Assembly: GCA_009103225.1 (NCBI GenBank) | Contig: RHPI01002998.1 | Location: 95,813 to 159,812, forward strand | Origin: Chlorokybus atmophyticus | Lineage: Eukaryota; Plantae; Mesostigma and Chlorokybus algae | Direction: 5' to 3' | Length of the DNA stretch: 64,000 bases | Part shown: positions 1 through 64,000 of the stretch, one piece after another | How the letters are laid out: every line of letters begins with the position of its first letter | How positions within the stretch are numbered: the first letter of the stretch is position 1 | Position numbers and translations under genes: made by a program | The notes under the pieces: model-generated | What the model was told of the DNA's origin: nothing | Seen by the model: only the letters and a program-made list of their open reading frames with translations | Database searches by the model: none

Positions 1-3000
1 TCATTGTCTCTGGCGGGGTGAGAGTGGTGCCGGCCGCTGTGCAAGGCACATTCAAGTGAGCAAACTGCTGTTAATACAGCAAATGGATTGATGCAACACG
101 ACATGGTATTGGTTACGCGCAGATTGCATGTGCATACCCGTCAACACAGATGCGTTGTGGCCAACTGGCAAAGCTGCGTTGAAGACTGGGTTGCAGTCCA
201 TGAAGATGCGCAACTCGGAGAACTTGCCAGTGGCAGGGTCAACGCGGAAAATATCAGCGCAGGGGAGCTGCACCTTCGTGCCATCAAGGCGCCAGTAAAT
301 AACATCCATCTCAACAAAAACAGTGTACCCGTCCTCCCAGATCATCTTGATCTCGTGGTATACAGCCTGTCAAGCAAAGCGAGATTAAGATGATGGCAAT
401 TGTAGTACCACTCTGAAGAAGAATAGCACCAAGCCAACAACAGTTCAACACCATGTTCCAGTATGTCCTGCATTGTGCTACATGCCAGAGAGAGTTGCTG
501 ACCTTAATACCGCTGAAGAAAGCCTCTGCAGACTTGAAAATTGTGTCCTTGCTGAGGGCAACCTCAAAGTTGCCGAACTGGTATACTGGGGTCTCAGTAA
601 AGAAGGTGATGAAACCAGCAGAGTCAGAGGCCTCGCCGCGAGAGAACAGTCGCTTGACCTGTGAAGCATTGAGAACACCCACTTTAGCCATGGGCTAATG
701 CATAAGGAAAACATGCACGCCTGTATGTGTATGACAACACACCATGTCGGTGTATGTGCCAGGGAGCACGGCAGGAGTGGGCATAGGGGGCTCTGCCGGC
801 AGCTCGGGCACAGCTCTGATTTGCCACTTGGGTCCACCCTCCTTGTACGACCACTTCGGTGCAAGACCGTTCTTGATGCGATCCTATCAAAACAAGACAA
901 ATAGAATGGTTAAAGCTGGGTGGGTTGCATGTCTCCAAAGACCTGCCACAAACTTGATCGGTCATCATGCCAGGCAGTACCTGTGCCTCGGGATGAGTGG
1001 CAAAATGGTGCATCATGGTGCCAGGGATAGCCAGCTTCTGGGCACTGGCACCAGTGAACACTGTGGCATTGCTAGGGACTGGGATGCTCGGGTCAAACAC
1101 AGGGTTGACATCCATGAAGATGCGCAGCTCGCTGAACTTATCAGCAGCAGCTGTAAATAACAAACAATTGTCAATCACGCGTGTCTGCCTATTAGGTAAA
1201 GAATTACTGAAAGGGGACTTCAACTGCGTACCATCCACGCGGAAGATGTCAAAGCATGGCAGGGTGACCACTGAGCCGTCCAGCCGCCAGTATGTGACAT
1301 CCATCTCCACAAAAACGCAGTCCGCGTGCTCCCACATGCGCTTGATATCGTGGTAAACGGCACTGATGTTGTTGAAGAAGTTCTCTGCCGACTTGAAGAT
1401 GGCATCCTTGGATGTTGCAATCTCAAAGTTGCCGAACTGCACAGCACGAGAGTGACCACCACAAGTCAGCTTGTGGCACAGCACGAGATCCTGCATCAGC
1501 ACTGCCACTAGGAAGCAATCATGCACCTGGTACAGAGGAGTGTCGGTGAAGAACGTGATGAACCCGGCAGAGTCGGAGGCCTCACCACGAGAAAACAAAC
1601 GCTTCACCATGTCAGTATTGTACCCGGGCTGACCCTTTGCTGGAGGGGTGTAAGCGCCAGCAATTGCAGCCGCAGCTCCACCATCCTTGCCGAACCACTG
1701 GTCGAAGAACGGCTTGTATACATCCCTGAGGAAGTACAGGTGCTCGTACTTCTTGTAGCAGCCGCCAACATCACCAGTTCTGATCCAGACCACATCTCCG
1801 AAAGCAGTCATTTCGCTGGTGTTGACGTCAAAGCACACCTGTCAATGCGATCACACTAAGCCCCGCTGCGTGTCTTGCAAGGGTGGCAGCGCACAACAAA
1901 CAAGTCCAATGCTCCATACTGTTAATTGTTTTACAACAACTCTACACCCAAATGCTGCATGAATAGAAGTAGGCACCTCAAACGCATGCAACATGCATGG
2001 CAGCATAACGAAATTGGCTGTGGCAACAACAAACTTAACGCACCCAGTCAAAAGACACGTCTTCACCACTGAAGGTGACGCGTGGCCATGTCATGCGCAC
2101 GCGGGGGTTGGCGAGCATTGCCCACCAGCTGGACTCGTAAGTGTTGCCCTTGGTACGGCCATACCAGTAACCCTTGAGGCCCTGAGGGTCCGGGTTGTTG
2201 GTAATGCCTCCCTCAGAGACATCATACAGGGAATCCTTTGTGAAGTACATGAGCTCATCACGATATTCATTGAAGAGCACAGTCAGTCCACTGTACTCCT
2301 CAGTGACGCCATCAATGGTAAACATGCGATTCTTCTTGTCACCATCGCGCAGCGCTTGACAATGAGTGACCCACCAAATCTGCATACAGCATTGCAATGG
2401 GTTATCTGACCGGCAAACGCAGACAACAATGCATGCAGCCAGGAGATGCCCAAGAGCAGTGTAATGCACTTCTCGCGTTTCACAAGTGGTACCTTGTTCT
2501 CCAACTCTACAGCAGCGGGCGAAGAATACCTCTGCCGAATCTGCAAATGCATCACACACATCAGCTGGCAGCCTGCACAGCATGATTGCAAAAACCCACA
2601 GGTCGAAATTCAACAGCTGTACCTGAGCAAGTGTGGCGTTACGATCAGTTCTGCGGTAGATACGAATGCCCATGATACGAAGGGCATCTTCAATGATTTC
2701 CGGAGGAGCCTGGTGACATGCATGTCAATACTTGATGCTGGGTGACAGTGCAGCGAACAACAAATCACAATCAAGTGGTGGTCGGAAGCCACTGCAAACA
2801 CGGCTGTCATGGAATTATTACTTATGATTAACGGTGTTACCTTCTCCTCGGATAGAGTGCTGTAGTCAACGGTGAAGTCCTTGGCACCAAGGTGTGAAGG
2901 GACTGTCTTGTTGGTGTTGGCAAAGCACTGTGTGAGGAAACCAAGCTCAACACGACTTAAGTAGGTTTGGGCCAGTCAATGCATGCATTGGGCCAGTCAA

Positions 3001-4218
3001 TGCAGACCGCCACATTATCCCAAAAAGATGGAAACCCTCACCTGGCCAAGGTTTAACTTGATCTGAGTGTAGTAGTTTGCGGGAAACTGCTTCTGCCTTT
3101 CAATGAACTCCAGGGCGTTCTGCACTTCGTCTTGCGAGTAAGATGTTGTCTGCACCTGCCAATGTACACACAGTGTCAGCGACAACCAATGCATGCCAGA
3201 TTACAGAGGCATCCAAGTTGGAGTGATGCATGCATGCACGCAGGCATTGACTCAATTGCATTGAAGTGCAAAATAATAATGAGTGAAGAAATGGGGAGAC
3301 AGGCACTGAGGTTGGGCATGCAGCGATATCCAAATCACGTAGTCCAAGCAGAATTACATAAGGAGTAGAGGGGTTGCATGTCACCGCTGGCAATGCACCT
3401 ACCGGGGCAGTAGCGGTGGCCACGGCCTGAGCTGTGGTTGAAGCCGGGCGCGATGCTTTGGTCGCACGCGAGGATGTGGTTGCCACGCGCACAGCAGTGC
3501 CGCCAAGAAACGATGCAGACTCGCTGGCGCCTGGCAGTTTGCGAGCTGGCCTGGTGGCCACGGGCAAGTCTGTGCGAGCAGCGGCGCCCCGCTGCTCAGC
3601 CACAACAGCGGAAGCTGTGGCTGTAATCGTAGACCGAGCCATGGTGGTCTGCAAAAATGTACGATCCCTTGAACTGCAGTACTATGCAAATGCGATGCAC
3701 TCAGTTGCAACTGGCCATGCAACAAGCAGGGTGACCCGACTCAACACAACCATACAAGACTATAGCACAAGCCACCGTTCAGATGACTGCGGCTGCAGGC
3801 TCACCCTTTACACTGACATCTCAAGGAAATGAACACTAGCTGCAGAGCAGAGTGTGGCAGCAAGACAGGTAAGCAGCAAGCAGCAACAAAGGCCATAGCT
3901 GAGATGCAACCGCGCAGAACTGAGCGCAGCGGGGCCAAAACACAACGCACCGACATAGGATACCACGATCTTGCGGCACACAACTATCCATACAATGCTA
4001 CGGCGACAGCATGCACGTCACAATGCAAAAGGTAAGGCGAGGTCGGTTGACGTGAATGCGAGCAATACACACTTAAGCACACAACAAACCATCTTGCAGA
4101 AGCAACTGCTGAGCGCTCAAAACGACAGAAGAGCACAGATAACGTAGATAGCTTAGCACTACTCAGCACAACTCCGGCAAGCAGGCAGCAGCTGCCTGTA
4201 GCAGCAACGTACCTGCAT
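1..4218 (-). CDS. Multi-exon, probably plastid-targeted protein with an unassigned N-terminal domain and at least two tandem SnoaL/NTF2-like repeats; 3' end lies beyond the left edge
   Basis: Start gccaccATGCAG|gtacg at 4218 gives a 6-nt first coding exon. The next exon is Ala/Ser/Thr/Arg-rich with few acidic residues (transit-peptide-like). GT-AG spliced exons follow (TTSYSQDEVQNALEF..., APPEIIEDALRIMG..., ...YWYGRTKGNTYESSWW...). Two near-identical units (VKRLFSRGEASDSAGFITFFT...VFVEMDV.YWRLDG...LPC.DIFRVD...KFSELRIFMD.NPVF) lie at about 1600-1080 and 660-160. Confidence 0.8.
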
Positions 4219-4416
4219 GGTGGCTAGCGCTGCGGTTGCGACAATGCAAGCAGCGGCACGTCGCTCAGGGTATCCTTCCCCCCTTCAATCGCAGCGAGCG
4301 CAACAGCTGCCGCCACTTCCGACGCCGCCGTCGTCGCCACCACCACCGCTGGCGTCGTGCTCTCGGCCTGCTTGGGGATAGGTGCTACGCAGCTAAACTA
4401 GGCGTACCCTTGACTA

Positions 4417-4762
4417 CGTAACTAACCGCATATTGCGCTGACCGCTAACGTACCTGGCTGCTGCACGTTATGGCAGGTAAGTAACCTCTGCGATGCCATG
4501 GGGTGTCCCTTACGTTATGGTTTTATTCTCTGTTTGACTTGTCGGTTACCGCGGACTAGGAATCGACTGTTACGTCGCTCAGGCTCGCAGCAGGCCGCTT
4601 GGGGTGAGGTTGTCGAATCTGAAGCGTAATCAGGCTTACAGCGATGGGCCGGCACTGCCGCGGCGGCATGCTGCGAGATTACATCACTGGAGGCTGTGAG
4701 TGACGTAACATAGGTCAGTCTGGCGTATTCGTAACCAACTTGCCGCGCAGCAAGAGCGTAAC
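4417..4762. promoter_or_regulatory. CpG-rich promoter with clustered CGTAAC/GTTACG motifs
   Basis: CGTAAC or GTTACG at 4417, 4569, 4704, 4730 and 4757, plus GTAAC/GTTAC at 4481 and 4545, just upstream of the ATG at 4218. Confidence 0.5.
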
Positions 4763-6319
4763 CAGTGCAGACCGGTCAATCTGGCTAGCAGCCGGTTGCT
4801 GACCAGCGTCTGTAGCCTCTACCGGTCTCAGGTGATGACGATTGTGCCATGCATGGGTCGTTTCGCAACTCGTGCCTTGTGCAACTGAAGTTGCTAGTGG
4901 AAAAGTATTGGGTACAAGCCGACAAGCGCAGTGCGAAGGTTAAAAAGTTGCGTGTTGTGCTGGACAACTTGTGCACTGGAAGAGTTGCCCACAGGCATAA
5001 TCATAATCAGCTGTAAATACAACTTTACAGGTATATTGACGGTAATACCAAGAATGCTTGTCATACTTGTTCAGTTGACAACATATCAATTCACAAAGAT
5101 CATCTGATGATCATATAAAGTCTATGACAAGCAATACCATACTTTATGTTTTTCGATTAATGAATTCAGTGATTTACGCCATGAATGCGGTGTACATGTA
5201 CCACACAACACTTGTTACCGTGGTTATCCAAGACAATCCTCATACGAAATCCTAGGCCTTTGAGACACAAATAGGGCGGCTGTCACAGTTAAATACGGTA
5301 TTTAAACATTGTATTCTATCTATTTAAGCACACATAATAAAGTACTATATGTATAACATGCTCATGCTTTTGTATAACATTCATAGTGTGCTTATTCATA
5401 TTAATATTAGAACACATGGAAGGCCGGCATATACACTATCATGTTAGCTTGTGATTATAAGTAAACGTGTACAATATCACCCATATAACATTATATTACA
5501 TACACAATTCAAGTGTACATACATTAACAATATGGTATACAATGTAAATATCGTGTTGTAAGCTATCTCACTTGTAACAATTCAAATTGATAGTAACAGT
5601 TGAGAAGGTTAACATGGTACTCTCTCTTTATATATGAAGTATACAGCTTTCTCCTTGCGTAGCCGCTAGCAATAATAATATATCACAGTTTTCGGAATGC
5701 AGTAGAAGATAACTTCACTTATTCGTGTACATACATGCATGGTTGCATTGCCTATATGAATGCCAGCATGATGCATGGCAAATATGATGTCAGACATCAT
5801 CATGAGCCTTACTTGATGGTGCATTAGCATCAAGACTCTTCCAATAGTCTTGGTACAAGGCTAACATGTGACACAGCATTGACTATTAACGTCGCAAAAA
5901 TGATGTGGCTCAGTCGACGTTCGATGAACAAGCAGTCTCGATCAGCGTTAATTATGTGGCTTTTTTAAGAGTTGATACTCGCATTGTGAGAAGGATTATC
6001 AAGCTCAGCAATGTGCGTACGAAAGGTCTTTTTTTCTTTGCACGGGTGTGCACAAGTTACTTCTTGCCTGTCTTTACTGGACGCAAGTCATTGTTCAGTC
6101 AAGTGACACATCGCCTCCTTCCCAAAGCAAATTGTTGTTATTGTGCACTGCCTTATGACAGTCACACAAGCAACATTAACGTGATGCTCAAGCGTTGCCG
6201 CACTGTTGCCTCAAGGGTTGCTGCAATGCACCGAGCACTTGTACACGATTGGCGATGCCGGGTTGGGCAAAACCACAACCTTTATTCATTCACCAGTCAA
6301 TGAGTGCGTGCGTTGAGTT

Positions 6320-9300
6320 TTCAAAACTGATGCGAAGCTTTCAACGCCAGCCAAAACTGCTCTTCACATACGGATGAGCATGCGAGCATTGCAAATAACT
6401 TGGGCGTGGCTCTGAGCCATGAGACATTGGAAACAAGCAAAGGTGGGGTGTGGTATTGATCAGGCAAAAAGGGCTTCATTATGCGGCAATGCGTCGGCTA
6501 GAGAATTTGCAACTCTATTGTGCTCTTGCAGGTGTACATTGGGTGAAGGAAGCATCATCTGCAGCATGTCATAAAAACAAGCATCTCTTTCTTCACTAGT
6601 GCAGCTGCACTTGTTTCCTGCTCGCCATCTGATACTACCCGAGTGCAACCCAATCGCTGACATCTCTTGTTATTTCTTGCAGCACGCAACCGAAGCAACA
6701 GGCCCAGCACGTTAGAGCAATCATATCAATAGCTGAATAGCATGCAATCATAGGTAGCATCTATTACCAGCAAGGCTGCAAGCTTGCTAATTGATTGGCT
6801 ACAAGCTCCCAAGTTGAAGGCGCTGCATCAGTTGACGGTTGTATTGGAGCCTACATGCTTTCGCAAAGCAAGTGATTCAGCTGGGTTCAACATGTGTTGA
6901 GAAATGCGGACACACCTAAAAGCTGCCCAAGCAACTTGCTGAAGCAACCAACACCGGTGCTTGTCAATCATTGCAGCTGCGATTGCTTGGAAATTGTGCG
7001 TGACACTTGTTCCATGTCGGAGTTACAGCACTTGCCAATGGAACCTACGAAAACTGTCTGTCTTACATAGCCGAATGCCACCAGATAATTGAGCAATGGC
7101 AACAAGTTGGCCGTGAAAATGATGGTGTCAAGAAATTGCGCAGTGATGTGTTTTTGCTGGTACATGTGTTTAGCAAATTTACTTTGTGCATATGTATAAC
7201 TATGCTTAAACTGTTTATTTGCAACGTCGCACTGCTGAGTCTATGCAAGCTTTACAACAAGCTGACGTCATGGTTGAAAACGCCCTCAGTGGTGATCAAG
7301 ACCTTGATGTTGACATGCTGCGGCATGCTATTGACAAGTACAAAAAGGCTTTGCTGCTTACGCGCGAGCACGATGTAGAGAACGAAGCCATCGCATTGAG
7401 CAAGTAAATTATGCTGCAGCAATGCGGCGTTGCTGTGTGCATTATTGAGTGGAATGCTAAGCAATTTACGCCTTACATAGGTTGGGCAGAGTGTATATGA
7501 AGGTTGTGAAGCTGGAGAAGCGCGGCAACAAGTACTGCATGCAAGCCATTTAGCTGGCGCATAAGCAGCAGGCGCGCAATTGGTTCGGGCAAAAATGGTG
7601 TGTGGAGTGCACTGAGCTCACCAAAAAGGTACGAGCTGCAGCTGCTTTATGCTTGGCCAGGATCATTATGTAAAATAGCCAGCGTACTGTTTCAATGTAG
7701 CACATCGCATGTTGCTGCAGTATCGACAGCGCAAGCTTGCACGCGAAGCCAAGGAGCAGGCCAAGCAGCTCGCGCCCATCCTCAAAGAGTTGAAAGCTGT
7801 TCTTGACATCATATGGGTAAGTTGTCTCATAAATATATGCACGGCTTCTACATTAATGCAGGCACACAGTCGTGCATTTCTTGACTGGTAAAGGGTCAGC
7901 TGATTGGAGCACAGAGTGTTTCAACATCACCTTGTTGGGGCAGGCAAAGTCTCAAGAGTCTGGCATTGCTCCTCTGCAGCACATATACCATGTCTGTATT
8001 GGATCAAGCGCGATGTGCAGTATTGTTCAGTGCCATGCATGATTTGCATTGCAAAGGCCATGCTTGAGTGTGCATATGCTTGTGCACATGCGCGCGAATG
8101 TCTGCATGTTGTATACGCGTGTGTTGTGCTCGTGCTGATTGTGACACTCAGGTGTCACGCCTATAAGGCTGGTAAAAGTCATTCTCCGTACAAGAGCGAC
8201 GGTCAAGTGCAACCTCCTCCTCCTCCAGTTGAGGTTGAGGGTGATCTCGACTATAAAGTCGAGGCCATCGTCGGTAAACGGTTTAGAAAGTATAAGAAAA
8301 ACTTTCGAATCCAATACTTGGTAAAGTGGCTTAGTTATGGTGAAGAACATAACACCTGGGAGCCCATTTCCAACTTGGCAAACTGTGCTACCAAGCTAGA
8401 CGAGTTTGAGAATAAGCTCAAATACACAGGCGCCACTTGAGCTTGTGCTCAGAGCATGTGTTCAGTTGCAAAAGCGTGGATGCACGTGCAACCTCCCTTC
8501 ATGTGACATACCAACACCGTCAACACTGATACTTAGTATCAGAGTTGGTTCTGTCACTCCCGTGACTTGCACTACTTTCACGCGTCGAGTGCTGCTATCG
8601 ACGGCTTTGGCCAACTGTGCCAGAAGCTGTGCGGGACTTGTGTTTCATCATTTTGCAACGAGGTCGTTGCAATGCAAGTGGGGAGGAATGTCACGCATAT
8701 AAGGCTGGCAAAAGTCAATCTATGTCCCTTACTTATGTAGTAAGAGGAGACTAAGTGGATTTTCCATTCCATAAGCATGTATAGTGCTTGTGGGGTGCGC
8801 TTATGTAGGTCTACTCTTGAGCCTATATGGCCCTGAGTGTGATGAACTACACAAGGCATTGGTGAGGGCTAGCATTGAGCTGGTCAGTGCCTAAGGCTTT
8901 TGGCCCAAACCTATAAGTTGCCACAGGATGTGACAGCTCCAAGAAAGAAAGCCAAGTTGGCAAACCACAGAATCATACTGTGGTAGTGCGATTTGCCATA
9001 ATGATGACAGTTGCAAGGCTAAGTGATGCCTGTGGTCAATCCGCAAGTAATACTATACTAGGAGAGCCTATGTTTGTAGTTCTGAGGTAGGATTGTTCCT
9101 CCTATGGAAAACCGAGGGAGTTTGATAATCCCGAGGTTGATGTCCTGTGATGGGACATGTCCTATGTGGACACAGTCAGCATGTGCTGGAAGGTCAGCAC
9201 ACAGTGACAAGGCCTTGGACCTTGGAAATGCTGTGTGCCAGGTCGGGAGAGCGGCAAGTGGTATAAAAGCTCAGTTGCTACCTTGAGTAGGAATTAGAGT

Positions 9301-9879
9301 GTGTTCACCACTTGAGGGCCACTTGTGTGTGGGGTGCCTGGTTGTAGCTGTTGAAGGGGCTCTCCCCCTCATCCCTTGTGAGGTGTGGTGTTGTGTGTGT
9401 GCATGTGGGTGTGTTGGGCGTGGGTGTGCCTGGGGCTGGAGCTGCGTGAGAGGTTGGTGGTCATCCTCTCCTCCCTTGCTGCGCTTCTGCAACTTCCCGT
9501 GCACCGTGGTGCTGATGGGACTTCCGCTGTAAGTCCTTAGTGCTTGTGCATGAGTTTGCCAAGCCCCGACCAGCAAGTAAGTAGAAGTATCGTTACATCA
9601 AGTGCATCCTCCGAAATACGCCAATCACAAGATGAGCAGTTTGAACTCTGAGTCGATGAAGGAAACCATGCAATCAGCTATCCTCCACTATCATCCGGAC
9701 AAAAAATCTAGCATTTGGCTTGAAGTGGGAGGTAAATGCTTAACTGTGGGCAACACTAACGCAATGTTCCTTATTGCATGTAATCACATCACACGTGCAT
9801 AAGCTTGGTACGATGACAGGTCTTGTGCGAAGAGATCATCAAGCATATTACCGGCAAGTATGAGCATCTGAAGCGATAG
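6320..9879 (+). pseudogene. TPR-repeat protein with C-terminal J-domain-like HPDK segment, pseudogenised
   Basis: TPR-like exons (HASIANNLGVAL; AIDKYKKALLLTREHDVENEAIALSK|LGRVYMKV) and terminal exons (AILHYHPDKK...WLE|VLCEEIIKHITGKYEHLKR*). An in-frame TAG lies at 7551-7553 (MQAI*LAHKQ), further stops occur in upstream exons, and an LTR element is inserted at 8153. The 5' limit is approximate. Confidence 0.65.
8153..9597 (+). mobile_element. Internally deleted Ty3/gypsy chromovirus LTR retrotransposon (5' LTR stub, integrase chromodomain end, PPT, full 3' LTR)
   Basis: TGTCACGC.TATAAGGCTGG.AAAAGTCA occurs at both 8153 and 8689. A chromodomain ORF (PPPPVEVEGDLDYKVEAIVGKRFR...YLVKWLSYGEEHNTWEPISNL) ends at 8440. 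A purine tract AAGTGGGGAGGAA at 8676-8688 directly precedes TG. The LTR ends CGTTACA at 9597 and has TATAAAA near 9262. Flanks TCAGG/TCAAG form a 4/5 target-site duplication. Confidence 0.85.
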
Positions 9880-10828
9880 AATAACAGCGACGTTAAGCAC
9901 ATAGACTAATGACAAGGTGCATCTGTTGTGCGTGGATGTGTGCCAGGGTGGGTGCTCTGAGTTTGTGCCACTTTATAACATGTGATGTCATTATTACACA
10001 CGCAGAACACATGCATCTGTGGCCCATAAGTTAGAAGTGCTGTGCTGTAACCAACGCATTTGTATGATACCGATGCACCTTTGCCGCGCATGTATATGTC
10101 GACGTCATCAACCGAGGACCATGCGTTATTGTCGCATAAGCTACCTATCCACCTACTAAGCCATCGCTATAGTGCAACCACACTCGACCAACTGCTGGCC
10201 CGCTGAGACGGCAGATGCTACGCACTGGAAGTCACGCGTATTGTACGCCGGCTGCGCTACTGTCCCAGTTGGTCTTCCGAACGTTCAAGCGTCATACGCC
10301 GCAAAGATTGCACAGGGAGCAGGCTGAGTGGTAACAGAGTTTGCTCATACCGAGGACAAGAAGGCACATGCCCACCGCCCGACCCTAACGAGCACGATCT
10401 GAAAGCACAGCACATTCCGTTGTGCATTGTTTGTACATGATCGCATGCAGCATATGCAGCATGCGATCTTTGTAAAACCATGTGCAACGGCCAATGCGCC
10501 AGGCACTGCTGACGTGAGCAGTGCACGGCAAGGGTGATACGACGCAGCGGAGCACCGCTGTGTTGCGGACAATGGCAGAGGAAGGAGGTGGAGACAGGGA
10601 GGGAGGGCGGGGGAGTCCTTGTCGCTAATGTGCATGTTGCCATCCTGACCAACAGCGCCAGAAACCAACCAGCGCCACTGTGGGCAGGTGATTATAACCG
10701 CATGTATACAGAAAATGCCAGTGATGTAAGCTATTGCTTGACTAACAGGGTGAAGGCAGTAGAGTAGTGGCGTAGTGAAATAGCCCGGCGGTGACCTGGC
10801 GGTGGGTGGGTGTGGGGGGGGGGGGGGG

Positions 10829-11254
<426 letters not shown>

Positions 11255-11887
11255 TGCTTCACCACGCCAGGCGAGCGCACTCAGATGCACAATCATGCGC
11301 CCGCGCGCCCTCACTACCAGCCCCGCCGTCGACCCCAGCCTCGCGCGCGCATACGCATGCATACACACGGCAGTCGCATAGCAGACTCAGCATGCCTTGC
11401 ACCCTACGCATCTGAGCTTGTCCATACCTTACTGATGTCCGTTGACAGCCTTGCCCCACAAATAGCCAACCCTAACACGCAGTCCTTCAACAAACGATGG
11501 AAGCACGGGCGAGAAAGACAGCAACTCCATATTGTCATAGCCAAGCTACTCTCGAGCGCACACAAACAAAAGTACGATATACAGGGCACCCCCCACAGCG
11601 CGGCATGCGCCCAGAGAAACATCTCGCATGAATGGTGTGTACAAACGATGTGGCTACTGATACATACAACACACCACCAGCTGCATGCCACTCAGCCCTC
11701 TGAACCCAACAACGGTTCATGCTGTTGACCGCTCGCATGCTCTGTGCTAGCGTCTTGAGACCCATTTGGTGCAAGGTGCGTACGCGATACACGCCAACCT
11801 GTGTTACAACAGTATGTCTCAGGGAAGTGAAACAAGACTTTGCACCAACAAGAGGCTCGCGCAGACACATCATCAAAGGCCGCTCAC

Positions 11888-15305
<3,418 letters not shown>

Positions 15306-15560
15306 GCTGAACTACCTGAATGCACTATGAATAATGAGTCACACTTCTCACACTCTGCGGAAGATAAACTTCTTAGAACTGTCTCGGAAACACACACTAG
15401 TACCAGACATATTGCCCGATTGCTGTTTCTTATAAAAAGTACCTCGTTACTTCCCTGGATAGTGCACAGCGGTATCTGTAGGCAATCTGTTGTCTGCGCA
15501 GCTGCGTCGGCGGCGTCGTTGTTGGTGTTGTCGTCGTAGTCGTCACCAGCCGTCGCCACC

Positions 15561-16495
15561 ATGTCGGTGACTCACATTACTCTGCCAGTGAAGGACGTGC
15601 ACAAGAGCTTCGCCTTCTACGAGGCGGCGCTGAAGCCTTTGGGGTGAGTGAGGAAGAGGAGTAGAGTTGGAGGCTGCATGCCATGTGTGCCTGGATGTGC
15701 TTGGATGCTGACTACACTGAATTGCACTGTTGTGCACAGGTACACCAAGTTTGACAGGCCGCAGCTGTCAAGAGGCATGGGCGGCTTCTGCAACGCTCGG
15801 GGCGTGCCGGACTTCATGATCAAGGAGCTGAAGGACGGCAGCGAAGTCCAGGGAGTACATGCAGCTTTTGCTGCGAAGGTAGGCGCCTTGTTGACATTTG
15901 ACAAGGCCAGCAAGGCTAGGGTTTGGTGGTGAGGAGCATAGCAGCAGTACTGCGTTGGTGAGGCAGCTACATTGTTGAGCATGCATGAGGTTTGCTAGAG
16001 GCAGATGTGAAGGGATTTCCTAGCTGAGTGATGGGAGAGAAGAAGAGGGTTGTTTCGGCAGCTGAGCAGCAGGGTTGGGGGCACACAGGTTGTGTTAAGA
16101 TGAAGCCGCCAGAGCCGTCTGTGAAGCAATCCTTGTCTAAGGGACTGATTGTACTTGCAATCCAATAATAACCTTGTTTCTGTGCAGTCACACGAAGATG
16201 TTGACGCATGGTACAAGGCCTGCCTGGATGCAGGTGCGAAAGACAACGGGCCACCAGGTAATGACAGTTGTTGCCTAACCGTAAGTTGATAATCTCGAGT
16301 GTGCATTGAGTGGCTCTTCATGGTGGGAAGGCAGCCGTAGCTGAACATGTTAGACAACACACAGCATCATGCCCACACCCGTTTGAAATGTTTGGTGTGT
16401 GTGCAGGCTTGCGCGTGGATTACCATCCCAACTTTTATGCTGCCTTCGTTGTTGATCCCGATGGCCACCGCCTTGAGGCCTGCTACTGCGACTAA
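15561..16495 (+). CDS. VOC family (glyoxalase/bleomycin resistance-like) protein, 4 exons
   Basis: MSVTHITLPVKDVHKSFAFYEAALKPLG|YTKF...GVHAAFAAK|SHEDVDAWYKACLDAGAKDNGPPG|LRVDYHPNFYAAFVVDPDGHRLEACYCD*, with canonical GT-AG introns and typical VOC H..FA and DPDG..LE motifs. Confidence 0.9.
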
Positions 16496-17649
16496 AGCGG
16501 GATGCTGAAGCCGAATCACGCTCATGGATCAACTCTGCATGGGTGAATGTAATGTGTGACCAGTTCAAGTCAATCCACAGTGGTGCCATCTTGTCAAAAT
16601 GTACAGTGCAGATATTGTCATCCAGGTGCATGTTCGGACAACGGGACATGTCAAGACATGTTGTAACAACAGGATACGTGTCATCATTAGTGACGTATAC
16701 CAAGTGTAGTGTAGTTTTTGTAACTAGTGTAGTTGATGCATAACTGAAAGAAACAATTTTGACTACGCCAAGGTAGACTAGCTGTTGGTACTTGACCAGA
16801 AGGCAATTGCTGTGCCCTTGACGCATGATGTTTATCACCAAGTGGTCGCGAGGCACTTGAGGAGCTCCTTTTTTGTTGCATTACCATCACCGCATAAATT
16901 GGCAAGGGGCATAACATCATGTCATTGCTGCGCTGTACTGATGTTGAAAGCGTGCAAAACCTTTGATGCATACCATTGCATTGCCCAAACTTGCTATTTC
17001 AAAAAAGCGAACTGGGTGATTGTACAGCTTCGTACCACATCATTAGTCCGGATGGTAATGTTCGTGTTTCTGCTGTTTACATCAACATGTATATGCTTGT
17101 TTTTTGTGCACACTGTGCATTACTACCAGTAAATGCCAGGCAATAGCATTGCTGCCCAAAAGTACCGCTCAATCAGCAATAAAAGGCATCAAGCTATGAT
17201 TTCAACTGAAACTTGACTGAGTACAGGCTTAGTAGGAATGCATCTATGTTGAATATAGCTAGTTGATTGTAAATGTACTATGTCATATTTGTGGACGATG
17301 CAGCACAACACACATTATGCTGTGATTTACCTGAAACGATCACATCTTGGTATCGAAAGTGATAATAGTCAAGAAAGGGAATCCTTGCAACCCTACCAAA
17401 TTGCACTCTCATACAGCAGATGCAGTTTGAATCACCATTGTCTGGTTCATGCTGGGTTGGAGAGGTGTTGATGCGCGTAAACACATGCTTGTGGAGATTG
17501 TTGCACACAAACGCTTCCTACTGCTAGCGCTGAATTACCCATTCCGCTTGACTGTGTTATAAGCACCACATGCATGGCAAGCAACCCTACAACTACCTAC
17601 AACAATTGCAGTATAAGATTAGCCCTTGTAATCACAACAGCCGATTGTA

Positions 17650-19534
17650 CTATTCTTTGCTAGCCATGTCGGCATCTGATTGTTTCCGACTTAGCAATGG
17701 CCTGCCTGCTTCGGGATCTCCACTACGATTGGGTTGTGGTGTATGCGTCGCCGTGGGTTTGCTGAAAAAAAGACGCATCGTTACACGACCACATTCACCG
17801 GATGCAGCACGGGAAAGTTGACCACACAGTACATACCTGTTGTAGTGTGTGTATGCTACCATGCCAACCACTGCGATTGCAATGCCACTAAGGTTGCGGT
17901 AATTCCATGGCGAGGCGAACAGCATGAAGCCGGCACTCAGCACAAGGCAGGTTTTCAGGTGCCCCAGCACCTGAGGAAGTTTCAGTTTGCCATAATTATC
18001 ATGGCATGCACCGAAGGCTGCAGAGTCAAACCTGATATGTCACAGGACTCGTAATGCCAATGACCAGAAACGTGCTGAAGTTCACCGAAATGGACACCAA
18101 ACAGGAGAGAATGATGAAGAACTGAACACAGAAACAGTCAATAATCATGGCACGCGGTACACTGCTGCGACACATGCTACAGAGATGCAAGCCTCAACAG
18201 CTGTTGTGCTCGTCATAGACATCTGACATCCACTTACCAGCACAGGCTGATTGTAGTCATAGCGGAACACGTTCTGGCCAGTCAGGTACTTGTCAAAAAG
18301 TGGCCCACACAGCATCAGCGTTGCTGACTGTATGGGGGATGACTGGTACAAAAGCTGTGTACTGCTGACTTGACAGTTCTTTTGAATGGTGTTGGTGGTC
18401 TGCAAGACGAAGCAGCAAGGGCGCAAACATCAGCGCATTGCGCTTACCATCATGCTGTGCAGTGGCAACACGCGTGCACACACACATGCATAGAGAAGCA
18501 CGCGCGAGCTCTTGCGTGTGCTTCTCTATGCATCGACACACGCCACTCACGATTTGCCCGTAGCAAGTTGTGATGATGGCAGCTGCAGAAAGCATTGTGC
18601 CGACGAAATTCGCTTCCAGATCGGTAACAGTGGCCACACCCACTCCAAGCAGCAGAACTGCCAAGCTCAGCTGCACAGAACGACTGCCATATTGCAAAAC
18701 GAGGACCATCAAGTCAGACATTTGACACACGGAGAGAAGCGCGACAACAGCAATGGCACATGTGTGCTGTGCAGAGCACCGCTGCACACACAACTACCAG
18801 ACAATGTACGTCTGCATCGCTTCTGCTGCTAGAGCACACCTGAATGTTTTGTTGTAGAACAGGATCTGAATCATAACTGTACAAGGGATGATCGCGAGCT
18901 TGGTCATCTGCACATGTACAAAATCATGTTTGCAGTTTGCAGAACTTACTGTGGGCTAGTATTGTAAACCAGGAAATGCAGCAATTCTATTGACTTGTCT
19001 TCAGTGCACATACTGCATTCCAAGCGCAGTGGCAAGCAAGGATGGAAAGCTCTCACAGCGGTATGCGCTAATGAATTCAACATGCATTGACGCACCTGAT
19101 AGAACCCAACCGAATTGAAGCCCAGGCTGAGATTAAGGAACCCTATTGAACAGCCATTGATAATCCCAAACAGCAGCTGGGGCCCCCAATCAATGCCTTT
19201 GTGTTCAAACCACCCAAGCGTCCTTGCCACATGCAGGGCTAAGAATGTGACGCCCAAATGCCATGCTGTCAATGTTGTTGCTGCGCACACATACTGCATC
19301 ACGACAGAACGACACACAAGGAAACCAACTGCATGCTTCCTGCTAGAACATCATGCATGTTAATACCAAAGCAATGCAGCCTTCAGTGGCGTTGCAAGCT
19401 ACACACGCACAGTGAAGTAGGGGAAACTCACCAAAGTTGAAATTCAGCACTGACATCAAGTACTTGTTGCATAAGACAATGGAGACACTGGAAACCACGC
19501 TCAGCGCCAAGGCGCCCAACACTCGCGGCTCCAT
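17650..19534 (-). CDS. UXT: Nucleotide-sugar transporter, plant UDP-xylose transporter (UXT)-like
   Basis: MEPRVLGALALSVVSSVSIVLCNKYLM; ATTLTAWHLGVTF; NGCSIGFLNLSLGFNSVGFYQ; TIQKNCQVSSTQLLYQS; LGHLKTCLVL. Multi-exon, ending in TAG at 17652-17650. Confidence 0.88.
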
Positions 19535-20575
19535 TGCACAACAGCAGTGGCTGGCCCCACGCTTCACGCTATCATAAGCAACATGCACTCTCCGGACAAT
19601 GTTGTTGCCACATCGCCTCCCACAAGCAAATCACAGCTAGCACAGCTCAGGGTCAAGCTCAAGCTCCAAGTGAAGTGGAGTCTCCCAGCACCAGGTATCC
19701 ACGACCAATTGACATGTGGAAAATGCGACCACAGCTGAACCTAGCTCAATCAAACCCTCAGACAGATGACACCACAACAATGCGACTGTCGAGTCGTCCG
19801 ACAAGCATTCCCCCGCTGCTGCAAGCTGATTGCCAGCTGTCACATCAAAGCCCTAACTAATACACGCTGAGGTGCAGCGTTGCAGCATTGTTGCAAGGTT
19901 TTGCCATGTATGACACCCGTTGTCGCATGCGTTGTATCACAAAAGCATGAAATTGCACAAATGGATGTGTCGCCGACGGCTACGCGCCGTTAGTGTTTAC
20001 CGTTTATACATTTAACGCGAGATCCGGATCTTTTATCCCGAATTGATATTTGAGGTCAGGTCTAGAGCTCTGTGCAAAGCGCCTCTGAGGAGCTGTCTCG
20101 ATATCAACGCCCGGCTGTCACCCAGCCTGGACCGGGTCCCACCCCTTCCTTGGTTAAATGCCGCGCCTTGGAAGTGTGAGACATGCGAAGTTGATCTTTG
20201 TAAGTCACCTGCCAGTCAAATCACCTGGTCCGGGACCCCGATCGCTTGAACACAAGGCTTTAGGTCTAATGAAACAAGTTCTTCAAGAGGTTTTTTCCAG
20301 ACAACCTCATGGGTTTACGTTGCAGTTTTCACTTGAAGCACTCTGCTGACCGAGTCCGCTAACCACTAAGTGTATATCACCTTCATTGGTAGATATCTGG
20401 CTTTTGCCTTGCGAGCTTGCGTTTGTGGTTGCATTTGGTGCCAGCTGGCAGCCAGGTAGGGTTTCGCCCAGCGACGGCTGCCGCGGTGAAGTTGTCCGCG
20501 GCGTGGCCGTCGACTTGGGTGACATTGTTCTGCTGAGCGGCGAGAGAGGTTGGGAGGGGAGAAGGGTGTCTCAGC

Positions 20576-23500
20576 ATGGCGCTTGCTGGCGCTGTGACAG
20601 GGAGTGCTGCTTGCTTGACAGCAGCGCCGGCGCCTGCGGCTGCGGATCTGCTGCCGCCGCGCCAGGCCAGGCGTGGGATGAGCGGTTGCTACCCGATCTC
20701 TGCAACTTCTGGTAAGATAATAAATGTGCTCATTCTAGGTCCACGGCATGACATGCGAGTTATGCCCTCATGTAAGGTGCATGCAATGCAGCAGTGGTCC
20801 TGCGTGGCAGCTTTGTATCCTTGGACAAGGTGACTGCAGAGAGTCAATACCGTGCAATGTGCTTACTGTTGGTTGTGGCCTAGCATTCTGCCTGCCTGTC
20901 TTTTGCTGCTCGTATGGCAGCCTGCATGGCAGCAGCTGATTTGGACGCATGAGCCAGTCTTTATAGCCATATTCGCCAACGGTTCATGAGCTAGCAGCAT
21001 ATCGCTGTTTTGCTTACTTATACATCAACAGTTCACAGCCTTGCGCATGTCTTGGTAACAGATTTCAGATAGGTTAGCATTGCGCCATGCCCGCAAAGCA
21101 TTGCATATTCAGGCTGGCGTGCATGCTAATGGTTGTCATGTCATTGCATTTTGGCAGGAAGCAAGCATATGTCTACATATTCTGGCCTTGCCCGGACCAG
21201 TTCTTCGACTGCAGTGCGAGCATCATCCAGCACGCGCAGAAGCCAGGTGCATACTTGCACCAACGATTGTCAGCTGATATTTGCGCACATTTTCAGCTTG
21301 CATGGGCAGCTGCGCTGATGTGCACAAGTCCGGGCACCACAGTCCTTTCTGCCCAAGTTGAAGTTGCCTGAGCCAGAATTCTTACAAAACTTGGTGCCTC
21401 CCCCTCATATTTATGGTATGCTGTGTCCAGGTGCCAGCTGTAAGGGCAGAAGCCAGGGATTCAGATGTAGATTACCGCCCTAGCCCGTTGGAGGACCCCA
21501 ACCTGAAAGGTGTCTCAAGTCCATACGCCACTCTTGACGACGATGATGAGGAAGACGACGATCTGTATGAGGATGCTGGCGAAGCGACCAGTTATGGTAA
21601 CAGAGATGCTGCCGCCAATGCTGCAGCGCAGTTGGAGGTAAGGCCAGTGCAAATGTTGTTAAACAAAATGTTGTCATGTGCATCTCGGGTAGGTATTGGT
21701 GTGCTTGTTGTTGACTTGGGATCTCAGTGGCATTGCTTGTTGCCTGTTATTGGGCACGTTTTGTTCAAAATTCACGATGTAGTACAACAGCAGTCGACTG
21801 ACTCTGTTAGTGGCACAGTTTGCTGAGCGATACTGTGTTGTCTTGTGCATTTTACTTGAAGCCGGTTGCAGCATGTCAAGTGTGATTGTAACGCTGTGCA
21901 TTGTGACGCTGTGCAGGCATTGCGTAAAGATAACCAGATGCTGCGTGCCCGGATGGAGTCTGCGACATTGTCACCATACAAGGTCCCGCAGCCCTCTGGG
22001 GATGGAACCGATGTGATCAAGGTCAGTTCATGCCTTACACACATGTACAGCAGGTTGTCTCCTGGTTATACACTTTTGGTTCAGTAGCATGCCCTGTACC
22101 CCTGGAGACAGCTAACAAACCACAAACTATGAAGTCATTGACCCGATTTTGCAGATTGACCCTTATCTGGAGCCTTACAAGGGACACTTGCAATACCGTT
22201 ACAGCAAGTTCAAGGAGAGGTTCGCCGAAATTGAGAAGTATGAGGGGGGCTTGGAGAAGTTCTCAAGGGGTTATGAGAAGTTTGGCTTCACTTTGTCTCG
22301 TGACGGCATCACATACAGGTAAGGCCATGCACTCAGCACATCACTTGTGAGTAGTTAGTTATTGCCAATGTCGGGTCTCATAAGTATAAACTGTGCAGAG
22401 AGTGGGCCCCTGCAGCCACGAAGGCTTCCCTGATTGGCGACTTCAATAACTGGGACCAGAACGCTGACCCCATGACTAAGAACCCCTATGGCGTGTTTGA
22501 GCTCAACCTGCCCAACAATGCAGACGGCACGCCTGCCATTCCCCATGGATCGAAGGTCAAGATCCGCATGCTGTCTGAGTCCGGAGAGTGGATTGACCGC
22601 ATTCCCGCGTGGATAAAGTATGCCGTGCAGGTACAAAACTGCAATCTGTATCATCGATCTCAACCTCTGTAGTACCTATATGCTGATACTGGACGCCGGT
22701 GTTCACATTCGGTTTGAGTAATCGTGTCAGCCATAGTTGCCAGGTGTTGGGTCGTGAATGTCATACGTAGTAGTGCAGACATTGGCGCAGACTGCCAGTC
22801 TGCGGATTGCACAACAGAAATGGCCAAGGGTTTTGCTGTCATTGCCTTGTGTAACTGTAACCGTTGCATGCAGCCTGAAGGTCAAGTTCTGTATGATGGT
22901 GTGTACTGGGATGCACCTGAGAAGTACGAGTTCAAGCACCCTAGGCCACCGAAGCCTCGCACTCTGCGCATCTATGAGGCACATGTTGGCATGTCGTCTG
23001 TGGATCCCAAAATCAGGTGAAAATGCGCAACTTATGTCAATGCAGTATTCTAAGTGTGCACTGCTGAAACTGACAGCACCACATGTGTGCAGCACGTACA
23101 TCGAGTTCCGAGACACTGTGCTGCCTCGCATCAAGGATCTGGGCTACAATGCTGTGCAGCTCATGGCCGTCATGGAACACGCGTACTATGGCTCATTTGG
23201 TTACCACATCACAAACTTCTTCGCTGTATCATCAAGGTGACTTATGCACCTGTGCGTGAGCTATTGAAGTTTTGATTGTGCCTGCCCGGTGTGTGTATTG
23301 GTGTACATGCAACACACCAGCAGCAGTTGTGGAAGGGGTGGGGGGGAAGGGGGGCTCATTTCCACCATTATCTCAGAGCAGGTGTGGTTGCTCATGTTGC
23401 TCGCAATCATGAGTTCAACATCTGCTCCTGATGTCTTGCTGCAGGTGTGGAACTCCAGAGGACCTCAAGTCGCTTATCGACCGCGCCCATGAGTTGGGCC

Positions 23501-25874
23501 TGACCGTCCTGATGGACGTTGTGCACAGCCACGCCTCTAAGAACGTGCTTGATGGACTCAACAATTTTGATGGATCAGACTCGCACTACTTCCATTCTGG
23601 AGAGCGTGGTTACCACTGGATGTGGGACTCTCGCCTGTTCAACTATGGCAGCTGGGAGGTATGACAAGCAATGAGTCATACGTTAATGATGGGCTTGTCT
23701 ACATTGCAGCTCACGTCTCAACACTTGTCTCTGCATTGATGGCCTGATTGGCAAGCTGTGCATGCGTGTTGCAGCGGCTAATGTATGTAGTGCATCACAG
23801 GTTATGCGATTCCTTCTCAGCAACCTGCGTTTTTGGATTGAGGAGTACCAGTTTGATGGCTTCCGCTTCGATGGCATTACATCCATGATGTACACTCACC
23901 ACGGCCTGCAGATGACCTTCACTGGTAAGCTACTTGTAGGTGTTACCCTCCGTGGGTATTGGGTCACTTAGCTACTACTATTCAGTCGTTGTCGCTCTGT
24001 GCTGCAGTCAGTATTGTTATACCATCCTGGGTAGTTTGACGCTTACGTTCCTGCTACCTCAGGTGACTATGGCGAGTACCTTGGCCTCAACAGCGACATT
24101 GATGCCATCAACTACCTGATGCTAGCCAACGATATGTTGCACCACTTGTATCCGTTTGTCATCACAATTGCAGGTACATACATCTGTTAATTGTTAAGCG
24201 GATTGGCTAACAACAGCTTGTGCTACTACGGACATGGTTGTTGTCATCTTGTATCTCACCTTCTACACAAATGTGCAGAGGACGTGAGTGGTATGCCAAC
24301 ACTGTGCAGACCGGTTCGCGAGGGTGGTGTTGGCTTTGATTACCGCTTGCAGATGGCTATCGCTGACAAGTGGATTGAAGTCTTAGACGAGTATGTGATA
24401 GTAAAGCAATCACTCTATCAGCATTGCAATGCATCAAGTTGTGCGTTGTTTGGTTCATGCTTGCAGCATTACCAAGCCAATAATCAGTTCGCATAAGACT
24501 TTGCGTTGTACAGGTACAAGGATGAGGAGTGGGATATCGGCAACATCTGCTTTACACTGACCAACCGCAGATGGGATGAAAAATGCATCGCGTACGCCGA
24601 GTCACACGACCAGGCTTTGGTTGGTGACAAGACCATTGCCTTTTGGCTCATGGATAAGGTAAGTGCACGTACGCTTGTGTCAATGGTGTATGTGGTAAGG
24701 TCAGCTCTCGACATAATGTAACCCGGTGTATTGTCAACGTTGTGCATGCATAGTAACCTGCTGCAGATAGTTGGACTGACAGTCTCTGGCACGCAGGAGA
24801 TGTACTGGGGCATGGCGCTTGACAGCCCACCGAACCCCATTGTTGACAGGGGTATTGCACTGCACAAGATGATCCGCCTCATCACGCTCGCTCTTGGTGG
24901 GAATGGCTACCTGAACTTCATGGGCAACGAATTTGGTCACCCAGAGTGGATCGACTTTCCGCGGTGCGTTGTCCAGTTGCACTATCAATGCAGTTGCTGT
25001 CATATGCGGTTGTGTGCTTGGGGTTCTTTAACAACATTTTTGCTGCGGCCAACTTTCGGGACACTTGGCACCTAGAGCTTAGTGGTCGTTGTGTTCGATG
25101 TGTCACATGTTGTTTACACACTGTCTTGCAGTGGTGATCGGTTTGACTCTGTGAAGAACAAGTGGATCCCTGGCAATGGCAACAGCTACGAAAAGTGCAG
25201 ACGACGCTTCGATCTGGCTGATGCCAACTTTCTGAAGTATCAGTGGCTCAACAACTTCGACAGGGCAATGAACCACCTGGATGAGCAGTTTGAGTTCGTT
25301 GCCTCCGAGCACCAATATGTCAGGCAAGCAACGACAGTTGTATCAAGGGTTTTCCACCCAGCTGTTTGTTGGCCTTGGGTGCAAAGGTGTCAAACTTGCA
25401 CTTGTGGTACAGCCGTAAAGATGAAGCCGACAAGCTCATTGTGTTCGAGCGCGGTGACCTGGTCTTTGTTTTTAACTTCCACTACAACCAGAGCTTCACC
25501 GATTACCGCGTGGGCTGTCTGAAGCCTGGCAAGTACAAGGTGTGTGCGTGTTGTAGCAGTTGTCATGACATAGGACAGCTGTATATATGTAGTTCAGGTG
25601 TTCTGCGTTCAGTGCTGACATTATGTGGTTGCGTCAATAGATTGTTCTCAGCACGGATGAGAAGGACTTTGGCGGATGGGCGAATGCCACCAAACATGCG
25701 AATGCTGAGTTCTTCACGCAAGAAGGGTACTACGACAACCGCCCGCACTCGTTCATGGTCTACGCGCCATCTCGCACAGCAGTGGTGTACGCGCCAGCGG
25801 AGTTTAATGATCCCCTCGACCAGTTTTGCGAGGAGAAGCCCGAGGCAGACGAATGCCGCATGTACGACGAATGA
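20576..25874 (+). CDS. SBE2: Starch branching enzyme II (GH13) with transit peptide and C-terminal CP12-like extension
   Basis: Exons reconstruct [120 protein letters not shown] and [10 protein letters not shown], followed by the tail [26 protein letters not shown]. Confidence 0.95.
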
Positions 25875-28267
25875 GGCGGCATTCCCCACACACGGGCTGC
25901 TGACATTGAGGTTGCTCAGGTTGGCAACGTTTGGCAGCGGTTTCTTGTACAGCACAAGACAGGTTACAATTGTGAACCAAACCGTATATTCTTTTTTGTA
26001 CTTAGTCTCTAGATGTTGTTTCGCTTGGTTGGTTGCCTTCATCAGATAGGGTTATCCTTAGGTTAGCAGGCCAGGATGCCTTCTGCTGCAGCTGGTGGGC
26101 GGGTGCAAGAGTTTGAGTTGACTGGTGTTGAATGCATGTCTTTGCCTCTTTTATGATTGCAGGAACTGGGGCATAGTGCAGGTGTCCATACTTGGGCTGT
26201 CATGATGTGAAAATGCAGTCAGTGTGTACGCGGACAGCTGAAAGGTGTGTGACTGGCTTGGCAAAGCCGGAAGGTAGTTGCTTTGGCAGTGGTTGGGGCG
26301 CAATTGTCATTGCAAACGTTGTGCTGCAAGCAAACATAATACCAACTAGGGGTTTTTCCTCGGTGTAATGTTTCCTCTCTGCTCACGTTGCGTATGAACT
26401 TGGATTTGAAGGCCAGCGTGCCGTGTGTACATGCAGTGTACGCAAGTGTTGCTTCCGCACTTGTGCATGCATGCCTTATACCTTATGCATTCGGGACACG
26501 GAAGGTGAGGGCAACGACATCCACATGGTGAGAGGATAATGAGAGCTTAGAGGAGTCGCATGCGTGGACAAGAAGTGGACAATCTGTTGAGGAGGAGGTC
26601 TCGACAGTGGAACCTACTTACGTGCGGTATAGCCACCAACCCATGAAAGAAGCCAGGGGCCCTGAGAAGCGCATGACATCTTTGCTGCAGCTGCTGCTGG
26701 TCACTCACAACTCTCTATGCCAAAGCCGTTGCGAGCGCAACCCTAACACAACGACATAAGACTCGAGACGACCACAGTGGTGCACTGCCCTTGCTTTGGC
26801 AGTTGCGCTAACTGTGGCGTTGCTGTCTCAGGTGAGGCGCAGCTTGTCTTACCTTGCCGCTCCTCGCTTGGCGTGCGACTGAAGGGCCCAGCGCATTGCC
26901 TTTGTTGTGCTTGTCGTATGCTAATTTGCTACTTACCTACTGGTCATCCACTACTACCGACTGCCTTTGCCCACACTGCGCGGTCCATTGCTTGCTTGCT
27001 TGCGTAGGTCGGTAGTGTCGTGCTACTGTACTTGCATATGCATATGTATTGACGATGGCAAGACTCTGCAAGTAGCAACGGCAACGGCAGGACGCAAGAG
27101 CTGTCTAACCCATGTTGCTACAGGTTGGTGGTGATGTCTGTCCCTCCTGCCCCCGCCCCTTCACCTCCCTTGCACGCACTGAGCTGAAGCGCAAAGTCAG
27201 TGTATGCCCCCTGCTGTAATTGAAAGCACTGTGTTCGTGTGGCTTGCTGTATTACTGTGCTGTGTTACCTGTTGTGTGAGGCGACACGTCACCATGAGTG
27301 CTTGATCGTTGCGAAGCTTAAGAACCTCCATGGATTGATTGGTTGATGTGCTGTATTGGCGTTGCGTGTTTTGTATGCATGCCTCCTTGTGCGTGAGCAT
27401 CTATTTCGCTTCGTCCTTGTGCGCGAGCAGGTGTCGTCTGCTCACGCACAAGGAGGAACATGTATGTCCACTCTCAAGCATGCACACCAGGTTCGGCCAG
27501 ACGTATGCAATATAAGCTACACTGTGCAACCCACCATGCATGCTAGTTTAGGCTGCTCATGACACAGGGATCAGTGATCCCTATGTCAGTCAAGTTGTCC
27601 AGTTCGAGCAATCCGGGGCGGGCGTGACGGCGTGCATGTGCGTATGTGCATGCTTGTGTGCACACATGTGTGTGTGACTGTCTGTGCGTGTGCGTGTGCA
27701 AACGCTAGCTGAACAGCGCATAGAAACACCAGTCGGTATGTGCCTGCAACATGCACAAGAGTACGAGGCCATGGGGGAGAAGGTGAGGAAGCAGATGGCG
27801 GAGGTGCAGCTGCGGGTTTATTTTCTAGGCCAACGAGTTGCAGCTGATAACAACGGGGTAGAGTACCGTGCCAACAAGCACGGCACACAAGGCCAAGGCT
27901 AGTGGGTTTGTGGACTGATGGTACATGTGCGTGCATGTTTGCCTGTCCGTGTATGTGTGTATACGTGTATGTGCACGTGTGTTTGGGTTATGGGTGTGCC
28001 AGTGCGTGCGTATGCGCACGTGCGTGTGTACTGGTGTATAAGTCTGTGTCGCTCGCATGCGTGTGTGACGTGTGATAATGCGAGACAACATGCACATAGA
28101 GCAGGTGGCACACAAGGAGTACTCTAGAAGGGGCTTTAATCCGGTTCACATACAATTATCCAAAACTGTAAAGCGGGCAGCTACGGGGTTGCAACTTTCA
28201 GATATCCATCAACTGATGTTTGGGGAGAGGGAAACAACAAAATCAACGAATCCGATGCTTCTTAGAC

Positions 28268-28472
28268 TTAGACGAAGTTCAGGTTGGCGAAGCATGTCTT
28301 GGCGCGTGTCTTGATGACGCCCTGCTCGGGGTTGAGGTTCTGGACGGTGAAGCCAACGGTGACGTGGGGGTAATAGGTGGTGGGGTTGAACAGGGCGGCG
28401 CTGCCACCACGGCTCACGACAAGGCTCTGGATCTGGTGGACAAAAGATGGGGAGTGTCAGTAAGTTGATGTG

Positions 28473-28546
<74 letters not shown>

Positions 28547-29155
28547 CACAGCTGTGCATGTTACCCTACCTTCTTGCGGATGTTGATGAGTGCGGTGTTG
28601 GGTGTCTTGAGGACGATGAAGTAGGCACATGTCCTGACGCCCGAGACGACGCGGCACGCTCCGCCGAGGCAGTCGAGTGCGAAGGCGACGCCCTGGATGT
28701 TGTTATTGTTGCCGAGGACGACCATGTCGTGGAAGGAGACGTACTGGGAGATGCGGGCGAACTCCACGTCACGCAGGACGGTGATGTGAGCCTCGCCACG
28801 GGTCTGGGTGGGGCGGTCGTAGCCGCTGGGGATGGGACCGTTGGTGGTCAGCTTGGTGTACACCGCCTTCACGGGGGGGAAGTACACGGTCTTGTGAAGC
28901 TCCTGGGCCTTGGGGTCAGGGACGTTGGCGACCTTGTTGTACACGGTCTTGGCGATGTTGTAGGTGGCGATGATGGTCTGCTCACACAGTCACACAGTCA
29001 GTCCTCAATTTCTCTCCCACCCAACGCACACATGCACAATGCAATGCTATGCACTGCATGCATGCCACGTATAAATGCCACGTCACCTGGGCCTCAACGG
29101 CGGAGGAGACGGCCAGGAGGGCGACCACGGCGATGAGCACCTTGGAGAACGCCAT
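28268..29155 (-). CDS. Secreted 2H phosphoesterase-superfamily protein, 3 exons
   Basis: Signal peptide MAFSKVLIAVVALLAVSSAVEAQ; two HxT motifs (RGEAHITV and YYPHVTVGF); strong C-ending codon bias; minus-strand TATAAAA near 29392-29386; TAA at 28270-28268. Confidence 0.8.
28479..28540. repeat. (GA)n microsatellite in intron 2 of the 2H gene
   Basis: Pure GA repeat. Confidence 0.95.
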
Positions 29156-29524
29156 GGTGACAGATGAGGAGGACTGGTCCTACAAGGGGAAGTGTCAAGT
29201 CAGTCAGTCAGCCAGCCAGCAACCGTCATTGCATGCACGCATGCATGCAAGAGCACAACTAGTAGCAAGCGAGCAGGCACACCAACAAGAACCGCAGAGG
29301 CAGAGTGCAGCCATGCGTAAGCTTACCCGAAACAGCAGCGACTTGCAAGTGACTGACTGTACTTGCTTATGAAAGCCTTGCCCGATTTTATACGTGCGTC
29401 GCGCTGCGCTGCGGGGCCGCGGACGACGACGCGAGATGCTTGAAGCATTATGCTTCATCAAAGATGCCTCCGTAGCATGGTGTGCGCCGCAAAGTGGTAC
29501 TTGAAAAGGGTTGCGCACCGAGAG

Positions 29525-29613
29525 ACAGGGAGCTAGATGCTGCAGACTGAGAGCTACTCACTGTCCTGTGGGGTCCTGTGGGCAGTCTCAGTCTGCAGCA
29601 TCTAGCTCTCTGT
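29525..29613. repeat. Inverted repeat / hairpin (28-bp stem with one G-T pair, 33-nt loop)
   Basis: GAGCTAGATGCTGCAGACTGAGA at 29530-29552 is the exact reverse complement of 29586-29608, and the stem extends to 29525/29613 with one mismatch. Confidence 0.9.
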
Positions 29614-30410
29614 GGTAGCTCAGCTACATGCTGCGCCAGCCGACATGGCCCCCCGCGACGTAATATTCCTCTGCCGTGTTCTGTCGTGTCGCGCGCCATA
29701 CGACGCGGAACCGGCCAACTTCGAGTGTTAACTTCATAATACGCTATCAGGCTATGTAAAGTTTGTTGTACAACGGAACCGGCAAAAGTTGTGGTGGGTA
29801 ATAGCGTGACTTTGTGTGTTTCCGAGATTCGGCACCAAGTTCCATGGTCGTGGTTTTGGTGAATAACAGCGCACCATACCAGTCAGAATTCGTTTACCAC
29901 CACCACGACCGGTGTGTACCAGTCTTTAAGAATGCAAGCCAGCTGCGATTAGACCTCTGACTGGTACGTTAACGTTAACATAGCCGGCTAGCGACCAGGC
30001 TCGTTCACGTCATCTTCAGAGTTGTTTTCGTTGTGCGACGGCGGCCAGATTCCGCCGGCATGTCAATGCATCTGTCTGCCCTCCCTTCGTTGCGTGGCCC
30101 TCGAGATTCGCCACAGCGGCTCGCATCTTGCGTATGGCAGAAGGCTGGTTTAAGGGATCAGCACGCACACAATCACATCGTTGTTCTACCAACAAGTCTT
30201 GTTCACATCCCATGCGCTAACTGGAAGCTGCAAGATGACACGAACGAACTTGCATTACCCCTCAAAAAAATTGCACAATCTCTTAACAATGTTGAAGCAT
30301 ACCGATAGTAACTTCCTCAAATAGATATGTTGATAGGAATGTTATACAGGTGTCATTCACACTGACTATGGTAATACGATAACTACCCGCGTAGTAGCCC
30401 CCCCCCCCCC

Positions 30411-30603
30411 NNNNNNNNNNNNNNNNNNNNNNNNNNNNNNNNNNNNNNNNNNNNNNNNNNNNNNNNNNNNNNNNNNNNNNNNNNNNNNNNNNNNNNNNNN
30501 NNNNNNNNNNNNNNNNNNNNNNNNNNNNNNNNNNNNNNNNNNNNNNNNNNNNNNNNNNNNNNNNNNNNNNNNNNNNNNNNNNNNNNNNNNNNNNNNNNNN
30601 NNN
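30411..30603. other. Assembly gap (N run) flanked by C-runs
   Basis: 193 N characters. Confidence 1.
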
Positions 30604-33513
30604 CCCCCCTCCTCCCCCTCCGAATAACAAGCCCGATTGAAAATTATGGTAAAGGGCTTATGTAAAAAAAGGGGGGCATTTATACGGGTAATGCAGCATA
30701 CATATGTTTGTCTGCATTGCAATCCGATTGCAATGAGTCATGATATTACAATCACAATGTGCATTAACTTTGATACACATTATGTTCTATTATAATTAAG
30801 ATATACGAATGTTAATAGCATTCTCATCATTAGGCTGTCCTGTAACTATACTTGATTCAGCACTGTTTTTATGCAACGTGGGTAAAATGCTGTAACAAAT
30901 GTAATTCTTCATAAACCAAACCCTCTTGTGAAGGCATTTCGTATGATGTAAACATTCATGAAACATTACTTGTTAAGCTGATTAACACATGAGCATGGCG
31001 TGAAAATTCTAAACATGCTAAGCATGCAGCCTGCGACTGCGCAAATATCTATAGTTTTATCATTTGAACAACCTCCCATACTTGATGATGTGCGCAAGTG
31101 GCTATAATATGTGTTTACTAGCATGTATTTATGCTATAGCAAGGATGGTTGCTATGATATGCCTAATATAGCATGTGTTATTTTATGACTACCCAATAAG
31201 TCATGTTGTGCTGCTGTTTTGATATGACTTGAAAAATCTGGAGTGCTACATCTTAGACTAATAAATCTCGACGTTAATTTTCTTATATAGGCCTTTTAAT
31301 TTAGCCTTGAACCATATACATCACGATTATGGATCAATAATACGCATTTAGCAACTTGGTGGCAAAAAAAGTTTGAGTTCCAGTACCTTTTTTGGGTTGA
31401 AGTACTTGGAATAGTACAGTAGCCATTTTAATGTTATTGTTCATAACAATTGTGTGGCTATGTGCTTTAATCTTGTTTTTTGTTATAGGGCATGGGCGTA
31501 AAAAGAATAAACGATGTTTCAAGAATCAGGTCTTTATGAATGGCCAAACGAACAAGAAATGTTTTGTGTTTGTGTTATAGTTAAATTCACAATTGATTAA
31601 ACCTAACCTTATGTGACATTCCAACCTCTGCAGATTCACAATTCCGATGTATGCACATTATGGAGGGAACAAGTGTGCACACAATGTAAATTGGTACCCT
31701 ATGCAAGCACATCTGAAACACCCTACCTATATATGCAAAAAGGAATTATATTGTCATTCACACAAACAGTTTAATGTACATTTATGTACTGTATATAGCA
31801 TTTGGGCTAGGTAATTAATAGTCAACTACAACATACATTAAATAGAATACAAGGTTACCATTATATATCGAATAGAAAGTATGATCTTTATATACACCAT
31901 GAATTGTAATTTTAAATATGCATGGTGCGGACATTTGCGGCAGCGAGATGCGGGTTGGATAAGAACGCGGATCAGGCTTGATCTTAACACGTGGCATGGA
32001 ATTGCGTAAATTCACAATGCATGGTTCTTTAATTGTTAATACGGGTTTCCGTTTTTCCACGCCGTGCCTGACCAATAATCGTACGCATCATGTTAGGTGC
32101 TGTCTTTCCGGTCACACAAGTAGTGTGTTTGAAGAATACAGCAGCTGCTGATGCTTTGCTACTACGTTGCTATGCATCTTGCACCCGCAATAGTTCAACT
32201 TACATACGCATATAAGCAAGACCATCAACACTATTGTGCACAAGATGTCATTACGTGTGTCCATAATTGTTGTTGCCCCAGCTATGTGTCATTATGCATT
32301 GACCGATATTTGCCCGTCTCAGTTTTATCCTCATCCTCGTTAATGGCAGACACCAACACGTTCAGCTAAGCGTCGTTGGGAGGCTTAACCAAGACTACAA
32401 TGCGGGAATTCTTAAGCATGCAGCCATTTTTCACATTATGTGCTTAATGTGGGGTTGTTTGTGCTAAACATACCGCATGTTTACGGGCCGTTCATCTCAA
32501 AGTGTATTAAAGATTGTTTATTTGAGCGCATTGCAACTGCTGTATATTCATTACTGCTCACCTGTCTTTGCAGACTGTAAGAATGTTCCTGCAAAGGCCT
32601 AGTTGATTCTGCAGTTCATGCGTGCATAAGCATATGGCTAATGCACATCATGCACACATGCCATGCCACAGTCTCTATAAGCCAATGGCATTCACAGGTG
32701 CACAACACATCAACTATGTGCACAAGTCTGCACACAAGGTAGACACACGTGTCTAATCTGCACACATGCGCATGCACAGTGCTCCCTTAGTGGAGAGGGA
32801 GGCGTGCACAGGCAAAGGGAGGCTTAGGAATAAGCTCCCTTGGACTCTGCAACGGTGAGGGCTTCATGGAGCAGCTTGCAGCGGACCTTGGAGGGCATTC
32901 AATATTTTGTTTTGTTTGCTTCATTGCCCAGGCAACATGATAAACGAAATGCGGCGAGTTTACGGTAGGTTTTATGCAAAGTACTTATTAAGTTATTCAT
33001 TTGCCTTCTGCAGCATTAATTGTAGCATAGGTAGGTCGCTGCAGTTTGCTATATCAAATCTTGGAAGATGTGTAGAATTGTACACATTTATCAATAACAA
33101 TGCATATTGTACATGGTTTGTCGTGATCTATCGGACACGCTTGTATTATTAATAAATCTGATTGATGTACATGCATTGTACGCAACGACCACAAGTTTAT
33201 ACCAACACATATTCAAAAGGTTAGCGCAATCTGTTTTAAAAGGTCCATACGTTTTAATAAACAACAAGCTTTGCCCCTACGTTTCCGAGATATGTAATTA
33301 TAGTGTTGTTACAAGCGCAGCTTTTAATGAATTGGTTGCGCATGGTGATACGTATCGACGTTTGCAAGTGTAAGGGCAAGCCTTTCCCTCAATCATCGTG
33401 TGTGCAACATGCTGTACAATAGTACAATAGTCTATGTGTAAACAATGATGTGTTGTCAATTGTATTATTTCAAATGACCAGGTTTTCGGCATGCGCATTG
33501 ATAACGACTTTAT

Positions 33514-33770
33514 CAGCACTCTTGAGTCACGAGTCATGACTCAAGAGTGCTGCTGTCACGGACGACGGCAGCCGTCCCTTGAGCGGCGGCTTTGATCGAC
33601 GCTCGACATTGCCTCGGCGCGTACGGCAGAATTCACTGTGCCGACAATCCTCCGCATCGACGACGCGCCCGCATACGAAGCGTCGGCGCCTGAGGCCGCG
33701 TCTCCGTCGGCGATACGTCATTAGCGTCAGCGCTATGGTTTCGTAATTAGGGTTAGGGCTAGTATATACC
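33514..33770 (+). promoter_or_regulatory. Putative promoter of the SIP gene: 16-bp-arm palindrome with TGA(G/C)TCA motifs, CpG-rich stretch, TTAGGG pair and TATA-like element
   Basis: CAGCACTCTTGAGTCA-cgagtca-TGACTCAAGAGTGCTG at 33514-33552; TTAGGGTTAGGG near 33747-33758; TATATA near 33764; a GTGAGC donor follows about 100 nt downstream. Confidence 0.45.
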
Positions 33771-34409
33771 GCTGCATGCATGCATCCATGCATCCATTCA
33801 TTCGTTCTGTTGCACGAGGGCAATGCGAGTCACTAGGCGCTCAGCGAGATCTGGCGGGAGGCCTGAGCTGAGGTGAGCATGTGTTTGTCTGCTTGAGTGT
33901 TGTTGTGTGCGGGTTGAGCTTGCCGTAGAGTTGTCGTTTGGTACTGCTGTTTGTGTGCGCTGGTGACACTTGCTGCTGCGGATGCTGTAACGCTTGCTGT
34001 CGCTTTTGCTGTTGCTATGTATGCGAGCATAGAGGTTGCGGCTGGAATGCTTATGTTCAGCAGCGAACTTCAGTTAGGTTGGCATTGTCGTACGCAGTGC
34101 TGTTTGTGTGTAGCTCGTGTCAAGGTCGTTGGACATCAAAGCGGCTGCAGCTCCAGCTGGTACATTGGCTTCTAATGTGTGTACCTTATCATAGCTTGTC
34201 AGCGAGGCTTGGCCTAGTTATAGGTGTAATCAAATCAAGGTCATCCCTGAGTCAGTGTCATGTGCCTGAGTCTCAGTTGGAACTTCCAGAAGGTTCAGCA
34301 CACCCTTCGAAGCTGCGATTAGATTCAATTGCAGCTTGTGCTTAATGCTGGCGTAGCTGGTCACCCCTCCAATCTCAGACGCATTTGTGTGGTGTTGTGT
34401 CAGCCTTGC

Positions 34410-37400
34410 ATGAAGCCCTTGCCGCAGCTCTCTAGGCTAAGACGGCTGTGTTTGCGGAAGGTGGAAGGAGTTAGAAGAGGCAAGGACAGCGGTGCGCTCC
34501 AGCCACAGCACAAACAACAGCAACAGCTCATTAAGCAAACTCCTGCCAACTTTGCCACAAGCAGGCGTGACGGCTGTGCGAGCTTCCACTTGGCTATGCA
34601 GAAGTAAGCTGTTGTGACCATTACTTGCCTCCACGGAGTCAGTCAGTTAGCTGTGTACTGTGTGCAACGCTCCAGTGTGTTTGCTATAGTGAGTTGATCA
34701 GTCATTGGTAGTTGTTGCAATGCGTCAAAACCCTAACGCACACGTCTTGTCTGCAGGTTTGGCACTCAGCAAAGCGTGAGCTTCAGCTCGATGGCCTCCT
34801 GCGCGATGGAAGAAGAGACTGCAAACATCTCGAGTGTTTGCTTGCAAGACGGCACGCTGCTGTTCGACTCACATCCGATCCTCAGCAGCATCCCAAAGGT
34901 GAGGATGCAGTTGCCATGAATTCCCTTTGTTTGAGCCTTTTTGACTACGCACAGTCAGTTGACTATGCAGTGGGCTGTGTTGCAGGCTGTGTACGCAACA
35001 CACCAGCAGGATTTAACAACCGACGATGACATGACAGCAACAGCAGCACCAAGCGTGATCCTTGGCGCCAGCACTTCAAAAAACAGCTCCACGCACGACA
35101 TACCCATCGGCAACCTCATTTGCCGCCGCGCGCTGGCGCTCGGCCGCACCTCCTTGTGGTGGATGCAACCTACATGGACAGGCGCCGACGATAATTTAAG
35201 TGTCTTCCCCGAGACACAGGTAACTGATATTGGTTGTTTGCGGTAAAACAATTTGTTGACGAGCAGCCAACCAGTGTCTGACTAAGTTGCGATGTGTCCT
35301 TGTGCAGATGATGCTTTTGGAGCTGGAGGAGGGTGGGCCCTATGCAGCCATGCTGCCTCTAGTAGACCCATCCGGCTTCAGGGCAACTCTGCATGGTGGG
35401 CCGAATGTCTCGAAGGGCTGGGTTGCACTGCGCATTGAAAGCGGTGACAAGCAAACAGAGGTAATCATCTAAACCAACATGAATGTGACGACTGGTTATG
35501 TGGCGAAGCATCACACCTGTCATCACTTACAACTGTCATGCAGGCTGCGAGCTGGTCTTCTCTGCTGGCGGTAGCAGCAAGCGACAATCCCTACACGGCT
35601 ATCAGCGCTGTCGTGGAAGCGGCCTCACAGCAGTTGAAGACCTTCCGCACACTCCGCCACAAAAAGCTGCCTCCGTGGCTGGACGCCTTCGGCTGGTGCA
35701 CATGGGACGCATTCTACTTCACTGTCTGCGCACAGGTAACAAACATGCTGACTTGTAGCATGCAGTCATGAACATGCTGACCTTTCCAATCTGTCTAATG
35801 CTGTTGTGAGTGATGCGCACGTGGAGTGCTTACACATGCTTGCGCAGGACCTTCCCGCTGGTTTGCGCTCTTTAGCGGAGGGTGGCACCCCTGCAAAGTT
35901 CGCCATCTTGGATGATGGATGGCAAACTGTGCAGACGGACCCGCAACTCAGCAAGCAACGAGTTGAAAAAGCAGCTGAGAAAACAAAGGACATTACCACT
36001 AGTACCTCTTGGTGGGCGACAGGGTTGAAGGTATCGTTGGACGTTATTATTATCACAAAGTACCCCATTCTCAATCACAAGCAGGAGCACTTGGTGTACT
36101 CTCAACCATAGCATCGCTTCCTTTGTTTGTTTGGAGGCTATTCACATTGATGATAACTCATATTGGTTATTCTGTTGTGCCTTGTAATTGCAGGTGTTAA
36201 ACATCCCCACATACGCAAGCAACTTGGCGCAGAACGTTGTGGCGAAGACGGTGCAGTGGTACTACAACAATATAGTCAAGCCCGCACAACACACCTCTAG
36301 GGAAAACTGTCCTCTGGTGAAAGCCTGGACCTATCTCGCTAAGACGGCCCTGCGCCAGGCCGTGCTTGCATTCTACGCTGAAACGCAGACATTCTCCAAG
36401 CGGCTCGTTTCTGTTAGAGCGAACACCAAGTTTGCGGGTGTTGGTGCTGGCCGGGACTCCGGCGAGTCCACTCCCGAAGCTGGTGGCGGTCTCAAGGCTG
36501 TTATCAAGCATGCTAAAGACACAATGGGCGTCGATTGGGTCATTGCGTGGCACGCACTCTCAGCGTATTGGGGTGGAGTGTCTCCACAAGCAGAAGAGAC
36601 CAACCGGTAAGCCATGCTCGCCAAACACTGCTGTGACATGCACGCGCGTGAGTGTAAACGCACACTTGCCCGCACGCACGCACACTGTATCTGAACGGTG
36701 ACTTACCACACTGTTGCCTTATGTTCAGGTATGGTGCAACACTGCAAAAGCCCAACAACCTGCCTGCCATGGTTGAGTACGAGCCTCTGCTTGACTGGGA
36801 CCCAAGAGCCATTGGCGGCGTGGGCATTGTGCCACCACAGAGCATCGGACATGTGTACGACGACATGCACACATACTTGTCCGACGCTGGCATCGACGGC
36901 GTGATGGTGGATGTGCAGGCCGGTGTTGGTCCGATGGGCTCGGGCTATGGCGGCGGCCCCTCCCTCGTCAAAACTTACACGAAGGAGCTGGAGTCCTCCG
37001 TGAAGAAGCACTTCCCGGAGGGCAGCGTCATGGGCTGCATGTGCCACAGCACAGAGAACCTCCTTCACTACTGGGACACTCCTGTGGCCAGAGCCTCCGA
37101 CGACTTCTATCCTTTGGTTGAAGCCAGCCACCGCGCGCACATCGTCGGCGTCTCGTTCAACAGCCTGTTTATTGGGGAGATTGCACAGCCCGACTGGTAA
37201 GCATTCCCTCGAGCTACCACTATACTTGCCGCTTCACATAATAGTGAGGCTTACACCTTCCTCCTTGTGGTCTTACAGGGACATGTTTCACTCTCAGCAC
37301 CCTGCAGCGGGTCTGCACGCAGCGGCACGAGCCATCAGTGGCGGAGCGGTAAGTGATGAGACTCACATCTGATCGTATTTCCCTCGACACGGTTGGTATG

Positions 37401-38331
37401 TTGTTGGTGTTGTCATGCTAATAACCTTATGTTCTGCTAGGTATATGTCAGCGACGGCCCAGGGCACCACGACTTTGAGTTATTGAAGACTTTGGTGTTA
37501 CCAAACGGGAGAGTCCTGCGTGCTCTGCTACCAGGCAGGCCAACCCGCGACTGCCTGTTTGAAAACGTTTCACACGATGGCCGGACAGCACTGAAGGTAA
37601 GTATTACATACATCCACATCAGCATGGTCGATGGCACATATGCATTCACAACAATAACCACACACTGTGCAAGTGGAACTTGCACAGTGACACCAAGCAC
37701 TGTAAAGACACATGCATACCTCAGCTGGATACAGCGCCGGTGCTAATACCTCTTTGCCATGCAGGTTTGGAACCACAATCGCACAAGCGGGGTGCTGGCG
37801 GCATTCAACGTACAAGGAGCATCGTGGGATCGAAGCAAGCGGGCCTTTAGCACGCACGACAGCGCGCCCGCCACACTGAATGTGAAACTATCTCCTTCAG
37901 ATGTGGAGGACCTCTGCTCCTTCCACCCCGCAGCAGCGTATGCATTGCACACGCACACAACAGACGAAGTCCACCTTCTCCGAGCAGACGATCGTGTCCA
38001 CATAGAGCTCCCGCCCCTCGGCTACGAGATGGCATCAGTAACACCAGTTCTCTTCAAGGATTCCGTCGCCTTTGCCGCCATTGGCCTCGCAGACATGCTC
38101 AATTGTGGCGGCTCCGTCCTGCAGCAAACTCTGAGTTTGGGCCACAGAGTGAGTGCAACAGTCAACGCGCGCGGCTGCGGGAGGTTCCTTTGCTACTCCA
38201 GCGTGGAGCCCGTCGGTGTCACTCTTAATGGAGGAGCTGCTGACTTCAATTTTTATGAGGCAACAGGCAGATTGGAGCTGACCATCCCTGCAAGTGATGT
38301 CGACGAGGTGGCTATCAGCATTCTGTGGTGA
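34410..38331 (+). CDS. GH36 raffinose synthase / seed imbibition protein (alkaline alpha-galactosidase) family, with N-terminal extension; start codon approximate
   Basis: Motifs SLWWMQP, FPETQ|[116 protein letters not shown] and [14 protein letters not shown]. Ends in TGA at 38331. Confidence 0.92.
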
Positions 38332-39141
38332 TGCGGTATATTCTTGCAACATTTGTCCAAGATTCTGATTGAACAGTACAATTGCTGCACTGTTTCAACT
38401 TAGACCGATTGTGTAGCAACAATACTCTGGAGTCGCCACTTCAGTAGAGTTAGTGTGACTAGTCTATTCTTGGATTGCCAGTGGCGACCATCACTGTTAC
38501 AGTGGGATATTTCGGCAGCAGCATTGCTGCCATTGATTATGTAGTGTAGTCATTGCTTGTTTACTATGGCAGAGGTGAAATACCTTACCTGTGTCAACTT
38601 GGTTGTGAACCATTCAAAGAAGTTTACCTGTTTGGCCTGCTCTTGAATGGATTACAACAACGGCTACACAGGACTTGTTGTTGTTGTCATCGCATGCACG
38701 TCTGTGTCTGTCATGCTTCTGTTGGCGCTGTACTGTACAGCATACTATGCGATGAGTGTACTACAGGACTGACAACGTCACCAAAAGGTGGTGCCAATAT
38801 CATGGTAGCCAGGGCACCCACAGGCATGCGCACTAGGCGAGTGTGAGCCAAATCAATCAACTCAGACATGCACTATTGGCTCAATTTCTGGGTCCCATCA
38901 TGGGCACGGCATGTACTTACGAGCTGCATCGCCAGTGTCCATTGATGAGTCGAGGACTGCATGGAAGGCATCACCTGCGAATGGCTTTGGCAAATAATAT
39001 CTGTGCCATACGTCGCAACATACATGTACACCTGATGTGCGTCCTGCACGGCGCAGCACATCGGCAGCTGTCTATATTTGAGATCTCAGATTACAATTAC
39101 ATAATACACAGCAGGCGGATTGCAGTGTTGCCCCGTTGGTC

Positions 39142-42100
39142 TCAATCTATGATAACTTGTTGAACGTCAACAACAGGGCGTTTTTGTCGTTGCCTATCAG
39201 CATTATCAATTTCAGTTGCAAGCTCGTCCTCTGCTTCCGCAGGACGCTTGCGCTTCATGGTCGTTGTGGTAGTGGCGACAACGTGGACCTCACCCATATC
39301 CTTGTCCGCCGCAGTTGCTTCCGCCGGCGGCGTTTCAGGCGCAGCGGCTGCGGCGCTCCCCTTAACAATTATGCCGTCCGGCTCCTTTTCAGGGTCAAAG
39401 TTGTCTCGGTGCTCAACCAGAAGAGAGCATTCAAAGTTCTGCATGTGTAGAAGAACATGAGCATGTACCACTCGGAGACAAACATTCAGATCTCTCGATA
39501 CGAAAGCATGTTGAGTGCATGCTGTTTGCATAATAACCTGAGAAAAGTCTTCAACGGTAAGTAGCGAGTTATTCTTGACTCCCAACGCTTCCAGTGTCTT
39601 CCCTAGCGCCTTTGCATACCGTTCCTTCTCTCCTGCTGTCAAGTCGTCACCATCCTGCAGTGCATCGGAACATGAGCAAGCAAAGGAGAATAGAACCAAG
39701 AGCCCTGGAAAGTCAACCTTTACATGGCTAATGTAAGCAGCACGGTCAATGAAATTGGTCTACTCACACACATGCGCACACCCAAGCGGGTGTATGCACA
39801 CATGCGTGTGCGCTCTCGTGCGTGAGCACGTACGCACGCATGCCAGCAGACACGCGCGCACACGCATCGGTGTGGTATTGCACTTCCCAACAAGCAAGGC
39901 TGAACAGCAGTGGTGTGACCACACAATGCGAAACTCACTTCAAACAGCAGGTCTCCTTCATTGGTGCACACAGTCGGTGCCGCAAACCCGAGCCTTTGCT
40001 TGAGCCCTTTGGCAATGAAGACCCCGAGGGTGGCCTTCGCAACGTCCACCTCTATGCTAACCGTCTGCTTGGCGCACACAAAACAATGCGGGTTGGGCGG
40101 GCACGGCTGCGTGGGCATGAGCAGCTTGCGGTTGCTCGGGTACCGCAATATGTACGTGCACCGGCATCGGTCGTACTGCGCGCGCAGGATCTTCTCGGCT
40201 TCAAGGCAGACCATACCCGCCGCTATCGCGTTGGTCGTCGCAATTGCGTGGACTATCGCGCCCGCCATCCCCTTGGCATCAAACCAAGACTGCACATAGC
40301 ACAGCTTGCATGAAGCCAGGAGTAACCAGGCGCACAAAATGCACGACCATATGATACAGCGCGTGAGCATACCCTATCAAAAAATATGCTTCAGTGGATG
40401 ATTGATTAAACGAGAACCAAAGACATGAACGCACAGTCAACAAATGAAGGAATGCTAATTGAATGTACAACTATGACACAGAAGAAGCAAACAGACAAGC
40501 AGACAAAGGTTTGTCTGATTGTCTGTTGTGGCTCTTTCTGTGAACAAAATGTACATAAAACATGAAATGAGTGCTACCTGAGGCGGGATACTGAAGGCAG
40601 CACCGCGCAAGTTAGCCGCTGCGCACACAAAAGACACCGCCAAGTCATCATCCTTGTCGAAGGCGCAGCATCCAACGTCACGCTCGTCGCAGAAGCGAGA
40701 CACGCTGTCCAGAAACACCGCCGCGCTCTCCGCGACGCTCCACACGCGCTGCGTGTCCTTCAACGCGGTTCTGATGTCCACCTGATCGGTGCCGTTGTCA
40801 GCCACCTTTAGCGGTTTCGGCGCAGCTCTCTGCTTCCACAGATGCTCCATCGTGAGGAGCCGCTCAATATCAGCACCATATACGCGCTCAAAGATGCGTT
40901 GGGCAAAGTCTGTGCTTTTCTCATCCGGTCTTTGCAAGAAGAAGCTCAAGTCTTCTTTTTCGCCTGCAGGGGGCTCTCCCGTGCCATTTTCTGCCTTATT
41001 GCTCGTCCCTTCACCTCCTTCATTTGTGGTCTCCTCGTCCAAGTCAGTGACTGCGTCTGGCGGGCCGAACAGCCTTGCGAATAGCAGCTCCTTTGCCCAT
41101 ACTGTACAATGTATTGGCTGCAAGCCGATCAAGCACATGATAAGTTCACACAGACAAAGACAAGTTGACTGACTTGCCATGTATCAACACTTCAAATGCA
41201 TGTTCGCGCGTGCATGTCGCTATACACGGACACTACTCTGTCGTATTGCACATGCGTCTATGCACATGCCTGCGCTTGCAGCCGTGCTCATAGGATGCAT
41301 ACGTGTACATATGTGCATCTGTCCATGAAAACGCGCTTATCGTTCCCTGTGTTGATGGATACACAACCCACACACTTCTACAATAAATGCGGCGAAACAT
41401 ACACGCACGCACATGCATTCAATGTACACAGCAACTTGCCTGATAGTGGGGTGCACTACTCACACATATTGCATGACTTACTTTGTCGGGAGTATTGCGG
41501 ATAGTGCAGATGGGATACGACTTCGGCGTGGGCTTCGGCGTGCACTCAAAGCACTCAAAGTGCGGCTTCATGTGCACTGTGACCTGCCCCAAGTATCTGT
41601 CAAAAAGCAGGTCATGCGTTGGGCCCTTGCTGTAAAGACATCAACCAGAATGTTGCATCGTGTGTCTCCGATTACCCTACCCTGCAGTGCCTGACTCCAC
41701 AAGTGGCACTCCTGCAGCAAGGCAGGCCCGATTGACGTGTCTGCGGGCGTCGAGGTTGTCGAGCGCATTGAGCACGACGTTGAAGGTGCCAATGAAGGTG
41801 GCGCCAAACTCGGGCGTGCGGACGTTTGCATGATAAGCCTGGATTTTGCACTCTCGGCGGATTCTCGACACCGCCTCAGCAGCCACCTTGATGTTGACAT
41901 GTGTGCGTGTGCGTGTGCGTGTGCGTGTGCGAGTGCGTGACCACGTGTCACATTCATGCATGGCGTTTTCGAGTTGCTGCTCCTGCTACTGCTTGCCTTG
42001 GCTTTTGGCTGGCCTACGTGATGGCGCCGAAATAGGAACTGCCGGTTGAGGTTTGAGGTCTCAATGGTGTCCATGTCAACCTAGAGAGTGATGGATCAAC

Positions 42101-42687
42101 TTTTGCATGTGCGTTTTCTTGACAATACATGCAGCCATGCATACATGCAAATTTGTCATGGTACAGTAAATGTTAAGGGTGGTCAACGTCGCTAAGCAGG
42201 GGGATGCCTTTATGTCTGGCAAAATAGCTGCATGTGACATGCTGCAGCAGCAGAGAGACCAACATATGCGCACAGGGTCGCAACTCAACAACATTTCCTG
42301 CATGTGGCTTTGCCACATGCAAAACCACATGCTGCATTTTGATGGCCAAAAGACGCACAACACAGCACCGTACATGCTCATGCGCAACATTGCCTGACAT
42401 GCCTGCAGCAGCGGCGATTACTTGTAGAAACTAGATACACTTAAATTAGGCCAATGCCACTGACGTGCCAGTGAGAAAGCAAGCTTTGATGTAAATGCAT
42501 GCAAGTAACACTTCATGAGCCTGCATGAACAACTGCTACGGGCTTTCAGCATGCATGCAAGCTGCCTGACCACATGGATGTCCCGAAAGCCCTGCAGCGC
42601 CAGCGTCTTCAACAACTCGCACCCTATACCTCCGGCACCAACCACCAGCACCCGCGCTGAGCGTACGGCCTCGTCCACGTCAGCCAT
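39142..42687 (-). CDS. SAE2: SUMO-activating enzyme subunit 2
   Basis: [17 protein letters not shown]; [25 protein letters not shown]; [17 protein letters not shown]; [13 protein letters not shown]; [12 protein letters not shown]; [11 protein letters not shown]; PPNPHCFVC; C-terminal KRKR NLS-like motif. Confidence 0.95.
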
Positions 42688-42990
42688 GCCGCCGCCCACA
42701 CCACCGCTACCGCTGCCGCCGTTAGGGTTTCATTCAAACGCATGTTGCAAAACATTTTCGCGCCAAACGCAAGCAGCCGATATCCGATCCGGTACTGATA
42801 TCAAACAATGACTGATGTATCAGTGCGCTCTGTTAGCCAGCACGTTTCGGTTATTTTTGGCGTCTATTCTGTGCGCGTGATATCCATTCTACCAGGCCAT
42901 TGTACCAGGCCGGAAGGCGGGTTAGGCCGGGCTGGGCCAGGCCGGGTTTAGGCGGGGGCGGCGAGGGCGTCCGGAGTCGTAGTTGGAAAG

Positions 42991-45273
42991 ATGGCGACGA
43001 GTCCGCAGGCCGCGGGGGGCAAGCCCATGACCACGGTGAAGGAGGCGCTCAAGGCGTGGGAGGAGAAGAATGGGCAGAAGTGCACTGACGCTGAGAAGAT
43101 TCAGCTTTGCGGACAGGTGGGTCAGAAAGTACTAGCGAAATTAAGATGAAGATGTACAGTAGCAGCGTCAACATCAGCAAACCACGAAAGACCTCGCTGT
43201 TTTACGTAAGGCAGAGTCAGCGAGTTTGGTTGGGTAAGCTGTTGGGTGAGCGAGCGACTTCATAATTGAGTAAGGTCATCGCTCAACTTTGAGCGAGTGA
43301 TGGAGATCGTCATGTAATTTCATGTCTATATTAGGAATCAACAAAGAATTGCAGATTCTTTACATGCGTGCGTATCACACTTCTGTATTCCAATTATGAG
43401 GACTTGCTGAGTGTGAGAGAGTGGGTAAGTGCATCAGTTAATTCTGTGATTGAGTGTGCAACTGATCTGGTTCACTCAGTGCCTTTTTCATTGAGTCATA
43501 AAGTGACAAACTGAGTGCATGATACGCTGCATGAGTCAATCCGGGTGGGAGGAACTAAGTTAACAACGACGTAGTGAGAGTGACAAACTGAGGGATCACA
43601 GTAAGTACACGAGCAAGCCATGCAGTCACTGTGAGTGCATGCGTAAAGTTGCATGCATACCACGACAACTGCTATTCAGGTATCCCCGTGAATGGGTAGG
43701 TGAGCAGAGTGTGCAAGATGTCACTCGAAAATGGCTACTGGAAGTTTTTGTAACAAGATAGCAAGTGCATAGCCCATGTACTCGCCTTCTTGTGTATGAG
43801 ATCCTGTTCATATGTTCACTATCCCACAGAGTCATCAATTTGTAACAGACAAATTGGGTGACTGTGTGGTATAGTGCACATATTACCGGTCGAAAAAATA
43901 GCGAGAACTGCCATGGCTTGGTCCATATCTGTAACCTATGAAGCTTGCTGCTACTCTCCCACAGTTCCCTCCCATTGAGAAGATGGACGGAGCGACCCTC
44001 AGCACCTGCAAGAACTGCCAGCACCTCTCGCTGTCCACCAACGCCATCGAGAAGATCGCCGCACTCTCCAACATGCCTAAGGTGCAGTCTCGTGCCACTG
44101 AGTGCGCGCATGCTTTAGCGCGTGCGAATGTGTCAACATGTGTGCAGGTGCATATGTACGCGTGTGAGTGTGGGTATGTGTGAGCGTGTGCATGTCCGCG
44201 CGCATATGTGCAAGCATGCGCATGCGCGCGTCTCTGTGCCTGTGCCTGTACCTGTGCGCATGCGCGCGTGTGTGGATGCGTAGATGCTTGTGCATGTAGA
44301 TGTGCATATGGTCGTGTATGTGCATGTCCGCGCGATACAACTCACCTGCGTGCGTGTGTGATTGCAACAAGAGCAGCTGCGGGTGCTATCGCTGGGGCGC
44401 AATCTGCTAAAGCGGCTGGAAAACCTGGACGGTCTAGCAGACAGCTTGGAGGAGCTGTGGGCTAGCTATAACAACATTGAAAAGCTTGCGGGTGTTGAGA
44501 AGCTTACCAAACTGCGCGTGCTGTACTTGAGTAACAATAAGGTGACTATCTACGCAGTTATTCAGACACTGATGTTCAGGAACAAGCACAAGCACGTACA
44601 CGCACGGACATGCACGCACGCACGCACGCACGCGCGGATGTGCAGAGACGCACAGATACGCACGCAGGCACAGAAGCCCACGCACACACACCCATGCATG
44701 CACGCGCACATACACGCACAAACACACACGCACATGTGCGCATGCAACATCTGCTTACATCCTCGCAACCAGATCGATTCTTGGGCGGAGGTGGAGAGGT
44801 TGAAGGGTCTGAGCAACTTGGAGGACTTGCTTTTTGTAAACAACCCGCTGTACTTGAAAACCGGTTCGGACCAGCTGAACCCCGGCAGCGCGTGGCGAGT
44901 AGAGGTGCGTGAAGGCGAGGAGTGCCTGTTGTGTTGTTGTTGTGAGATGATCAGAGTTGACTCACACATAAGCACGCACACTGCCATGTCTGATGCATGA
45001 CACTTGCAAAATAACTATCCTGCGACACTCAATCAGCACTGTTGCATGCAACAATGTGGGTTGCGCTATCGCTTGTGGTAGCAATGACTTGGATGGCTGC
45101 TGTAACCAAGTTGGTACACATGGCATATGACATGACACACAATGTCTGTACAGCTAATCATCCAAGCACAGGTGCTGAAAAGGTTACCTCAGCTCAAGAA
45201 GCTGGACGGCGTTCCAATCGATGGTGACGAAAGGGAGGCTGCAAAGGCTGGTGCTCCAGAAGCTCCGGGTTGA
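42991..45273 (+). CDS. DNAL1: Axonemal outer-arm dynein light chain 1 (LRR), 5 exons
   Basis: [13 protein letters not shown]; [30 protein letters not shown]; [17 protein letters not shown]...[14 protein letters not shown]; [11 protein letters not shown]; [12 protein letters not shown]. Confidence 0.95.
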
Positions 45274-45634
45274 ACCAACCTCAATGCCACGCTCTTGTGT
45301 TGATGGCAGCAACTTGCTGCTCTACCAACACTGCACGCATTGTATATACAGATACACTAGGTATTGGGATTGATGTTGCACAAACATGCACACCTGCATC
45401 TACGACAAAGAGTTTCTGCAGACACACTCTCACGCAAACAGGATCAAGCAACACAACTGTCTGCATACATACACACCATACATACATACTCCAACACTAC
45501 ACTCAGTAAAATACACGAACACACATTCCGCAGCGCAGTGCACAACATGCAGGAATATAACCTTCATGCCTCACGCCAAAATGTGCTTATGCCTCTTCGC
45601 AGCTACGGTGATGTGTCAATATGATACCACGATG

Positions 45635-48219
45635 TTATATGTCGAGTAACGATGTGACCACGCGGAAACCATGGTTAGGGGGCAGCTCTTTGTTGCCGGG
45701 TCGGCTGAGAACAGCGACAGAGAAGCCGGCAGCTGTGGCTGCTTGGGCTTCAGCAGCAACATCCGTAGCAAAAAGGATCTGACTTCTGTTGTCAAAGCCG
45801 AGGGTCTCAGCGATCTCCACGTAAGATGTGGAAGCCACTTTCGTGCCCACTGTCGTGTCAAAGTAGCCGCTCAAGAAGCCGGTCAGATCGCCGCAACTTG
45901 TGTGACCAAAGATCAATCGCTGGGCTTCTCGGCTTCCACTGCTGTAAATGTAAACCTGCGACAGGATAAGTGACACGCATTAGCACACGTATGCATCCTC
46001 TCAGTTTCTTAGTCCTTACCACGAGTGGTGGAATCAGTGGTTGATCACAAGTATACACTACATAGCGTACCTTGATGCCATGCTGTGTCCATCTTTTCAT
46101 TGCTTGTGGCACATCACTGTACACATAACCGCTCAACGCCTTGCATTCGTACCCTCTCCGCCATATGTGCCCCTGGTGTTAACAGAATGAAAAGTGAGCG
46201 TCAGTTGTTCAATAGTTGATTGTTAACATACCTGCATTTTGGAATGAACACAAAAATAGCAGCATGCAACAATTGACGCACTGCAGAACAAATGTGTGCT
46301 ATTGATTGCTAGCACATGTGCACCGATACCGCACAAGCACAACACCTTGCTATTGAAGCCCTTGAAACACCAGTATTGACGTACAAGCTGTAAGACTGAT
46401 GGTGTACCTGCAGCTGTTTAAGGCCAGTCACTTTGCGGTCTGCAGCGATCATGGCTTTCACAGCATGGGCACACACGTTGATGGCGACTTCACGGGGTTC
46501 CAACGGTATGACAGCAGCGTCTGGCCTACCGGCAGCAATATCTTCAGCGCACTGAGCGCGCAGCAACGCCACATCATCTTGCGTCGCAGGTGAGTCCCAT
46601 GTGGCCCTCAAATGTTCCTCAACGTAGTCGCGGGCGTAGGGGAAGAGTGTCTCATGCACAAATGATATTGGTGTTGTCGTCCCTTCAATGTCCAACACAA
46701 CAGCTCTCACTCCAGAGACGGAAATGGGCTCTGCAGGAGCACAAGTTAGCCGTGCATATACCCATCAGTGCACGTGACAACATCTTGCCATCAACGGCTT
46801 GGGGCTAAACGTGTATGTGTGTATGTGTGGGGTGAGTGGGGTGCGTGCGTGCGTGCGCGCGTGCGTGTCTCTGCTATCCAACTGACCAGTTACCTGTAAC
46901 ATGAGGCCGTTTTGCGGGGTGGCCATTACTTAGTTCTTGATGTGCACTGTTAGCGTGATCTGGCCCGACAAGGCTGCGTCCCATGCGATGCAACTCCACA
47001 GCCGCTTGGAAAAGGTAGTGATAGCACTCTGCTTGCGTCTTTGCACTTATCCTGTACATTACAGAAGTACTACAGAATTCATCACGATAAAAGGCTCGGC
47101 CTGTATAGTGTATATGTATGGTGTTTATTACAAAACTCTGTTGTTTGGTTGCCATGCTTGTTGCGAGTACTTAGCCTTGTGAACTGCGCCAGTTGTGTGT
47201 TTGAAAAGTGTAAAGGCATGTACATGTGTGTGTGCAAGAAACGTAACTTTTGTGTGGTATTGATGCGTACCACGAGTCTCCCCAAACATACACGCCATGG
47301 TTGCGCACGAGCACCGCCGTGGTCTTGGGGTAATCCTGGACGGCTTTCGTGAGCGAGTCGGTGAGCTCGCATTCGCGGGGGGTATTCTCAATGATGGGCA
47401 CGACAAGCGTGTCCCCATAAGCATGATGAGCAATGCCCTTGATCATCTCCATGTGTGAGATGCGAAACTCAGTCGCCCCAGGCTCGAGCAGCGTCGCCAG
47501 TGCTGACCAGATTGAGTGGGAGTGAATCACTGCACCAGCATTGCGCATGTTGTATGCTGCCATGAACAGCGGTGCGCACTCTGAAACCTGTCAAGTGTGT
47601 TAGGGACAACTGCCGGTTGCAGTGTTTGTTGAACAGTACTACTTGTGGGTAGAGCACGCTCACCTTTGGTGGCTTGTGCGGCCATGGCCTTGTCACAGGC
47701 TGTGCTATGATCGTTCCATCTCTGTAAGCAAAAAACAAACTTTACACAACTGCTGTGGAGTAGTAGCGTGTGCACACACTGAACTCATGCACTTACGAGT
47801 GCGTCGTCGCATGGACACAGCTCATGCATCTCTAACCGAGCACACATGCATGCAGCATGATACCCTAATACACTTGTGTGATTATCTTCTTTACAGTTAA
47901 CAACAGCAGTCATGTAAGCGCAATGCAGCACACGCGAAGCCGGCAACTGCATGTTACTCCTACTTGGGCCTAATAGCATCCCAAACCTCCAATGCGTCAT
48001 TAAGTGCACCTTCAACATGCTTGCTTACCCCTTAAGCACGTAGATATCCTCCGCCTTCATCCGCTCCTTCTGGACGCCGCTGGGCGCCATGGCGTACAGA
48101 TCCTCATTCACCTTGATGGATATGGACCCGCCGGTGCCCGACACCCATCCCTGGTCATAGAATAAGCGGCAAAGCTCCGCAACAAGTTCCCTGGAGGACT
48201 CCGCCCCTGCAGCGTCCAT
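45635..48219 (-). CDS. DEP1: Bifunctional methylthioribulose-1-phosphate dehydratase / enolase-phosphatase E1 (methionine salvage)
   Basis: [21 protein letters not shown]; [11 protein letters not shown]; AGAVIHSH; [12 protein letters not shown]; then HAD motifs [45 protein letters not shown] and LFATDV. Confidence 0.95.
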
Positions 48220-48413
48220 GATGACGCCGCCACCGTCACCACTGCCGCCGATGACAAGCAACCTGCCAGGCCAGTGCACACAGCTGGATCACTGTGCTCA
48301 TATTGCTCGAATGCACGAACTCACTGGATCACTTGCGGTTCAATTTGAGATCAGTGCATGCCAGAATGCTGCTTGTCGACGTTGGCGCTGGCGTTGGCGG
48401 TGTTGGTGGTGTC

Positions 48414-49883
48414 ATGGCGGTGTGGACAGTGAGCGCATGCGCTTCACTTGCCCCTCCAGTGTCGCTGATTGCCTCCAAGCCCAGGGCTGCCAAGCTTCAG
48501 CAGCGCAGTGCCGAGGGGAGGAGGCGAGTGACCAGCTGCCAGGCTGCTGACGTGGCCAGCGTTGCGGCAACCAAGCAGGTTAGTGTGGTCAGTTGCGTTA
48601 TGGGTTGAAGCTTACGAGCTTGAGCTTAGTCTGAAGTTGCTGTGCTGCGTGGCTGTGTCGCAGGAATTGCTGTCCGCCTCCAGGAATACGCAGAACGGCA
48701 CTGCATGCACAAGTGACCAGGCTGAGCGGATTGCAGGCAAAGATTTGTTAGATGGTTCATGTTCTGCATGCATGGCTCGTTTTATTGATGCCCACAGCTC
48801 ATGAACGCGCTGCATGTTGCCTTGTTGCCTTGCAAGCGGACCGCACTAATGAACACGTGCTTTGCTATTTGTCGTTAAATAGTTCGGCGTACAGCATGTT
48901 CATTTCTGTTTGCTGCTTCTTGTTGACATATGGTGCCGACGCTCAGCTGACTTTGGCTCTTGCACGAGCTAGCGTTTTCCCTGGCATGCAGCCATGCATG
49001 CGATACTGTGGCCGATGCTGTGTCTGTGTCAGGCCTGATCAAGCAGTTGGAGGCATCCAACCCAAGCAAGAAACCGGCATATGCTGATCTTTATGACTCA
49101 TTCTGGTGAGCACCCTTGTACACCAACGTGAACTGCATGCAACTGAACCAAAAGCATGAATGATTCAGGCATGCTGTTTGGACATGCATCAAGTTTATAC
49201 ATGCACTGACTCGAGTGTCAACACAAACCCACACAGGGAGCTGGTGTACTCATCTTCAACAGCGGCTTCAGCCGGCAAGTTGGGCCCGTTTGTAGGATAT
49301 GTCACGCAGGAGTTTTTGCCAAGAAAGGTTTGCAGCCTAAGACAGTTGTCAGATCCCCAGCAGGCACATATGTTAGTTTTTTGCTTGTATGCTCAGGCTT
49401 GATTTGTTGGCTTCCGTTTGGCTCTCAGGGAGTGGAGGGCCAGCTTGAGCAATACATCAATGGTGTGGAATTTGGGCCTGTACTCAAAGCGGCCTTGCTT
49501 GCGACATACAAGGTACTAGTTGTGGTGTTGGCTGACATACTCTTCCCCAACGTCGTATGTTAGCTCGACTGGTTGCACTGACTTACCCTTGTCTCGCTTG
49601 CAGCCTTTGAGTGACACACGGCTGCAAGTCAAGTTTATCAACACTCGGTGGACACTGCTATCTGTTTTCAGCTTTACGCAGGACTTCAAGCCTTCATCGG
49701 GCGGCTGGTGGGAGGTTACATATGTAAGCAAATTCCTTATGCTGTACTATGGCATGATTGTTGTTAACATGGATGGGTTCACAACCGAACGACTTGTAAC
49801 TTGTTTCGTTTCAGGTTGACAATGATTTGCGCATCCTGTATGCCAACACTGGCAACGTATTTGTGTTGCGTCGCGTGCGTTGA
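48414..49883 (+). CDS. PAP/fibrillin-domain plastid lipid-associated protein
   Basis: Transit-peptide-like first exon; LIKQLEASNP; ELVYSSSTAASAGKLGPFVGYVTQEF; GWWEVTY|VDNDLRILYANTGNVFVLRRVR*. Confidence 0.8.
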
Positions 49884-50199
49884 CCCTAGCTCCGCAGTTG
49901 CTGCTTCACGTGTACATCCTTGTGTACTATTACGTTAGCCAACATAAGTTGTCGCTGGTAGTTTGTCATTTGAGGTGTAGCAGATTTCTGTGACCGCTCG
50001 TGTGAATAGTGTTGTAATATTGCTCATTGAACGTGCAGCTCCTTTGGCATACTCTGGATATGTGCACCTGCTGGTAGTCCACACACGGGTGTGATTTTGC
50101 CAAGATGAAGTGAGTTGGTATGGTGGTAGCAGGTCCCAAGTGAGATGGCATGGTCAGTAGTATTCCACCCGCGCCACTGCGAGTTGCATTGACCAACAC

Positions 50200-52321
50200 G
50201 TGCACAGATGCGAGGGTCTGTGTTCACTGGCTCTGCACTGCTTTCTCACTGATTCAAACGCGCTCAGTGAACTCGCGATACAGGATCACTACTTGAGAAT
50301 CTCAAGTGACGCTTTTCTAACACTCAAAAACATGCAGCTGATTGTTGCTGGCGCAGAAACCATGCGCAGGCTCGCACGCATACTCACTGCAACAAATCAG
50401 CTTAAATACTTGTGGCTCAAGCAAAACTTGCTAAGCATTAGTGTTGAATTGGTTTGTCTGTGTAATTGAGACACCTGGCTCACCTGGTTTGCATACGGTG
50501 CAGGCACACGAGAGATGCACTGGGCTGACCAACACCAGCGTGCACGCTACCAAGCCACCATCTTCAGCACCAGCACCAGCAGCACCTCCCTACATGGTGC
50601 AGGCTCACGAGGAATGCACTGTGCCGTCCAACATCAGCGTCAGTGGTAGCGAGCGACCATCATCAGCACCAGCAGCAGGCATGCCTGGAAGCAAGCCTGA
50701 CTCGCTGCTCATTGAGGCAGACTATGAGCGACGTGCTGTCCAACAACAATGCCAACGCCAATGCGCCACCATCATCAGCATCAGCACCAGCAGCAGCAGC
50801 ACCACCACCACCATCACCACCAGCCATACCTGACTTGCCGCTCGGTGAGGCCACCATGGAAGCAGGTTTTGAGACTGTGGAGGGATGCACATTGACGAAT
50901 CCAATGTCAACCGCAAAAGGCGAAAGAGGAGAAAGGAGGCTGAGGAGGAGAGAAGCGGGAGGCGGGAGGGAGAGAAGGAGCAGGTGGAGGAGGAGGAGGA
51001 GGAGGAAGACAAGGCTGAGGGGATTGAGCCTCCAACAAAGGTGTGCCGCGTGCAGGAGAATAAGCAAGGAGTATACGTAACATCAAGCTGGCCCGTCGCA
51101 GAACTTGAACATCACTTGGAGGAGAAGGTGGACGAGAATGAGCAGCCTCTGCTAAAGGTGTGTCGCATGCATGAGGATAAGCCAGAAGTCCATGCAACAG
51201 CGAGTCGGCCCGTTGCATCACTTAGACACCGATTGGACGTCATCACTCCCAAGCGGTTGAGCTGGCTAGAGTTTGAAGACGTGGCCATTGTCCACAAGTA
51301 TCCGCAGTATGAGGACGCGGCACAGGGTTCAAAGTGCTGACTGCCCAGCCGCACCCAATTCTTGGGCAATTTTACCGTTTGCGAAGTCCTACTGGAGACC
51401 ACATTCTCTCCACACCCAACAGCTTGGCTGGTCAGCTACAGCGTTCAGAAAAAGGTGTGGAGAGACTACATGGATTTCACCGTTACAGACATGCACGCGA
51501 TCACATTCCCTGCCAATGCGGAGGTGAACCATCATGCGCGCATGTGGATGTGTGGGCTTGCGGCTCCTTCAACGCTTTGTCACGCGGTTGCGCAAAACCG
51601 GCATGGCCAAAGAATCCTCGCCAATGCAGATCTTTCCGCAAAAAAAGTGAAAGACTTCAAGCTTGCGGCAAATCCTGCCATGCAGGTCTTGAGCGCCTTC
51701 CGGTATAAGCTTGCGGGCTACACAATCAGCCAGGACACAAGGCGTTTCATATAATTGCATGTTAGCAACTTCAGCACGGGGAGCAATCTTCTGCAACACG
51801 ACTTGAAGGACGTGGCGCCGGACATTCGCTGCAGCGCCTTTATGGATGAAAGCAGGGCCTTATTGAGAGTCTATCAAAACTCCTCTTTCGTCGTGCTGGA
51901 TGCTAACAACAAGTGGGCTGAAGTGTTCAGCCAGCGTTGCTCGGGCCGTGCGTGCTGCTCAGCTCTTGTGTGTATGCGAGTCTCTCCGATGCTTGTGAAG
52001 CGTGCAGACTGCACAGCATGGACAACACACTCAGAATGCCACACCACATGGGGTTCTGGCAGGTGAGGGGCTGTTACTTGTCGCACCCTTGACGGAATGA
52101 CTTTTCTCGCCAACTTGGCAACGGGCGAAGTCAAGGAGATTGTCTTTTACCGATCGGCTATGCATATTGGTGAGCCCGGGTGGTGGGAATGTCGGCGCAA
52201 CTTGTGGATCTGGCAGTCAGCCCTGAAGGAGATGTGTGCTTTGCAAGTAGAGGACAAATTTTCTTCTTACGCTTCTGGTGAAGCTGGCTTGTTGGCCATC
52301 TTGCTCAGCGCTTGCGCATAA
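50200..52321 (+). pseudogene. Decayed locus: LRR-like segment, Pro/Ala-rich repeats with frameshifts, and an intronless frame of about 480 codons broken by three stops
   Basis: ORFs 50885-51340, 51362-51754, 51755-52066 and 52097-52321 all share one frame, with stops at 51338 (TGA), 51752 (TAA) and 52064 (TGA). Upstream, AGAETMRRLARILTATNQLKYLWLKQN resembles an RI-type LRR. Confidence 0.6.
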
Positions 52322-52929
52322 CTGATACTCATAGGTCTGATTGCGTTAGACGATTGACTCCTGTTGGCAGCGATCATATATGCTACCTATCTAGCCTTCT
52401 AGTGTATATAGAAAAAGTGCTTTCCTGCCTGGCTGGAGTGTGAACCTGCGTTAGTGCATGCTCCACAGTGTGCATGAGTGGCAATTAGCCAAATGCTTTC
52501 TCTCATATACAGGGAACCATGATGGTGCTCAGGAGAGAGGACTTGACCAACAGCATGCCTGGGTTCCCATGCGGCAATTTGTTGGTCGTTGCTGTGTGCA
52601 GCATGCCACTCTATAACACCAATGCCGGGATGTTGTAGTCAAGTATGTTCAACTGTTGCGCTTGTTCACACTCTGCATACACCTCCTTGTTAACCCAAGT
52701 GCCTTTACTAACTTGTACTATCGGTGTACAAAAGGGGTATGCTACTATGTGTTGGCGTCCATACGTGTCCACAACCTAGCCATATAGGTGGTGTTCCTAC
52801 AGCGCACTCATAACTTGCACACGAGAAAGACAAGCACAAGAGAGACACAACAGACGCAAAGCCGAACTACCCAACACGCTCCGGGAGGACGGGAGGAGGA
52901 GAAACAGGACCAGCAGAACAATAGACAGC

Positions 52930-53770
52930 ATTGTAAGGCGCAAGGATGCACCAGGAGGATGCCCAAGGGCTCAAGAAGAAGGTGCAGGGGAAGGATGAGA
53001 AAGGTGCCCAAGCGATGGTGCAAGGAAAGGACCAGGAGGATGCCAAGTTGCCAGAAGAGGTGGAGGCGTAGGTGAAGGTGGAGGTGGAGGTGGAGGTGGA
53101 GGTGGAGGCACAGGTGGAACAACCAGCAAAGGAAGGCCTACTCCAAGGAGCTGGAGGTGGATGTGATGAGGGCCTAGTAGGAGGGGAAGGAGCGTAGTTG
53201 TAGTTGATCACGGCGTAGTTGCCACCAACATTAATGGAATCTAACACGCACGCACACGTCAGTCAACACAACAGGTCCGACACATGCTCAATATTGCAGT
53301 GCTGACAATGAGGCCAAGTGAAAGGTGGCAGCTGAGTGCTTGTGTTAGCTGCAGTCCGCTACATTGCTAAACTGCCTGGCACATCAAAGTATTACTGCAC
53401 AAATTTAAGTAAAGTACAATGTTCATACTGTTTACTATGGCAACACATTCACAGAATCTGCCCCCCGCTGCAGTGCTTACCATGAGGCCAAGTGAAAGGT
53501 GGCAGCTGAGCTGTGTATGTGTGAGCCGACGTACTCTTGGGCAAAGCTTGAAGATGCTGGTTTCATTCAAATCGCTCAGGTGGTACCGTACCTGAAGTCG
53601 CTGCTTGAAGAGTACGGCTGCTGGAGGAGATGGTGGCTCATTGGCGTTGACGTCGGTGTTAAACGGGGCACAGCATCTCTCGTGGACCTGGATAGAGTGC
53701 TGACACAGATAGCATGCGTAACTCAACCGAAGCCATGCATAGACCTACGCATAACAGTATTTAGCTGAGA
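52930..53770 (+). pseudogene. Decayed low-complexity and LRR-like coding remnants
   Basis: Frame HQEDAQGLKKKVQGKDEKGAQAMVQGKDQEDAKLPEEVEA*VKVEVEV with an in-frame TAG; LEDAGFIQIAQVVPYLKSL; direct repeat ATGAGGCCAAGTGAAAGGTGGCAGCTGAG near 53309 and 53482. Confidence 0.35.
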
Positions 53771-54054
53771 GTTGTCTACGACACACAAGCCCAAAACACC
53801 AGCTCGCGCGCAGATTGTGTATGCGTGGCCGCTATTGTAAGCATTCCATGCCAATGCAGTAGCGCGTGCATGTGAGGTCAGACCAGATGGTGCCGGTATA
53901 GCATAGCAACTGCTGCTGAGTTGACAAGTTGACGCAGAATTGGCAGCGCATGAGCAACAAGTGCAAGTGGTGGGATACCCAGCAACAGAGCCGCACGACA
54001 ACGAGAAGATCTCATTACTAGTTCAGCAACATCGTCACACATAGCTACGTACTG

Positions 54055-54470
54055 TCATCCATGCCTATCACAGTGTACAGCGCACTCACACGCACGCAAG
54101 CAGCGTGCAAGCACGCCTGCACAGCTGCAGCCGCCAGCACAGCGTCCGCGTTCCGTTGTTGGCGCTGCCGTCGGGACCGGACCCCAGCTTGGCGCGGCCG
54201 CCACGACCGCCCGCCATTCCAGGATGGTGATGCCCTGAGCACGCTGCAGCGCGCAAGCCACGCGCTGCCGGTACAGCGCCAAGTAGCCCGACAGCCTGCC
54301 CAAGGGCAAGTCACGTGCAGCCAGCGCCCTCCTAGCGCACGTGTCGATGACGTCGTGGAAACTCTCGCCTAGGGTGCCGTGCGTCTCGGAGGCGAGGGGA
54401 TGGAACGTGTCGGCGGCGGGGTGACCGTGGTATTTCCGCCGCTTCGCCAGCTCACAACAGTCAGTAGTAC
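54055..54470 (-). mobile_element. 3' fragment of a non-LTR retrotransposon with restriction-like endonuclease (CRE/NeSL/R2-type C-terminus)
   Basis: ELAKRRKYH...TFHPLASETHGTLG...YRQRVACALQRAQGITI matches the E..K..KY...F.P.A.ET.G..G...QR....LQR signature. GC/CpG-rich relative to the flanks; no RT domain present. Confidence 0.7.
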
Positions 54471-55279
54471 TGAATGGGTTAGTACCTGAGTGTTTGGAAA
54501 GCAGGCGCAGCAAACCAGCTCAGCATATCAGAGGCAGCACAAGTCTACTTGCCATACGAGTTTCAGACCAGTGCGTACTCAGCACTGCTAACATACACAG
54601 CAAACTTGAAGAACGCAGTGACATACAACCACTGAAAGCCTGAACAACCAGGAAGAAAACAAATACGCAGGCAGACAGGCAAGCAATGCATCAACAAGCA
54701 AGCAAATGAGTATGCCACAGCGATACCCCCATGAGTGCAAAGCATATTGGCACGTTATTCAGACACTAGTTCTATACAAGCAAATCGAGCACACCGCGTG
54801 TCTCGACACGCGTCGCACACAATCACACTAAGCTACCTAAGAACAAATGCGGCTGCACGGAGGCGATAGCCGCTTATTGACACAGTTGCTCTTTTGCCAT
54901 GATGGCGCAGGCTTATTTAAGTTGCATACTGAGTTTGGGTGCCGCTATACAGCAGGCTTATTTGTTGGAGTCAGCAAGGTTGGCTGATCAATTGCGCTCC
55001 TTGCGCAGGGAACAAACCTTCTTTGCCGCAATGCAGCAGACTTATTGAAGTAGTGTTATCTTGTGGGCTAGCAATGGCCAGCTGGCAGGCTTCCCTCCGG
55101 TATAATGGAGGGGCAGTCCGCCTTATTGTTGGATGGAACGCCTTGTTATTGGATGGCAGCAGACCTGCTTGACTTGCAGGTCCGTCCGCATAGCGAGCTG
55201 CACAGGACTTGGCTGTGCACTACTAAGGCTAAAGATTTCGTGGTGATGTCTCCACGCTGGTGTGTTCGTGTTTTGTTAC

Positions 55280-56055
55280 TCAGGCGGGAGATGGACTTGG
55301 CGCTTGGGCAGCTTGCGAGCAAGGCAGTGGGGGCGGGCGCCTTGTTCTTGGTCGGGGCACTTCTTTCAACAGCCTTGACTGACTTGGGCACCAGTAGCAA
55401 TTGGGCAGCAGGTCAGAATAAGGCGCGCAAGCATCCTGCAATTGAAGGAGGTTCAGGGGTGGTCCAGTCCCACACCAGTTCAAGTCACAGACTGTGCAAA
55501 CAAGCGCAATGTCAGCTGGTGCACGTACCGCAAAGTTGTCCGCAATGTACTGCGGCATTGCGTCACAGGTATCAATGGCGTTGGTGAACACGCGCACGGT
55601 GGAGGGGTCAAAATTGAACTGCCACTGTGGACAGAAAGCCGAAGGCTGCTTCACAACCAAGCCCAGCACGTGTGCAGTGGCCCCACTCTGCAACGCCGCA
55701 CGAGCTTTGGCAATCTGCGCCGGATCTGTCATCCTGAAAGGCAAGCCACTGTGTGTGAGCGGTTGCCACATACAAGCACATGTATACCACTTGCAGCACA
55801 GCAAACGTACTTGATGATGAACTTTGGTTCGACTGCTGCCGGGAAGCCAATGTGGAAGAAAGTCACATTTGGGGAAGGAGGAGGAGGAGGTGGCCTTGGA
55901 GGTGGCGGTGAATGCAGCGGCTGAGGAGGAGGAGGAGGCGAGGGAGGAGGACAGGGATCTGGCGTGAACGCCACTCGCCCGCGCAGAGGTGGCGAATGGC
56001 TCAGAGCCGGCATTAGCAAAGACAGGAACAGCACCGTCCTGTAGAGATTCTCCAT
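55280..56055 (-). CDS. Secreted protein: signal peptide, extensin-like SPPPP linker and BP74-like domain, 3 exons
   Basis: MENLYRTVLFLSLLMPALS; CPPPSPPPPPQ...PPPPPPSP; FIIK|MTDPAQIAKARAAL...HVLGLVVKQPSAFCPQWQFNFDPSTVRVFTNAIDTCDAMPQYIADNFA|DACAPYSDLLPNCYWCPSQSRLLKEV. Splice phases are consistent. Confidence 0.75.
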
Positions 56056-57785
56056 GCTGAGTTGAGAACCTGTGACAAGAATACGTTAATGTGCATTCGG
56101 TCAACATAGCAACTGTTGCCAGGTATGCACGCAGACTGCTGGAGACGTCAAGCCTAATGTTGCAAAACTAATTTTGCAACGCAGCACACAGATCATCTTG
56201 CATTGCAACCGCTTGAAAGTGATCTGTAAAACGGCAAACACGCTTAACCAATCCACTGCTGCTTGGTTTGGACACTGTGCGGACATGAGCATAATGCTCC
56301 ATCATTAGCTTACTGTGAAGTATAGATTAGCCAGAGCTGCGTAGCAGCAGATAATTATATGTAGAAAGTGCAAATCAAGCTTACCCCGCAATGACTTGCC
56401 AGCACGCAACGGATCAACCCTGATCACTGCAGCTGGTAACGAAGCCAGGAGACACAACAACCTTACTACAGCGAAGCACGACTTCCACCTAGGGGTTTAA
56501 CAGCGGCGGACAACTATTTGACTCAACGAGCAATGTACAGCAAGAGCTACACCTTTGCGCTTGCTGTCAGGCAAGCTCGACACAGTAGCTTCTAGAATGC
56601 ACCAACTCCGGTGTGTCCACTTATGAATACCAGTCTGGCCATCAGCGTTTCAGAGAAAGACCAGCACAAAGCTCACCTCTACCAAGCTGCTGCCGCAGTA
56701 GACGCCAGCAACCTCCAGCCTGTGCTGGGCTAACGGGCTAATGGGCGGGCGGGAAAGCCTGCTTTGAGCAAACTTGGCTGGCTTGCTGGACTTCCCGCCC
56801 AAGCGAAAAGATTTCCTGACAGCTTGACAACCAGCCACCTAGCCAACGGCCTCCCTGTCGCTGCCGCCGCCGCCACTGCCGCCCGCCGCCGCCAACTGTG
56901 CCGCTCTAAAACCAGAGCGTTATATTTTGCCTCAAAGCGTCAGACTCACCCTTTCACCTGTTTTGGGCAGTCAACTTGACCGCGTTCACCAAGCTGCGGT
57001 GACGATGGCGTATTTTCCGTTCGTATGGTGCTGTTTACCGCCTTTTTGACCGCTCCTCCGTCGGTTTTTCGCGGTTGGACTGAACCGACTTCAGTTACTT
57101 CGCCTAATCCACTACCCGTTTGTGTAGTCTGTCCGCTTGCGGCGGAGGGATCAGACCGGTTGAATCAATTTGAACATGCCGCCGCGCTATCGGACACGGT
57201 TGCTCGTCTTTGTCACGTGCTGTGGCAGTGTTGCAGCGTGAGTCAGGCCACCCTGACGTGCCTGACGAAATCGCGACGTGATTGCCACGGCACCTTTATT
57301 CAACAGATGGCAATGATTGCTGCTAGGCAGGCAAGGAGGTGGTTGACTGTCATCAGTGATGGCTCGTCACCTCAGGCCATGACAACCGCATGAATTTATG
57401 TTACCAAAGGTTGCTCGGACCCACAAGTCAAGTGATGCGAGTCATCTTGATGTTCTTGCAAGTTGCAATCCTGAAGCGAAGTTACGTACTGCACCTGCGG
57501 GTCATGACTCATGAGCTCCATTGCTTCACTGACAGTGACTGACTGTACAAAGCGACCTAACCATGAGCAATGCATGAATGATAGATCGGAGGTCATGGGT
57601 CGTAGGTATTATATCACACATTCTGCGTAATACTCGACGATGATGCGATAGTGTCACGCCCATTCGTAATCTACGTCTGCTGTGTCGCTGCTGTTCCAGC
57701 ACTTGAAACTACAGCCTAGGGTAGGCAAGGTACGTACGTTCCCCAAAGGAGCGCTCGTAAACTGTCACACCCAAATACGCTATAC

Positions 57786-58043
57786 CGTAACTATACACGC
57801 GTCTGTGCACCGCGTCACACAGCGGTATACTGGTTGTGATACAAGTTACGCAGGTTACGCAACGTAACTATGAAAGCTGCGGCCAGTTACGCACCGTAAC
57901 GCATGTGTACGATCTTTTAGCCGTCGCAGGTGCCATCCCGACCGCATCATCGCGCCAACGGTACGGCAATAGGCGGGAGCGTGCCTGTGCATTGGCGGCC
58001 GTTGCGCGTTTGTAACCGGTCAGCGTCAGCCGTTTCATGTAAC
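57786..58043. promoter_or_regulatory. Cluster of CGTAAC/GTTACG motifs including two GTTACG-N3-CGTAAC palindromes
   Basis: Hexamers at 57786, 57845, 57854, 57863, 57886 and 57895, plus GTAAC at 58012 and 58039, upstream of the PDRG1 ATG. Confidence 0.55.
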
Positions 58044-58282
58044 GTACGTGGCCTTTTCTGATTATATCATCTATGATGCTAAATCACATGTTATAATACA
58101 TGATGTAGTACGGCTGCGCCAGGCACGATCTCTCCCCAACTGATCCAGCCAGTGAGAAGGACACAGTTGTTCAGTAATCTTTTTCCGTTACATGATCCAG
58201 GAGCACCTTGAGGCGCACAAGCCGCACAGGACGCACAAGCCAAGCCAGGCCAGGCCAGGCCAAGGCAGTGGGTCTGGCGGCA

Positions 58283-58896
58283 ATGGAGGCGCTGCTCGGG
58301 CGGTTGGCGGAGGTGGAGGCGGCAGAGGAGGCGGCGGCGAGGGGCAGGGCGGCGGTAGCGGAGGCGGAGCAGCGGCACCAGGCCAACCGGGAAGCCCTCT
58401 GGGCGCTGCGGGGGCGGCCAAGCAAGGGCGAGCGGGTGTGGATGAGCTGGCGCGATGGGGTCACAGTGAGAGTGTCTGTGGCAGAAGCCGTCAAGACCAC
58501 TGAAACGGGCAAGCATATTTAACAGTGTGTCTCACACTTGCCTGATCGCCTGAATGCTGCGCATGTCGTGACAATGCTTACGTTTGTAAATGCATGCAAG
58601 GTTTGTCAACATTTGGCATAAATGATTGCGTTGACAGCGTCGTGTACATGGTGCATGCAAACTTGCAATTGATTCCTGCGATCAAACCAACGCATGCCTT
58701 GAAATGCACAATGCATGCCTTTACTGTGCATCATCATCACCACCACCATCACCACCACGTAGAACAAGCTCGCATAGACGAGGAGCTGCCTCGCCTTCGG
58801 CAGCTGGTGAAAGAGCGGGAGGCCGCCGCCGCCAAGTACAGCAGCGTTGCGGGCGAGTCAAGCCTCGTGAGCACGCTGATGGCCAGCGAGGGATAA
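58283..58896 (+). CDS. PDRG1: Prefoldin-like protein, PDRG1-like, 2 exons with GC-AG intron
   Basis: MEALLGRLAEVEAAEE...QANREALWAL...VWMSWRDGVTVRVSVAEAVKTTET|EQARIDEELPRLRQLVKE. The NREAL motif and helix-hairpin-helix layout fit, and intron 58509-58762 restores the frame. Confidence 0.7.
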
Positions 58897-59494
58897 GCTA
58901 CTGTTGCTTGGTTTGGGATGGGTTGTTAATACTGCTGTAGATTGTGTATGTCTACGTATATTTACGTGTACGTGTGGGCGGGTGTATGAAAAGGACAGTG
59001 CAAGGCTGTTGCGTGCACTGTTGTGCTAGGCTAGTTTTTTTTGAGCAGTGTACAGTAAATGTGATATGTGACTGCCCATGCAAGTGTCCGTGCATACAAG
59101 CATGGTGTCATACATGCACACAACATGGCAAGCTCGCTACTTACCTACCAACTCATCATCAACACGACATGTTCACCACCGTGTGCTGATAGGCACTGCA
59201 TAAAGCTGATGAAATATGCCACACGTCAACACAACACCATACAATGAAACACAACACAACAGTTTGAATTAAATCTGAGGTTGCACCAGTGGAGCAACCA
59301 GACTTGCCTGTCGCAAAACAGCTCAGCACTAGGCCAGCATGACAACTGGGCCAGCATGAGCTACTATGGTAAGTTCCTTGGTGTGCGGGGCGGTGGATGA
59401 GCGTGCAGTGCACGTTGCATCGTAACCATGAACTGTGGGATTACAAAATGCGATGCAGTGTTAGTGTACCGCATGCAGAGTTATTTCCACGCAA

Positions 59495-59987
<493 letters not shown>

Positions 59988-60304
59988 NCAAGCTGCAGTA
60001 CACTACATTGCACATTGTCAGCTTGCAAATAGATACAAAGCAATTAGTACACTATGAGTATACATTTACAGCAAGAAAGGACATGCAGTACACACGGTCA
60101 TAGAACTCTTGCACACGAGCAACTTCTGCCGCATTGTGTGTGCAGACAGTAGGAGCACGAGCAGCGCACACTACACTGTAGCAGCATTGAGCACAGCACA
60201 CACTTTCCCACTCATGCTGGTGTTCAAGCTCACTCATCAGTAAGCTCACCCGTAATCAAGTCCGCAACAAGCAGCAGGCTACTGCGTGCGTGCGTGTCCG
60301 TAGC

Positions 60305-62695
60305 ATGGCGGCGGCGGTGGCGGTGGTGTCGCTGGCCGAGCTCGACGCGCTGCCCCTGACGGACTGCGCGGCGCTCCTGGCCCAGGTACCCTGCTGGTCG
60401 TGCCGGTAAAGCTGTCCTTCCACTGAGTGCCTGCCGCATTCCTAGACACTGCATGCTCCAGCGCTCACATGGCAGGCGGGGCCAGCTGTCAAGTTGAAGC
60501 GCTTGAGTCATTGTCGCATGCAAGCTGTGCTGAGTTGTTCGCTACAAGCTTCTGAGCCAAGCCTGCGCTGGGCGGGGTTCCGCTAGCTCTGAGGAGGCAT
60601 TGGCTGCTGTCGTTGTAGCAATCGAAGTCGATGTTCTAGGGGGGATGGTTGCTAGGGTTTGCATGTATGGCGTCTGCGTCGGTCTGTTGCTTGCCTCGCA
60701 CCATTTGAGAAGGTTGGACGGACAGTACGGTGACATCAGGAATACGTCAGCTCGTCTCACCTGAATACGCCCGAAACACAGCCATGCCTTCTCCTGCGAC
60801 ATGTCCAGTTCTATATGTTGCAAGTCCGTGTCTTTTGTGTTCTCTTGGTGCTGGCCTTGCGTATGCCCTGCTTTTATTGCTAGTTCTTGTAAGTCCTCAG
60901 CACACACCCCAGGTGTTGTTGTGTAGTTCTTATGCCATTGGATGAGTTTGCAAGAATCTTGTATGAGTCGCACGCGCAGAAGGAATTATGCAGTGATCGT
61001 CGCACAATGACGTCTCATGCATAAAAGGAGTGCAGACATGGGCACCTGAACAATCTCTGTCCCACCATCTCGCATGTCTGGTGACATGAGCATTCTACAT
61101 GCGCATTCGTCCCCTGGTCTCTTAGCTTGTTTCACGTCATGTATTAGCACTACATGCTGACAATGTAACACGACTGATCGTTCTTTCGCACTGCTTGCGC
61201 TGCAGGCGTGTACTTCGCCATTGTGGGCACAGCTTGTCGCATGCCGTCGACCATTTGCCACAGTTGATGGATTGCTGAGGGTCGCTCGCTCAAGCTGGTA
61301 GTGCGTGTATTTGCCTGTCCGCACAAGCTTTGTGTGCGTGTTAACGATTGTGCAAGTACACTTCTCAAATTGGGCTGGTGACACAGGTGGGAAGTGCCGG
61401 TTCAAGCCTGGTTTGAGGCGTTTTCGGGGCATCCTCGGATAGGCGATGCTGCAGCAGCACGCGCTAGATTCAGCACACATGAGTAAGTAGGCCTACCAAC
61501 CAGCATGACAAATGCACGCACGCACGCGCATTGTGTCGTGCGAACTATTGTCACAATCCCGCACACCCGCATGCACACAGACGTACGCTGCATGCACAGT
61601 TGAATCCGATTAGTTCCACGCACGTTCGGTTGTTGTCAGTTGGCGGCAGTGATGTTGCTATGCTTGCCAACTCATGGCTGTGGCAAATACACTGTACCTC
61701 TCCACCCATGATGTGGCATGTCACAGGCTGTCAGAAAGCGAGCAGGCTGTGGCTTTGCAAACAGCTGACCCGCGCATTGCAGAGGTAAGTACATGCATTG
61801 GTTGTCTTAGCTAGTGCTTGCCCTGTGTGCTGACCGGTTCATCGGCGTCGCACAAGCAGAGGCTCGCCACTTGGAATCACCAGTACGAAGCCAAATTTGG
61901 CCATGTGTTCCTTATATGCGCGTCCGGCAAAAGCAGCTCTCAGATCTTAGAGGCACTTCAAGTAAGCTGTATGCAATCGCAATTGCAGCGCGTGCTTGCA
62001 TGCGTGTGTATGTGTGCGTGCGTGCGCGTGCGCGTGCGAGTGCCAGTGCCAGTGCCAGTGCCAGTGCGTGTATTTTCTTGCACATGTACTGCAAAAGAGA
62101 CACAAGCGAGTACACGTTGCAACTGTTATTTTGTACAATTGTGCAGGAAAGGTACGTTAACACGCCATACGCCGAGCTGCGCGTAGCAGCAGGACAGCAG
62201 ATGCAGATCACGGAGCTAAGGCTGCGCCGGTTGATAACCGACTTCTCCTCTGCCGACATTGTTGCCGACCGTCGCGCCGGCAGCATCAGCGCCCACTTGA
62301 CTCCCGCAACGCCGCCCTCGCGATCGCCCATAACCACGCATTGCCTCGACATCACGCTCGGGCGGCCCGCTGCCAACATGCGCGTGACGCTGCACAGAAA
62401 ACGAAGCGGAGGCGATCATGTTGATGATGATATCTGGTACAACGTTGGCTCCTCTGTTACTGATGCCGACGGTCGCGCGCACGGGTTGTTGCCTCCCGGC
62501 AACACTTTGGAAGCCGGCGTGTACAAGTTGACATTCGACACGGGTGCATACTTGCAGCGGGTCAACAATGGAAGCAGAGGGTTCTTCCCGTTCGTGCCTC
62601 TAGTGTTTGAAGTGCTGCCTACGCAAACCAATGAGCACTTTCATGTCCCTCTCCTGCTCGCACCGTTCTCGTTCTCGACTTATAGAGGCAGCTGA
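60305..62695 (+). CDS. TTL: Transthyretin-like bifunctional OHCU decarboxylase / 5-hydroxyisourate hydrolase (urate catabolism), 6 exons
   Basis: EAFSGHPRIG; SESEQA; WNHQYEAKFGHVFLICASGKS; ERYVN...EL.VAAGQQMQITELRL; linker RAGSISAHL; PITTHCLD; TDADGR; GVYKLTFDTGAY; HFHVPLLLAPFSFSTYRGS*. Confidence 0.95.
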
Positions 62696-63253
62696 AATGG
62701 TCACTGGATAGCGCTTGTACATAGCTCATTCTTCAACAGCTATATTGCTTTGTGTATATACGATGTATATACGATGCTTGGAACAAAAAATCCTACAGGC
62801 TTGTTGCAATTTTCTCTCTAGGTCGTGTCATTTGCTTTTGCATGAATAAATGCTGGTTGGTAAAACCTGCCACCAACGGGCAATACAGTATCTGGAATAG
62901 CCACGTTGCGACTTGGCAGCACTACTGCATGTGCGCAATACCATGGCATACAGGGTAGTAAAGTCCATGGCATAATCGCAGCACCATGTAAAGCAACAGA
63001 AACCGCGTTGACAGGACACTTGAACAACACGTGAGTCATCCCTAGTAAGCATCAGTGCAATGCAACGCACGTTGCGGCCTCTCGCGGTCTCTGTTGTGCC
63101 AAGCAGGTTCAGAAAAGGCGGGAGGTGAATGCAATGTACTGCCTGTGGCTGGGACGCCATTCCGCCACAATGAGCCGTCGGAGCTCCGGCAACTTCTTGC
63201 CAACCTGCATGGTCTATGTCATGGGAAGTTCGACCGAGATTCCAGCCAATTCC

Positions 63254-63602
63254 TTAGCCGATTTTCGTCTTCTGCACATGGATTGAAGGCAGAACTGCGC
63301 CAGAGGCCGTGCAGTTGTTGTGGTTGTTGTGGTTGGCGGCGGCGGCGGCGGCGGCGGCGGGGCTGGTAGTTTGTTGGAGAGTTTCTACAGAGAACAACTG
63401 CTGCTTTTGCTGAGGAGGCGCCGTCTCCTCTGCGTCGGGATCAAGTGTGACTGAGCGAGTGAGTGAACGTCTGGGCCTCTTGGGTGGTGCAGTGTTGTTC
63501 TCAAGCCAATGCTTTCTTGTCGCAGTTTGTACGAGTGTAAAGGCGATAATGCCATGCAAGAATGACACCACTCGAGTGCTGTAGTGCCCATACAGCACTT
63601 GA
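63254..63602 (-). CDS. Probable terminal exon of an unidentified protein whose 5' part lies at or beyond the right edge
   Basis: An AG acceptor is followed by an open frame (VLYGHYSTRVVSFLHGIIAFTLVQTATRKHWLE..., low-complexity tail, stop at 63254). No family recognised. Confidence 0.4.
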
Positions 63603-63938
63603 GCACATGGCACCACCAATCTCTCTATCATCATGGATATGCAAGTGTTGACTCCGTCAGTACTGCCACCATGCCCAACTGCACACATAGCCTTACACGC
63701 ACACCTAATCATGCCATCGCACAGTCAACGTGGCTGTGTATGTTGGAGAATCACTATCGCGTGAGTAGCAAAATTGTGGTATTGAGCTGCAGGTAAGCAT
63801 GTGACTCGTGTGTCCTCCTAAGTCACATCACCTACCTAGCAAGCGCTTTGTTGCCGGGCGTTTTTTTACTGCGAATAGTATACGAGTAGTTTGCAGCCAC
63901 CTGCGGACTACCAATATAGTTCTCGTATCAACGCACAC

Positions 63939-63942
<4 letters not shown>

Positions 63943-64000
<58 letters not shown>
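63943..64000. repeat. (AG)n microsatellite at the window edge
   Basis: Pure AG repeat. Confidence 0.95.

What the first reader, a model, noticed from the sequence alone, without database searches (positions are those of the whole stretch)
25809..25874. Starch branching enzyme II ends in a complete CP12-type redox tail
Seen: in the last exon, in frame and with no intron, the normal SBE end ([10 protein letters not shown]) continues into [26 protein letters not shown], containing the exact Cys-x3-Pro-x4-Cys motif. Known: this matches the C-terminus of CP12 (DPLEEYCKDNPETxECRTYDN type), which forms a thioredoxin-controlled disulfide and binds chloroplast GAPDH. The same module is fused to GapB and to Chlamydomonas ADK3. 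I know of no described fusion to a starch enzyme. Inference: a light/dark redox switch on amylopectin branching, or dark recruitment of SBE2 to GAPDH or the GAPDH-CP12-PRK complex, directly coupling the Calvin-Benson cycle to starch architecture.
Basis: partly seen in the sequence, partly recalled or inferred. Interest (0 to 1): 0.9.

Follow-up and report, generated by a model that had tools for sequence, protein, structure and literature searches.

The report
Starch branching enzyme with CP12 tail
A green-alga gene for the enzyme that branches starch ends in a short, expressed and conserved peptide matching the GAPDH-binding end of the Calvin-cycle regulator CP12; this probably ties the enzyme to chloroplast GAPDH according to light/dark redox state, occurs in several algal lineages, and I found no paper describing it.

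Summary
The last exon (25641-25874, +) encodes the end of the alpha-amylase C-domain. Three residues later it runs in frame into a 21-residue CP12 C-terminal module ([21 protein letters not shown], then stop).

- **Module identity:** Pfam CP12 matches at E=1.8e-7, profile positions 50-70 of 70. PDB searches align the tail end-to-end with the GAPDH-bound segment of CP12 and with the GapB extension.
- **Expression:** Spliced RNA contigs from two studies reproduce a 17-exon, 2969-nt mRNA (881 aa, SBE2-type, transit-peptide-like N-terminus). They run unbroken through the tail and stop codon into the 3'UTR.
- **Distribution:** The same fusion, at the same junction, occurs in Closterium, Netrium, Mesostigma and Pyramimonas, in a Cymbomonas-like transcript, and in unidentified contigs. 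Klebsormidium, Mesotaenium, land plants and Picochlorum lack it. Tail-bearers are not one clade (AU p=4e-6), so several losses or gains are needed.
- **Other hosts:** In metagenome contigs the module also ends at least eight other plastid protein families.
- **Function:** Redox-gated docking to NAD-GAPDH, as reported for ADK3 and GapB, is inferred, not shown.
- **Literature:** I found no description of the fusion.

The scan noted this same stretch twice, in overlapping windows, and not on other DNA.

The parts
20530..26151 (+). SBE mRNA of 17 exons: 20530-20711, 21158-21246, 21431-21637, 21917-22021, 22155-22318, 22399-22630, 22874-23016, 23093-23236, 23445-23658, 23801-23924, 24063-24173, 24279-24390, 24514-24658, 24797-24963, 25132-25323, 25413-25539, 25641-26151
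   Evidence: The joints come from spliced RNA contigs of runs X1, X2 and X4. The spliced length of 2969 nt equals the length of the X1 contig, which lies on the window with no mismatch. Splice-site dinucleotides were checked.
20576..25874 (+). Coding sequence from ATG to TGA, 881 aa; a plastid SBE2-type 1,4-alpha-glucan branching enzyme
   Evidence: It is the longest ORF of the spliced mRNA. tblastn with plant SBE2 P0019 gives 51-85% identity per exon where an alignment covers a single exon. The GH13 motifs DVVHSH, GFRFDG, EDVSG and ESHDQ lie at aa 431, 498, 557 and 623.
20576..21460 (+). N-terminal region of about 85 aa (with introns) that looks like a chloroplast transit peptide
   Evidence: Composition is 19 Ala, 14 Ser, 9 Arg and only 3 acidic residues in 85 aa. 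Targeting is inferred; no predictor was available.
22400..22630 (+). Exon encoding the CBM48 domain
   Evidence: Pfam PF02922, E=8.6e-17.
23446..23658 (+). Exon of the alpha-amylase catalytic domain (GH13 region I)
   Evidence: Pfam PF00128, E=3e-6; 85% identity to plant SBE2.
25413..25539 (+). Exon 16, the first half of the Alpha-amylase_C domain
   Evidence: Pfam PF02806, profile positions 5-48, E=1.4e-11.
25540..25640 (+). Last intron, phase 0, GT..AG
   Evidence: The joint 25537>25639 (cut +2) is seen in contigs of X1, X2 and X3.
25641..25793 (+). Coding part of the last exon: the second half of Alpha-amylase_C, ending ...SRTAVVYA
   Evidence: Pfam PF02806, profile positions 50-94 on exon residues 2-52.
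25794..25871 (+). 26-aa C-terminal tail [26 protein letters not shown]: a 5-residue linker followed by the CP12-type GAPDH-binding module
   Evidence: Pfam CP12 profile positions 50-70 of 70, E=1.8e-7. It aligns to the C-termini of CP12 chains 6kez, 3qv1 and 6gve, and to the GapB extension in 2pkq and 7q54.
25827..25856 (+). Cys867-x3-Pro871-x4-Cys876, the presumed redox disulfide loop, with Glu875 just before the second Cys
   Evidence: Read directly from the sequence. C, P, E and C are invariant in 12 SBE tails and in 46 other CP12-type tails. PMC6800369 reports that the CP12 glutamate at this position clashes with the 2'-phosphate of NADP.
25872..25874 (+). Stop codon TGA, five residues after Cys876, the same register as in CP12
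25875..26151 (+). 3' UTR
   Evidence: The X1 contig runs to 26151 and the X2 contig to 26049, both contiguous with the coding exon.

Best explanation
The gene encodes a plastid-targeted SBE2-type starch branching enzyme. Its last 21 residues are the GAPDH-binding C-terminal module of CP12, the same module that forms the C-terminal extension of GapB and the tail of Chlamydomonas ADK3.

**Shown here:**
- the module's identity;
- its expression on the mature mRNA;
- its conservation, at the same junction, in SBE orthologues of both Streptophyta and Chlorophyta.

**Inferred mechanism:**
- In the light the tail is reduced by thioredoxin and disordered, and SBE is free.
- Under oxidising (dark) conditions Cys867 and Cys876 form a disulfide, and the tail folds into the two-turn helix plus extended C-terminus seen in CP12.
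- The folded tail inserts into the cleft of NAD-loaded plastid GAPDH, with Glu875 excluding NADP(H).
- This tethers SBE to GAPDH. The likely outcomes are that SBE is withdrawn from glucan at night, that NADPH-dependent GAPDH activity is reduced, or both.
- The tail lacks the PRK-binding part of CP12, so it cannot bridge to PRK.
For: **Module identity**
- Pfam CP12 matches profile positions 50-70 at E=1.8e-7, above the curated cut-off.
- PDB searches align the tail end-to-end, in the same register to the C-terminus, with the GAPDH-bound segments of Arabidopsis and Thermosynechococcus CP12 and with the GapB extension.
- The positions conserved in 12 SBE tails are the same ones conserved in 46 CP12, GapB and other tails. 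These are D-P-L, Cys1, Pro, Glu-Cys2-Arg, Tyr at +3 and Asp/Glu at +4, with the stop five residues after Cys2.
- The glutamate before Cys2 is reported to clash with the 2'-phosphate of NADP and to be essential for complex formation (PMC6800369).

**Expression**
- Spliced RNA contigs from two studies carry the tail in frame.
- Full-length transcripts with the tail also exist for Pyramimonas (L007/P0155) and Netrium.

**Precedent and context**
- The ADK3 tail is reported to bind GAPDH and inhibit its NADPH-dependent activity (PMC13491260; PMC9406205).
- The module sits at the C-terminus of at least eight other plastid families and of GapB-type GAPDH. This fits a portable docking or redox tag.
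- The AF2 model of the Netrium orthologue gives short helices in the tail at moderate confidence (pLDDT 59-74), consistent with a conditionally ordered peptide.
Against: - No biochemical or interaction data exist for any SBE tail.
- The linker between the last beta-strand of the C-domain and the DPL helix is only about 5 residues. A 90-kDa enzyme might be sterically hindered from presenting the peptide to the GAPDH cleft.
- The tail is absent from many related SBEs: Klebsormidium, Mesotaenium, land plants, Picochlorum and a large marine cluster of unidentified origin. It is therefore dispensable in many lineages.
- In full-length context the Pfam CP12 score of the orthologues is only 19-24 bits, around the 22.7-bit cut-off.
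Confidence: 0.55

Rival explanations
1. The tail is a cis-acting redox switch. Its disulfide changes SBE's own catalysis, stability, oligomeric state or glucan binding, for example by folding back on the C-domain or the active-site groove, and GAPDH is not involved.
For: In GapB the homologous extension regulates the enzyme that carries it (PMC4436894). The very short linker favours contacts with the SBE body. From my own knowledge, not checked here, land-plant BE2 has been reported to be reductively activated, so redox control of branching has precedent.
Against: The positions conserved in the SBE tails are those conserved in tails on unrelated hosts and in free CP12. This points to a common external partner rather than a surface specific to SBE. 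In GapB the apparent cis action is still docking into a GAPDH cleft. The AF2 output gives no evidence on docking.
Confidence: 0.2
2. The tail has another CP12-like role. It could be a localisation tag that holds SBE in the GAPDH-rich stroma next to nascent starch or the pyrenoid. It could be a metal-binding or protective (chaperone-like) peptide. Or it could bind a partner other than GAPDH.
For: Reviews state that CP12 has roles beyond regulation of the Calvin cycle (PMC9406205). The host range of the module is very broad: TPT transporter, fibrillin, glutaredoxin, peroxidase and the FTR variable chain. That breadth is hard to explain by GAPDH inhibition alone.
Against: The conserved Glu-Cys-Arg-x-Tyr-Asp end and the fixed distance to the C-terminus are the features used in the GAPDH cleft. 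No other partner of this segment is named in the papers I read.
Confidence: 0.12
3. The tail is a neutral relic, or an artefact of assembly or gene modelling, with no function.
For: The tail has been lost repeatedly among SBE orthologues. One genome annotation, for Cymbomonas, lacks it.
Against: It lies in the same exon as the SBE core and is present in error-free spliced RNA contigs from two studies. It is conserved at the functionally critical positions across lineages that split at the Chlorophyta/Streptophyta divergence.
Confidence: 0.04

Closest known systems
C-terminal extension (CTE) of chloroplast GAPDH subunit GapB
   Same: It is a CP12-derived C-terminal peptide of about 25-30 residues with the C-x3-P-x4-C pair and an acidic end, fused to a plastid enzyme. 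The window tail aligns to it in PDB chains 2pkq and 7q54. It is thioredoxin-regulated (PMC4436894).
   Different: The GapB host is GAPDH itself, so the tail acts within the same oligomer and drives A8B8 aggregation. Here the host is a GH13 branching enzyme from another pathway, and any action on GAPDH would be in trans.
CP12-like tail of Chlamydomonas adenylate kinase 3 (ADK3)
   Same: It is a non-GAPDH plastid enzyme carrying the CP12 C-terminal module at its extreme C-terminus. It is reported to bind GAPDH and inhibit NADPH-dependent activity as CP12 does (PMC13491260; PMC9406205). This is the closest functional model.
   Different: The host enzyme and pathway differ (nucleotide metabolism versus starch architecture). 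ADK3 has biochemical support and the SBE tail has none. No ADK3 sequence was compared here.
CP12 (PF02672), the GAPDH-CP12-PRK scaffold
   Same: The tail is homologous to the GAPDH-binding domain, profile positions 50-70, with E=5.5e-5 to AtCP12-2. It has the same conserved Glu, Tyr and terminal acidic residues.
   Different: It has no AWD_VEEL motif, no N-terminal cysteine pair and no PRK-binding hairpin. It is not a free small disordered protein.
Cyanobacterial CBS-CP12 fusions
   Same: They are another CP12 fusion architecture. The window tail weakly matches chain 5nmu (E=0.17).
   Different: The CP12 part follows CBS domains in a regulatory protein, not an enzyme of carbon storage. [quoted passage not shown] This is a warning that the motif alone does not prove binding.

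Membership tests
Starch branching enzyme, SBE2-type (GH13, CBM48 + catalytic + C-domain) | CBM48 domain | tested here: met
   Pfam PF02922, E=8.6e-17, on window 22400-22630.
Starch branching enzyme, SBE2-type (GH13, CBM48 + catalytic + C-domain) | GH13 catalytic domain with conserved regions I-IV | tested here: met
   PF00128 matches the exon at 23446-23658. DVVHSH, GFRFDG, EDVSG and ESHDQ are all present in the 881-aa product.
Starch branching enzyme, SBE2-type (GH13, CBM48 + catalytic + C-domain) | Alpha-amylase C-terminal all-beta domain | tested here: met
   PF02806 is split over exons 16 and 17, profile positions 5-48 and 50-94.
Starch branching enzyme, SBE2-type (GH13, CBM48 + catalytic + C-domain) | Groups with SBE2 (class II) sequences of plants and streptophyte algae | tested here: met
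   It shows 72% identity to Klebsormidium 'starch branching enzyme 4' and sits on the streptophyte side of the tree. The plant sequences in the same tree and hit list are annotated branching enzyme 2-1 or 2-2. No SBE1 or SBE3 outgroup was included.
Starch branching enzyme, SBE2-type (GH13, CBM48 + catalytic + C-domain) | Alpha-1,6 branching activity on glucans | not testable with these tools
   This needs an enzyme assay.
CP12 protein family (stand-alone CP12) | C-terminal Cys pair C-x3-P-x4-C with an acidic/aromatic end | tested here: met
CP12 protein family (stand-alone CP12) | Central AWD_VEEL motif (PRK binding) | tested here: not met
   The HMM match covers only profile positions 50-70. 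No AWD.[VLI]EE occurs in any frame of the window.
CP12 protein family (stand-alone CP12) | N-terminal Cys pair / helical hairpin; a small protein of about 80 aa | tested here: not met
   The module is the last 21 residues of an 881-aa enzyme.
CP12-like C-terminal extension on a plastid enzyme (GapB CTE / ADK3 tail class) | Homology to the CP12 GAPDH-binding domain, at the extreme C-terminus and in the same register | tested here: met
   Pfam E=1.8e-7. PDB alignments end at the chain ends of CP12 and GapB. The stop lies five residues after Cys2.
CP12-like C-terminal extension on a plastid enzyme (GapB CTE / ADK3 tail class) | Conserved Glu before the second Cys, and Tyr plus acidic residues after it | tested here: met
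   In 12 SBE tails, Glu is conserved at 100%, Tyr at 91% (Phe in one) and Asp/Glu at +4 at 100%. The role of the Glu comes from PMC6800369.
CP12-like C-terminal extension on a plastid enzyme (GapB CTE / ADK3 tail class) | Host protein is plastid-localised | tested here: inconclusive
   The N-terminus has transit-peptide-like composition, and SBE2 is plastidial in plants by established knowledge. No targeting predictor was available.
CP12-like C-terminal extension on a plastid enzyme (GapB CTE / ADK3 tail class) | Thioredoxin-reversible disulfide | not testable with these tools
   This needs redox titration or thiol labelling.
CP12-like C-terminal extension on a plastid enzyme (GapB CTE / ADK3 tail class) | Binds GAPDH and affects NADPH-dependent activity | not testable with these tools
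   The structure tool folds single chains only. This needs a multimer prediction or biochemistry.

The most novel reading that the evidence does not exclude
The CP12 C-terminal peptide may be an ancient, portable 'dark-docking tag' of green plastids, and SBE one of many client proteins that carry it. Other carriers seen here are the TPT transporter, an ascorbate-peroxidase-like enzyme, glutaredoxin, fibrillin, the FTR variable chain, a GMC oxidoreductase, a folate dehydrogenase/cyclohydrolase and a HAD phosphatase-like protein. First-reader notes add phosphoglucose isomerase in this genome. On oxidation all of these clients would be gathered on NAD-GAPDH. Plastid GAPDH would then act as a redox-gated hub that switched starch branching and other pathways together in the common ancestor of Chlorophyta and Streptophyta, and land plants would retain only the GapB and CP12 remnants.
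Probability: 0.25. Interest if true: 0.85.

Novelty: new variant of a known kind. Interest (0 to 1): 0.7.

Why it matters
How starch synthesis is coordinated with the Calvin-Benson cycle across day and night is understood mainly through ADP-glucose pyrophosphorylase and phosphorylation-dependent enzyme complexes. A direct physical link between a branching enzyme and GAPDH has not been described.

- **A testable handle:** A conserved, expressed CP12 tail on SBE2 in early-diverging green algae can be tested with two cysteines, one peptide and one candidate partner. The result would bear on redox control of amylopectin architecture.
- **Evolution:** It suggests that such coupling may be ancestral in Viridiplantae and was lost in land plants.
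- **A larger client list:** Together with the other hosts found here, it indicates that the set of proteins carrying CP12-type tails is much larger than the GapB, ADK3 and argininosuccinate lyase examples named in current reviews.
- **Annotation:** Domain annotation misses these tails because their Pfam scores fall around the cut-off.

Tried and rejected
**Explanations rejected**
- **Gene-model or assembly artefact:** rejected. The tail shares an exon with the SBE core, and error-free spliced RNA contigs run through it.
- **Motif by chance:** the bare C-x3-P-x4-C pattern is common, with 16 occurrences in six frames. Significance therefore rests on the HMM and PDB alignments.
- **Single clade of tail-bearing SBEs (one recent gain):** rejected. 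The AU test gives p=3.7e-6 and a log-likelihood difference of 733. At least 6 changes are forced by well-supported branches.
- **Recruitment of PRK by the tail itself:** rejected. The PRK-binding half of CP12 is absent.

**Searches that were limited or inconclusive**
- A search with the short C-terminal alignment found only one more tail (P0001). The tool sees only proteins of similar length. Full-length relatives came only after a full-length environmental transcript (L007) gave a usable reference.
- The 50%-identity representative library hid full-length tail-bearers inside tail-less clusters.
- I looked for a separate tail exon in the Cymbomonas genome contig L088. None was found within 3.2 kb downstream of ...VYGPAD, so this stays unresolved.
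- The AF2 model of the Netrium orthologue is only moderately confident (mean pLDDT 69.5). The output does not show whether the tail contacts the enzyme body.
- The window's own spliced 881-aa protein has no single reference. It could not be submitted to the homology, structure or look-up tools, so orthologues were used instead.
- The look-up of sequencing runs was busy four times before answering.
- The organism was not identified. The tree places its SBE on the streptophyte side, outside Klebsormidium, Zygnematophyceae and land plants.
Full report
**Observation.** Window 25641-25871 (+) is an open frame. It encodes the last 52 residues of an alpha-amylase C-domain, ending ...[10 protein letters not shown]. 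It then continues with PAEFN and [21 protein letters not shown], followed by TGA at 25872-25874. Pfam places Alpha-amylase_C (profile 50-94) on exon residues 2-52 and CP12 (profile 50-70 of 70) on residues 56-76. The CP12 match has E=6.5e-7 on the exon, and E=1.8e-7 with 32.3 bits on the 26-residue tail alone, against a cut-off of 22.7 bits. The bare C-x3-P-x4-C pattern occurs 16 times in the six frames of the window, so it means nothing alone. The whole tail is what is significant.

**Gene model and expression.** tblastn with a plant SBE2 (P0019) marks exons from about 22146 to 25802.
- A 2969-nt contig of run X1 and a 2754-nt contig of run X2, from two different studies, lie on the window with no mismatch and skip GT..AG introns.
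- Joining the exons defined by those joints gives an mRNA of exactly 2969 nt, 20530-26151, in 17 exons, one of them with a GC-AG intron.
- Its longest ORF runs from ATG 20576 to TGA 25874 and encodes 881 aa.
- The product has an Ala/Ser/Arg-rich, transit-peptide-like N-terminus, a CBM48 domain and a catalytic domain with the four GH13 regions. It then has the C-domain and the tail.
- The last piece of both contigs is continuous from 25639 through the tail and the stop into the 3'UTR. The last intron (25540-25640) is phase 0 and lies 51 codons upstream of the tail.
- The tail is therefore on the mature mRNA. Contigs cannot exclude rare alternative 3' ends.

**What the tail is.** phmmer against all PDB chains finds only CP12-type sequences.
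- Hits are Arabidopsis CP12-2 (6kez, 3qv1/3rvd; E=5.5e-5), Thermosynechococcus and Synechococcus CP12 (6gve and relatives, 3zdf, 3b1j), the GapB C-terminal extension (2pkq, 7q54) and CBS-CP12 (5nmu).
- Every alignment ends at or within one residue of the end of both sequences.
- According to PMC6800369, CP12 residues 55-75 are the GAPDH-binding domain: a two-turn helix plus a C-terminal stretch that inserts into the active site, held by a disulfide. The conserved Glu69 clashes with the 2'-phosphate of NADP(H) and is essential for complex formation.
- By the alignment, that Glu is the residue just before the second Cys, which is Glu875 here.
- The tail has no counterpart of the AWD_VEEL motif or the N-terminal cysteine pair. 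It is therefore a GapB/ADK3-type extension, not a CP12 protein.

**The fusion in other organisms.** The following tail-bearing sequences were found.
- A full scan of 1.8 billion cluster representatives with the last exon found two fragments with an SBE end plus tail: P0001 from metagenome scaffolds L001-L005, and P0002 from a high-GC contig, L006.
- A pattern scan of JGI metagenome contigs found L007, a full-length mRNA-like contig encoding an 861-aa SBE with the tail.
- Using L007 as a reference gave nine further tail-bearing full-length clusters among the 120 best SBE2 relatives.
- Source names identify Closterium (three strains, NCBI 'unnamed protein product'), Netrium digitus and Mesostigma viride. 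They also identify Pyramimonas sp. CCMP2087, and one Pyramimonas obovata entry with a garbled read-through end.
- Two further clusters have only indirect labels. One is a metatranscriptome protein 91% identical to Cymbomonas tetramitiformis. The other is labelled as the amoeba Leptophrys vorax but sits inside the Closterium clade, so it is probably prey RNA (inference).
- The fusion thus occurs in both Streptophyta and Chlorophyta (Pyramimonadophyceae).
- It is absent from Klebsormidium SBE4, Mesotaenium, all land plants listed, Picochlorum and a large marine cluster of unidentified origin.

**Conservation and phylogeny of the tail.**
- In 10 of 12 tails the module begins at the same place, [AG]P[AT][DE][FY]-x-[DE]PL. 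The other two have 3-4 extra residues.
- The invariant or near-invariant tail positions are P, L, Cys1, Pro, Glu, Cys2, Arg, Tyr and Asp. These are the same positions conserved in 46 other CP12-type tails.
- In a 42-sequence maximum-likelihood tree, the window's SBE lies on the streptophyte side, outside Klebsormidium, Zygnematophyceae and land plants. The tail label needs at least 6-7 changes.
- Forcing the tail-bearers into one clade costs 733 log-likelihood units (AU p=3.7e-6). A few tail-start columns were still in the alignment, which makes this rejection conservative.
- The conserved junction favours one ancient fusion followed by repeated loss. Recurrent gain cannot be excluded, because the module is clearly mobile.
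- In full-length context the Pfam CP12 score of the orthologues is 19-24 bits, around the cut-off, and the precomputed domain lists omit it. This explains why the fusion is unannotated.

**The module on other proteins.** The same metagenome scan returned canonical CP12, cyanophage CP12 and GapB-type GAPDH. It also returned open reading frames that end in the same peptide after other domains:
- a GMC oxidoreductase;
- a triose-phosphate-translocator family transporter;
- a peroxidase (ascorbate-peroxidase-like);
- a PAP/fibrillin;
- a glutaredoxin;
- a tetrahydrofolate dehydrogenase/cyclohydrolase;
- a HAD hydrolase;
- the ferredoxin-thioredoxin-reductase variable chain.

First-reader notes on this same genome mention a similar tail on phosphoglucose isomerase (s1-079315; not checked). 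SBE is therefore one client of a portable tag.

**Mechanism.** These points are shown: the module's identity, its position, its expression, and conservation of the GAPDH-contact positions. The rest is inferred by analogy with CP12, GapB and ADK3 (PMC4436894; PMC9406205; PMC13491260).
- Oxidation forms the Cys867-Cys876 disulfide.
- The ordered tail docks into NAD-GAPDH.
- Thioredoxin releases it in the light.
- Because the PRK-binding half of CP12 is missing, the tail cannot by itself build a CP12-like ternary complex.
- I rate redox-gated GAPDH docking at about 0.55, a purely cis redox switch at 0.2, another partner or role at 0.12, and relic or artefact at 0.04.

The main caveats are these:
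- the 5-residue linker may hinder docking;
- the CBS-CP12 precedent shows a motif without complex formation;
- the tail has been lost repeatedly;
- there are no experimental data on any SBE tail.

The AF2 model of the Netrium orthologue gives helices in the tail at pLDDT 59-74, but it cannot show docking.

**Novelty.** Seven full-text searches and six papers read by term search, including CP12 reviews of 2014, 2015 and 2022 and a 2026 survey of GapB and CP12 across Viridiplantae, name only four CP12 fusions. These are GapB, ADK3, argininosuccinate lyase and CBS-CP12. None mentions a branching enzyme. The library lacks most subscription journals, so an earlier mention cannot be excluded. The tail module is known; the host, the link to a different pathway and the breadth of hosts are new. 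I class the finding as a new variant of a known kind, with interest 0.7.

Noticed in passing
P0124-P0153 and P0157-P0159 (fetched proteins; not in the window): Many chlorophyte SBE2-type enzymes, including Picochlorum, end in a different conserved extension after ...YAPAEF: C-D-x-D-A-D-x-K-P-x-G-[IV]-P-G-L-G-[IV]-K-G-x-G-P-Y-[FY]. A large marine cluster ends ...APADLAEELLGFSAPNVAK. The SBE2 C-terminus thus carries lineage-specific tails whose function I do not know.
   Followed up: no
L008-L086 (JGI metagenome and metatranscriptome contigs): CP12 C-terminal tails end at least eight other plastid protein families: GMC oxidoreductase, TPT transporter, peroxidase, PAP_fibrillin, glutaredoxin, THF dehydrogenase/cyclohydrolase, HAD hydrolase and the FTR variable chain. 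They also end GapB-type GAPDH. Pfam confirmed one example of each. None of these hosts is named in the reviews I read.
   Followed up: partly
P0056 (ENA metagenome protein, 74 aa): This predicted protein ends in two tandem copies of the CP12 C-terminal peptide (...FCQENPDADECRVYEG repeated).
   Followed up: no
window 25324-25412: This is a GC-AG intron in the SBE gene. It is the only in-frame splice at this junction and is consistent with the RNA contig length.
   Followed up: yes
L088 14018-17317 (Cymbomonas tetramitiformis LGRX02033091.1): The annotated SBE (KAK3242998.1) stops matching at ...VYGPAD and has no tail. No tail-coding sequence lies within 3.2 kb downstream. Yet a 91%-identical metatranscriptome protein (P0164) continues with YADPLDELCDENPSAIECKTYD. 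Either there is an intron at the exact junction with a distant exon, or this species has lost the tail.
   Followed up: partly
window 20455-24930 (run X4): A 2150-nt RNA contig of the same coded organism differs from the window at 2-5% of positions, with small indels near the 5' end. This suggests a diverged strain or cryptic sister species in the 2021 study.
   Followed up: no
P0176 (EukProt EP00475, labelled Leptophrys vorax): This tail-bearing SBE is attributed to a vampyrellid amoeba but nests inside the Closterium clade. It is probably algal prey RNA in the transcriptome.
   Followed up: partly
same genome, other pieces (first-reader notes s1-079315, s1-192598, s1-194395): Unchecked notes report a CP12/GapB-like tail on phosphoglucose isomerase, a two-cysteine acidic end on NADH-GOGAT, and tandem cysteine-poor CP12-like proteins in this genome. 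If the phosphoglucose isomerase tail is real, a second enzyme on the route to starch carries the tag.
   Followed up: no
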